DNA from: Rhodosorus marinus CCMP1338
Taxonomy: Eukaryota > Plantae > Rhodophyta
Reading direction: 5' to 3'
Length of the DNA: 64,000 nucleotides
Assembly (NCBI GenBank): GCA_029953675.1
Contig: JAMWBK010000013.1
Location: forward strand, 310,001-374,000
Part shown: positions 1 through 64,000 of the stretch, in pieces
Numbering within the stretch: the first letter of the stretch is position 1
Layout of the letters: each line of letters starts with the position of its first letter
Program-made: the position numbers and the translations under genes
Notes under the pieces: model-generated
Database searches by the model: none
What the model saw: only the letters and a program-made list of their open reading frames with translations
What the model was told of the DNA's origin: nothing

Positions 1-112
1 TATGGGCGCGATATAAGAATCGGACGACCAAACAGCAGAGCTTGTGCTTCAATCTTGAACAAGAGCTTCCATTTTTCTGTCTATCCCCTCGACGTCTTCG
101 CGACCTCAGTAG

Positions 113-1331
113 CTAGTATTTATAAGGACGGGGCTCCGCCTGTGATGTTGGTGTGGTAGTAGTGCCCATCGGCGATCTGCTGGGTGAGGCCCCGGTTTCT
201 CTCCGAGGTTGGTAGCCAGATGCCGAACCTGAACCGACTTGAGACTGTGTACTGGGATAAACATTCCTGTCTGGGTCAATAGGTCTTCTGTAGGCCCCAC
301 TAATCTTGCTGAACACCGCCCTCACGACGTCAACGCATCCATTGAGGAGGAAGTCCTTGTTGATCTTCTGCTTGAACGAGACGTGGTTAACGGCGAGGTG
401 CGCGGAGTCTCTGAGACTTCCACCGATGATAACTCCTTGAGGCGGAAGATCGAGACTTCCAACCGCCTTAACCCGTGAAGTCGTCGACAAGTTGATGCTG
501 AATTTGTAGTCAAGTCCCGCTGGAGAATCCACAGCGGCGCCGGAACCTCCTCCCACTCTCGCGCGTAGAACATCCCTGGACTTCACTTTGAAAGTAATGA
601 ACGGTTCATGTCTTCGATAGTTGTATCCCACGCTGTTGGAAGATTGGCAACCAAACGCCAAAGTCCAGTCAGTCGCGTTCAGCTCAGGCTTGGTTGTTGA
701 ACGCAGTGAGTCTTACCTGAGAACCAGAAGGTTTGTATTCGAGCCGAGAACGCCGAGACTTGCAAATGCCGAGTCCGGGAGTGGAGCACCACGAACTCCT
801 AGCCTGATGTCGTCAAGCTTGTACTTGATGTAGGACCAAGCTCTGCCTTGGAAAAAGTCGAAGTCAACCCCAACTTTCAAGGCTTCGCGCTTGCTCTTCT
901 CGTACGGAACTACCCTCAGTTGAAAGAGAGGAGATGCTTTCCAGTGTGAAATGACCGGTAGAATGGGTCGTCCGGAAGACGGACGATCTCCAGGTCGACC
1001 CTGTGCTGAATTGGATGCGTAGGGTGGCGCTTGGTCTTGATAGACCGGAACTTCAGGGTAGAGTGATTGTCCGCCTCCTACAGTGGGCCCCCCGTAAGCA
1101 CCTGTACGAACACGGCGACCAGGGGCTGCAGTTTGAGGATGTACTTCACAAGAAAAGATGAAGGAGGCGGGACGTTTGTTTCAGACTCAACCAAACTCAA
1201 CAGTGAAGCAATTCCAATACATCCAACTCACCAGGAGTATTCCCTCCCCCCCTTATCGGGCGGATCTCTACCCGCTCTCCAGAAACCGGAGCAACCTGAG
1301 GCTCTGCAGGTCTCGATTGATCCTGACCCAT
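113..1331 (-). CDS. Hypothetical protein, 3 exons (about 1331-1232, 1077-717, 632-113); Pro/Gln-rich N-terminus followed by amphipathic beta-strand-rich region
   Basis: GT-AG introns (GTGAGT..CTGTAG; GTAAGA..CAACAG) join MGQDQSRPAEPQ.. to ..LKVGVDFDFFQGRAWSYIKYKL.. and to the 113-661 ORF (SVGYNYRRHEPFITFKVK..) in frame. Confidence 0.6.
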
Positions 1332-2393
1332 TCTCTTCAACAATCTTGCCAAAAACAACAGATCCTCCTTGCCTCCTTTTCAAGACCTTTAATTGATTCT
1401 CGTCCCGTACTAATTTCTACTCAACTTTCTCCGAAACGATCGCTTCCCACTTCCTCCCCGGGGGAGAACACAGCATTACCATTTCCATATTCGATCCTTT
1501 TCCAGATCCGTACAAATACCGTTGGAGATATCTCTGAGATACCAGTCCTCTCTAGGGGCTCCGCGTTACAGAGGCGTTTGCGGGCGGGTATGCTATGCGC
1601 TCCTCTGAGGAGACAAAGTAGGTGCATACACGTTGATCATTCTTCCACCTTTCGCATTTTCAATTTCGCCTTTTCCTCACTGTATTGAATTGTCGTGATC
1701 ACTCCTCTTCCGCTCCCGTTTGGGTTTTACGAAACGAGATGCCCTGCTTTCCTGGTAGCTTGGAAATCGGAATACGTGATGTTGCTTTGAGGTATTTAGT
1801 ACCGATCTTCGTCTTTCCCTTGAGGTGAGGTCGCGCGCACACTCAAGACGGACAAGGAAAAGACTTGAGCGTAGTTCTCACCCGTTTTCCAGTTAAATTA
1901 TCAACTATTTAAATATGTTTCTGTGCATTCATGGGATAACAAAACTTAAATCACAGAATTATTAAAAGATAACCACGAAATTATTTTCTTATTATCATAT
2001 CCACTATCTTTATATTTCTCAAACTTATTTGGCTAATAACTCCCGAAGTAGTTTTTATAGTGAATATAAATTATTCTAATCCAATTATATTGGTAAAATA
2101 TGATTTTTGTTGAAACGTTTTTTGAAAACCAATGATATGGCTTGTTCGTCGATGTTTTGGGGGGGTCGTAAGTATTTGTTATTGTTTCAATATTCATGTT
2201 TTTGGGAATAAAAGTACTGAATAGCGATTCTTTGTCGTGCGACGGCAGGCTTTCGGGAGCGAATGAGTTGGTCGGATGGCGTTGTTCGTGCTTGAAGCTG
2301 AGAGGTCAAGGGCATTGACTCCAGTTTTCGATATACTCGGAAGAATTTTCACCTCGTGCAGGTGAATCTTTTTTTTTGAAGGCTTCCCTGTGA

Positions 2394-3190
2394 TCAGGAG
2401 ATGCCCATCATTTGGTTTTTTTGAGCCTGGAGCACCCTGGTACCATGACGCCTACTCGTACGACTGATCAGAAAGATGGTCATGGCAACCACTGAGACAC
2501 TGGCGCTAAATAATATGAGCCAGTGTGAACCCAAGACGTGAGAAAAAAAAACACGGTACACACCAGTGGAGGCTAGCAAAATTTTGGTCCTACTGGTGCC
2601 GCAGACGATGACCGCTCGGTGATCCGGTCGCCATTCGCATTGCTCCACTGCGAATGAGCAGGGTGGACTTTCACAAGTCATTCCCATTCAACCAGGACAT
2701 AATACGACAGAACAAATGACCATAAGATAAGTGGGAAACTACTGTCCAGCAAACGCTCACCATTCGCCCACTAAAACACCCCACGAACGTCGACCCCGCT
2801 CTCAACTGGAAGATGAGGAAGACCAAGCGTCACATACCGTCGCCAATCATCCACGACATAAGACAGACCACGTCCTCACCATTTGGTCCTGTTGAGCATT
2901 GGACACACCTCTTACCCGGTCAACTTTAGCTTCCCCAATGCGCGATGAGGGAAAGCCCCTGTCACCGACCGTCGTCAGTTGCCTGGCGTTGTAAAATGAT
3001 GCTACAAGGGACTACCCAACGGAACTAAAAAGACCAGACCAGCATAGACACTCAGAAGTGCTCATCATTTGGTTCCTATCGGGCACTGGATTAATCAACC
3101 ACACCGCGCTTTACTCGGTTGCCGATGGCGTCCGCAATGGTATCGCCATTGCTGATGAGGACGGTAGAGTGTCACCGGCCATTGTCAGTA
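2394..3190 (-). CDS. Possible small membrane protein; exon structure unresolved
   Basis: ORF 2394-2687 has a hydrophobic segment (HWLILFSASVSVVAMTIFLI) followed by basic residues; a candidate first exon MAGDTLPSSS.. lies near 3190. Confidence 0.25.
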
Positions 3191-3315
3191 AGGCGTTGCA
3201 AAAGCGATGAGAATTTTGAGGTTTTTTTTTGTGAGGATGGGAGGGTGGGGGAAGGGTGGCTGTGGCGTATTGAGTTGGAAATCTTCTGGGTAAAGGAGTA
3301 GAAGAGGTAAAAAAA

Positions 3316-4209
3316 ATGGGAAATTCTGGGAGTGTTGAGGTGAAGGACAAGGCGCCGTCCTGTCCGATGGGATTTGGAGACGAGGAAGGCAAGAATGAAA
3401 CCATCAAAGCTGAGAATGAATCGGGGGATAAGTGCCCAGTAGATCATAAGAACATGACAAAGGATGAGATCAAGAAGAAGATGTACGATGTTTATGGACA
3501 AGAAATCGATCCGCGTAATCGAATGCCAGTCCATGGGAACGAGGTGAGGGGACCGTCTTCTTGGCAAGATTTTTCTGTCATAATATTTTACGCTGGTGAA
3601 ATGGTTTCTAGCTTCCTTCTCCAGGTCAGAAGCAGAGGTTATCAGTAGAAAGAGACCAGAGTACGATCCCTAAGAGCGGTAGTGATGGAACCTGGACATA
3701 TCCATCTCCACAACAGTTCTTCAACGCGCTGAACAGGAAAGGCAAAGCTGGTGATGTGGTCGAAGACGACATGGAGACTGTTGTTCAAATCCACAATAAA
3801 ATGAACGAGAAAACCTGGAAGGAGGTCTTGAAGTGGGAGAACCACCGCCACTGTGAATGTGAAGATATTAAACTGAAGAAGTTCGTTGGAAGACCGTCGG
3901 AGCTCTCCCCCACGGCCAGGATGAACACCTGGATGGGTCACGATGCTCCATTCGATAGGCACGATTGGACTGTAGATCGATGCGGAAAGGATGTGAGGTA
4001 TATCATTGACTACTACTACAAAGATGTCCAAGAAGACGCTGGAAAGGATGCAGAGAGAATACATGTACATGTAAGACCCGCTCTTGATTCCTTTGAGAGT
4101 GCGTATGACCGATTTATGATGAAGGTAAGGCGCACCGTCGGCTGCTTCTTCTTCCTCAAGAGATGGAGAAGACGGTGTGCAATTTCCTAACTTCAGAATG
4201 CGTTTTGGT
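3316..4209 (+). CDS. HCCS: Holocytochrome c synthase (cytochrome c heme lyase); exons 3316-3543, 3612-4124, 4195-4209
   Basis: N-terminal CP heme-regulatory motifs (SCPM, KCPVDH), WTYPSPQQFFNALNRKG, VVQIHNKMNEKTWKEVLKWE, PFDRHDWTVDRCGKDVRYIIDYY, VHVRPALDS. Confidence 0.93.
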
Positions 4210-4297
4210 GATATCGAAAAAACGCTAGTTCTCTCCGCCCATCTGGAAGCCACCGTCGCCAGGAACGACTGACAACCTGACGGATGCATCGGGAGAT

Positions 4298-4830
4298 ATG
4301 CTGAAGGAGTCACTAACGGAGCTGAGGAAGCAGGTTTCGAGTAATGACCTCGACGAGGAAGAGTTTCTGGCGCTGTCTTCTTTGACTTCCGAAAAGATTC
4401 GACAGATCTCAGAAGAAGTCGGTAAGAAATGTGATGGATTGAGACAGTCGTTGGAGGCGTGTGAAGGCGAAGAGTGTGAACAGGTTTCCGTTGCGGCAAA
4501 CTACTGCGCAGCCAGCACGATCTGCGCGTAAGTTGAAGCACATAGTCTCTAAATCCAGACCATCTTTCCGTTCTCATAAAGTGACACAATGGTTTTCCAC
4601 TGGTGCTCAGCACACAAGCAGAGAGTTTCATGAAGGCAATGACCGACGACGACAACGCTGGAGTCGCGTATGAGAGGATGACAGGATGCTTGGAAAGGTT
4701 TCATATCATGGCTCAGAGAGTTATGGCCCATCATGCAGGTCTAGTAAAGATCGGACCTGAGCAGGGAGGGGTCAGTGACTCAAACGCTCAACCCGCCGCA
4801 GCGTCCGCCAGCGAAGGAAAAGTACACTAG
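4298..4830 (+). CDS. Small helical Cys-containing hypothetical protein, 2 exons
   Basis: ORF 4298-4531 (KKCDGLRQSLEACEGEECEQVSVAANYCAASTIC) followed by a GTAAGT donor and second ORF 4603-4830 (TQAESFMKAMT..MTGCLERF). Confidence 0.55.
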
Positions 4831-4992
4831 GACTCTACCTCTTATGGATCGGATGGATCCCTTGTTGTATCATAGAAGACAGTAAAAATGCCCAAGACCA
4901 GTCGAACAGCAAAAGAAGACTTCACATCGAGCTCGCTGCTACTATCGAAGCTGACTGCCTGAGCTTTCACTCAGACCCAAAGCCAAAATCCG

Positions 4993-5274
4993 TTGAAGAC
5001 AGACTTTTCATCCGGCACCGCTGTCAACGACGCACCAGCGCAACCGCTAAGGAAGGATGATGAGTCGCTGAGGAAGGCTGCCCTGCTTTCTGAGACTCTT
5101 GTGACTCTGGAACTTCCAAATTCGAAAAGCGGGGGCCCGCTTTCAGAGCAAGATCGGAGTCGCAGTAAACTAGTCATCCAGATGAGGCCGCCTTTCCACT
5201 GCGCAACTTGGCTGGATCGGAAGACATCAAGAGTCAGGTTCGACCTGGATCAACCAAATCCGTCACAAGCATGA
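4993..5274 (+). CDS. Hypothetical protein, 3' exon (5' end unresolved)
   Basis: Open frame preceded by a CTGAC branch-like site and CACTCAG acceptor; ends RVRFDLDQPNPSQA (RVxF-like motif). Confidence 0.3.
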   Translation: MKTDFSSGTAVNDAPAQPLRKDDESLRKAALLSETLVTLELPNSKSGGPLSEQDRSRSKLVIQMRPPFHCATWLDRKTSRVRFDLDQPNPSQA

Positions 5275-5381
5275 CCCGGTTTGAGCACGAACGGACGGGA
5301 AAGTTGTACTGTATAAGGACAGACCAGCATCGCCAACCGAACTAGTCGAGCAGCTCCTCCGTAGCGAGGTCAACGGAAGCA

Positions 5382-6229
5382 TATGCTGAGTGGATTGGAA
5401 TGATGGTTAGGCTCTTTTAGATCTGCTTGCGTTACGCTTTGAAGGCGGACTGAACGGGTCGGACGGGGCCAGAGGGCGTCTCTCACCATGCCTTGAGGAT
5501 ATCCTGGAACGTTGGGTTCTGGATCGACCCTGGATGGGTTCGCGTGTGGTCGTTGAGACGACCTCAAGTCAGTCGTTCGAGGATTTCGAGTATTCGGCCG
5601 TGTTCGTTCCTCGGACAATGCTTAGAGAGCTCAGGTGCGGAAGGTGGCCGCCTCATTCTGATCATCTCCTTTGTTTCCGTTGAACCAAAATGAAACGCAG
5701 TGCTGAGATGGAGTTCTCCCCGTTATCGTTGCATTGGTGCAAGGCACGTATTCGCAGGCGTAGACTTCGCTGATGGACAAACCATCGCTGTCCTGACCTG
5801 CCAGAAGGCATCCGTTCCACTAACAAACTGGGGTGATGAGGAGGCTGCTGAGAAGGATCGCCTACTCGAACGGGTAGGAGGTCTTATTAGCACTGGTTGG
5901 TACCAATCCGCTCCTTTTCTCTAACGAATCGATTTCGTCAGTTCCTTGAGTGGGCGAAGGATCTGAGGTCGAAACTTAAGGCGAAGGGATTCTGGTCTGA
6001 CTTTACTGATCCATGCACTGGACTGCCTTATAATGGAGACTCCACTGGATCAATTTATCCCGATGTCGATGGCTTTGAGCGGCTCCTTCATTACTCGGTG
6101 GATGGCTCGATGGGATGCCGGATTATGAGCCACCCCAAGTGGCGATTCTCCTCCTACCCCGCGACCTTTTTCACAACAGCACCTCCGGAGGAGCTCATAG
6201 GTTCATTGAAGCTCACCAATGGGCTCTAG
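5382..6229 (+). CDS. MMADHC: Cobalamin trafficking protein CblD/MMADHC-like; multi-exon, start approximate
   Basis: FEYSAVFVPRTMLRELR, AVLTCQKASVPL..EKDRLLE, FLEWAKDLRSKLKAKGFWSDFTDPCTGLP, GCRIMSHPKWRFSSYPATFFTTAP match the MMADHC C-terminal domain pattern. Confidence 0.8.
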
Positions 6230-6652
6230 AGCAGGGCGTTTTACCCGTTCACATGCACAGTTATTCCCCGGGTGTGCGAACCACGGCTGCGTTCGGAGTT
6301 CAATCCGGGTCTTGAATAGGATGGCTAGCCAGCAAGAAGAAAATGATATAAGAGCCGATTTTCGAGTGTTCCGTGAGCCTTGATCCCGACTTGATCCGCT
6401 GCGGAAAACGTTCTTGCTTGCAATCAAAGGTCAAACGGTGAGTCCCATGTACCAGCACTTCTTTACCCCCGCATAGTTACTCGATTAAAAAAATTATTAG
6501 GAAAGGCTACGGCCTGATCGGCCTACCCCTCGCTCACTCTACGAATGTGCATCCGCTTCTACTCTCATAAATAGGCGCTGCGGAAGAAGAAAGTGTCTCC
6601 AACTATTCCAGTCACGGTATTAACCAAAAAACATAATAATTAATGCAGGCGT

Positions 6653-8098
6653 TCAAGGCCTGCCGCCTGTCATGATCATATCGAAAGGCGTGTATTCGTC
6701 GTCCTCAGCATCGTCCTCGTCATAAACATTGCCAAGTCGTTCTTCTACATCGGCATCCGCCAACGGCGAAACCGCTTTGAAACTCTTCAGGGCTGGGAAA
6801 GCACCCTCCTTCGAGGCTGGCTTCTGCGCACCGAGTAGACTCATCGGCGATTTCTTGCGCCGGGATATGAATTCTGCGTATTCATCCACCCCCTGGTCGC
6901 ATTCAGCACTCTGGGAGCTCCGTCCACTTTCTCTATCGGAACCTTTGGTCATAACAGCTCCTGTAGTCTGTCTTTGGCCGGTCATTGAGTCGCTGTCCCT
7001 CCCCTGGGGTTCTCTACCACGACTAGAGGCTTGTACCCCTGAGGGACTACCGGAAGGTCCATCCAAAGATGGGGTTGTCTGCTTTACGTTCAGGTCGTTC
7101 AGAGAGCTCTGCCTAGAGACTGACTGTGATGACCGGGCCTTCATCCTCAGAGAAGCTTCTCGGGACAGTGAGGCAAGGTCACCGGACTCGCCCCTCGCAG
7201 AGGGGTTCACCGGAATGTTCAACCAATCCCAGTGAGGATTGCTCACAGAAACCGTTCGCCTTTCCGGTTGGAAGGAATCAACAATCTCCGCGCCGTCTGC
7301 ACTAAGGCGTCTGATCCCGATGACCCCCATGGAGGTGCCATGGACCTTGCTTCCACTACCCACAAACATATGGGTGTCATGTGTGCCCCCATGACTGGCG
7401 GGTCCGTCATGAAGACCTTCAAGGTCCCCAACATCCACGTCTTTTGCATCGGAATCACTCCGAGCGGCGACAGAGGAAACCGGCGAAGGGGCTGAAAGGA
7501 GCTCGGTGAGCGGAAGAGCAAATCCTTCGTGGGGGTCTACCCTATCCCTTAAATCCGCTGGCTGAGCAGGGTCGTCGTCACTGAGAGACGAAGATGCCTT
7601 GCCTGGACGATTCACGGGTGATAGGACCCAGTTCCAAACCCTCTTCCCTTTCATCTCTTCCAACCCTGGATCAGGAGTCATCGGTTGATGCGCCTGAGGC
7701 ATGTGTTCAGCAGACACACTTGAAGTGCGGCTGTGCCCACTCTGGACATTGCTCAGTGATCTTCGACCCACAAGGGGCTGGCGAAAGACCTTTCTCTTGT
7801 CACCACGTGGGGTATGACCTTCAGCACACAGATCAACCTCCGTGGCACTCATATCCCGAGCCGGCGACGCGGAATCCTTCTCGAATCTGCACAAACTCGT
7901 TGCGCGCAGGTCAGGCTCCCGTTTACTCGATCCTTTCTTCAACCAGAACAACCGCCTCCCGCCTCCCCATTTCTCCACAGCGCCTTGCGGTTCCTTCCCT
8001 TCAGCCCCGCTTTTTCCCTTCGAAAGCACGCCTCGAAGCTTCATAGAGAACGGCTTCCGGCTACTACCGTCCTGCCCTACATCATCGTCCGCCATCAT
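6653..8098 (-). CDS. Intronless 481-aa Ser/Arg/Gly-rich, probably disordered hypothetical protein
   Basis: Long ORF with ATG start, flanked by an AT-rich promoter (8.1-8.8 kb); no recognisable domain. Confidence 0.7.
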   Translation of the reverse strand: MMADDDVGQDGSSRKPFSMKLRGVLSKGKSGAEGKEPQGAVEKWGGGRRLFWLKKGSSKREPDLRATSLCRFEKDSASPARDMSATEVDLCAEGHTPRGDKRKVFRQPLVGRRSLSNVQSGHSRTSSVSAEHMPQAHQPMTPDPGLEEMKGKRVWNWVLSPVNRPGKASSSLSDDDPAQPADLRDRVDPHEGFALPLTELLSAPSPVSSVAARSDSDAKDVDVGDLEGLHDGPASHGGTHDTHMFVGSGSKVHGTSMGVIGIRRLSADGAEIVDSFQPERRTVSVSNPHWDWLNIPVNPSARGESGDLASLSREASLRMKARSSQSVSRQSSLNDLNVKQTTPSLDGPSGSPSGVQASSRGREPQGRDSDSMTGQRQTTGAVMTKGSDRESGRSSQSAECDQGVDEYAEFISRRKKSPMSLLGAQKPASKEGAFPALKSFKAVSPLADADVEERLGNVYDEDDAEDDEYTPFDMIMTGGRP

Positions 8099-10976
8099 CC
8101 GAAATCACCCCTCGTTCCTCCTCCCTTCCAAACCTACAAAATAACCCTCACTTGTTCCATCAACATACACCCATCCATTTCAATACTGAACGTAACCATT
8201 AACCTCTCTTCACTCTCTCTCCTTCCATCAGTTCCCATTTTCAACCCCTTTCATCACCCCCCTTACCCCCTATATAACAACCCTCCCTCCTCCTCCTTCC
8301 CTACCAGAGCCAACTCTTCTCCAACACTCTTCTCCATATTCACTTTTTTTTCAAAACAAGTCCTCTATCAGCTCAAGACAAAAGACTCCACTAAACAAAA
8401 GCTTTCAAATCAGATACAGAGGATTTCATTCTTTCCTTTACCCCCCTCCCACCCCTTTTTTACGGTCATCCGTACTATCTACACTGATTTTAAAAAATAA
8501 TTTAGACTGTTTGGAATCATTCTCAGATTGATAAGATAGGGGGTTGCTTTGTTCGCAATAAGTTGGTCCCTCCACCCTAGAACTAGAAATACAATAAAAG
8601 CGGAGTTGGAAGGTCACTATTGTGGTCATATAATTTTTATTAATTATACTATTTTATTGTTAGTTTTCATACTTTTTAGATATACCTGAGATGATACGAT
8701 AAATACTACAAAACTCAATATTCAATCATATTGTATTGTTACCTCGATTAAGTTTTTATAAATTGTAAAAACGAAATCATCTATATATTTACTTGTTAAT
8801 AAAATATACCATTCCGTTCCATATTCAATCAAAATATTTCCGTCCTCCTATATTTATAGTTTTTCGCTGGTGATCGAGATAGAGCTTGAAAATAAACAAA
8901 GAAAAACAGATTTCCACTTCGCGCGCGGGTGATCTTTCGGTTTATCAGCTCTCCGGTTACCCCCTCCCAGGAGAGAAAAGAAAAACAGCAAATCAAGAAA
9001 GTCAATCGTTTCTTTTTAAAATTAAAATATTCAAAGTCTTGTTCGTGCTGAGAAGAAACCTTCCCACGCCCACCCCCCAGGAGGGCTGTTGTCATGGATT
9101 GGAGATTGGGAGTCACCCTGAAGTTCTTCGATAATAAAAAACAATAATAAATTCTCGTATGTACAATCTATTTATAGTGTTCGCCTGGTGAGGATTGTCA
9201 TAAAAAGTCCTCAAAAGGTTGTCAGACGCGTCCCCAAAATCAAGTCCAGGTAATATGGAATAAAAGAAGAAAGTACGGGTATGGTTAGTTAAAAAGCTTT
9301 ATAAAACCTTTCTAATTTGGTGTTTATCGGACACATCGTGTCAAATATGTTCTTTAACATATTGCGAAATGTATTTTTTATTTAATAGTACGGTACTAAT
9401 GATTTTTACAACAAATTGTATCGGACGAAACATAACCACGTTATTATTGGGATGCGCGTAAGGTGCTGACTCTGGTCGTGATCATTGGAGGGAGCGAGCC
9501 ATAGCCGACCTTCCACCTATTAGTGAAAAAAATCACTTGCGACAACGTCATATCCCAGATTCTCAAAGAGTACAACCAACAACTAGCTCAGACTCAGGCC
9601 GCTGAGCGAGCTAAGTTCGTGTCTGATGCCTTGCCATGAGGTCTGGAGCACCGATTTTCACGTTACAGTTCGATCTACCAGTTCATGCTGCCCTGTTGAG
9701 ATAGATGGTGTTGATCGAATTATTAGACCCACTAACTGTGCAAGGCTGGGACAGGTTACGTTAGCTCACGCGCAGGTGGATACCTACCAGATCCAATGTC
9801 CCAATGGAGCATATAGCGGACATTATTGGAGCATCTGCACAGTATAGCTAACTTCGATCAGCAGCCTAGTATCATGGATTCCGATTTTCCGATTCCGCCA
9901 ATGTTCGACCTTGTGAAGCACCGGGCCTCGCTGTGACAGTGCGGAGTATCTACTGTTCAAGGTATGTTCGCCATATACGTCTTCATTATCGTTTACTCAG
10001 AGACAGTAGCCCTGAGCGGATGAAGGCTAGGCCGAACCGAGATGTGTCAGTATTTTAAAGACACTCGACTCATCCACACAGTAAACTGGGGTCTCCCTCT
10101 ACGTCCTGTTGTTTAAACACCAGCAGCGTTCACGAGCGCACCAATCGGCTCTCCTTGCAGATCACTCGATCGAGTTTTCTGTTGTGCTTTATTAGTAGAA
10201 CTAACGACCCCGGATGGGTGTCGTAGGAGGGGGAACAGGGAGCCACAGTCACCCCAGCTTAACTACTAAAAACTACTGGCACTCTTGCAACTAGGAAGTG
10301 CAACCCAAGAGTTGCCTCGCCGCAGCGTGCAGTTCATCGCAGCAAGGGCTTTGCTCAAGACGGTAAGCCACGAGCCCAGATGCTGTTGTAACGTGCGAAT
10401 GCTTCGTTGGTCCCGAACAAGCACTTTTCTGTTCGTTGCTGTTGCGCGTGGGGAAGCGAGATGTCCCCCCGCGCTATCGTGAATTGAGAATTGTGAGAGC
10501 AAAACTGAAGTTGGGGAAAACTTATAAAGTGTTTTGGAATGCTTTGAAGGTATATTGGATGAATGGATTTACCCCCTGTGTAGAGCTCATGCTCAATCCA
10601 TGTCTGAATTGTCTATTTTTTTAAAAAGAAAAGAGTTTATTCATCTTTCGGTCGAATCCGCATTTTGGTTTCTGGGTGAAGGTGGAATGGTCTCCACCCA
10701 CCCTGCAGCAGACACTGAGAATTATCTGGTCAATGAGTGGGATCGGTTCCCATTCTTCCCCGTGGACAGCCCAGGCAGACGGGCTATGATTTTTTTACAT
10801 CGGCCCCTTCTTAGGAACCGGAGACCAAGTTAGCTACCATGTCCTCCACAAGCTCTTTCGTTCACTATCGTTGGATTCATCCTATTAAGGGGCAGTGAAC
10901 GTCTGTTTAAAATCGCCAGCGATACTTTTTTCATCGACTCCGCTCGAATTTTGCTGTACAACCTGGCTGTCTTCCT

Positions 10977-12195
10977 TTAGTCGATATGAGGGTGCTCTTC
11001 TTCCTCCTCAACTGGTGGTAGTTCATCTTGATCTGTTTCCTCTTCTGCTCCGGGTGGCGTCCTGCTGGGTGGAAGAGGCAGCATCACCTGAGGTCTCCAG
11101 GTAGGGAACAGGGAGAAGAAGAAAGCGAAGACGAAAGAATACAAGAACACGAAGCAGTACGCTATCCACGAGTTTGACCTCGGCTGCTCCGATGGTTCTG
11201 CAGTGGCGTCCCCGGACGCCATCCTCGCCCTCGTTCGGTTCAGAACGGAGCGTACAACTCCTGCTATTGTGGTCACGATAAACTCGAGCTTTCCGATCTG
11301 CCAGAAGTATATCAGGAAAGCAATGGCGCCAAGGAAGTAGATGTTCCGCGGTGAGCCGTTTTGGCTTAATAAGAAGACAACGAAGAGGAGCTTGAAGAGC
11401 AGAGGCCACTGAATTTGAAACCCGATTCTGAAGCCGACTCTCTGCGGCGCAACATTGCGGGCTACGGCGTTGGCTGGCGCGACTTGTCCAGCCAGAGGCA
11501 CCTGCGGAGGTGCAACCACGTCGGCAGCGGGAACGCCAGCCTGAGGCTCTGGCTGGGGTGCCACATGAGCTGGAGCGGGTGCCGATCTTTCCAACTCGTC
11601 CACCGACAAGGGACCGTCCTGGAGGGTGGAACCCAAAACAAAAGAGCACACGCATACAAACGCGTTAGAAAACTCAGTGAAAAGGGCTGGACCTATTTAG
11701 CCAAATGCATCTAGCCAACCTTTGCAGGGGTGACTGAGGTTCTTGCAGTGGAAGACGATTCAACTGTTGATACATCCGGAACCTTGGCAGGGGCTGCACT
11801 CGCTGGAGGCGGTCGCTTCACGGCAGCACCATTGCCAGGCTTCGTTTTCTTCTCAACCACGACGAGGTGGATCGCGTACGGTGGCGTTTGTTTAGCCAAC
11901 ACATGTTCCAATACTTTGAACGTCAAGATTACCCAGAACGAAGAAAACCAATGTCAGCGCCTCAGCGAACAAAAATGTGCATGTAACAAAGACCCGACTC
12001 ACCTAGATTATCCGAGAGCACCCTCCCCGTGCTAATAAGCCTCTGGGAGGATACTACAGGACCACCCGGAAAGCCAGTTTCGAGTACCTTCTTCAACTCC
12101 CCAATGGTATTATGGGCCATCACCTGAACCTTAAACGCCGACGGACCACTCAGGTCCGTCACGTTCTTTATCATTATTGACACTTGACCACTCAT
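10977..12195 (-). CDS. Ubiquitin-like domain plus C-terminal transmembrane protein (HERP/HERPUD-like ERAD component)
   Basis: MSGQVSIMIK..TIGELKKVLETGFPGGPVVSSQRLISTGRVLSD (UBL), ..PYAIHLVV, then TM segments WPLLFKLLFVVFLLSQ..FLIYFWQIG and VFLYSFVFAFFFSLFPTW. Confidence 0.7.
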
Positions 12196-12712
12196 CGTAG
12201 ACTTTCCGATGAAATTACCACTTAATCCCCTCCAAACCTTAGTACTCCAATACAAGAAAACGCGGTGGCCAAACTGAAAACCAAAAACTGAACAGTGACT
12301 GAGAGTGGGAAAGAAAGAAACTATTTCAACTCTCAGGCTCTCGACTTTTATAACAGTTCAACTACAAGCTTTGGGTTTGTTTGGCTATGGTACCTTTTTC
12401 TCTCCGGTATTTCCAACAGTTTCAATCCCCCGCATCCAACCCGTCCGTCCTCATTGCCACCTCAGTCCATCCGCATGCCCCTGTCCCAACCACGCGACAT
12501 CAAATCTTCTGCCACGGTAGTAGTACAAACCGATTCATGTACTAATCATACACTAAAGATAAGGCTAGATTTTTGTTTAATATTTTGAAGCAGTGGATAA
12601 TAATGACTGATGTAGTCAATGTAAGGTAATTGAAGGCAATGGTTGGTTCATCAATGATTGTCTAGTCATTTAAGAAATTAATGATTGACTATTGTTTATT
12701 TGTTTGTTTTTA

Positions 12713-13672
12713 TCAGTTTTCGTTTTGGAGGACGGTTTGCAGGTTGTGCACGATGGCGTTTAGGGCCTTGACAGCGGCCGAGTCGCGTGCCTCTTCGAAT
12801 GGGTTCTTGCCTTTGTCCACAATTGCGCTTAGTTTAGGGTCAAGAGGAACCCTTCCGAGGAATCTGACACCCATTTCTGTACACATTGCCTGCGCGCCGC
12901 CGGTTGAGGGGGGGAATATGTTCACGCAGTTCTCGCAACTGGGGCACACGTAGCCGCTCATGTTCTCCACAACGCCGATGATTGGAGTGTTTGCCATTCT
13001 GCAGAAGTTTATCTCCTTCCTGACGTCTAGCAGCGATACTTCTTGGGGTGTTGTGACAATCACTGCACCATCTATGTTGCACCCTTTCAGCATCTGTAAG
13101 AGGGAAATGTGCTCATCTGACGTCCCGGGCGGAGTATCAAAAATTAAATAGTCTAGCTCCCCCCAGTCGGTATCCTTCAGGAATTGCTTGATTAGCGATG
13201 TCTTCCTGACGCCCCGCCACGCCACCGCGTTGTCCCTTCCGGGGAGCAGAAAAGCAACAGACATAACCGAGAGGTTGTCGTTCACGGCAACAGGTTGCCA
13301 TCCTGAATTGGACTGCCGTACTTCCTCTCCCTGCACAGAAAGCATATGCGGGATTGAAGGGCCGCAGATGTCCACGTCCAGGAGGCCAGTCTCTGGCATA
13401 TCTTCCTGCGCAGACAGCGCGAGCGAAAGAAACGACGCAAACGTGCTCTTCCCAACTCCTCCCTTTCCAGAAAGCACAAGTATCTTATTCTTCACCCTAC
13501 TAGAGCTTAACCGGTTCCTAATAATCTCCAAATCAGGATCCTCCTTCGCCGCCTCACCAGACGCACACGCCGTTTGACTAGGACATCCAGCACAGCTGTC
13601 ACTCTTCCCAGCATGCTCAGAACCCGTCCCAGGGCACCCTTCCGGTGCATGCTCCGGAACAATATCACCCAT
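12713..13672 (-). CDS. NBP35: Cytosolic Fe-S cluster assembly factor NBP35/NUBP1 (intronless)
   Basis: N-terminal [19 protein letters not shown] cluster motif, P-loop [40 protein letters not shown]. Confidence 0.95.
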
Positions 13673-14254
13673 CTTACTCTCACCAACAAATCAAGAAACA
13701 AAAAAAAATTCACAAATCTTTGCTACCCTCCTCCAGTCTTTCCCCAGCACACTCAAACCCCCCGAACAAAGTCCTCTCCACTTCCAACTCAACTCTTGTG
13801 CACCTAACAAACGTCCCTAGCGATGCTGACCCGTGCCTCTCAAAAATCATTAAAAAATACCTTTTTGACAAATTTAACATCCAAACAAATACTAAATAAC
13901 CAATAAAAAGCCAATACTTCAAAATTTATGCTTTCAAAAATCCGTGTTTCAGCCCATCCGGAGCCACTGCATTACAAAAATACGAAATTCACGTAATGCA
14001 TTATCCAATTCTTATGAAGAATAGTAGATTTAGATACATAGTAGGACGCGTGGTATATTTTAAATGGATTATGGGATATAGAATTGAAAGTATTGAATTA
14101 TTTTAGTTTTTTGGATTGATATGAGGATAGCGGCTTTCTGAGAGGGAATTGGAGAGTTGGTGGGTGAGGGCAGGAGGCGGGGCTTTGGGGATCTTATGGC
14201 AAGGTAGTGAGAGGTTGGAGTGGGTTTTCTGATGGTTAATTACTTTTTTTGAGG

Positions 14255-14900
14255 ATGGGTTTCTTGTTCTCCAATGGATCCTGTGTACTTAGACGGGAGC
14301 AGACGAAGTGTCGAGCTTGTGGCGAGTTCTCCCGTCGCGATATCCTGAAGATTGGTGGGGTTGTTGCCGTCGCAGCATGGCTGCCGCTCCCAGCGAGGGC
14401 AGCGAAAGAGTGGAAGCCTGAGGATCTTTGCAAGAACTGCAGCGGGAGAGGGTATGTTGGCTGAGTGACAACTGGAATATTGTATAATCGAAATTGACTG
14501 GTTTTCGAGGAGAGGGACTGAATGAACTGATTTCATTGATAGGCTCCAGGAATGTAGTTTTTGTCTCGGAACTGGTCTATTTGAACTCGGAGATTCGATC
14601 GCAATGTCTACTCAGGTATGTCCGAACTGCTCCGGTAGAGGAAGCGTCGTGTGTCCGAGCTGTGTGGGCCTCGGTCTTCGAAATGTCAAGGGGGTGTTGA
14701 GGGATGGTAAGTTGTGGTCCGCACTTTCCAGCGCTTCATTAAGTTTGCTCCGCATACATATGCGTATTCACTCACCTTTGATGTAAACTCCTTCTTCTCT
14801 TTGGTCAGGATCAAACGACGGATCGTTGCGCGTTAGAAGGGATGGGAGCATTGAGATCTTGGACTGCGATGCGTTTCCATCTTGCAGCAATAAAGCGTGA
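14255..14900 (+). CDS. PSA2: Thylakoid-lumen DnaJ-type zinc-finger protein, PSA2-like, 3 exons
   Basis: Bipartite presequence with twin-Arg (SRRDIL) and A-x-A site; CxxCxGxG repeats: CKNCSGRG, CSFCLGTG, CPNCSGRG, CPSCVGLGLRNVKGVLR. Confidence 0.7.
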
Positions 14901-15864
14901 GCAAGACAGGTTGGGGGCGCTGGGATGAGCGATAGAAGGTTTTAGCTGACTCTATCTTTCTGAGCGTTCCCATGCGCTTTTTACCTGAGAGAGAGGTGCG
15001 GACCACTAGAGGCAATCAAATTCTACCATTTTTGGTCGCACATACCATCACGGGAACGATTGAGGACGGAAGATCTTGTCTGGCGTATCTTCTCATCGAC
15101 CGCTTGGCCAAAATTCGACTCCGGTAACACCTCCTCGTGCTGATCAGGAGACCTCCACTCTGAACATCAGGGCAGTACCAAACCTAGAAAACTTGTAGCA
15201 AAAAATGTAGCATTGCTAGTTCTTAATTGGACAAGAGCTCGCCATAATGGTAGTACCATTGGCTTATTATGTAGTGTAAGCATTTTTCACCTTTTTTCTA
15301 CCTCGAAAAAATAAATCCAAAAAAATATCGACCACGTTCGAGAGACGTTCACGGTCCGCTGAAGACAGGAAACGCCAGCGGTGATGTACAACGCCTCTCT
15401 GGCGCTGGAGGTGATGGAGAGCGCTCACTTGACAGATGACACCTCCAAAGAAAAGCCAAATGGGAAAAGAGAACATTTTCCCTAATTTTTTCTCCTTAGG
15501 CGTTATCTTTCATGACGGATAACGTCGGTCCCGTCGGTAACACTGAGAGGGGACTCCCCCCCGGTATATTTTCTTTGGTTATTTGATAGCAGTAAAAAAA
15601 TTAAGTTGTGACGTGAAACGCGGGGATTACGTTGGAGCTCCTTGGATGATGGAAAGACTCTGTTGTGACAGGTGCACAGTTTGGGGTGGAGACTATGTAA
15701 AGGAGCGAGGCAGTGAAGAAATTTTGAGACGGGAAGGAAGGGAGGGCTTGGTGATGGCATCGAAAAGAACATATTCGTGCAAGCTTTTTTTTTTTGGTTA
15801 GCTTTGTGCTTTTGATCGTGGCAGTTTACGGTCTGGACTAGTCCTGTGCTCGTGATTTGACAGA

Positions 15865-18721
15865 ATGTCAAGCGGGGGTCATCACCATAGAACGTCTCTT
15901 GGTCAGCGCAATAAGGCTCATAAGGTTTCTGGGTAAGGCTCCGCCTGTTCTGGCTGCTTCTCTGTCGAAGCCCGGGGGTCTGATATCTGCAGATATCTGC
16001 TTGCTTTGAAGTTCTGGGAGCTAACTGGCTTCGGTTTTCTTTTTGTTTATTATTTGTTTTCTGAAGTGGCCATTCCAGCTCGAGGGAGCTGCGGAAGAAA
16101 GCCGGCGGAAGGGTTGGGCTCAAGCAAAGTGACCTCGCAGCGGGAAAGAAGGCACGCCATGCTTCTGCATTATCGCGGCGTGATGCGGAGCGCGGAGCGA
16201 AGAGAAAGGCGCTCATGGAAAGTGCTCGCCTCGTGAAAGATTCCTCGAAGAACGACCCTCCGCTCTCGGTAGTTTTTGTGCCTGTCACGAAAAGCGCAAA
16301 CGCAGCTAGCGCCAGAAGGACGTTCGCAAAGTACTGCCATGAGATCGGTTCGTGCCTCTGCAGAATGCTCCTTCAGTTTAATCCCCGTGAGGCCTAAATT
16401 TGTGCATTCCTGACCGACTTCTTTGTCCTCGTGCTGTCTCTCCGAACTGCAGAGACTGATGACGCAGCGGCTGAGCACGGTTCGGAACTTTACGGTTATC
16501 AAGTGGTGAACGTACCGAAAACACTATCCCACGGTACTCTGCAAAGCGCAATGCTCCAGTCCGTGGATAGGGTGGAAGGTGAGGGAGAAACTGAGTTTTT
16601 ACGGGTGCTCATGAGCGCTACCAAAGGAGCAGACTTGATCGTGTTCGTATTCGCTTCAGAGGAAGATCCTGAGGATGCTGACAGTCAGACATTCCGAATA
16701 CTTCGGATTCAAGGTAAGGTTGCATTCTCGGGTAGGTAGGTCTATTCACGGATTATCAGGGCAGCTGAGCATACCTCCAACAATCCAAAAATTCATTCCC
16801 ACTTCTTTGGTCTAGGAGTTCCAACGGCCCTGTCCGTGTACTACAATGCTAATGACGAAGAAGCGGAAAATCCTGGCGTCGAGATGGAGACTGTAGGCTC
16901 AAAGTCCAAGAACAAGCAGCGGAATCGCGCGGAAAAGCGTGAGAAGGAAATGAAGGTCGTTCGCGGCAAAATTTTGGAGAAGGAGAGTATGGGGAGCGAC
17001 GAGGTCGCGCTTAGGCCTCACAAAATTTTTCTTTCAAACCTCTCTAAACCAACCGACCACGAGATTCTAGAGACGAGGAACGCTGTTCGACTGATTCTAT
17101 CCCACCAGAGAAGATCGTTGACCTGGAGAGCGGGCCGCTCATACTTGTATGCAGAGCAGATTGGAGATGTGGTCGCGGATAACGGCTCGGTGCGCATCTC
17201 CGGGTACGTGCGCGGCTCGCCCGTGTCCGCAAATTATCTTGTACATATTGGAGGTTATGGCACGTATGCCGTTCGATCGATCAGCTCCTCTGGTCATCCG
17301 GGACGCACAAATAAACGGGCGCAGCCAATGAGCCTGGAGGATAAAGTCATAAGTGTGAGAGATGAGACTGTTGCAGACGATCCAAGAAGCGACGCTGAAG
17401 TTGATCCGCTCGTGGGAGAGCAGACTTGGCCAGATCTGGAAGAGGGAGATCACAAAGGGGAAAATCGCGTTGTCGTTGAACGTAGAAAACAGCCGAGGGG
17501 ATGGTCAGAGTACCAGGCGGCGTGGATTGCAGAAGATGAGGATTACGAGGTGGACTCGGATGTGGTCACTGATGGAGATGTCGTGGAAGAAAATGATCCC
17601 GTTGAGGATGACGATATGGAGCTTGAGCGAGATAGAGAAGGACCTCATGAGGTGGATGCCTCAGAGAACGGAGGAGACGATAATATGGACATAGGCGAGG
17701 ATCTTCCGGTCGATGCAGAGGAGGTCCAGCGGTCCCGTGAGCACGATGAGAACGAGCGGTTTCCTGACGAGGTCGATGTACCTCTTGATAGACCTGCACG
17801 GGAGAGGTTTGCGAGGTACCGAGGGCTGAAATCTTTTCGAACCTCGCCATGGGACACAAAGGAGCTTCTCCCGAGGGAATATGCGAGTGTGCATCAGTAT
17901 GCAGACTTTAGGCATTTGAAAAAACGAATCCGAGAGTCGGAGAGGAGCGAACCGTGGACCCATGCTAAGGTTGGAGAGTACGCAACTCTGGTGTTGGAAA
18001 AGTTTGGCCAGGAGAACCTCGATCGCATGCGAACCGAAAAAGGACCAATCATTGTCTACTTCATGCACAAATTTGAGAACAAGCGCACAGTTCTGCACGT
18101 TGGATTGCATGGTAACGAGGGTCACGACGTCAAGGGGAAGGACGAGCTTGTCTTCCAGACAGGGTTTGTACAGTTCAAAGCGAGACCAGTATTTTCGGAG
18201 GTCAACGCAAACTGTGAAAAACACAAGGTGGAACGATTCCTACATCCTGGCAGGTTTTGTGCAGCGACCGTGTACGGCCCTTCAATTTTCACCCCCGCGC
18301 CGGCGATTGCTTTCAAACCCGATGGGCAAATCGTTGGCACAGGCTCGGTCTTGAGCGTCGACCCAGACCGGATAGTGCTGAAACGGATTGTTCTCACGGG
18401 GTATCCGTTCAGGATACACAAGAAAAGGGTAAATTGCAGGCTAGGAGTTTTCAACTTGTTTTACATTGTTTGTAAGCCTCTGAGGTGTTCGCTGGTTTCG
18501 TGCTCTAGGCCGTGGTCAGATTCATGTTCTTCAACCCGGAGGATATCCGATGGTTTAAGCCTGTGGAACTTTTCACAAAGCTCGGCCGCTCGGGACACAT
18601 AGTGGAGCCGTTGGGAACGCACGGCTATATGAAGTGCATTTTTGACGGCCCGATATTTCATCACGACACAGTATGTATGTACCTGTACAAGAGGGTGTAC
18701 CCTCGATTATCTGACGCTTAA
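15865..18721 (+). CDS. TSR1: Pre-rRNA processing protein TSR1, multi-exon
   Basis: [113 protein letters not shown]. Confidence 0.95.
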
Positions 18722-18867
18722 GAAAACGCAACTACCCATCGATGAACGCTATTGCTCCAACTTCTACTAGCTCGTAGACAACCTGCAGTGGCACCCCTCA
18801 CCAGGAGAACAGGCCAAGATCGAGTTTCGAGTGTATTCACCAGCCATGCTTCTCAAATGTGGTTTGT

Positions 18868-21750
18868 CTACAGATCTGGTTCCTCCCGTTCATCAGCTCC
18901 ACCATCTGCATCAGTTCCGTTGACATATTCCGTTTCGTCGTCACTCTTGACGTCATCGCCGTGTCCCTCTTCGTCGTTTTCCTCTCTGTCCTCGCCGCTG
19001 TAGAATTCCAGTCCACCGTACTCTTCTATTGGTTCATCGTCCTCGTAAAATCTCTCGTATTCGTAGTCTCCGTACTCCTCATCTGCAGCCTCGCCCGTAA
19101 AGGAGGACTCGCCAATTTCCCCTGCGTGATCATCGTATTCTTCATAGTCTTCGTAGCCCTGGTCTTCATCATCGTGGTATGGTTTATAGTCCTCGTTGTC
19201 TTCATATGAACTATCGTCATAATTAGTGTCGAAGCCGTGTTCCCCGACGTGCTCGTCGTGCTGGGAATAATCCTCGTCACCGTCCTCAAAACCTTCCTCG
19301 TAGCTTCCGTAGGCACTCTCCTGCACCTCCTGCACCTCCTGCACCTCCTCCTCCTCTGCCTCAGGCTTGGCGCTCTGGGGGGTCACTCTACCCTGCAGCT
19401 GGTCCACCAACGACTTCAAATGATCGAACTCTTTACCTTCGCACGCAGCTGGAGATGTTACTCTCATCGAATACTGGCATCGTCCAGGCTGAACCGAGGG
19501 GAAAATATTTCACGATGAGCGCCACAAATGTTCCCAGCGGGTTGGGGGACAGCATTGGTATCTTACCTCTTGGACGTCAACTATAAGATTCTCGTCGCCG
19601 CATTCATATTTCACGGTTGCTGACCTCCTAGGGCCATTATAGCACATTGTTCCCTTCTCATAGTGTTGAACAGTGGAGCTACCCTTCATCCACGACCCGA
19701 GAGATCCAATCTCCGAACCGTTCTCCCACTGCTTGACCGTTCGAAAGGGGCATAATTCGTACTCATATTGGTGGATAGTGGTCTTGATGCAATTGGATGC
19801 AAGCCCGAGGAACGCAGGTGGGGCACCGGCCTGTTTAGACACGAATACTTCAGCTACGTTTGAATCTACCCTTGTCCTCTCTGTGTCTCTGCACATACCT
19901 TTTTAAGTTTCTTGACAAGTTCATCGTCATGTTTTCCAGCGTTCATGCCTGTCACAAGCCTCCCCTTCATCGTCTTCAGCGCGTGGATGCACGCCTGATT
20001 GAGGGAATTGCTCGTGCTGGGTTTGTGGATGATTCCTGGTTCCTCTGCCCCCATGAAACTGCGCAGGAGCCTGTTGGCTTTGGCAGAGAACGAGTTTCCA
20101 GAAGAGTGCTTTCCAGAGAAAAGCTCGTGGCATTGAGATGGAAGCTCGGCGGTGGACAGGTGGAAGCCTTGCGTCTTCTCCAGTTCTTCCCTCTCTTTCT
20201 CTTTTTTTCCAAGTTCAACCACTTCGTCCTTGGCTCTTATGTACTTTTCATGATCATAGTCCTCATCGTAGCCCTCATATTCATCGTCCTCGTCATCGTC
20301 ATAGTCCCCGGGCTCGTACTCATCTGGGTCATCCTCATCGATCACATGCTCAGAATCCGGAGGCAAGTCATCCAGCTCGTCTTCATCGTACTCCTTTGCA
20401 TATACGTCTTCGTCGTCGTCCTCCACCTCCTCGTACTCTTCGTCATCCTCCTCGTCCAAGTCATACTCCTCCTCATCCTCGAGATCGTTCTCTTCTGAGC
20501 GATAAAACAAAACCATCGTACTATGTTCAACGCTCAATCCAGACAGTGACAAGGGGGTTGCCAGTGGAACATCCCACGCAGACATCAATAGATGAATCGG
20601 ACCACCGATGTCGGCTCCTCAACCTCAGCTCCTTACCTGCTTTATCAGGATCTTGCTGTTCCTCATCCCCGCCAGCATCATAGTCTTCATCATAATCTAA
20701 CGAAAAACGAATAGAAGCAGTGCAGTCGCTCAGTATTTCACTGTCCTCTAACCAGTCCGTGCCTACCACCACGCGTCTGAGCGTACCTGCCTCAACGTAT
20801 TCGTCTGGTTCATCTTCCTCTTGTTTATCTTCTTCAGTCACTTGATCGCCGGTGTCAGAAGAATCAGCAGCATTGTCTACATCAAGCAGATGAAAGGGCA
20901 GCTGTGAGAAGATGGATGGTGGGATAGGAGGGTATCTCCCTCAGCTGAGAATGAAGCATCCTACCTTGAGAGTTTTCTAAGGTAATGATCATTCGCTCCA
21001 GGGTTGATACATCTGCTCGGATCTCAACGGATTTCTTCTCTGCGCTCTTTGCGCTTTCGGTTGATTGTTTGTACAGGTGCTGTCCATCTGCGACTAGGTT
21101 TGACTTCTTCTGGAGTCCTAGCGTCGTTTGGTAGAAGGAAGAGCAGCGGGGTGGTTGGGCTGGTGAATATTTTTCCGTGAAATGTGGAATGCAGTAACGG
21201 ACGTTACTTTTTTGTGTGAAAGGGGTACCTCGCCGCGCCTGCTCCATCTTGGATGTGTATTCCTCCAGAAGATCCGCTCTGATCTGTTTGCATTTGTTCT
21301 CACATTCCATTCGACCTTGGAATTCGTCAGATCCATCGCAGCAGTCGCATACTCCGTCGTTTACCCTGTGAGCCACAATAAAACAAACCGTCAAGATCAG
21401 CTTTCTGAGAACATGAGCACCCCCTGTGGAAGGGGATCCAAGAGCGTGCAGTCAGTCGCTCACCACGTCGAGTTAATCACTCTATGCAAGGGTTCCAAAT
21501 CACATAAGAATTTCCCATTGGGGCACGCCGATGTCCCAGGTTCATCAGTGCCATCCGCACAGTCGCAAAACTCATCGTTCACCTCAGCCTCTGACAACAT
21601 CAGAATCATATGCGGATCATGCGCACTCTGGCACTGAAGAGATCCATCCTTAAGCTGCCTGATCGCCTCTTCAGTCATCCCTTGCAAACTTCCAGCAGCC
21701 GCCAAACCCCACACTATGATACACCCCAGAAACCTCCGCTTCAGATCCAT
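18868..21750 (-). CDS. PRKCSH: Glucosidase II beta subunit (PRKCSH-like), multi-exon, with long acidic regions
   Basis: Signal peptide; [20 protein letters not shown] and [14 protein letters not shown] LDLa-like motifs; MRH domain [35 protein letters not shown]. Confidence 0.9.
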
Positions 21751-22170
21751 GGCTAGCAAATCTTGCCGCCCCTTTACAAGCGATCACAACAAGACAAACA
21801 CACACAAGTTTTTGTGAACAATCACTATATAGGACAAGGATAATAATTATGACAAGCTTTCCCATAAGCCAACTTCCGCTTCCTCATACGTGCATCGATC
21901 CGCTCTCCTTCCCAACCGATTCTCTTCATTGCCGAACTCGATATGTAACTTCCCGACAAGGCAAATTGATTTAGGACGTTCCACAAATCCGGAATAATGG
22001 GACAGTTTGTCCCAAAATGTGTTAAGGACAGACTGTCTTTAAGACAGTCTGTCAGTAGAAGTAGTTGTATTCTCGTTGATGAGGACTAACAAGGGGTTTG
22101 GGAGTGTTGTGATTGAGACGGGGGTTGTTATATGCTAGTTGGATCAGCAGCGAGAGTCGGATACAACAAC

Positions 22171-22706
22171 TTATTCTTGATCGAAACTAGCGTATGATCG
22201 TCGCGTCTCAACCACCACGGGCGCTTCCCGTGTTTTCGTACTGGCGAGAGGGACAACTAGGTCCGAATTTTGAGGCCGCGTTTGGGCGGTGACCACGAGA
22301 GGTCCTTGCCGATCGTGGGTTTGGGCCAGTGTGCATATGTTCACGCGTGTGAACTCGCGCCGCCTTCGGGCAATCGAGGTTACTGAGCCTCTACTTGCTT
22401 TTCCCGAGGTATCACCTGCTGTGGATAGCACATAGGAATCAGACGTAGCAAGTTGGGAGTTTGAAGCCATCATCAACCCAACCCTGTACAGCCAAGGCCA
22501 AACACCAGCCCTGCAGCAATCTGCACAGCGGTTTTCCATACCCTTTCACTTACACGCAAATTCACCTCTGTACCAAAAAACAGTACTGAACTCCCTACCC
22601 TTTGGATCAACAGGTCGTTCAACCCAATGCCAACAATCCATGTGTTGTATCGAGGACCACATCTCTCCCCAATCCCTGAACGGCAGCCCGAAAGGCAAAA
22701 ATCCAC
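22171..22706 (-). CDS. Possible small hypothetical gene; frame and exons unresolved
   Basis: Overlapping minus-strand ORFs downstream of an AT-rich divergent promoter (22.75-23.3 kb). Confidence 0.2.
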
Positions 22707-23412
22707 CCTCCACGGCGTGAATTCTTCACAACATTCTCAGCCAACCAAAATATAGATCAACCAAATCTCAATAAAACAAAATAAAATACTGATAAATACT
22801 TATAATTGTGATATTCTAAACCTTGAAATACAAGTTATTCGTTCTAAATAATGGCCTAGTTTGTTCTTAATTATAGGACACGTGTCATAAACGAGGCCAC
22901 CAGAATCAGTTTCGCTTAAAAATCGAAGGAGCAGTGGTTATAAATATCCAAAAATGATATCTCTCTTATCCAATTAATAGCGTAAACGTTCCCCAGTACC
23001 ATTCCGTTGTAACGTAATATTATCGAATAAAAACGGCAGATTCTCATGTCGATCGATCAAAATACTTCGTAAAATCAACAAGACGGATATCCTTAAATAT
23101 TCATATTAATGTAATTTTATGTATTGATCAATATTTTAAAGGGGATTGAATAAATGGTAGTTCTCTATTGGAATAGATGTGAGATATTTTGATTAATTTT
23201 CAGTTGTCGGATAATATGATTCGTTGCTGATTGGAGTTGTTGGAATTAATTTTGGTGAGATGAGTTTTTAATGATGGGGCTGAAGGTTACATAAGGACTG
23301 GTATTGAGAAAAGGAACATGGGTAGGGAGACGCAGCGGAGGATGACTTGGTGTGGTGGGGAGGTAAAGCTGAGGGTTTCTGGAAGGGAGGTGCAATATAT
23401 GATCAAGGAAAT

Positions 23413-26400
23413 ATGGTGCTTGGATTTGTTAGTGGGATTAGAGGGGTTGTGGGTGGTGGGGGTGGTGGAATTAGGGGTGGCGTGAAGTCACGATGTGGTC
23501 GACGTTCGGTTGTGGTTGCGGCGCTGGCGGAGAGGCCGAAGGTGGAGGTTTCGAGTCCGGGTGAGGATGGGAACGGTGTTTTTGCGAACGATGATTCTTT
23601 AAAATGGGAGGCGCAGAGCGGGTATGAAGTGGTGGATGATAAGACGGGTTTGCCGTTGAGGTATGATTTGTGAGGCAAGAAATTCTATCTCGCTGGTTTT
23701 TTTGGATTTTCACTGTTTTTTTCTGAGGGAACAAGCTCCTTTGTTGGGATTGTCGTCTTCTCCTTGCTGTTAGGTACGATGGCGCTACGATCAGACGGTA
23801 TTGGGATAAGAGACCAGTCGAATTGCAATCGAGGTGGACCTTCTTCTTGGGGGTAGTCGTTCCTTTTGGAACCAAACTTTTGCGAAATCTCACAGCTGGG
23901 ACGATTGAAAAGAATCAGAGGGAACTTGCGAGAGATTTCCGCATTGTCTTGGAGAAGTTGGGCCCCACGTTTGTCAAACTCGGGCAGGTACGTTCTCCTG
24001 GGTAAATTTGTATTTACGTCATCTACCTCTTCAGCCGTACGATGCCTAACCAAAAGCGAGATATGCTTACATCTCTTTGTCGTTTAGGTTCTCTCTATTA
24101 GACCTGATATCGTCGGACGAGATGCGTCCGATGAACTTGCCCTCCTCCAAGATGCCGTTCCTGTATTCCCAACCTCCATTGCCAGGGAAGTAATCGAAGA
24201 AGAGCTTGGACAAAAGCTGGAGGATGTGTTCTCCGACTTTTCAGAAGAGCCTGTTGCAGCAGCCTCCTTGGCACAGGTACGTTTGCTTATACCCTACGCA
24301 CTCGTTTCTCTTTCAGCTGGAACTCTGTCTAATTTGCTACCGCTATCACTTCGTGTAGGTATACCAAGCGACGCTTAAAAGCACCGGCCAGAGAGTCGCA
24401 ATCAAAGTTCAACGCCCGGGGCTGCTTCCCATCGTCACCAAGGATCTGTATGTTATGCGCCGTGGAGTAGAGTGGGCAGAACCGATCCGAAAACGCTTCA
24501 GTGCTGAGAGAACCAACTACATGGAGCTGTTGAATACATGGGCTGGTGGTTTCTACGAGGAGCTAGACTTTAAAAATGAGGCATACAACCAAATCCAATT
24601 TAAGGAACTGCTCGCCAAGTCTGATGTCCAGAACGTTATTGTAAGTGGCACCGAAGAACAGACCTAGCCAGGCAGGAAGGCGTTCAGTCAATTGCTAGAG
24701 CAGAGCCAAACCCCACCGCATTTCTCTTTGTTGAGCTGCATCCGCCCCCACTGTTCGTGTGGCTGGTCTGGTCTCGCCAGGCGTTGCTGTGAACAGAAAG
24801 AGGCGCGCTTGGGACCTATTTGGGTTTGCTTAAAGTCAGACTCCATGTCCTTTCTGCTTGTGCTCTGTAGGTTCCTGAAGTATTCGAGGAGTATTCGTCG
24901 AGGAGACTTTTGGTTTCCGAATGGATTGATGGCGTAAAGCTTACACAGGCCGATCCAGAAGAGATCGAAAAGCTGGTAGACATTGGTAATAGCGCGTTTC
25001 TAACACAGCTCTTGGATTGGGGTGTGTTCCACGGCGACCCACATCCAGGCAATCTGCTTGTCACGCCTGAGGGCAAGCTATGCATACTGGACTTCGGTCT
25101 TATGGCCAACATTCCTGGAGAGGACAGGAACAAAATGGTAACTTGATGATTGTCGAGAGCTTGAAACCGGAGACCGACTTGCTTCGGCAGGAGACTAAGC
25201 TCATTGTCCTCTGTAACTTGATATGGTATCTTTAGGTGTCGGCAGTCATTCACGTGGCGAACAAGGACTTTGGCCAGCTCGTGGATGATCTCATTGACCT
25301 CAAGTTCCTCCCCAACGATGTGGACCGGCCGAAGGTTGAGACCGTTATGGGCAAGGTTTTGGGACCATTCGTTTACCAGGGCGGAGGTGCAAAGAACGTT
25401 GACTTCAGGTCGCTTGCGCGTGATTTGGCTGGGGTCACCAGGGAGATTCCGTTTAGCATCCCGCCGTACTACGCCCTAGTTGGCCGCGCGATCATCTCTC
25501 TGGAAGGTATTGCTCTACAGGCAGATCCCGACTATCGACTGGTTATGGAGGCGTATCCATACGTTGCAAGACGGTGAGAACTGACACAAGGATCGAGGGA
25601 GTATTGTCTACCCACTGCTGTGTATTCATGGAAAAACGAAATTTCTTCATTTTCCTATACAGAGTTATGTCTGAGGATGATACACCCGAGCTCCAGAGGG
25701 CGCTGGCCGAGATTCTGTATAAAGACGGAGGATTCTCGGTGAACAGGCTTGCTGCACTGCTCAATTCTGCTATGGGATACGTCGGCATGAGCAAGGATGC
25801 GATCGTTGATTTTGATTCGATTCCGGAGGACGGTGCAACGGCGTCCAAGTTCCTCGAGTTTGTTCTGTCCAACCAGGCCAAGTCTATCCGGGGTACTCTC
25901 TCTGTTGAGCTCGCCAAGGCAATTGACATTGTCTTGCGGAGAATGGCACGGCTTCGCACAAGTGAAATCTTGAGCACGATGAACAGGGTACCGGCTCCCT
26001 TCCGGATAGGCTACAACAGTGTCTCAAAGGCAAACGAATTGTCAGCCGTACGCAAAGACGAAGAGTTGTATGTCGATAGTCTGATCGTGCTTACGTCGCA
26101 GCTGCTCGGGGTAAGTGAGGCTAGCTATTTTCTGTTGAACACCAGTACGCTGTAGAACCGACACTGATGGCTTGTGGTGTCGGCAAAATTTCTCACAGGT
26201 CGATGTCAGAGGAGCAATCGATGACCCCTTCAAAGCACTCTCAATGCTGCGCCAGCTCTCAAGCAACCCAGAAGTTCAGGAATCGCTGAAGGTTTTGAAC
26301 GCCAACAGCGGAACCGCGCAGTCGTTTGCGCAGGATATCGCTGCAGAGGTTCAGAAGGTCGGCTCGAGGAGGCTCTACGACGAATACCTCCCGGCAACAT

Positions 26401-26477
26401 TCCCAGGACTTATTCCAGCACTTGAAGCAGCAACCGCCACTTTGAACTCGCCAACATTGCGCCGCTACAAGACTTGA
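23413..26477 (+). CDS. ABC1/UbiB atypical protein kinase (ABC1K), plastid-targeted, multi-exon
   Basis: Transit-like MVLGFVSG..; LEKLGPTFVKLGQ, LSIRPD, EPVAAASLAQVY, VAIKVQRPG, EELDF..EA, EWIDG, FHGDPHPGNL, LDFGL, FSIPPYYALVGR. Confidence 0.93.
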
Positions 26478-27329
26478 GTCCGCTCTCGGACCTTAACATA
26501 GCAGTTTTTCGAGATGCAAATATTGTGTTATCACATTGAGGAAAGACCACGTCGTTGTATAGGCAATCCGTGAAGGAAGACTGTGGAAAGTAAAGACAGT
26601 ATCATATTTGTGTGTTCACAAGCGCGAATACGCCAGCACCTTGCCCGACGATGCCAGCCTGAGTATATGCAATCCGTCAGAATCTTTCCTCCGTTCGTTG
26701 ACTTCTATACTGGTTAAGTGGAGAATTAACGACCCGGGGTGGGTGTTCTAGGACATAGGAAGAGGAGTGACAAGCGCGTACCTGCTTAATCCTAGAGCTC
26801 AAATCATCCTGTGGTCTACTAGAAAACTAGCAACCCGACATCCTGCGGCGTTCTATCGCCGTCTCAATTTTAGAGGGCCGTTCTCTCGGTGTCCTCTAGC
26901 TTCCTCTCCGTGGTTGTTTCTGACTAGTGTGTTGCGCTCTTATAACTTCCACTCGGAAATTTGGTCCCCCTTTACTTCAAACTAACCCAAACAACCAAGT
27001 CTGCTAGCCAGTGTTTTATAGCTGTTTGGCTACTACTTGTGGAATGACATTCAATAGGTACAATCAAGGAAATCACTACTAGCTACCGCGGTTCTAGACC
27101 TGGCCAACCGTTTGAAGCACTTTTCTCGACTTGGTGGACCTATCACAGCTCATTTTGCTTCCTTCAGATCGTTCGCGGCCTCTTTTGGTCCCATCTAGGG
27201 AAATTGCGCCTCGTTTCCTACTCACGACTCCTTCTGACCGTTCTCCCCTTCCCACATCTTGGTGTGGGCGAAGCTTCCCACTTTGCGGCTCGCAACAAGT
27301 GATCGGTTTAATCGGAGGTTAGCGTTCTC

Positions 27330-28050
27330 GAATTAAGTACGTCAGGTTTGGCGCAAAGGGCGCACCTCCGGGACTGATGCAGGGACTCCAAACAGCATTG
27401 TGGACGACGGAGAGGTGTACTACGTGCACAAATAGTACACACCGTACGGACGGTGTACAGAGACCGCATCACTGTCGGGCATCGACGGGACTGTGGCAAA
27501 GTGGTCACGACGCGATATGCACAGAGATAGCGCGTGGCTGCACCTATGGCAATGTCGGGGGGTGAAAACAGGAACCAACAGATTGTTTCGAGAACTACAA
27601 CCTGAGGCCGGACCTGGATCCATCCAAGAACGTGGCAGCGTTTTGGAATTGATGTGACTGTGGTCTCGCCACTGCAGACCAGACACTTGGCAAGGAGCCG
27701 AGATACAAACGGATTTGCAGCCAAGCATGCAGAGGCTGGAAACATGCGCATTACAAGGAGGGAATGTCGATTGAACACCAGGACGATACATTTATACAGA
27801 TGCCGATCGACACCTTTGGAAGGACAGCAGAGATGACACAAGCGTTTCTTCCGGAAGGACGCGGTCATATGCTGGCAAAGATCGAGAAGTCGAGCAACGT
27901 GCGGGCTCAGAAAAACAGGACGCTTTGCGCAGAGCTTGCATTAGCAGCTCTCCGGTGTGGATCAGTCGGACCAGCCGCTGATTCGGTCTTTTTTCTTTTT
28001 ATCGTACCTATAGACCCTCGGGGGCGGGCTTACGCCCCTCCTTTTCCGTA
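27330..28050 (+). mobile_element. Degenerate 3' fragment of a CRE/R2-type non-LTR retrotransposon (restriction-like endonuclease region)
   Basis: Across frameshifts: CTTC..HHC zinc knuckle (27416), GHDAI (27503), RPDL (27605), IDVTVVSP (27648), FAAKHAE, FIQMPIDTFGR (about 27790-27820). Confidence 0.75.
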
Positions 28051-28690
28051 GATAGTGATAGAATTAGTGTTGCGCTGCAATAGGCAATTGCCCAATAAAG
28101 GATACAGTTGCAGCGCCGGCGGAATTACAGGTTTAAGACAGCTACACTGAAGCTCGGAGTACATAAAACTACCGGTATTCGAAGTAGGCATGGGGATTTG
28201 TACCTTGGCGTTGACGGGGTTACTCTATATATCTAGCGTTTCCGAATTAAACGGGATTGAGTACATGAAAACCAATCCACCCAAAAGAAAAACGATTGAC
28301 GTCTTGAAACTTGTGACGCCAGTGGCGGAATGAAGTTGTTTATTCGGAGGCTCCAAAAACCAAACCGAGGTGAAAAATAAAAACTAGTGAAGGGGAAGAC
28401 CACACACGTCGTTGGACACTTGCTCAGGGTCGTTAGTCTTCTAGCAACCACAGCAGGAACGCAAACACCAAGGGCGGCTGGTCCGCGAGCTCACGGAACG
28501 CCAAGCCCCTGGGAACTAACGGGAATCCAGGAATTCAAACCCCAAGGATACTAGGCGATTGATCAAAGCGAAAGCTCAAACTGCCAGTGTAGATATTGCT
28601 CTGCCCTGGCATAGTTACCTTCGTGGCATTAGGTTGATAGAAGACTAGGAGGAGCCTGTTTGGCATTGTCCAGCCCGAAATTCCCTTCCC

Positions 28691-29058
28691 GGTGATCGTT
28701 TCTTCTTAAACTTTACTAAAATACAATATTACCAATCCACGGTGATCGTTTCTCCTTAAAATGTAGTAAAATACAATAATGGAGAATCCGCGGTGATCGT
28801 TTCTGATTAAATTGAAGTGAAATACAGAATCACCAATCCAAGGTGATCGTTTCTCTTTAAACTTTAGCGAAATACAGGATTGTCAATTCCTTGCAAAGGT
28901 TTTTCTTTTAGAATTTAGTGAAATACAAGATATACATCCCAGGGTGATCGTTGCCGGACGCTGCGGTGATCGTATTAGGGGTGAGCGGGTGGGTGATGGA
29001 GGCTACGACACAACGGTGATCGTCTTGCGTCTGAATGGTGATTGAAAGCATCTTTTCG
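28691..29058. repeat. GGTGATCGT tandem array: five 50-51 bp AT-rich units followed by about 22 bp units
   Basis: Motif starts at 28691, 28741, 28792, 28842, (28892 degenerate), 28943, 28965, 28992, 29015, 29037; ends with TTGAAAGCATCTTTTCGT. Confidence 0.9.
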
Positions 29059-29766
29059 TGATAGAGTTTCTGGATGATATAGTGAACGCCCAGTTAGATA
29101 CGATGGATTTGCTCCAGTCTCAATCCGATTCGTTAGAGAGTTGTGACGATACGGAGAACTCCCAGTTAGGTCTCTGATGGCGTGCCCCGGGTCTCAACTT
29201 GAGTCGTTGGGGTTGCGTGAATGCTTTGACTGGAAACTGGCAAATTTTGATCTGAATGCTCCCTCTCCCCGATGGATGGAATAAGGGGTTGATTTGTTCT
29301 TGCCACAGTTTCTTCGATTGAATACCGCCAGTGTCGCATTGTTCTGAACCACCCTGAGGCAACTATTGTCTTGTTCTACGTACGCTCCCCAGTTGTCAGC
29401 TTAACTACGTCTTTGTAGTTAGGTTGGAGCTGCTCAAAGCGATCCCATCCAGTTTTCCTATTCTGCGCAAGCGTGATAGGCCTCGCTCAGAGAAAACGAA
29501 AAGCAAGTGGCTAAATTCGGCCACTTTTTGTAGTCGGATGCCCCTGTTCCTCATTGTTCCAACTTTTTGGCTTCTAGAAGTGTTAGTTAACCAAAAGTTC
29601 CATCCAAATGAGTCAGCGGCAGGGTCGCTAGACTTCTCGTCAGCCTGCTTGTATATTACTTCTGCGGGAATATCTAAAGTCGACAGGCTCTGCCACAGTT
29701 GCGTACGAATGAATCTGGCGAGCGTTCCAGATGCTGTATTCCAAAGGGCACCGATCGCGCGTTCCT

Positions 29767-29920
29767 CTTAAAACCTAAAATAAGATACAAAATTACTCTA
29801 ACCCGCGGTGATCGTTCAGCTTACTGCGGTGATCGTCTTGCTCGGAAAGGTGATCGTTGTCGTACACCGAGGTGATCGTCCTGCTCCGAAGGGTGATCGT
29901 TGCTTGAAAGCATCTTTCGT
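29767..29920. repeat. Second GGTGATCGT array: partial 50-bp unit plus five motif copies at 21-22 bp spacing
   Basis: Motif starts at 29807, 29828, 29849, 29871, 29892; ends with TTGAAAGCATCTTTCGT, like the first array. Confidence 0.9.
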
Positions 29921-30787
29921 ACACACGCCAGATGCGTCAAAGGAGGAGGCGGCATACCTAAAAAGCTCCTGACGTTAAGGATACTATCTCAGAGCGTTGT
30001 GCAACGGTGCCTTGCTTTCGTGGTTCTTCTGGCAGTTAGTATGGCGTTTGAACCGGCTCAGTACTTTATGTACCTCCAAAGACTCGATGGGCGTGGAGAT
30101 TTCTTCTCGTGGCGGACGGAAGCGCCTACCTCAAATGCTCCCTTTGACGCATCTGGTACCAGGACGCCCTCCTTCGGGACGCAGCCTTCATTGAAAAAAG
30201 AGCATTCCAGGAGAGGTTGAAATCTTCTTTCATCATTTGCTTCCTCGGACATCATGATGTCGTGTCCAGACAATTGATTGCGACGCTCTTCACCTCCAGC
30301 AGATCAATACTGTTCAGCTTCTTGACGTCCACCACCCTCGCAAAAGGGGTCGGTGGGGTTTCACTGTCCGACCTCACCCCCCCCAACCTCCCGCTTAAGA
30401 GCCGAAAGGAATGCTTCCTGCGTTGAAAGGCTCCAGGAGCAAGAGAAGAGTGGTGCTTGTCTCTACCACTCGAACGTCGCGTCCAGCCTTTTGCTTGCTG
30501 ACGCTCTTCTCCTCCAGCAGATCGATACCGTGTAGTTTCATGATGTCCACTTTGCTCGGGGGTCAGGTCGTTTCACACTCTTTTGCAAACCATCGATGGA
30601 GTAGGAGGGAAGGAGAAGCAGCGCCTTCATTCTTGACATTTGGATCAGGGCGCGATGACCTGGTCGAAACCGAATTCTTCTTAAGGTCGATCAGAGTTGT
30701 TTGGCTGTTCAGGACATAGGAGAGGGCTTTCCTCCAAGATGGAAGCTCTGAAGGGAAGCTTCTGAGCTCACACTCGGAGATCGCTCG

Positions 30788-32756
30788 ATGGCGCCATCTA
30801 GGAGAGTTTCGGTGCAATCAAACGGCGTGACTCGTCTCGTCTATAGATCTGTTCTGTTGGAGAAGAGGGTTTTTGGGACGTCGATTAGGCGGTTTTGTAC
30901 CGGTTCAGTTTCTGATGGGGAGGATGGTGAAGAGTGGACAACGAGCTCCGGAAAAGCCCTCCTTCAGACGCCGCATGGATTCATTGAAAAGTCAGAGATC
31001 ACGGAGGAAATTACGAAGTCTTTCTTGGGCTATGCGATGAGTGTAGTGAAGGGCAGGGCCATACCTGATGTAAGGGATGGGTTAAAGCCGGTTCATCGGA
31101 GAATCCTCTACGCCTTGCACAAGACGAGATCTGGAACAGTGTCCCCATACAGAAAGAGTGCTCGCATAGTTGGTGAGGTTATGGGCAAGTACCATCCCCA
31201 TGGCGATCTGTCTGTCTACGACGCCCTGGCGCTAATGGCGCAACCGTTTGCGAACAATATTCCACTGATCGATGGTCACGGAAACTTTGGAAGCATAGAC
31301 GGAGAAGCCCCGGCAGCGATGCGGTATACTGAGTGCAGGTAAACTCCGCATGCAACTTCCGCTTTCGATGACAGTAATGTACCTTTCGATGAACTGATCG
31401 CGGTGAATGCCTATGCAGACTCTCGAAATTGAGCACTGAAGCGGTTTTGCCGGACATTGAGAGTAAAACTGTCGATTTTGTTCCAAATTTTGACGCAACT
31501 GTGGAGGAGCCGACGGTGATCCCTACGAGAATACCAAATCTCCTTGTTTCCGGATGCCATGGTATCGGTGTAGGAATCGTTACTATGGTCCCTCCGTTCA
31601 ATCTCCTGGAGATCCTAAACGCACTTAGATTGCTGCTGGATAACCCCTCCTGCAAAACCGAAGAGCTCATGAAGATCGTTCCCGCTCCAGATTTTCCAAC
31701 TGGAGGACTGGTAGTTGGCCAGTCAGGCATACAGTCTGTCTTCAAGACTGGCAAAGGACGCTTCATTATTCGATCAAGAATGCATACTGAGAACATCAAG
31801 CGGAAGTCTGGAAAAACGCGGACGGCTATCGTTGTAACAGAGATTCCCTATCACGTGCAGAAGCCCAAGCTGATGATGAGCATCGCGAAGCTCGCCAAGT
31901 CGAACAAGATTGAAGGCGTTGTGCACCTCCGAGATGAATCCGACCTGTCTGGAGTAAGGATTGTCGTTGAGCTAAAAGCAACGGCAGACCCTCAAGCAGT
32001 TTGGAGAACTCTGCTGAAGAAAACGAGCTTGAGGAGTTCCTTCAAAGCAAATATCTTAGCCCTCGACCACGAGGGAAAGGTTCCGAAGCTCCACAACGTC
32101 AGGCAATGCCTTGAAAAGTTCATCGAGTTTCGAAAGCAGGTCATCGTGAGGAGGTCTGTTTTTCTTTTGACAAACAGGCGACAGCGCCGCCTGGGAGCAC
32201 ATTGTGCGGTTGATCTGATCGTCCTTTTCAACTTTCATCATCAGGACCAAGTTTTGGCTTGAGAAAGCTGAGCGACGAAAACACATCGTGGAAGGATTCC
32301 TGATCGTCTTTACAAACTTTGATGAAGCGGTTGAAGTCATCACTCGTGCCAGTACGGGAGAAGATGTAGAGAAACAGCTAATGGATCCTAACGGTTCCTT
32401 CCGAATGAGCAAGGTCAGAACGATTGAGATAGATCCATCACCCGTCGCCATGTTTAACTTTGCTCATTTAATGTTTTCTCTTCGTTTGCCGACGACAGAA
32501 GCAAGCAGATGCTGCTCTGACCATGTTGCTGAGGAGCATAACCAGGATGGACGCTAAAGCCTTCTCCGAGGAAATCGAACAGTTGGATAGGAACATAACA
32601 GAGCTGCAAGAAAGTCTAGCAAACGATCAAAAGATTGTGAATATTATGAAGGAAGAATTCGCTGAAGTAGCGAAATGCGTAGGGAGCAAAGGGAAACGGA
32701 AGAGTGAGGTTGCGGTTCCGCTACCTGAGGAGGACGAAGTTCTCGCAAAATCGTAG
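30788..32756 (+). CDS. gyrA: DNA gyrase subunit A (organelle-targeted), breakage-reunion domain only; exons about 30788-31338, 31419-32153, 32245-32412, 32499-32756
   Basis: [44 protein letters not shown], catalytic [36 protein letters not shown]; TAG at 32754-32756. Confidence 0.9.
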
Positions 32757-32985
32757 GAGGACATTCTGGTCTTGAAAAAAAGTAATACTGCCGATGGTGC
32801 TACTCCCATCCTACGACGCCAAGGTATGGCTCTATCTGAGAGGCTGAACGGAGCGTTGAACTCGAATTCGGAGTCCACAGCTAGGCGAACTGCGTTGAGC
32901 CGACTTGGCACCCACTGCGGGACACCCGGATGGTTTTTTTTGCCCAGCTTGATGTGACGCAGTAATCGTCGTTTGGAAGACGGAA

Positions 32986-33530
32986 TTACTCGTCGTACAA
33001 GATACTATCCAGTATACTCGGAAGTGCGCCTCTTCGCAATGGCAGCTTGGCTGCCAATGACACAAGAGACATCTTGACATTAACGAGACGGTCGATCCGC
33101 ATGTTTGTGTTGCTGGCTCTAGGATCTTGTCCAGAGGAGAACGGGGCGGCGATTACTAATCTCCTTATCAACCCGAAACTCAAACAGCGACAGCTCTACT
33201 GCGGAGCGTCCAGGGTTCCAATCCGCCGAAGACGTTAGAGCCATGCACCCACAAGACGTCGGGCTTGGAGTGTGTAACCACGTGCTCATCCTGTTGACGG
33301 AATGCGCTGAATTGTACACAAACCCGATGCTTGCGACGGGGGAGACCGAGACCGTGAGGACTGGTCTCCTCGTCAACCCGACACTAGAATTCCAAATGTT
33401 CCGTCGTCTAGTGTCCCACGGTTCTTATAAATTGAAAATCTTAGAACCGTTCACCAAAGAGACGTCGAGGTGGGAGAGCCCCTGCCCTCTTCCGCGCTCC
33501 ACGGCATCCTATCGGCAAAGCACTCATTAA
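32986..33530 (-). CDS. Possible small hypothetical multi-exon gene
   Basis: Coding-like segments (HVVTHSKPDVLWVHGSNVFGGLEPW; MRIDRLVNVKMSLVSLAAKLPL) with plausible splice sites, downstream of a divergent promoter. Confidence 0.3.
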
Positions 33531-33599
33531 GTTTTGTCAAACCAAATCCTAAAACCGAAAGAAATTCGAACCCAACGCTTGCTTATTCATTTTTCAAAA

Positions 33600-33760
33600 A
33601 CAAATTGCGGGCCAGAACATCGGGCCAATATGAACAAGTGATTTACGTAAACAATTATGGCGGTCGAGGAAAGTCATATTGGTCGGATCGGGTAGGTCGA
33701 TTTGGCCCGTTGGATTTAGAGTTTTTGGAAGAAATTACTGGGCCAATTTCGTTTACTGAA
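33600..33760. promoter_or_regulatory. Divergent promoter with clustered GGCCCA/TGGGCC-like (site II-like) motifs
   Basis: Several CGGGCCAAT / TTGGCCCG / TGGGCCAAT copies between two divergently oriented genes. Confidence 0.3.
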
Positions 33761-33911
33761 CATCTGTCTTTGGGTGGGCGGGGAAGATCGGGTATAAAGA
33801 GCTCGGTTTGACAACTTGTGGGCCTGGAGAGCTGGGGGACGGAGCTTGTTAGGTTAGTGAAGTACTATGGAATGATTTCTGGCTAGTATTTTGTGATTCC
33901 TTCGTGCTTTA

Positions 33912-35094
33912 ATGAATGAAGTTGATGTTATCTCGGACTTGCCCGCATGTCTGTGGGAGTTGATTCTGGACAAGCTGTCTGTCTTCGAGTTGAATGAGGT
34001 TGCAAGAGTAGACCGTAGGCTTTTCACGTTGGTTGTCAGGTATTGGGAAGATCTCGGACGCGTGGAAGAGCCGGAGACCGAATTTGAGAGCTCGATCACA
34101 CAGGCGGTCTCGCTTGTACGCATTCGTATTTAGGTGATTTAGTGGAAAGCGTGGTTGTGCCACATCGATCCGCGGCGACGACTCTACCCGGTCAAGAATC
34201 TTAGGGAGAATTGTTTTGTTGAACAATCAAATTCCCTACCGTTTTTGCTTGCCTTTGCATGACTCGCTTCCCCAGTTTCAAGGCACACCTCCAGGAGAAA
34301 CTCGCATAGTTGACAAGGAGTTGCACAAGCTCGTTTCCTCGTCCGTCCTGTGGGGCTTTACGACAAGTGGGGAACTTAAAACATGTTTGAAGTCCACAGC
34401 CACAGAGGTCAGCTCGAAATTTTAAGATTTTATCGCAGGGTTTATGCCTACCAGAGTTTGAAATCAGATGGGATCCCTGGTTGCCATTTGACTGAAACCA
34501 CTTGCTTGCTCCTTGTAGAAGCTGTGTCAAAGACTTCAAAACGTACAGGATCACGGCCATACTACCCCGGTTTCATTGTTCTTATCGTTACTGGCCAAGG
34601 AGAGCATGTGCCCAGCTCTAATTGGCACGTTCTTAATGGTCTCATGCTCACGGAAGGTGCTACGCGTTACCGATGTGGTCTGCGTGCTTCACTTCCTTCT
34701 GGTTCACCACGGGAAAACCTACTGCTATGAGGTGCTAGACCAGTTGTTTCTGGAAACCGGCAGGGTTAGTGCTCGAGGTTTGACTGTTCGTTCGAGCGCA
34801 CGACGAAGAAGCAGACAATGGTACCGACGTGATAAGGATGTGCCCGTTGCGAGAATCATTGTTGGCCTGAAGACTTTCTGGCCGGCTTCAGATATTGCTG
34901 AATATATGCTCTACCGATCACGTTCTCTGCAATCCGTTCTGAGGGTGGAATCGATAATCGCGGAGATGGCCGAGTGGGCCCCATTCTTTTTCATAGCTAC
35001 GGTCGTGCAAGGACTCTCAGATGGAATCGTCGTCAACACTCTGAGACTGCTCGTCAGGCGTCAAAACTTGGGTCCAGTGGCAACGGCTTCGTAG
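33912..35094 (+). CDS. F-box protein, multi-exon
   Basis: N-terminal ISDLPACLWELILDKLSVFELNEVARVDRRLFTLV is a typical F-box; downstream + strand ORFs 34216-35094. Confidence 0.65.
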
Positions 35095-35375
35095 GCCGGC
35101 GGCATCTCTCCACTGAAAGATACCACGGATCTCCCTCAACTCTTAAGCTCCAATTCTACTTCCAACCGAACTAGGTACATAACTAGCTTTGTTTCAAGCT
35201 GGTCGGGACCACGCAAGCGGCGCCTCATTAGTTCTACAACCCGTGATTGGGATTCGGATAGGAGATCCCGGCTACACATGTGCTTGCGATCCATCGGCAA
35301 GGAAAAGAGTTCATAATTCGAAGGGATTCGTTCTATTCCCGAGGACGTAAGCAAACCAACAGCAAACATTTTGTT

Positions 35376-36087
35376 TTATATAAATTGAACATTCCGATTG
35401 CGAGAACCTTCTTCAAGGTCCGGTGGCCGCGAGGGCCCTTTCTTCAATCTCTCTGTCTTCTTTTTCCTTTCGCTGAGCCATCATCGCAAGAGCCTCACGC
35501 TCAAGAAACTCTTCTTCACCCCATACCTATCACGCAGAAACAAAAGCAGTTGAGCAGGCACAAGCCCACGGAAGTAACTTTTCAGTATCTCTCATCCGCA
35601 ACAAGTCAAAAGTGGTCTCAAACAATCAAGCGCAGGAAACACATTGCAGTTCTCTCCAACGGCTTACATGTATGGAACCGTTTGGAGTCCACCTTCTTGA
35701 AAGGCAGTAAACTAAGATGACTGCAGCCCAGCTACTGTAGATTACAGCAGGCATTGCTCGACGCTCTTCCTCATGGTAATTCGGATTGTCGGGATGTTCG
35801 CCAAATGGGGCAGCCTCATCGTCGTCAGTGAATTCCTCCTCAAAAACTTCTCCTTCCTTCGCCGGGGCGCCTTTCATGTCAAACGCAAGCCAAGAAAAAA
35901 CGAAAAAATTCTCAGGCATAAGCATACCTCACTCTCGCAACACAAAAACAAGCTACCCAGTAAAACTAAAGGCCAAGAAAACAACTTAGAGCGCGGAAGA
36001 GATCCAAAACTCACCCATTGCTCTCGCCGCAGTCGCATGCAGAGTCCTCGAGTGCCCGGTGCGAAGCAGCGGCGGTACGCCCTTCAT
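35376..36087 (-). CDS. Small mitochondrial single-TM protein, possibly complex I subunit NDUFB11/ESSS-like, 3 exons
   Basis: Arg-rich presequence (..TLHATAARAMG), one TM (AVIYSSWAAVILVYCL), then TPNGSIHVWGEEEFLERE, resembling the ESSS 'PD.SI.TWA.EEA..R' pattern. Confidence 0.45.
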
Positions 36088-37031
36088 CACCCGTAGCAAC
36101 GACATACCCCTCAACCCCGCCTTTTTCACCCCAAAATTCTCAAATCCCAAACCTCAGTTTCAGTAGCATAAAAATTATTCCTTATACCAAATAACCGGTC
36201 ATATACTAGAAAAAAGTTGAGATACCCAGCCCGTCTTCCTGCCAGAGCCTTTCCCTTCTACCAACACACACCACCTTCAGCAGCCTTCACCAAACCCCTA
36301 CTAGACGAAAGCATCTCCCCAACCCTTCAAAAAGCCCTCTCAAGAGATGGTGACTCTTAAAAATCAAGATAGTCTCCAAAAACATATTTTTAAACTTTAA
36401 TCAACCTTTATCGCGATAAGATTTTCTATTATTGTCATCGGCATCAGGCATTGATCTGAACCGATTTTATATTGATTGTGGATATTTATGATTGGATAAA
36501 CGTGGTGACCTGGAGTATTTTTATTGGAAGTTATGTTGTTTAATGATTGAATACGTATTTGATTGAGTAGTTTATTTATGAATTAATTTCAACGATTTGG
36601 CGCTGGTATCGACTTTGCGGTGACATTTCTGTAGCCGATGTCCGTTGGAGAGGGCAGGTGGGGTCTGAACACTTCCTGGTATTGTATGGATGGCAGGCAG
36701 ATTTGATGTTTGAGCTTTTGGTTTGGTACTTAACTGTGTGCTTTAGTGCTACTAGAGTCTTTGTCTGTGACCTGGCTGAGAGGAGCTGTTGGTTTCCAAG
36801 TGAGTCATCCCTGCTGGGAAGTGACTTGAAATGGGGGGCAGATGGCGGGGTTGGTGGTTTTCGGGCCTTTGGCGAAAGTTTTGCCGGATGGTGTGCTTCA
36901 AAAGTCTCTTGATTTACATTAATATTTGGCTGTTTAGAATTTGGTTACAGGGGTTGGTGGTGCCCAAGCTTGCGCGTGCTTGAATCCGTGGGGCAGTCAA
37001 TCAGAGCCAGTACTCCAAGCCGCACAAGTTT

Positions 37032-37838
37032 TCACTCTTGGTGTTCTAGCCCCTTGGCCTGAGTTAGTAGGGAAGCATGGTCCTGCTGTTGAGCGCTACG
37101 GATCATGAGCATGATCTTCATTTCGAGTTCCTTCATCTTCATGGATTGCTCATGTCTCAACCTCTCCAGCTCTACTTCGAGAACGTTTCTCGTTTCTAAG
37201 CGCAGTCTTTCCACGTCGAGCTGGAATCTTCTGTCTCGCTCCTCTAGTCTCTTGTCTGAAGCAGCCCTCTGGTCGTCTGTGGTCTTCTCCAAAGTCCGTA
37301 ATGCCTCAATGAACACAGTGCTATCCGCCATCTCGCCGTTCTCCTCTGGAGCCCTGGAGGTGGTCTGTATTGCCCTCGCACTGGCTGTTGGGGATCTCTC
37401 CCCGTCATCTTCAGAATCCCTCCCGATTTCAAATTCCTCTTTAGCGTCTACGGGATCTTTCCCAAAGACGGACATACATAGAGCGTAGTTGGGCCAAGCC
37501 TCCTCAGCTTTTTCGGAGCTCGCAGAGCTTCCATCTGCTACGCTTTTGCGCCTCAGAATCTCATATTTTGACCGTAGATTGTTCGACTTTACTCGTAGAT
37601 TTTTCCAGCTCCGGACTGGATATTTCGTTCTTGCGACCTCGTGAAACTCTCTGTTCAACTGTGCAGCCATTGGGGCGAACTTTTCCTTCCCCTTCTTCCT
37701 CCTCACAGGCCCTTGTGCCAGCGAGAAGTCAAGCATCAACTGCAAAAAGCGCTGCTCTTCCTCAGCACTCCAGCTCTTCCTCGCCAGATCAGCCAATCCA
37801 TTCTGCCCCCTCCTTCTGACCATATCATCCTCCACCAT
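37032..37838 (-). CDS. Intronless Myb/SANT-like (trihelix/MADF-type) DNA-binding protein with C-terminal coiled coil
   Basis: WSAEEEQRFLQLM..FAPMAAQLNREF..RSWKNLRVKSNNLRSKYE; heptad-rich RDRRFQLDVERLRLE..MKELEMK. Confidence 0.8.
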   Translation of the reverse strand: MVEDDMVRRRGQNGLADLARKSWSAEEEQRFLQLMLDFSLAQGPVRRKKGKEKFAPMAAQLNREFHEVARTKYPVRSWKNLRVKSNNLRSKYEILRRKSVADGSSASSEKAEEAWPNYALCMSVFGKDPVDAKEEFEIGRDSEDDGERSPTASARAIQTTSRAPEENGEMADSTVFIEALRTLEKTTDDQRAASDKRLEERDRRFQLDVERLRLETRNVLEVELERLRHEQSMKMKELEMKIMLMIRSAQQQDHASLLTQAKGLEHQE

Positions 37839-38273
37839 CGCATCCCTACAACCTTTTCCAACAGGGAAATGACTATCTTACACAATCAGACATATTATCC
37901 TCATTAAAGTCAGTCCAAAAAAAAACAAGCAACCGCCATCCGAACCCAAAATCGCGACCCAGAGATCCGAAGACCTCACCCTCAAAATCCCCGTCCACCA
38001 ATCCAGCAATCCAGGCACATCCAAAGGCTTCTCCCAAAACCAAACCTTCTACATAGAACTCGGCACTTATCCTTCCTTCCTGAACAGAAGAACAATCTTG
38101 CACTGCACGATCGCTTTTATCAACCCTTATCTCCTGCTAGTCTTGCTCAGAAAACTACTCTTTCCCACCAATCCCACCATCAATACCGATTTGGCTTAAC
38201 ATGCATGGCACGTGGCCCACCTCACTTTTTTTAGGTTAGTCATATCCACGCAATAAAAAAAAAGTCCCATTAC

Positions 38274-38319
38274 GTCCGATTGGGTCCGATTAGGTCCGAT
38301 AGAAGTCGAACAGTCCGAT
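38274..38319. repeat. GTCCGAT motif array with about 10-bp period
   Basis: GTCCGAT at 38274, 38284, 38294, 38313 (variant GTCGAA at 38305); another copy at 38457. Confidence 0.8.
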
Positions 38320-39701
38320 ATAAGTAAAATAGACCTGTATTACGTAATAATTACGTCATTTATTTCCTCTAAGGTGTCTTATATATATTTATCAGACTTG
38401 AATTCAGAATATTAGTAGAGTTTATGTCCATGAAGGTCCTATACCGATCGATTGACGTCCGATATTCCTCAATCAATGACGTATATTGATCGAATATCAA
38501 TCTTCTTCCTTGGCGACATTGTGTCTGTGCGACTACTTAAGAGTTTTTAAGGCCCTCTGAATCCATTCATTCTGAAAAAAATAAAATTGTATAGAACAGC
38601 CTGTCCTCTTCAGAAGTAATCATGATTCGATATATGATAGTGACAGCTTGTCATTCCGCGAAGTAATCATAATTCAATATTCGGATGCGGAGATGATTGA
38701 TTACTAGACGTATATTGATTGACTGTCAGAAGTTTAATCGGACTAGCAACTGAACATGTATTTTAGAAGTAATTAAATCAGACATCATCTACTTTTCTAC
38801 TTTTATTCAGTGGTCTATTCCGGAAAACTTTATAGGACAGTTTATGACTCCTCTACTTCTATCTATTGGTCAATCACAATAATATATTATTTAAATATTT
38901 TAAACCTATCTTCGCTTTTACTACGTTTATACAATAGATGCGTTTCTGTTTTGATGAATTATTCAAACAAGATGCGAATAATTTACGTATTATTTGATTT
39001 TTTGATCCTGGCTGGGGGTACTCGAAAAGTGGGAATTCGTGTAGGGGGTTGTTGGACCAGTAGTACGTTTGAAGCGCATTGGCGAGTATGGGTAGCTTTG
39101 GCTCTCGGATTTTGAGTGGCGAACAAAAGTCTCGGCATTGGTCGATGGGCAGTGCCTACTATGTTTGAGATGAGTGAAGCAGCTCTTGGAGCTCCAATGA
39201 ACCTTGATTTGGGTTTGACACCCGTGAGGTTCTCGGACTCAGAATTTGCTAACACTATACTTTGCGTTCGCCAAAGTGTGGAGTTCGTTACTCCCCAAAG
39301 CGGAACAGACTCCCTAAAATCTTCATTACCATATATTTTCAAAATACACACTTTACTGAGTTCAAATTTTCTTCAATGAAGGCGAATTCTATATACATAG
39401 TTTCCGAACAGCATGATGGACTTTACGGTCAATTTTCTATTGGATAAACTTTTTTCTGGAGTTAATAGATTATGACAGGTTTCGGTGTTGTTTGTAACAT
39501 CCATTGGCTAATTTTCTATCTCTCCTCGCAGCCACTTTTTTCACTTGGTCTATAACTTGGTCCAATTCATACACAACGGTTTTCATTTCAAATCAATATT
39601 ACTAATTCGACACAAGTATCCGCGGGCAGATCGGCTTTCCGGCTCGGGCTGTCTGGAAAATTATTTCTTTACATTCTGTAATTATTCTACAGCCTCACGA
39701 A

Positions 39702-39774
39702 GCCGGCCTAGCTCAGTCGGTAGAGCGCAAGGCTCTTAACCTTGTGGTCGTGGGTTCGAGCCCCACGGTCGGTG
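39702..39774 (+). tRNA. tRNA-Lys (anticodon CTT)
   Basis: Cloverleaf: acceptor GCCGGCC/GGTCGGT, D-loop AGCTCAGTCGGTAGAGC, anticodon arm CAAGG-CT-CTT-AA-CCTTG, T-loop GGTTCGAGCCC. Confidence 0.97.
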
Positions 39775-39783
39775 CTTCAGATT

Positions 39784-39795
39784 CTTTTTTTTTTT
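39784..39795 (+). terminator. Pol III oligo-dT terminator of tRNA-Lys
   Basis: T run about 10 nt downstream of the tRNA 3' end. Confidence 0.75.
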
Positions 39796-40179
39796 AGTTC
39801 GTTGCTGTTGTTCTCGCTTGCTGCTAAATCTGTTTCGGCAACGACGCTACTGCCAAGCTCAGTGGGAGGCAACGCGAATATACCGTTTGAGGACTCGAAG
39901 GTGGAATGTCCTGGGCAATGTTTTGGCTACATGCAGACGAGGAACCAAGTGGAAGAGGTGACCCTGATGCACCAGCAAGCCAGTAGCAGCCCTCGGAAGA
40001 AATATCGAATTTGGTAGCCAGGTTGATGTCCATGCGTCCCCGCTTCCACGCATCAGGTCGTCAGCCTTGCCCCAAAGCTTGCGCATAGCTCCGGTCCTTT
40101 CAGTCTTTTTTTGGCTTCATCTGAAGCTGTTGATGATGAACTACGAACTCCTGCTCTCCATCAGGAGGTCTAACAGTTC

Positions 40180-40550
40180 AATCGAAGGCGTTCTGCGTTA
40201 TGACATGTAACGCTTCAGTAGACGGCTTTCACTCTCACGATGTATAACTCTTCTAATGCGAACTTTGTCAATCGAAAGACGTTCACAATCAAGACGGGAA
40301 ACGCTCCCCGTGCAAAACTTTCGCAATAGAAGGCGTTCTCCATCAGAAAAATGTAACGCTTTCAATCGTAGGCGTTCACTATCATGATGGACAACTCTTC
40401 CCATGCAAAACCTTCGCGATCGAAGGCGTTCACTATCTTGACGAAAACTGTTTCCCCTTGTAAAGCTTTGTGAATCGAAGGCGTTCCACGTCATGAAATG
40501 TAACGCTTTCAATCGTAGCGTTCGCTATCATGACGTGAAACTCTCCCCGA
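40180..40550. repeat. Degenerate satellite with higher-order structure (about 39+54+55 bp; 145-148 bp HOR)
   Basis: AATCGAAGGCGTTC-like core at 40180, 40270, 40325, 40364, 40418, 40473, 40511. Confidence 0.85.
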
Positions 40551-40809
40551 ACTTTGCAAGGCCAAAAAAACTGGCGCGCGTTTTATGAAAGGGTTTATAA
40601 ATACCTCGCCAGTATTGGAAGGGGCTGGGGGTGGAGAGAGAGTGAGGGGAATGGGAAACCGTTGACCGGTTTGTGTGGGTGCTGGCAGATATAGGGCGTC
40701 TAGTCTTTGGTGGTGTGTTCAAGTCGAAATTTGGTCGGTGTGGAGAGGTTTTTTTTTTGTTAGATGTTTGTTGAGGCGGTTCTATGTGTGGAGGAATTGA
40801 GAGGACCGT

Positions 40810-43800
40810 ATGAAACGGTCTCGTGAGGACATCCTCCAGCTCAATGTTGTGGAGTGCCTCCGCTCGCGGAGGGAAGTTCAGGCCGGGTCATCGGTTTGCA
40901 TGTCCAGCGGACGTGGACGCGCCGTTGCTGCCTCGCTTGTGAAGAGTTTGTCACGATGTGAAGTCAGTACTTCAAGTCTTAGTCGAGTCACGGGTGGAGG
41001 CGGGTTCCTGCTCTGTCCGTCTGTTCTTCTTGCACTCGTCAAGTATGTCCCTTGCGGCGCAGTGAACTTCCAAATCCCGCGAATACACAGACTTAGACGT
41101 CTCACACCACGTTGCGTTTCGTCCGAACTCTTCAACTCCCACTTGTTTAGATCGCGACTCCTCCACTCGAAAGATTTGGCAATTCTGCTTGAAAACGGGA
41201 GGCTTCTCAAGCTTTGCCGGTGCGAAAATGGATCCCGGGACTTGGTGCTTGAGCTTTCGAGTTTTGAATTCGAGGACCATGCTAGAGTACTGGCGTCTCT
41301 GCTCATAGCGCTGGACCCTGAGGCTGCAACATCTATAACAACGCAAATGAAAGACACACCCGCAACTTCCAAAACCTGTGCGATAGTCCTCGATCATCTG
41401 TTGACGAACTCCCCTCAAGTATGCGCTCATCCCGCATTTCCGGAAACCTGTCAAGAATCCGCTCACCTTAATTCGTTGATGCGCTTGCTCACTAAACTCG
41501 CAGTCAAACGCCGTAGAACTTGCTCTGGCTGCCGAAGCTACCGAGCTTGTTCCCAAGAAAGTCGCCGGTTATATTCAAATCCTCCGTGAAAAGTGTGGCG
41601 ACGCTGCTGCCGGTAGTGCGTGCACATCCCTGCTCAACGGCATCGTGAGCGGCAGGCTGGACAGAATTAATATTCCTGCTTGTGCTCATCTTGCCCGGCT
41701 GCTTTTGAGGGACAAATCCAACTCAACCCTTAGGTATACCGCCAGCAATCAACTATCACCCTATGACATGACTAACACCCGTCCCCGCGACGACATGCTT
41801 GTGTGTTTGTTTGCTTTCCCAGATCGTTCCATGAGCTACTTTGCTTTCCCGAGAATTCCGGTCGGGATGAAAATGAGTTCAGTTTAGTTACGGCCTTTGT
41901 TCGGCTCGCAATGGGAGTTGCGGGCTACAGCAAGTGCCTCCGCAATTTCCTCCTGAGTTCACCTCCCTTCCGGATCAGAGCCATGGCTAAGCTGCTGGTC
42001 CGCTGGATTCCTCATGAGCACATCTCGTGGACGGCAGCCACTGCTACAGTCATGAACAATACACCAAGGCACAGAGAGATTCTCGAGGTTTGATACATCT
42101 TGATACTGGCGCTTGCCACTAGCGCGGGGCGGCTAGATGTTTTCTGAACGGTGGTCTCTACTTGGCTGCAGATGTACATAATCGAGTCGACGAAGAGACT
42201 TTCCATTGGCGAGGACATGGAAAGTACGAAGCTCCTCTTTCCAGAACCTGCCTCACAGAAACTCAAGCTGAAGGTCTTGAAGATTTGCTTGTAGGTCAAC
42301 GTCGGACAGATTCGGAATTGCAAACCTTAGCCGAGGTCTTCGGGAAAGACGAAGAGCAGGCGGTCGAGCGTATCAACCGCTTGCGGTTTTTTAGACGATC
42401 TTACTTTCAGGCCGAGTTCGTACCTCGTCTGCTTCAGCTGGAGCTGTTCTCCTCAGCGCAACTGGAAAAGACTCGGGTGAACGTCATCAAGCTCCTGGGT
42501 GATCGGAAGCTCATCGATGGAAACGCTGCGACTCTTGCTGCTGCTGACATAGAAAACCGTCTCAACGTGAGTTCTTAACACTGGGGTTTACCTCTTTTTG
42601 CTCATGTTTCTGAAGGACATTTCTGCGTCTTGCCCGTGTTCTTGCGAAGCGAAGCGAGGAGGGGCCAAAACTTCTGCTTGCGAATTTGCGACCACCCTGA
42701 AACTCAGGATTCTGGGGGAAGATTTGCCCGTCGCAGTTTGGACTTTGATTAACGCCCTTGCCGGTCGTTTGCTGCCAAATGTTTCACGAGTAGTAAGTCG
42801 CTCTCGGCAAAGCAAACGAGATTCTCATGCCGCGCCCCTCACCGTTCTCTTTTTGAACCACGCAACGACCATACAGCCTCGAGAGAATCTTGCTTCCGGA
42901 ATTCTGGTATGTGCCACCAATGAAAGCCCGTCGTGGGTTCCAGAGTTTCTTCAAGTAGTTTTAGGTGACGACTCATGCATTGACGTCAGGAAAGCGTTGA
43001 GGAACGAGCTAGTTCATCTCAAATCCTCCTCGGTACGCCGAATCATCTCGTTTCAGCAGAGTTTTTTGCGAGAAGAACCCCGTTGTACCGTCTGAACCAA
43101 TTTTCCTTGTAGGACTCGTGTAGCTTCGATCCTCGACGCTTCGCGCAGGCTATCCTGCTGTTCTACGGGATGGAATCAGGGATGTCCGAGTTTCGTGAGC
43201 CAGTCGGTCCTGAGGACGAGGACTTCTCAGAATCAGTGTTCGCGAGAAACTCCATAAAGAGCCCAGAAGAGCGAGCGTATTTAATCAACTTTTCTGTAGA
43301 CTATTTATTTATTGTTGAAGCCTTGAACAGAGCTCGCCCTTCAGAAACGAGAATCAGACCTCCGAAGGCCTTGGCAGCCCTTCTGGTGTGGTATACAGAC
43401 ATGAGAGTTCGCGACGGCGAGGAGAAGGTCTTGTTCTCCACCGAAGTGGAGAAAAGCGTGCAACAGCTGGCGTCTGCCAACAACGTTGACTTTAAACGAT
43501 GGCTTTCTCATGAGGTGCACTCCCTTCTCTCACTCCGTTACCCATGTCACCTGACCATTAAGTTTGCTTTTGGGCTGTGCATTGTAGGTTAGATCTGGTT
43601 TACCGGACGTACGCAAATGCGGTCAGATCATTCTCGAAATGCAACGGAAATGTGTTGAAGCGGACGCCGTTGCAAGTGTCCTCGATTTGGTCGTCTTGTA
43701 CTCCAGGGAAAGTCACTCTATTAACTGCGATGTCCATGGTTTGGTTCTTGGACTCCTGAGCGTCGAGAAGGATCTCCAGTTTCTGGACCAGGAGAGGAAT

Positions 43801-45536
43801 TCGGCAGGTATGGTTCTGGAACTCAGAAGCAAAGAAGGCCTCTCTTCGGTTCATCCATATTTCGCGACGTTGTCCGTGTCTAAGTAGATCCAACTTCACG
43901 TGTGTAGTGAGCGTGCTCCTAGAAGCGATTGGATTGACTCTGTCCAAGTACCCGACGAAACAAGCCGTCACCGTGCTGCTCGAGGTTCTCAGCCTGTTTT
44001 CGCCGGCAATCGTTCTTGGAACGCGGGAGCCATTTGACACTGCCCTATGCTTGTTTAGCCCATGGTTGAAAATCCTGGAGCTTCCCCCATGGCCTGAAAG
44101 TGTTTATCGATGTCTGCTGAATCTGGAGGGAGCCTGCACTGCGCCTCCACACTTGCCCGTTTTCGTCTGGGCACATGTTGCACAAGCTTTTGACCGGAGA
44201 TTACCTTCGAAGTGTGTTCGCTGCACAAGCGTTTAAGCGTTTGACTTGGCCTCTGTTCACCACGCCCTGATTGCCTGAGTCATCTTATCGCTGTGGTTTT
44301 ACAATTTAGCAAGAAAAGTGAATCTTGGAGCGTTGCTGCGATAGTCGACCAGAAAGCTGCAGGCGATGTGGAATGGGGGGCTTCCTGGACGTTTCCCAGC
44401 TGGCTCGTGGACGGCCTTTCCCTTGTTCTGCACGCCCAGAGACGGAGATGCGGTAGGAAGTCAAACACCTGATCGCGCAAGGTTGGCGAGCTTCAGCGCT
44501 AAAGGTTGCCTTTCTTGTCCATCTCGCAGTACTGGACCAATTAACGGATGAGCTACGCTGCCTGGGTCGCAGCGAGGGCAGCAGGAGAACGGAAATTGTT
44601 CGCATGCTAGACTGTATGCTAAGATTGTCGAACATAATCTCGGCTCAAGAAATGGCGAGTGAGAACGACCTTGACCTTCTGTACGCTTTTGCAGCTGTCC
44701 GGTTTACGTACTATACGGATGTAACGTTTCCTGATATCGTCGCGTTGGACAAACCTGCAGTATTTAATCTGGTTGGCAAAACTCGCATGGCTCTGCCAAT
44801 CAAGTCGTCGGTAGATAAGACCGCTCACCCTGCACGTGTGTTCTTTTATTCGTGCAGTATAATAGTGTTCTTGAGTACGCGACCGAGCTGGCTGATAGAA
44901 GAGTGGTCCAGTGGAGCCTACTCTCCTCCTGCGGATATCTTTCCGGAAGCGGTAGAAGAAGTTTCCAGTCGCTACTCGGCCACAGCGCTTCGATTGACAA
45001 ATTTTTTGCGGCCCTGCTCAGCATTTATACAGGAGACCGCGCTGTAAGGTGAGCGAGCTTCAGACCTTTCTGTCCCTCCCTGGGAGTGTCCTAGGCATAC
45101 CCCGTGCCTGTGGCCTTCTGCAAATGGTTGTGCATTCAACAAGTACTTAGCTGTGTGACTTCCGTGTCTGATCTCTCTGAACCTAGTATTCGAGTAAGAA
45201 AGGGATTGGAAATAGCTGTTCTGGAGCTCAGCCAGTTCTTCGAGGATGAGGTTTATTCCGGCACAGAATCCATACGCCCATTCAACCCCACTCTTTCGGA
45301 CATGCTCATTCAGAGGATCACGTAGGGTGTTTGATAGCTTCCAAGCCCGTTTTCCTCTGGCAAGGAAGAATTGCCATAAACTAGATCTAACAGTTACTTC
45401 ACCACTACGTAATGAAGTCCCAAAACACCTTGCCAGCCGAGTTCAGATTATTACAAGTCTCGAAACGCGTTCTTGGATAGATCGGGAAGAGTCTTTATTA
45501 TGTCTTCATTCTCTAGCAGTGGAAGCTCCGGGTTGA
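40810..45536 (+). CDS. Large multi-exon helical protein, FANCA-like
   Basis: Chain of + strand ORFs with GT-AG introns; spliced segment IPHEH..PRHREILEMYIIESTKRL..SELQTLAEVFG..FFRRSYFQAEFVPRLL..RVNVIKLL resembles remembered FANCA sequence; 3' end approximate. Confidence 0.55.
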
Positions 45537-45626
45537 GTCACAGCGGAGGCAACGTGAGCTCACCTTGACCACGCAGCGTCTGGCACTCCAACAAGCTCGA
45601 ACGCTACCGACTCGATGGAGTCTCAT

Positions 45627-46459
45627 CTATAAGAACTTCACTCCCTGTAGACGATATCAGAGCATTCAGGAAACGATCATGAAAAACAGCTTCACAGCAC
45701 GGAACAGGGGGCTGCGCGTGATATGGTCGCACCAGTTGATCGGACCTCTCGGTTCCGAATACCGCCGCTTTCCCGGTGACTTCTAGATCGGCCAAGGCCT
45801 TCAACGTGAGCTCAAGCTCCAGATTGAAAAACTCTGTTCGAAGGAAGGGAACGGAGTGCGTTCAGATGAGAGCTTGGGCTTGTGTACGGATACGCAAGCC
45901 CTCAAATACCTTCTCCTTTTGTTTCTTCTCCAAGGCGAATCTCGTAAACCGTCATCACCGTTCCGTTCCTGCCTACACTTTCTACCCAGTCATAGATGAG
46001 CCCTCCCCACTCCGCCGGCCTTCTCCAATAGATTAAGCATCTTTGCTGATTCTGATCCCACTCTGCATCGCCCCTAGAAACGAGTTCACCAAGAAAGAAC
46101 CTAGCGTCTTCGAGTGACAAACGTCTCCTACGAGAAGGGAGGACAGAGCAAAGTGGAGAGCTTCAGTTCACGACCCGTTTAACTAGCTTAGCAACATCCG
46201 AGCGTCCGAGCGAACAACGTCTGTTCCTGAATTAGGATAGATCCTACGATACGGCTTGATTGTTGAATAAGGGCGACGCTGCAGCTTGTGCCACATCGAG
46301 CCAGAAGATTCTGTAGTGCTGACAGTAATCACGAATCAAATCACCCCATAGCCGGATCTGTTTCTCCCTCGTTGCTGGGATCGGCTGCCGGGTAAACGAC
46401 GGCGGAAACGAATAGAACGCTGGGAATTTGAAATCTGACCCCCGATCTTGGACCTCCAT
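45627..46459 (-). CDS. VPS25: ESCRT-II subunit VPS25, multi-exon
   Basis: FKFPAFYSFPPSFTRQP..TREKQ..W..LI, PLFNNQ, CLIYWRRPAEWG.LIYDWV, terminal exon GVKFL*. Confidence 0.92.
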
Positions 46460-46899
46460 TTAATCTCTCCTCCCTTCAACAGCAGTTCTTAAACCCCCTT
46501 CAGAGAGAATTGATGCGCAACCCCACAGGTGAAAACCCGATCACCAACGCCGAGACTTTAAAGCCTTCATTACCAAAACAAAACAGCACGTGATCGAGAA
46601 ACCACTTTTTCAGATCAGGAGTCCTCCTCCACCATACGTTTCGTTTTTCAGAGAATCCCTTGTGCACAACCAGTCCAAAGCCAGCAAGCGTTTCCGGCAG
46701 AGCCTCTTCACTTCACAGCTCTTCAACGCCAAAGCTTCAACAACCTTGAAAATTATCACTTGCTGACACTTCTCAAACAACCAATTAAAACATCTTTATA
46801 GTCGTAATTGATGGACATATCTCTTACTAACGAAGCAAATTTTCTAAGCTAAAATATAGATTGAAACGCAGTCAATTTTATGTCGTATATGTTCTTGAT

Positions 46900-48114
46900 T
46901 GGTTTATGCGTTCAACTACTATCCAATCCACTCTTTGAAGCTGGAAGCGAGTTTGTACCTTGTGGTTGGCAAACTGATCCTTCCAGTATCCTTCGTCCGT
47001 TCCAGCTTATCGAACGTCTGATGAGAAGGATTGGCAAGACAAATGATAATGCTCGGACGCTTCCTTGGATCTCGCCAGCTACGCTTGGTTCTGCATGCCT
47101 GCGCGGCATCCTGAGGTTCTGGCTCCGCATTCGGAATGTCACCTCTCCTAGCATGTCGTCTCGTTCCACGGTCAGCAAGCATCAGAGCACTTCCTTGAGA
47201 AGCATTCCGTGTTTGCGTACAATTGGAACCGTCTCCAATCTATGTAGTCCTTCGAATCAGGTTTTAATTGCAATAACAGGAAGCTCAGAGCCGTGTACAG
47301 ACCGGAAAGTGCAGCCTTGCGCTGACGGAAACAGTCTTTGAGTCAAGCAGCTCCGCTACCATGAAGAAACTCGAACGACTCAATCACAAACGGGATTAGA
47401 CGACGCGCCATGGCAGATTCCCTTAGCTCTCATGCGTCATCAAAGTGCTACTTAATACCACAAATAAGTGCTCCTGGCAAACCTCGTACGAATAATGGGA
47501 CGAAATAAGTAGAGTTCAATAGTATGAGTTCGTGAGGAAGTCAATCGAGCTTCTTCGCGAAAGGAACTGGAAGACCCCGCTGCGCCCCTTTTGAGACGGT
47601 GGACAACCGCTTGGATGGTGAAAATGGGCAGTATCACACACGACGTGCGAGATCTTCGGCTCCTGTGTTGCTACGTGGATGCTCATAATCCGACATGGAA
47701 TCCGGGCCTACGTTAATGTAGCCAGTCTTCCAGCTTCTTGAACGCTCCCCTGACTGAAGAGGACGGGACACTTCAGAGGAGCTAGACTTGACAGCTAGTG
47801 CTATAGCACTTGCAGTCCATCAAATAGAGGTGGAAAGCATTTCTATCGACGGTCATCACCGTCCATTGCTTTTGACGAGAAACCTCATCTTTTGCAATAG
47901 CCGAAGCCTCCGGGACGCTACTCAATAGGTATGAGAAGCTGTCTAGGACCGGAGAAGCAGCAAGGGTACCAGAGCAGCCGAACCTGATCCACTCCACTGC
48001 CGCGCAAGAAAAAGAAACTTGGATTAACACTCACTCTGCTCTTATCCCAATCCGTTTTGTGGACTCGCGGGGCAGGGGTTGGTTGAGATCTACTGCAGTG
48101 TCCTCCTCGTTCAT
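46900..48114 (-). CDS. Hypothetical multi-exon gene; structure unresolved
   Basis: MNEEDTAVDLNQPLPRESTKRIGIRA + GTGAGT donor, next exon DGVDQVRLLWYPCCFSGPRQLL; further minus-strand ORFs down to about 46.9 kb. Confidence 0.3.
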
Positions 48115-48228
48115 AACGATGATGAGAGTTTGGACTGGGTAGCACAGACATAGGCAATTCTAGTAAGAAAATTCTTTCGTTGTTGTGTTAGACTGTTCGG
48201 CACACTCTGAGCGTTCAAGCTGTAGTCT

Positions 48229-50099
48229 CTACGATTTGTGGTTGTTCTCAAGTTCCTCGAGGTTGCCAAGAGCATCGCCGAGCACGTTGTGGAATAGAGA
48301 GAGCGGTCCCAGGATAGAATAAACATTTCTAGTTTTCACCACCAGCGTTGAGGGCTCCTTGGATGATAAGTTTTTAGGAGGGCGGACACAGACCCTGTTA
48401 GCGAGGATGGGGCTCTGAACCACAATCTTTGGAAGTGAGTCTAATACCTTCGCTCCCAATGATATGCCATTGACAAGCTGTGTCTCCTCGGCAATCGCTT
48501 CCTTCCTGAGGATTTTCTGTACATTCTCGGGAAACGTGAACAACTTGCTCTCGAAATCGTCCTCCTTTAGGGAAGGCAATCGCAATGCTACGGATACAGC
48601 TCGAAGCGTATTCTCCTTTGTGCTACTTCTGATTAGACCTATTGGACATGAGAGGGGGGGAGGTGGGGTTCAGGCCGCTGTCCTTGTTCCAGCGTCCCAT
48701 CCAGATTCCCGGGGACGATTCAAACCTCCGGTTATGACAATATCAAATGACATTGACATCTCTGCGATCTCTTTCGCGGCATCTTTGAGTTCCTCGGGCA
48801 TAAAAACCAGCTTCTTCAGCCTCACACCTCGATCTCTCAGAACCTTAAGAGTCGTATTGCGGTCAACCTCAATCACTCCTCTCTCGATTTCGGGACTAAA
48901 CATAATCACGCCAGCGGTCCTTCTTGGATGCTACGAGAACAATTTGCTGGACGGGTAAGAACGCAATCTGAAATTTACGAGGTAGTGAACGCCTACCTCA
49001 AGATGATCAGCTTCCGAGTGAGATACTCTGCCAGCTCGTTCCATACACTTGTCGAATAGCATGTAACCAGGTAAATACTCCCCATTCTTACAAATCAGTG
49101 CAGGGTTTCGCCGAGTTCTGGTCGTCCTAGTTTTACGAAACGGTGGGGATCAAAAGCTTTTAGGGAAAGGCAGAAGCGACTGTATTGGAGGGATCCACGA
49201 GCTGAACGTACTTGCCAAGAGACGTGTAACCAACATCGTACAAGCTGCAGTACCGAAGCTCAAAGTACCGAAGGAAAGTCCATACGTCGGCATAGTCCCA
49301 CTCGAGGATTGGGTTTATGCGCATAAAATTTGGCCAGCCCCGTGACGAGGGAGAAAACTGTTGCAAATCTGCTCCGTCAGGGTCATCAAACCTCGTACCG
49401 AGAACAAACGCTTGAATTTTCGGGCGCTCATTCAGAAACTCGATCAGAGCTTCCTTGAACGCTGTTCAAGTGAGTAAGCACGAGCAGTGGGAGTTAGTCG
49501 GGCTGATGCTGCTCGGGCTGGAGCTCTGCCCCAACGTTCGACAGAGCTTTAGGAATGCTTACATGTGTGCAAAAATGACGCATCGATAGCGTACTGTTTG
49601 TCCGTTTCATGTACATATTCTTCAACTTCTGGGAATTCATCCTTTTGTACTATATACATCGAGACCACCCTAGATCTCTGTGCCTTCTCCTGTTCACTAA
49701 GTTGATTTCTCACATCCTCCTCTCTCACAAAATTAGCAACCGCGGCCCGGTAAAGATGAAGGATGACCGTCGCATCCTTTCCACCGTTGAACGCGATAGA
49801 TATCTATCCAAACAGGAACAACCGAGACGAAAGAAACGACAAGCAATCGGTCAACTTCTAAACTACGGTAGGAGGGCATCACCGTGTTTCTGGAAAGTGG
49901 AAAGGGTTACCTTATCCTGCCCATACAACCTAAGTGCACCCTCAATCGTCTCAATGGCAACTCTCAGTTTCCTTGCAAACCCACTACCTACAGCCTCCTC
50001 CCTCTTAATTCGATCATAAAGAGCTAACGCAGATAAATATGCCTCACTCACCACCTCCTCCATTTCCTCTACGCTAACCCCCGCCGTGGACAAAATCAT
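48229..50099 (-). CDS. FLAD1: FAD synthase (PAPS-reductase-type adenylyltransferase + C-terminal molybdopterin-binding/CinA-like domain), multi-exon
   Basis: ISIAFNGGKDATVILH, FMRINPILEWDYADVWTFL..YCSLYDVGYTSLG, then DRNTT..LRDRGVRL..FDIVITGG, KLFTFPENV. Confidence 0.85.
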
Positions 50100-50899
50100 A
50101 CACGGTCACTCCCAATCCTCGGAATAAAGTTTTCGTCAGACTTTAACTGACCTTCTTCATCTCAAGCCCCATCTCCTCATCGACGAAAGCTCTTAAGCAC
50201 TTCTCTCACACTCGCCACACATGCGGGAGATGAGGTCACGTTTGAACAGTCCACAGAGTGCTGTCAGACACGCCTTGCGACCCCAAGTATTTTGTTTCAA
50301 CTTCTCCTCTCAATGCAACTCGGCGGTTTGACGCGAATACCACTCTCGGTCAGAATCCTGCCATAGCGATACACTTTCTCAGTTAGGTGGCGGTGGCTCT
50401 GTAGAGTCTGTCTCTCTGGTTTACCTATCCAATACTGTCGCGGTCAATGTTGGAATCTGATTTGATATGTGTACATCACCGCCACGGAGGTGGTTTGTTG
50501 ATAGCCTACCCTCCGCTCTGTCGGTTTTTGGTAGGAGAGAATACCACTGTTGACCTGACTGTTGTGAGCCACAGCAGTCTATTCTCTGCGGAGCTTAATA
50601 TCTATAAAGTCGGACTGCTAACCACCTTTCGATAAGCAAAATCCACTCATGCAAGCACTCCAGACTCATGAAAACTCTATCTTACCGCCTCCACTTATCG
50701 CCAATTGACCTCTTAAGAAATTACCAAAACACTAAATATTCAGTATCCCCTCATTATTCTATCGGAAATATAATCCATCTTGAATAAGGAACCCCTCGCA
50801 AGGGAAACGGGCTTCCACAAAAAGATAATATAGAGGAAATAAAAACATCACTATGGGATACTAATTGAGTTGTGAATTATCCCCTAGGTTGATTTCTTT

Positions 50900-51450
50900 T
50901 GGAAACGATGTAACATTGGCTGTAGAGGTTGGTTTGCCCTGGAAAATTCGAGTGGAAGGGCCCCTTTGGAGGCAGTGAGAGTGATTGAGAGGACTACTTA
51001 CTTTAGAGCGAGGTGGAGGACCTGGTTGCTGATAGTTTTCATCTCTGAAGTACGTGCTTGCTTGCCAACATTCAATGCTCCTCCTGAACTTGTTATTTCC
51101 GCTGGAAGGATGTAATGGGATGTCGTGCAACTGCGTGGTTGAAGTTCAAATTTCATGGCTCTCCAGTCGCTCTCTTCATATGCGGACGACCTATGGGGGC
51201 TGAAGATGGCAAATCTTGTCATAAACGCGGTTTGTGAACTAAGAGGATGAGCGAGACAAGGGTAAAAGAATTCTACGCGACAAGACTGTTCATCGATGAA
51301 AACTACGAAGTAGTTGTACTTCCAGCCAAGACAGGCCCGCATACGTCCTGTGCAAAATTGTCAAATTAGTCTTAACCACTTGCATCTTGGATAGTTTTCT
51401 ATTGCTTCCTTGAATATTAAGCCGTAGAACACGACGGCAGCAGGTTGCAG
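50900..51450 (-). mobile_element. Degenerate Ty1/copia integrase fragment
   Basis: LTILH/DVCGP (51333-51347), KYNYFVVFIDEQSCR, and ALNVGKQARTSEMKT (cf. QNGVAERKNRTL.EM), broken by frameshifts and stops. Confidence 0.75.
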
Positions 51451-52286
51451 CATAGATTGTATGCTTTCCTCTGCATCGCTTGTCCACTGGTAGGAAACGA
51501 GACTGGAGTCCTGTCGAAGTTCTAACGAAATGCAATGAATTGTTACTACAGGGTAGCGTCGTCGGCATCGAGGACTCTGAAGCGATGGTTGCAAAGGAGT
51601 CCTAACCACTCCGAGCACGTCGTACCCCGAAAATGTCCGTGACTAGCGTAATCCTGGTCTCTGCGAGATTCTACAAACAAACCATGCTTCCAAATACGTT
51701 GAAGTACAAGCGGCTCCGACAAGTCACCACCTTCCCAGCCCGGCGGCTCAGTTAACCTTGCTCAACCTCCGACCATCCACACCCAAATCATACCTGCTAA
51801 ACACAACTCAACAAACACAAACCTCACCTCACATCGCTCGCAAAAACCTTCCGAATCAGATCTCCACTGTCAACAACATCAAATCACAGCTATCAGATCT
51901 ATCACATCCAACCGCTCCACTTCCCCCCGCCCACTCACATACCCAACCCATCACTTTCCATTACCTTTCTCGCTTATCTACTATGGAACCTAATTTTTTT
52001 TATCGAACTAGCGACGAGTATCAACGAACATTGGCCTCTCCACGCAATAGTCTTTTTTGGCCAAGCAGATGATATGATACGCAGCACATGCATTTCGGGG
52101 GAGCATCACTGAGGTGCGGAGAACATTGGAGGTGAAGATTCCCCTCTTTGGCCAAGGAATTTAAGGAGTTAAGGAGGGTAGAGGTTAAACTTATCCTCTC
52201 CGATGATAGCAGACGCGATATCCTATCGTGAGGTACGGAGAGAGAGAGGGAGCGGGGAGATTTCTTTTGTTAGTTGGGGGCCAAAG

Positions 52287-53600
52287 ATGAGGACGATGTT
52301 ACTTTTTAGTGTAATTTTGGAGTTTTTTGGGTGTTTGGTTTTGGTTTCTGGATTTGAGACGAGTGATCTTCCAGGACTATATAAGTTGGTATCTTGTGAG
52401 TCTGGAGCTGGGTGTCCGGAGGAGCTAAGAATTGAAAAGTTTTATAACGTGATTGCCAGAGAGGCTGGTGAGGTTGGTATAGGAGACTCCCACCATTTTC
52501 CTGGATTTGGCTGTTCTGGAAGCGGCGATTTGTTTGGAGGAATTGAGTTTGCGAGCACTGGTAAGTGAGCAGAGCCCTGGCCTGTTGCTTGCTTTTTTTG
52601 TTTTGTTGTTCTTGACTTGTGAGCTGATGGGCTGGGCTTGGAATACCGCAATCACTTCTTGTGTTCAGAGGATGGAGGAAAAAGTGAGGATACCGGGTTC
52701 GTGGTTGGAGGTGAACCGTTCCAGGATACAGGTGTCTTTTCCTTGGAAGAATTGAATTGCGAGCGGTGGGAGGTTATCGAAATCTCAATCCTTTCGAATG
52801 GCAACACCACGGCCGTGTTCAGTGAGAGAGACGATGGAAACTCCCTGGTGGAGATAAAGGGAAGTTATCAACTCACCGAGGAACCGGCTTGTTTCTCAAC
52901 CAGTTCTGAGGTCCGAGTACGCCGCGACGACGGGTAAGGATTCAATAGGAGCCTTTTAACTCAGGAACGATCAGGAAAATCGTCTGCCGCGCGATTCTCG
53001 TGAGCTCCTTACCTAAGGAAACTTTGTCTTCTCCTTTTTCTAGGAGCCTGACCAGAATGCCCCTGGGAGAAGTCCAAGTCGGCGATTTCGTAGAGTCTCT
53101 AGATTGGAGAGGTGAACGGTCCTTCTCCAAAGTATATTTAATTCAGCACGCTGGTTCGGCTTTGTACTCGGATGTAATTGACGTCCATGTTATAACCGTT
53201 GATGGTAATCCGACTCGTACTCCAAAGCTGCGACAGAGTTCAGAAACTCAAATATTGGACTTGTGCATATTTTCGGATTGTTTTAGGAGGAAACGGTAGA
53301 CTGCAGGTAACCGGGGATCACATACTTCTTTCTGAGGGAATGAAACCAGTGAGAGCTTCGGACTTGAAGCTAGGAGATCAGCTACTGTATCTGAGCGGGG
53401 ACGATTCCAGAGCTGTAGAAGCTTCGGTGGTGGAGTTAAAAAGGGCTCGTAGTGCCGTCGCCAACGTCAATACGTTTAACAACCGGCTTGTCGTCAATGG
53501 CTTCGCCGCAACTACACATTCTGTTCCGTTCCGTCTTTCTGCGAGACTTTTAACGCCATGGCTAGACGTTCTGGTACGACCGCATAACTTGACCTTTTGA
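52287..53600 (+). CDS. Secreted protein with C-terminal hedgehog-type Hint (Hog) autoprocessing domain; exons 52287-52560, 52669-52933, 53044-about 53206, 53287-53600
   Basis: Signal peptide MRTMLLFSVILEFFGCLVLVSG; Hint block A PA|CFSTSSEV (Cys at 52890), VQVGDFV, block B LQVTGDH, ASDLKLGD, block F ANVNTFNNRLVVNGFAAT. Confidence 0.85.
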
Positions 53601-54118
53601 TATCGCGCCCAGCTTAGGGTGCTCACAGATACTGCTCTCTTTTCCCTCGCCGATTCAGGCATCTCCTTTTAAGCTTTTGTCAACGCTTGGCACTGATCGA
53701 CTCGTAAAGGCCGTTGACACATCGCTAAACAAGCTTTTTCGAAAGTAGTAGAAGTGTCCGTCTGGGTGGGAGTTTGTCGGGTTCAAGCCCTCCAGTTCTC
53801 GGTCTTCGAATAGGTATGTGGTCTTCAAAGAGTTTTGTATAAAATGTCATCCGCATGCTCCATATCGGTTGGTTCGGCTCGTGAAGATGACTAATAAGAA
53901 AGGGTCCTTCTATTCTTTAACAAATGGTAAAAACGGAGCTCCATCTCCGGGGGGAGATACAACAAAGAGTCAACAAAGAAATAATATCCCAATCCACGAG
54001 CGGACAATTAGCAGTTGTTTGTGTATCCCCCCTCCCCCCCCACCATTAGGTCACTCCGCTCCAGAGGTGGGTCGGACTATCTAGATAATCCGCTGCGGGA
54101 GTTGTACGTTTGCATATT

Positions 54119-57100
54119 CTACAACTGCTGTTGTTTCACCAGAGAAGAATACACTCCCCCATGGCTCGTCATCAGCTCGTGGTGTGTGCCCTTCTCCACG
54201 ATCTTCCCATCAGATACTACCGCGATCGTGTCCGCGTGCTGAATAGTCGACAGTCGGTGCGCAATAACGATCGTCGTCCGACCAGATGCCGCCTTGTCCA
54301 ATGCCTTCTGTACAATCTTCTCCGATTCGCTGTCGAGAGCACTCGTCGCCTCATCGAGTAGAAGGATCTTCGGGTTCCGCACTACCGCTCGAGCAATCGC
54401 AATACGCTGCCTCTGTCCACCGCTCAGCTGCCCACCGTGTGCCCCGACCTGCGTGTCGTAACCCTTCGGCAACTTCATCACAAACTTGTGTGCATTTGCA
54501 AGCTTCGCCGCATTCACGATATCCTCCTCCGTCGCTACTGATCCCTCCGCCTTGCGCATACCGTGAGCGATGTTCTCCCGAACCGTCGTCGAGAAAAGCT
54601 CAGGCTCTTGCGTCACAAATCCAATGTGGTCCCGCATCGACGCAAGATTCCAGTGTTTCAGTGGCTCCCCATCGATCTTCACAGTCCCAGAATACGGGTC
54701 ATAGAACCTCTCAGCAAGCGTCACAACCGTACTCTTTCCTGATCCGCTGGGTCCCACCAGAGCAAGCATCTTCCCCTTCTCCGCCTTCACTTGCAATCCT
54801 TTCAGAACCGTCATTTCAGGCCTCGCCGGGTACCTGAACGATACGTTCTTAAGCTCCACTTCTCCCTGGCATTTCTCCATCACCTCGCCGCTCTCGTCGA
54901 ACGGGTCGATTGGCGACTCCTTGTCTATTAAACGGAAGACCCTGGTGGCCGCGTAGCCGGCATCAGCAGCGTCTGGCATAAGCGCCGCCACTTGTCCAAG
55001 AGTCATAGCTCCGAACAGCAGCGCAGTTAGCGCCTTCAGCATTCCAGCAAAGTCGCACCATTCCCAGCTTATCAGAAGCGACCCAAACCAGAAAGACAGA
55101 CCCCAAATACCAAACATGCAAAACTGCGTAAACCCGAACGCTGATCCAGTGATCAACGCCTTGCGCTTCCCAGTTTGCGCCGGTATTTCAAGTTCATGGT
55201 CATAGTCTGCGAGGAACTTTTCTCCCACTCCAAGCGAAGTCACAGTTTGGATGCTGTCTACCGTGTTCGTGGCAATCGCGTTCGCGTTAGCAAACAGCTT
55301 TCCAAGTTCCCCTGAAAGTCCACCCATCATCTTCATTTGAATCATCCCACCAATAGCGAAAAGTGGAACCGTGAGTAGAACAACCAGCGCAAGCGCCCAA
55401 CACGCACTGAACGCGATTGCGATTGCTGATACCATCGTTGCTCCCATCATGACAAAGTTTCCGAGGCGTTCCCCAGTAGCTCCCTTCACCTTCGCAGCCT
55501 CAGCTCCGAGACGAGTAGTAAGAATTCCCACACTATTCTCCCGCATATCGAAGAAACCAACGTCCTGACGAATGATCGCCTTGAATGTCATCTTGCGCAG
55601 TCGATTCGTCAGTCGCTCTCCAGTCAACCCGAAGAAGAACAACTGAGCCAGGTTGGACCACAGTGAGACAAAACCAACGAGTACGAAAATGAGACTCCAG
55701 AAACGAGCCTCTGCTTGATCGTTAGTCTCTACGAGTACCACAAGCATTTCCGACATCAGCAGAGAGAATATAGGCCAGATCACTCCCGAAATACACGCTC
55801 CCACGATTCCACCAACGAAGTAGGGCCACTCCGGTTCGTTCAGTGCCAGAGCTCTTGTTACGACACCCTTGTCCACAACTTTCTCCGCCTGCGCCTCCGT
55901 CTCCAGGTCGGTTTCACTCAACCCTGTTGCGCTCTTCGTCGTCTTGTGAACGGATTTCCCCTCCGTCTCGCTCTTTTGAGTAGCGCGTCGTGAGGTTGAG
56001 AATTTAGATTGGTCAAGTTCACCTCCTTCATCTTCTTCGTCGTCTGCGATCTGTTGCAATTTCACGAGGTTGGAATAGATGCCGTGTTCCTTCGCAAACA
56101 ACTCGTCATGAGTCCCGAGCTCTTTAACGGCCCCGTTCTCGAAAACCGCTATTTTGTCGGCATTCTTAATCGTCGACAGGCGGTGGGCAATCAGCACCAC
56201 TGTCCTCCCTTCCTGCGCCTTGTCGATCGCTTCTTGTACCACTCGTTCAGACGCCGTGTCCAGTGCACTCGTAGCCTCGTCCAGAAGCAATATCTTCGGG
56301 TTTCTCACAAGCGCTCGCGCAATCGCAACACGTTGTTTTTGTCCACCGGACAGCTGCGCACCTCGGTCCCCAATCACAGTGTCATACCCTTCTGGTAGCT
56401 TGCTGATGAACTCGTGAGCATTTGCCAACTTTGCAGCCGCAATAACCTCCTCCAGCGACGGTTCCATTCTTCTCACTTCTCGACCTTCCTCAGTGTCCAC
56501 CACATCAATCCTTCCTCCAAGTCCAATGTTGTCCCGGATTGACATCGCGAACAGCGTCGGCATCTGAGATACAAGCCCGATCTGTCCCCTCAGCCACTGC
56601 ACGTTCATTTCGCTCAGCTCCACCCCGTCCAGAGTCACCGATCCCCCCTTCGGATCGTAGAACCTCTCCAACAGTTGCATCGTTGTTGACTTTCCACATC
56701 CACTCTCTCCCACCAGCGCCACCGTTGTTCCCGCCTCAATCGTCAGGTTCAATCCGTTCAGAACAAGCCTATCAGGCCTCGAGTGGTACGTGAACATCAC
56801 GTCCTTCAGTTCGATGTTTCCCTGCACCTCCATTCCGGCCTTGCCTTCTACCCCGAACGCATCAATTTTGCTTTGCCTTTCGATCACTTCGAAAACCCTG
56901 GGCGCTGCCCCTCGTGCCTCTGTAATTGCGTTCATTGCTGGAGCTCCTTGTCCGAGAGCCATCGCTCCGATAATTACGGAAAAGAATACCGTAACCACGT
57001 CCGCTGCGCTCATAACCTCATCCCGCACAAGTTTGTTCCCATACCAGAACGCCAGTCCGTACGAGCAAAGAATTACGAACATCGTTAAGCCCATTCCTAA

Positions 57101-58345
57101 GCCCATCCAGAACGATTTCCGAATTCCTGAAGATATCGCAGCTGCACAAAGGTAAATGAACAGGAGTCCACGTTAAATACAGCCCTCGGCGTATGTGTTT
57201 CCCGAACCAGAAAAAAATTGAATCCGCAGCGAGCTCGCCTGCAGGCTTACCTTTCAGCGCTTCTCCGTAGCGCTCAATCTCCGATGCTTCCAGGCCGTAC
57301 GAGGCGACAATCTTTATCATCGAAAACGACTCGTGCGCAATTGCTCCCGCCTTCGCATACGCCGTCTGTCCCTCGCCTACTGCGTCCGCTGACATCTTCG
57401 CGAACAAGTACCCACTAGCAGCCAGAAGCGGTGTCACGGCGAGGATGACCAGTGTCAATTGCCAACCGTAGACGAATCCAATGATGAATCCCACAAGGAA
57501 CATCGTCATGAACTGTGCAGCAGTGGACACCTTGTCTCCAATCCCATCTTCCACTTTCTGGATGTCTCCAGATACACGTTGAGCTAGCTCCGCAGAGTCA
57601 ACCTCATCGTACCAGCCCATCTCCTGTGAAAGAAGAGAACGCATGTACAAGTTTCGCATTCTCCTTGCCTGCTGTTGACTCGTCCACATCATAAAATAGA
57701 CTTGGCAAACTCCAGCGACAAGAGCACCAAGCCCCAAATAAACGAATATCAGAGCATTGTTCCTGATGGATTCGAGGGCTTCGTCCGGATTGTCGAGCGA
57801 TTCCTCACTACCAAAATCCTCCAAGATATTTCCGAAGATGATGGTGAACATGGGTAGGAGTGCTCCTTGGCATGCACCGGCGAAGATTCCAATAAGTATA
57901 AAGAGCCTCTCCCGCCTATTTGAATACGTGAAAAGCTTCGCAAGCGAAACCGCTGGAGGCTTTTCGACCTTCTTCCTCTTCCGTGTGAAAAGTCCAAAGC
58001 ACACCTTGACTTCCTCATACTCAACCTCTTCATCTTCAAGCAGCTTTGCCTCTGGGTCCTCAAATATCACTTCCTCATCCTGTTCATTCGGCCACATACA
58101 GGATAGAGTCAATACCGGACAGGCGGAAGACCGATTGAGCCCTTCAGACTAGCGGGAACCACTTACCTCCTCATCCGAATCATACGAGGTTTTCACCTGG
58201 GATTCATGAAATTCAAAAACGAAGAGTCAGATCTATGCCCCCACGTTGGCAGAGGTTCAGCGCAGTATCCTTTGGAAAGCCAGCCTACCGTTGGAAGGTG
58301 CTTCGAATCCCCCAACTCCGCGACCTCGACCTCCGTCCCCGACAT
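54119..58345 (-). CDS. ABCB1: Full-length ABCB/MDR (P-glycoprotein-like) transporter, TMD-NBD-TMD-NBD
   Basis: Two Walker A (GESGCGKST, GPSGSGKST), two signatures (LSGGQKQRVAIARA, LSGGQRQRIAIARA), two LLLDEATSALD; short 5' exons from ATG 58345. Confidence 0.95.
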
Positions 58346-60715
58346 CCTGTCAGTAGTCGCCAAAATACTCCCACCCCTCAACAGGCCAGGGCCTTCACAA
58401 TGCCTCCTCTTCTTCTCCCACGCCAGTCAAAATCTTCACTACCGAGGTTGCTCCACCTCTCCCTCCCTTACACCGAACGAGAGACAGTCTTAACTCACCG
58501 TTCCCAACCCTCGCCCCCCGTCTCACACTCTGTACTCACTTCACACACCTACTCTCTTAAACTACCGGAGATCGTAGCTTAACTCCAAAAGCGGAGTTAG
58601 GGACGGCTTTTGCAATCCAACAAAACAACCAGAAAAAATCCGAAGGTTCTTGACGAACATTGATGGTAACAGTAGCCTTCAATTAATAAAAATTGCGAAG
58701 AAAATTGATCAGAAACGGGTCCACACTACAACTACCTAGTCCAATCTATTAAAAAACGATGAAACAAAACGAACCCGGCCGAAAACAAACAATTATCGTG
58801 AGGAATTCCAATTTTTTCGTTTCTTTTTCATAGCATGGCTGTTTTTCTCTTTTTTCAAGGGCTGCTGGCATCTAGTTCTCTTTAATTTGGTTTGTTTTTC
58901 GGGTACTATTTTCAGATAATGCTTTTCATAATAAAAAAGGTATATCGTGAACGGTCAGGTTTTGCTACGGTGATAGTCACTAAGGAGTTGTGAATGTGAT
59001 GACGGAAGATGTTCACATTTATAATGTTTTTAGGAAATTTCAGTACGGGGCGGAAGAGGAGGGAAACGCTTAAATGGGCAGCCCTAAAATAGACAGGGGT
59101 TCTTGAATATTTAGGGGAAATTTCATGGCCCGGAAAAAAAAAGGAGGGTAGTAACTACATCCGAGAGGGGGGGGGGAATCCTCATTCATTGCACACGAAT
59201 TACAGCCTTGTAGAAGCTGGTGTATGATTTTCCCCAGAGAATCGAGCACGAAAGGGGCCTAACCGTTAACGGAACGACCTCCTTGATTTTCAATCCATAA
59301 TGTCTCTAAACGACCCTCTTTTTTTTTTTGCCATAAGGACAAACACATGATTTTGAGGCTGTGTTGGGATATCGCGGTGAGGGAAGGTAGGGGTTGGCTT
59401 GAAAACTATCAATCAATTCTTGTAGTCCGATGACGGCCCAGAAACCTTGTCATGAGACAGCTTCCCGAGTAAAATAATCCCGAGGGGTAGTAGGGTGCTA
59501 GTGTAGTTTCTCAAAGTGGGTTCACTGTTTGAACCAAAAAAGAAACTCCAAGTATTCCTCATCTATCGATATCTTCCCCGGATTTTTTTTTCGGGGAAAT
59601 GTGTCGTGAGCTACTCGCAAGGGGAAAATATATAAAATACAATACAGTACCCTAAGGCAGACCAACCTCCACGACTCGACCTGCTTGTGGAGGGGGAGAG
59701 TTTCTTTTTTCAGCCCAAAAACGCGAGAAAGGATTGCCAAACGAGAATTTGAGGGCCGGTGGGTTGCCCGCTGGAAAGAGGGTAAATTCATCAAATAACA
59801 CAATGACTGCTGAAAAGCACTAAGAAGAGAGAGTCTTTAGAGCAAGCGCTCTTCACAAATTATCAATAAATAAAACTACAGCCCCTCCTAGAATGGTAGC
59901 AAGTGTCAAACTGACAGGTGACGATGAAAACTGGTATATGCACTGGGACGATCGTCGGGAGTGCAAGGTGGATTTGTTTTCATATTTTACTGGATGATAT
60001 CGAAAACTCAAGAAATGAGGGCCATGCGGGGTCAGAATATAACTCGAGAAATTATTAGTTTTCCATATAGAAATGGCTGTATTAATTTAAAAACAGGTGA
60101 GTTTTAGCAATTCACTATGTTTATTGGTAGAAAGGGCGTCTCCGGGGTTGACACTGATCGGGGTTTGATTGCATTTGCTCAGCCAGCACTATTCTGTCCA
60201 TACAATAGCTAAGCAAGAGGTGGGAATGGGATCTGCACAAATTTCTAGCTCTTGATTGCTGTACTTGCAACGGCTTTCCAAATGTTCAGATTGAAGGCCT
60301 CCGGTTTCTTCCCACCTGCTGATGAGGTGGACGTGGCATTTTGACATGTGGATTTCGTCCGTCCCCGAGTTTTGTTGCATGGCCTTGCTGAACGTGAACG
60401 TGATATGTAGGAGGTGGCTTCTTTCACATTATCCCATTGAGAACAGAATGATCCCGTACAGCACACTGCAATTTTTTCTGGCTCAAATGCATGAGCGTAA
60501 GTAATGATTGTTGCTTACATATGGAACGCCAACCAGACTTTTTCCCCAGAGCTTGTAGCCCTCATGTGTCGCTACGAGCCATAGTAGGATGTGGTGCTCG
60601 CAAACTGCTGTGCCTTTCAATTGTGCTGGCATATGCTTGGAGTGGATTGTGGAGCAGCAGTTCGGTGCTGTGTGAGGAAATCCCAATCATAATAACGACA
60701 AAGCGTCACAAACTT

Positions 60716-62015
60716 GGTTTGCTTCCCCGATTACCCGTAGGCCTTTGCGTGTTTTCGTGACCCTCTCTGATGTTTCAGTGGACACCGTGGGCTTAATCAC
60801 ACCCTTTCCATGGACAACCATATGTCCTGGCGAGGGTGAGCGTGCCCAAGACTACAAAAAGCGCTCGATTTCTAAGCAAAGTAGTTTCCCGCGAGCAGGG
60901 TGTCCCTTCCTGACAGGACAAGTTCCACTGCTTTTCTGAGATCAGCCAATTACAGTAGGGCAGATCCTTCACCAAACCGATCAAATTTCCTCAACTATCA
61001 AAGCCAGGTAGCGTTGCGTAGCCTTCAACCAACATTTTGCTATCGGCTGGAAATCCAGACCCTATTTTGAGCTAGCGACCACCTCGGCCGGGAAGCCAAG
61101 GAACCAATCGCTCGGATTCCAGCTCATTTGAAAAAGACGTGTAACAGAATTATTTTTATGTGTCCTCGATCGAAAGTCTCTCATTGCGGCCAGCAGATTC
61201 CACCGAATCAACAAGACAGTTGCGTTTGTCACAGCTTTCAATACTGTCCCAATTTCTATTTCGATACTGGTACGGCTGGTGAAATGGTAGGTGGAGTGCT
61301 GAGCCGTTTTGCTAGGTAACCAGAGACAGCACAGATGCTGCAGACCGATGGTACCTCTCTAGATAAGCTATTCATAGCTTAGCTACCCTGGGAAACGCGA
61401 CAGAAGACGCCGATGCCTCGCGCCCTGTACAGTCGACTGCATTTCCTGTCCCGCGATGAACTGCAACCGCGATTATATTGTCGAGGCCCTGTTATGCGCA
61501 TGCGCTCTAGCATATAGTTCCATTTGTCGCACCAGGCAAAATTCCGAAAAGTCTGTGGCACGGATGTTCCAGAGTTTTCAAGGACCGTTCCTTTCGCAAA
61601 GCGCTTCCGCTCGCGCAGAGTTTCACAACCTATCCCCAGGCTGGACCAAAACGGCGCTTGTATAGAGAGAGGTGCTAGTCGCTACAGCACGTGAGAATAT
61701 TTGATCAGCTTGCTGATGTGCGGATTCGTGAACAGCCCTTGCTCTGAAGACTGCTTTCCTTGTGTTTTTCAGCAGTCATTGTGCTTGAATATCCAAGTTG
61801 CCACCTCGTGGATAAGTCATACTTACCACCTCGGACAATCGAAATCAATGAGGATCGCAGCATCTGTGGAAAAAGGAGTTTGCTCTGTCCGCCTTCCAGC
61901 GTGTCGACTGCGTCATCGCGTCATTGCGTCCAGCACTAAACCCCAGCGGTGTCCACTGAACATCAGTGAGGGTCGCGAAAACACAGAAAGGTCTACAGGT
62001 GATCGGAAGCAAACC
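60716..62015. repeat. About 70-bp imperfect inverted repeat pair (60716-60787 / 61947-62015) enclosing about 1.16 kb; candidate non-autonomous TIR element
   Basis: Left arm reverse complement CGGTGTCCACTGAAACATCAGAGAGGGTCACGAAAACACGCAAAGGCCTACGGGTAATCGGGGAAGCAAACC vs right arm CGGTGTCCACTGAACATCAGTGAGGGTCGCGAAAACACAGAAAGGTCTACAGGTGATCGGAAGCAAACC. Confidence 0.7.
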
Positions 62016-64000
62016 CACTTCGGAATTTGATGAGCACATAGACTAGCTTCCCCGAAAACGAATCGAGGTGCTAATCGTACTGGCTCAAGACTCCTGACGG
62101 TTCTTTTGGAATGCGCTCCCGGAGTGCGCGTGTCCCAACACGCACGGGGTTTGGAAGTCTGCTACGGTTTTTTGGGGGTTGGACTGTTAAGCAAAAAAGA
62201 AATTGCATCTCTCAGAGCAATATTAACGACTGTATCCTTGAACTGGGTATTTTAAGGTACCAAACTGAAAATACATTGAATAATATAAAATAATTGTCGT
62301 TTCGGAACGATAGATTTTGCCCCTCGGCACGTAGAAACGCAAGTATTGACTCAAGATATGACAACCATCCTTCTCCCCGCAGAATAAATTCTGATAGAAA
62401 TTGGATATAGCACGTGTCCGATTATAATTTGACTAAATAGAAAACGAAACTTAAATAAGAGTTATATTTGGATTTTCATCGCTCTTATCAGGATTCTATT
62501 GGTTTAAAAGAAAACCATGTCCAATTATCTGCGAGTATATTGATAGCTAATTGAAGACCATTTCTTCATGAAAGCAATCGAGGATATCATGTCCGCTTTC
62601 ACTCTGCCCAATCCTCCCCCCTTCATAAACCGAATTGAGCCGACCTATGATGGCTATAAATTTACTCAAAATTGACAACAGATATGAGAGCTGAATATCT
62701 TCACCCCCTCTCTACCGTCTCGTCTTTGAGATCTGCAACACGATTGTTGACTCGCTTCTTCACACTTGTACTGACGGGGGTATCCACATCGGGCGGAACA
62801 GGGTCAAAACCCAAAAATCCGATCTAAAATCAGTGTATGTTGAGAGCAGGATAGAAAGATACATAAGGGGTAAACAAATTCGGAATAACCAACACGCGTC
62901 AAAACATAATTGGTAGTAAAGAGCAATATATTTAATGATAATAATAATTTTACACATCATATTACTCATATTCAGATTGAATTTCGGGGGATTTCGGGAT
63001 CTTCGTTATCCACGTCTTTTTCCAGGTTATTGTTGTGAACGCACCGTATAGGGTGGAGATGAACATTTTCACGATATTCCTGTGCATGTAATCTTGAATG
63101 CGAGGAGGCGACGTTGGTTCTAGCAGAAATTGGGGAGTTGGGGGGGGGGGGGGGTTGGGAGGCAGATGTAGATGAACAGAAGTGAAACTAGAGGTTGTTT
63201 TTCAAGATTGTTTTGATTTGTTTTTGCCTTTTTGTGTTTTCTTCACCAAGAACAAAAGACCAACACGAAAAAAAAGCCACGAAAAAGCCCTGAAAAAAAA
63301 AGGCGAGCGCTTGAACGCTCGTTTTCCTTTGTAGACAGGAGGAGAACAAGGGGAGGCCGGGAGCGGGAGAGTCTTGTCGAAGACTTTATTAGACAAGCAA
63401 AGAAAGAAAACAAAAACAAGTTCACTCTTCTTTTTGGTAACCCGCATAGAGCTTAACTTTGCCGAGTAGAGATCGCCTCAACTCCGACGCGGGAGGTTTG
63501 AATACGTTGGAGCAGCAATCTTCTCAGCATAGAGATTCCTTCGCGTGGAATTTACTTACAGTCTTGAAGCTGGGATCCACGAGGAAGACCAAAAGCAAGA
63601 ATTGAGTGAGACGCGGTTAGATGCGTGGGTCGGAGTGGGACGGTGTAACCGTGCTGCTGAGGAACGAGAATTGGGGCAAGGAGACGCTGCTAGGTTTTTT
63701 TTTGGTTTTAAGTTGTGGAGGGATGAAGTTCGTCGTCGCGGAGAGGATGGAGGTTCAATTATCGGTGTCCATTGCTCGGAAATGAGACAATAGTTAGCTG
63801 AAATTGGAATTCGTTTCAAATCGAGCGGCGGACGGTGGGACATGACTCAAGGTGCACAAGTCAAAGTTCAAGAGGAAGAAAAACACAAAGTACTTGAGCA
63901 ACCAAAGAATACCTCACAACTTTTCAATACAGACCAAGAAACCGAAGGCGATAAAAGAAAGCAACAAGCCGTATCGTTGCGTGAGAGAATGTCATCGGAG

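Follow-up and report, generated by a model that had tools for sequence, protein, structure and literature searches.

The unicellular red alga Rhodosorus marinus encodes, in a nuclear gene on the forward strand of the window analysed here (the whole stretch of 64 kb), a precursor in which an orphan N-terminal domain is joined to a hedgehog-class (Hog) autoprocessing module. On balance, we favour a mechanism in which the product of this gene, NDN08_000089, would be secreted, cleave itself between Ala165 and Cys166 and release its N-domain. The initial annotation had already read the locus as a secreted-type precursor carrying such a module, and this reading held. Its further suggestion of a hedgehog-like signalling system found no support, as the protein has no Hedge (HH_signal) domain: none was detected in residues 1-165 by searches of Pfam (E<=1) or of PDB sequences, and the protein is therefore not a Hedgehog orthologue. 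The novelty that had been implied was also overstated. The Rhodosorus protein is a further member of a class known in red algae since 2008 and no new system; the genomic finding is in itself unsurprising, this architecture having been catalogued in red algae at that time and 'Hint domain-containing' being the existing annotation of the gene.

The coding region, rebuilt from the sequence, spans 52287..53748 (+) in five exons (52287-52560, 52669-52933, 53044-53204, 53287-53573 and 53659-53748), from an ATG at 52287 to a TAG stop codon at 53746-53748. Introns 1-3 (52561-52668, 52934-53043 and 53205-53286) are all GT-AG. Intron 4 (53574-53658, GT..AG, 85 nt) holds an in-frame stop at 53598-53600, which had been taken as the end of a four-exon gene spanning 52287-53600. 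The start and strand of that model stand, whilst its end does not: since the stop is intronic, the protein does not finish in a short '...DVLVRPHNLTF' tail. At 358 aa, the product is identical to R. marinus protein KAJ8900789.1 of NCBI (P0001), named 'Hint domain-containing' in UniRef, and it is collinear, with 82% identity and no indels, with a 359-aa orthologue (P0100) from a fully spliced transcript of R. marinus CCMP769 (transcriptome MMETSP0011). An upstream in-frame ATG at 52203 was considered as the start and rejected in favour of the annotated one at 52287, as homology with the sister-strain transcript starts only at ~52260; the orthologous transcript also has an in-frame stop 5 codons 5' of its own ATG.

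That the N-domain and the Hint fold might stem from separate genes, or from non-coding ORFs, had no other ground than that the introns of the earlier reading were guessed. Both the sequence and the transcripts speak against this. The Ala165-Cys166 junction lies inside a single exon (exon 2), introns 1 and 2 are excised exactly at the predicted sites in the orthologous transcript L001, the intron 4 splice is seen in both P0025 and P0100, and sister-strain transcripts splice all introns, showing that the two halves are joined in the mRNA, as had been assumed. Comparison of the two strains revealed a coding pattern of substitution, with dN/dS at 0.34 in the N-domain and at 0.21 in the Hint part (dS 0.4-0.5), and both halves are under purifying selection. 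A gene-model artefact is thus refuted by the L001 splicing, the substitution pattern and the independent transcriptome product P0100; we regard its probability as negligible, and NDN08_000089 almost certainly encodes a real, expressed protein. The gene appears to be single-copy: in the paralogue survey that had been proposed with the initial annotation, tblastn with the protein as query found no further copy in the 64-kb window, and the matches listed by two word-prefiltered profile searches (the best 120 of 168 in the second) include no other protein of R. marinus.

Residues 1-22 (52287..52352, +), MRTMLLFSVILEFFGCLVLVSG, followed by FE, form a predicted signal peptide with its cleavage site placed after VSG. 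The call was made by hydropathy alone: this segment is the sole hydrophobic stretch of the protein on the Kyte-Doolittle scale, in agreement with the hydrophobic N-terminus first described, and the signal peptide is also present in the CCMP769 orthologue. We infer from these features that the product of NDN08_000089 is secreted.

The passenger that follows (residues 23-165, 143 aa; 52353..52889, +, split by intron 1) carries a net charge of -20 and 21 Gly residues, with four conserved Cys (37, 43, 76 and 122) and one conserved N-x-T sequon at N137. It had been described as a domain of no recognised family, and this was borne out by Pfam, PDB sequence, phmmer and hhalign searches. Residues 1-165 returned no match at E<=1 in either Pfam or PDB sequences, and phmmer of the N-domain against 1.84 billion representative proteins recovered the Rhodosorus sequences and P0005 (E=1e-4), and nothing else. 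P0005, a 3348-aa bacterial protein of ~30 near-identical repeats, was rejected as a chance or compositional match because a single repeat (at the word DTGFVV) was matched, when true homology would hit every repeat. P0199 was likewise rejected as a protein sharing the N-domain; its apparent 82% query coverage arose from summed spurious HSPs, and the Hog half alone aligns. The N-domain is also unrelated to the corresponding regions of the nearest Hog proteins (hhalign probability 0.1%). Across these searches the N-domain was found in Rhodosorus only and thus appears to be lineage-specific. AlphaFold models of it were unusable, whether built from the full-length alignment (pLDDT 22-50) or for the N-domain alone from its two sequences (pLDDT 29).

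Residues 166-313 (52890..53525, +, split by introns 2 and 3) form a Hint fold, an assignment well beyond chance. Pfam PF01079 was matched at E=1.2e-6, scoring 28.8 bits and so falling 0.9 bit below the curated gathering cut-off of 29.7, a score obtained with a 337-aa read-through model lacking the true tail, and precomputed database annotation gives PF01079 for the 358-aa protein. BLASTP against Drosophila Hh-C gave E=2e-9 and ~28% identity over 180 aa, with the alignment reaching '...LLSTL', and profile searches recovered 93 to 168 relatives, nearly all of them with PF01079. AlphaFold modelled residues 166-313 with a pLDDT of ~90, and the top Foldseek matches in the PDB were the Drosophila Hh-C structures 6TYY (E=3e-9) and 1AT0 (E=8e-9; TM 0.83, rmsd 2.7 Å), with inteins next. 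We rejected an intein or BIL reading: the Hint fold ends ...NGFAATTHSV, without a terminal Asn, and the configuration for intein splicing (a C-terminal His-Asn plus a Cys/Ser/Thr C-extein) is absent, the fold being followed by a 45-aa helical tail and then the stop. Hh-C ranks above all inteins in sequence and structure searches alike.

The predicted autocleavage junction, Ala165↓Cys166-Phe167 (PA↓CF; 52887..52895, +), lies wholly in exon 2, with Cys166 encoded by TGT at 52890-52892 (+). C1-F2 of Drosophila Hh-C aligns with Cys166-Phe167, and C-F is invariant in all relatives covering the junction (54/54). The TxxH motif (T69/H72 of Drosophila Hh-C) is represented by T242-G-D-H245 (53310-53321, +); the Thr is found in 81/83 and the His in 80/83 relatives, and the motif is kept in the CCMP769 orthologue. 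Both motifs had been read correctly at first, and the stretch ANVNTFNNRLVVNG is present exactly as given.

The -1 residue is Ala165, against Gly in hedgehog. The hedgehog general base Asp46 is replaced by His215 (codon 53147-53149, +) in the PDB sequence search and in the MAFFT and BLASTP alignments; His occupies this column in 81/83 related Hog domains, and the PDB sequence search scored the D46H mutant 6TYY above wild-type 1AT0. In Hh, Asp46 activates the sterol hydroxyl, and it is the adduct step, not thioester formation, that requires a base here (PMC12054796). As D46H Hh-C still autoprocesses (PMC12054796), function may be retained with His215 in this place. Finally, motif J Cys143 of Hh-C corresponds in pairwise alignments to Thr310, within Thr309-Thr310-His311 (53511-53519, +), an alignment that is ambiguous, as MAFFT with the protist family makes 'THSV' a 4-residue insertion. 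In cells, Hh autoprocessing depends on Cys143, both C143A and C143D being dead (PMC12054796), and this residue was proposed in 2025 as the carrier of an obligatory branched thioester intermediate. Every complete Hog of red algae and mosses has Ser, Thr or Asp at this place in motif J (Bürglin 2008, PMC2362128).

The Hint fold is followed by an adduct- or sterol-recognition-like region (ARR; residues 314-358; 53526..53745, +, split by intron 4). The short amphipathic tail first assigned here was mis-modelled; the true tail, PFRLSARLLTPWLDVLASPFKLLSTLGTDRLVKAVDTSLNKLFRK, is a two-helix region of 45 aa, as compared to ~70-95 aa for the Hh sterol-recognition region (SRR), and it carries hedgehog SRR motif K. 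Its two helices are predicted at 316-339 and 343-357 (AlphaFold pLDDT 51-65), and the Hh SRR is a helix-turn-helix, as predicted for this tail (PMC7906309). The motif K-like sequence, W325...L329-A-S-P-F-K-L-L-S-T-L339, is encoded solely after removal of intron 4, and the tail segment PWLDVLASPFKLLSTL aligns with HWGLAPMRLLSTL of Drosophila Hh in both BLASTP and MAFFT. In the alignment with Drosophila Hh, the tail past motif K is unlike the SRR, and motif L, in the second helix, is not recognisable.

In the mechanism that we favour, the signal peptide (residues 1-22) would direct the precursor into the ER. The Hint fold (166-313), aided by Thr242 and His245, would then catalyse an N-to-S acyl shift at Ala165-Cys166, converting the peptide bond into a thioester, and the acyl group may move to Thr310, the counterpart of hedgehog Cys143, on which the branched intermediate of hedgehog is carried. 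The two-helix region (314-358) would position a nucleophile for activation by His215, standing in the place of Asp46, and resolution of the intermediate would release a 143-aa acidic, Gly-rich, disulfide-bonded and probably glycosylated N-domain, its Ala165 either esterified to a membrane lipid or free. Self-cleavage at the Ala-Cys bond is, in our judgement, likely; a sterol or lipid adduct on the N-domain is a more tentative proposal, falling somewhat short of an even chance. A sterol may plausibly be the acceptor of the N-domain, and it is the most plausible lipid, given that red-algal sterols are, at the level of the phylum, predominantly cholesterol (PMC10817344). That a natural 'His-base, Thr-143' hedgehog chemistry esterifies cholesterol or another membrane lipid onto this orphan acidic glycoprotein is a specific claim that we hold to be unlikely. 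Were it true, this unicellular red alga would possess a sterol-anchored cell-surface or mucilage ligand, and protein sterolation would be older than animals, without need for the Cys143 thioester relay that has recently been reported to be essential in Hedgehog.

An alternative is a self-cleaving module that attaches no lipid, to which we give a modest share of the probability. Here water or a small thiol would resolve the thioester, an unmodified soluble N-domain would enter the medium or the mucilage, and folding or membrane association would be the sole role of the C-terminal helices. Where a functional SRR is lacking, Hint domains do cleave, through hydrolysis or thiolysis, and 1AT0 (Hh-C17) is the structure of such a product (PMC7906309); the Rhodosorus tail is short, its first helix alone resembles the Hh SRR, and Cys143 is absent. 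The sister strain also produces a transcript form (P0099) that retains intron 4 and loses motif K, and the term 'adduct recognition region' was adopted by Bürglin 2008 because sterol transfer is unproven beyond Hh proteins (PMC2362128). However, motif K (W...LAxPxxLLSTL) is common to the alga and Drosophila, and to both Rhodosorus strains, which speaks for a role of the tail that has been conserved. The base is likewise kept as His215 and is near-invariant in the wider clade, and it is the adduct step that this base serves (PMC12054796).

The acceptor might also be something other than a sterol, be it another lipid, a hydroxyl of a cell-wall or mucilage glycan, or a small metabolite, with the N-domain anchored covalently; we consider this improbable. 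The D46H swap in Drosophila Hh-C reportedly widens substrate tolerance, and the mismatch between the tail and the Hh SRR beyond motif K would fit a different acceptor. The D46H form of Hh-C entered the PDB as an autoprocessing mutant (6TYY) and is still active (PMC12054796), and no acceptor has been named for any non-Hh Hog protein (PMC2362128). Nonetheless, the conserved part of the tail is the very part held in common with the Hh sterol-recognition region, and nothing favours any particular acceptor. More improbable still is a catalytically dead Hint, which would leave an uncleaved secreted protein and a fold serving as a structural or binding module. This reading draws on the replacement of Asp46 by His and of Cys143 by Thr, which alters two of five active-site residues of Hh, but the first-step residues Cys1, Thr and His are intact and conserved across both strains and the wider clade, the dN/dS of the Hint part is 0.21, and inteins accept Thr as well as Ser and Cys as the +1 nucleophile. 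Whilst C143A and C143D abolish Hh processing, D46H is active (PMC12054796), and Ser, Thr or Asp at motif J is normal in red-algal and moss Hogs (PMC2362128).

At stake is whether the cholesterylation of proteins was invented by animals or is a reaction of ancient eukaryotic origin. We know of no Hog domain outside animals for which the adduct has been identified, and a literature search on cholesterolysis and algae turned up no assay of a Hog domain from an alga. The Rhodosorus protein offers a compact test case, being 358 aa long, apparently single-copy and encoded by a sequenced, culturable alga from a phylum with mainly cholesterol. It retains hedgehog SRR motif K and naturally has two replacements of interest for the mechanism, His for the general base Asp46 and Thr for Cys143, and its activity or inactivity would bear directly on the Cys143 branched-thioester mechanism.

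The combination of a signal peptide, an orphan N-region and a Hog domain is known from red algae, mosses, alveolates and other protists (PMC2362128). The red-algal reports, which the initial annotation had correctly mentioned, are those of Bürglin 2008 (BMC Genomics 9:127, PMC2362128), covering Chondrus, Griffithsia, Porphyra and Gracilaria, alongside Physcomitrella and Selaginella. Those proteins share with NDN08_000089 a signal peptide, a lineage-specific N-region lacking homologues elsewhere, a Hint domain and C-terminal motifs J and K, with the Cys of motif J replaced by Ser, Thr or Asp (Thr in Rhodosorus). The likeness is drawn from their description; Rhodosorus belongs to the Stylonematophyceae, a class without a Hog protein in that paper, and its N-domain is confined to Rhodosorus. 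In Cyanidiales, Kelch-Hint fusions ('hedgehog protein') also place a red-algal Hint domain C-terminal to another passenger (PMC9812998). There, however, the passenger is Kelch (galactose-oxidase-like) and the genes form multi-copy subtelomeric families (PMC9812998), whereas the Rhodosorus passenger is an orphan and its gene has no paralogue in the 64-kb window or among the matches listed.

Among animal proteins and those of their relatives, Drosophila and vertebrate Hh-C (1AT0, 6TYY) share with Rhodosorus the Hint fold, Cys1-Phe2, TxxH, the 'VVN..AA' motif J strand and the first SRR helix motif, W..LAP.RLLSTL. The Rhodosorus protein differs in having no Hedge domain, Ala rather than Gly at -1, His for Asp46 (the engineered D46H state occurring naturally), Thr for Cys143, and a far shorter SRR-equivalent loop and second helix. 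The nematode warthog, groundhog and quahog proteins and choanoflagellate Hoglet are similarly secreted, with a Hog domain joined to a non-Hedge N-domain (the ARR concept); their N-domains are Wart, Ground, Qua and CBD-like, and the nematode Hog domains keep a conserved-Cys pattern of their own.

The closest relatives of the Hog half, at 25-32% identity, form a protist Hog clade of mostly metagenomic and metatranscriptomic sequences (P0003, P0006-P0201) with the consensus CF.G...LPH..N...T..H...LVVNGIVASPF..H...NAYYN.HR. They share with Rhodosorus the His for Asp46 (81/83), the lack of Cys where Hh has Cys143, a signal peptide, variable N-regions and a tail that is hydrophobic or helical. The Rhodosorus N-domain is unrelated to their N-regions, and 'LPH..N' and 'ASPF' of the clade stand against 'IQHAGS' and 'ATTHSVPF' in Rhodosorus. 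The tails of this clade are less like Hh motif K than is the Rhodosorus tail.

The window is eukaryotic nuclear DNA, in which ORF fragments on the + strand (52287-53748) can be joined into a Hog gene (NDN08_000089), named for its hedgehog-type self-cleaving domain, via four canonical GT-AG introns: intron 1 at 52561-52668 (108 nt), intron 2 at 52934-53043 (110 nt), intron 3 at 53205-53286 (82 nt) and intron 4 at 53574-53658 (85 nt), all on the + strand. Joining yields five exons and a coding sequence of 1077 nt, whose true stop is the TAG at 53746-53748. The initial annotation had the first three introns right and missed the fourth, its stop at 53598-53600 being intronic. The translation of these five exons matches NCBI KAJ8900789.1 exactly ('hypothetical protein NDN08_000089 [Rhodosorus marinus]', from the strain CCMP1338 genome; GCA_029953675.1; PMC10250338), and is named 'Hint domain-containing protein' in UniRef. 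With the 3' end corrected, the observation is real and well supported.

This model was compared with independent transcript assemblies from R. marinus CCMP769 (MMETSP0011), a sister strain whose version of the gene is ~83% identical to that of the window in nucleotides and 82% in protein. In the transcript contig L001, introns 1 and 2 are excised exactly at the predicted sites, the intron 4 splice is visible in the fragment P0025, and the full-length product P0100 (359 aa) is collinear with the window protein without indels. The N-domain and Hint halves are joined, as initially proposed: besides these spliced transcripts, exon 2 contains both sides of the predicted cleavage junction (Ala165|Cys166), and the passenger domain thus connects to the start of the Hint domain without any splicing. 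The N-domain has a dN/dS (Nei-Gojobori) of 0.34 between the two strains, and the part of the Hint domain that was sequenced has 0.21, with dS of 0.4-0.5, indicating that both halves evolve as protein-coding sequence under purifying selection. The Hog gene is therefore real, with both halves joined. An in-frame ATG at 52203, 84 nt upstream of the annotated start, would prepend 28 residues (MIADAISYREVRRERGSGEISFVSWGPK) to the signal peptide; a CCMP769 transcript carries an in-frame stop five codons 5' of its own start ATG, which favours 52287 as the start, and since 52203-52286 is also not conserved there, this segment is probably 5' UTR. Simple repeats ((GA)n, (AT)n, runs of T and of G) make up positions 1-90 of L001, at its 5' end. 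These do not align to the window and may represent either low-complexity 5' UTR or an artefact of the assembly.

Residues 1-22 (MRTMLLFSVILEFFGCLVLVSG) form the sole hydrophobic stretch of the protein and end in a small-x-small site; from hydropathy alone, they are predicted to be a cleavable signal peptide. The passenger domain that follows (residues 23-165, 143 aa) has a net charge of -20 (28 Asp+Glu vs 8 Lys+Arg), 21 Gly, and four Cys (37, 43, 76, 122) and an N-x-T sequon that are all kept in CCMP769, to which it is 76% identical without indels. The initial annotation could not place this domain in any family, and our searches returned the same answer: no Pfam match at E<=1, no PDB sequence match, and no detectable relative outside Rhodosorus in a full HMMER scan of 1.84 billion representative proteins. 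That scan recovered two Rhodosorus transcript products and one weak match, confined to one repeat of a very large bacterial repeat protein, which we regard as a chance word match. Nor is the domain related to the Cys-rich N-regions found in the closest Hog proteins (hhalign probability 0.1%). AlphaFold gave an unusable model (pLDDT 22-50 within the full-length protein, 29 when run on the domain by itself). Three or four beta-strands at residues 125-154 are weakly indicated.

The Hint fold spans residues 166-313. Pfam PF01079 aligns to residues 163-313 (E=1.2e-6; 28.8 bits, 0.9 bit under the curated cut-off, as scored with the truncated protein of the initial annotation), and the best PDB sequence matches are Drosophila Hedgehog C-terminal domains. 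BLASTP against the Drosophila Hedgehog C-terminal autoprocessing domain (Hh-C; sequence taken from PMC12054796) gave 28% identity over 180 residues (E=2e-9). Over the Hint fold, the AlphaFold model, for which 29 sequences were aligned, reaches pLDDT ~90, and its best Foldseek matches in the PDB, 6TYY (Hh-C D46H) and 1AT0 (Hh-C17), each with TM 0.83 and rmsd 2.7 Å, rank above every intein and BIL domain. These approaches agree on the Hint/Hog half, and the core of the initial reading, a secreted Hog-type autoprocessing precursor carrying a passenger domain of no recognised family, stands.

The active site of Hh-C comprises C1, D46, T69, H72 and C143 (PMC12054796). C1 corresponds to Cys166, followed by the invariant Phe, and T69/H72 to Thr242/His245, while D46 is replaced by His215. 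In pairwise alignments C143 (motif J of Bürglin 2008) is replaced by Thr310, whereas MAFFT with protist relatives makes 'THSV' a four-residue insertion instead, leaving the exact motif J equivalence uncertain; under either alignment the position has no Cys. Neither replacement is unprecedented. D46H Hedgehog still autoprocesses (PMC12054796), the Rhodosorus protein scores higher against this mutant than against wild-type Hh-C in the PDB sequence search, and His occupies the D46 column in 81/83 related Hog domains recovered. In every complete Hog domain from red algae and mosses, Ser, Thr or Asp stands in place of the motif J Cys (Bürglin 2008).

With the correct last exon, the tail (residues 314-358) reads PFRLSARLLTPWLDVLASPFKLLSTLGTDRLVKAVDTSLNKLFRK and is predicted by AlphaFold to form two helices (316-339 and 343-357). 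Where the sterol-recognition region (SRR) of Drosophila begins, HWGLAPMRLLSTL aligns with the tail segment PWLDVLASPFKLLSTL, which by position and sequence corresponds to the first SRR helix; the conserved Trp and Leu residues of this helix in human SHH are needed for cholesterolysis (PMC7906309). We identify the segment with motif K, present in red-algal Hogs (Bürglin 2008). The second tail helix has no recognisable Hh similarity, and the long SRR loop is absent. Motif K straddles the exon 4/exon 5 junction and so exists only in the spliced form. Several incompletely spliced forms occur in the CCMP769 transcriptome: P0004 retains intron 1, P0002 intron 3, and P0099 intron 4, losing the SRR-like motif K and matching the '...DVLVRP.NLTF' of the initial annotation. 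Intron 4 retention in the window strain would stop the protein at 53600, giving 337 aa with a truncated tail. Unspliced RNA may have introduced these forms as assembly noise, or they may represent an isoform without the adduct region whose production is regulated.

By homology with Hedgehog autoprocessing, we infer each step of the following mechanism. The precursor would enter the ER, where Cys166 would attack the Ala165 carbonyl to form a thioester, assisted by Thr242 and His245. The helical tail would bind a nucleophile that, once activated by His215, would resolve the acyl group; this group may first pass via an oxyester on Thr310, putatively equivalent to the branched intermediate at Cys143 and to intein Ser/Thr +1 nucleophiles. 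We consider self-cleavage likely; an inactive Hint domain is a minor rival. A sterol or lipid adduct is plausible, if somewhat the less probable outcome, and in the main competing reading hydrolysis completes the cleavage and no adduct forms. A non-sterol acceptor is a lesser alternative. Sterol is the leading candidate nucleophile because what is conserved in the tail is the sterol-recognition helix and because cholesterol predominates among the sterols of red algae (PMC10817344). A literature search (cholesterolysis and algae) found no assay of any algal Hog. The Rhodosorus Hog would be a neat candidate on which to test biochemically, for the first time, whether a Hog domain from outside the animals transfers sterol.

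A signal peptide, a lineage-specific N-region and a Hog domain with a non-Cys motif J were described for red algae (Chondrus, Griffithsia, Porphyra and Gracilaria) by Bürglin (2008), in a survey that also included mosses and several protist groups. The Rhodosorus protein has exactly this architecture and is another case of it, with an orphan passenger domain, from a class (Stylonematophyceae) not covered there. Lacking a Hedge domain, it is no Hedgehog orthologue, and with neither a terminal Asn nor a C-extein it is no intein either; the hedgehog-like signalling system initially envisaged found no supporting evidence. In Cyanidiales red algae, Kelch-Hint 'hedgehog' fusions form multi-copy families (PMC9812998). 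A search of the window found no second Hog gene copy, and no second R. marinus copy was among the matches listed in two profile searches, which were not exhaustive. We also observed a large clade of metagenomic and metatranscriptomic protist Hogs (P0003, P0006-P0201; e.g. contigs L002-L004) with a near-invariant 'LPH..N' placing His at the Asp46 position (81/83), 'VASPF' with Pro at the position of Hedgehog Cys143, and a 'NAYYN.HR' tail that is conserved. These Hogs are joined to a wide variety of N-regions, among them the ice-binding domain PF11999 (P0051) and PF11912 (P0067).

The neighbours of the Hog gene are ordinary nuclear genes, and the window gives no sign of operon-like or functional linkage with it. 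Convergent with it, at a stop-to-stop gap of ~370 nt, is an ABCB-type (MDR/P-glycoprotein-type) full ABC transporter (54119-58112, - strand). It has two domains each of ABC_membrane and ABC_tran, and its gene is split into two or more long ORFs. Pfam also identified a NUBPL/ParA-type iron-sulfur P-loop NTPase (12713-13672, - strand), a Tsr1/BMS1-type ribosome-biogenesis protein (Tsr1-like; 16836-18602, + strand) and a DNA gyrase/topoisomerase IV subunit A fragment (31429-32262, + strand), whose product is presumably organelle-targeted. Two 2-kb stretches, 8001-10000 and 38001-40000, have a G+C of 0.41, as compared to 0.45-0.54 in the rest.
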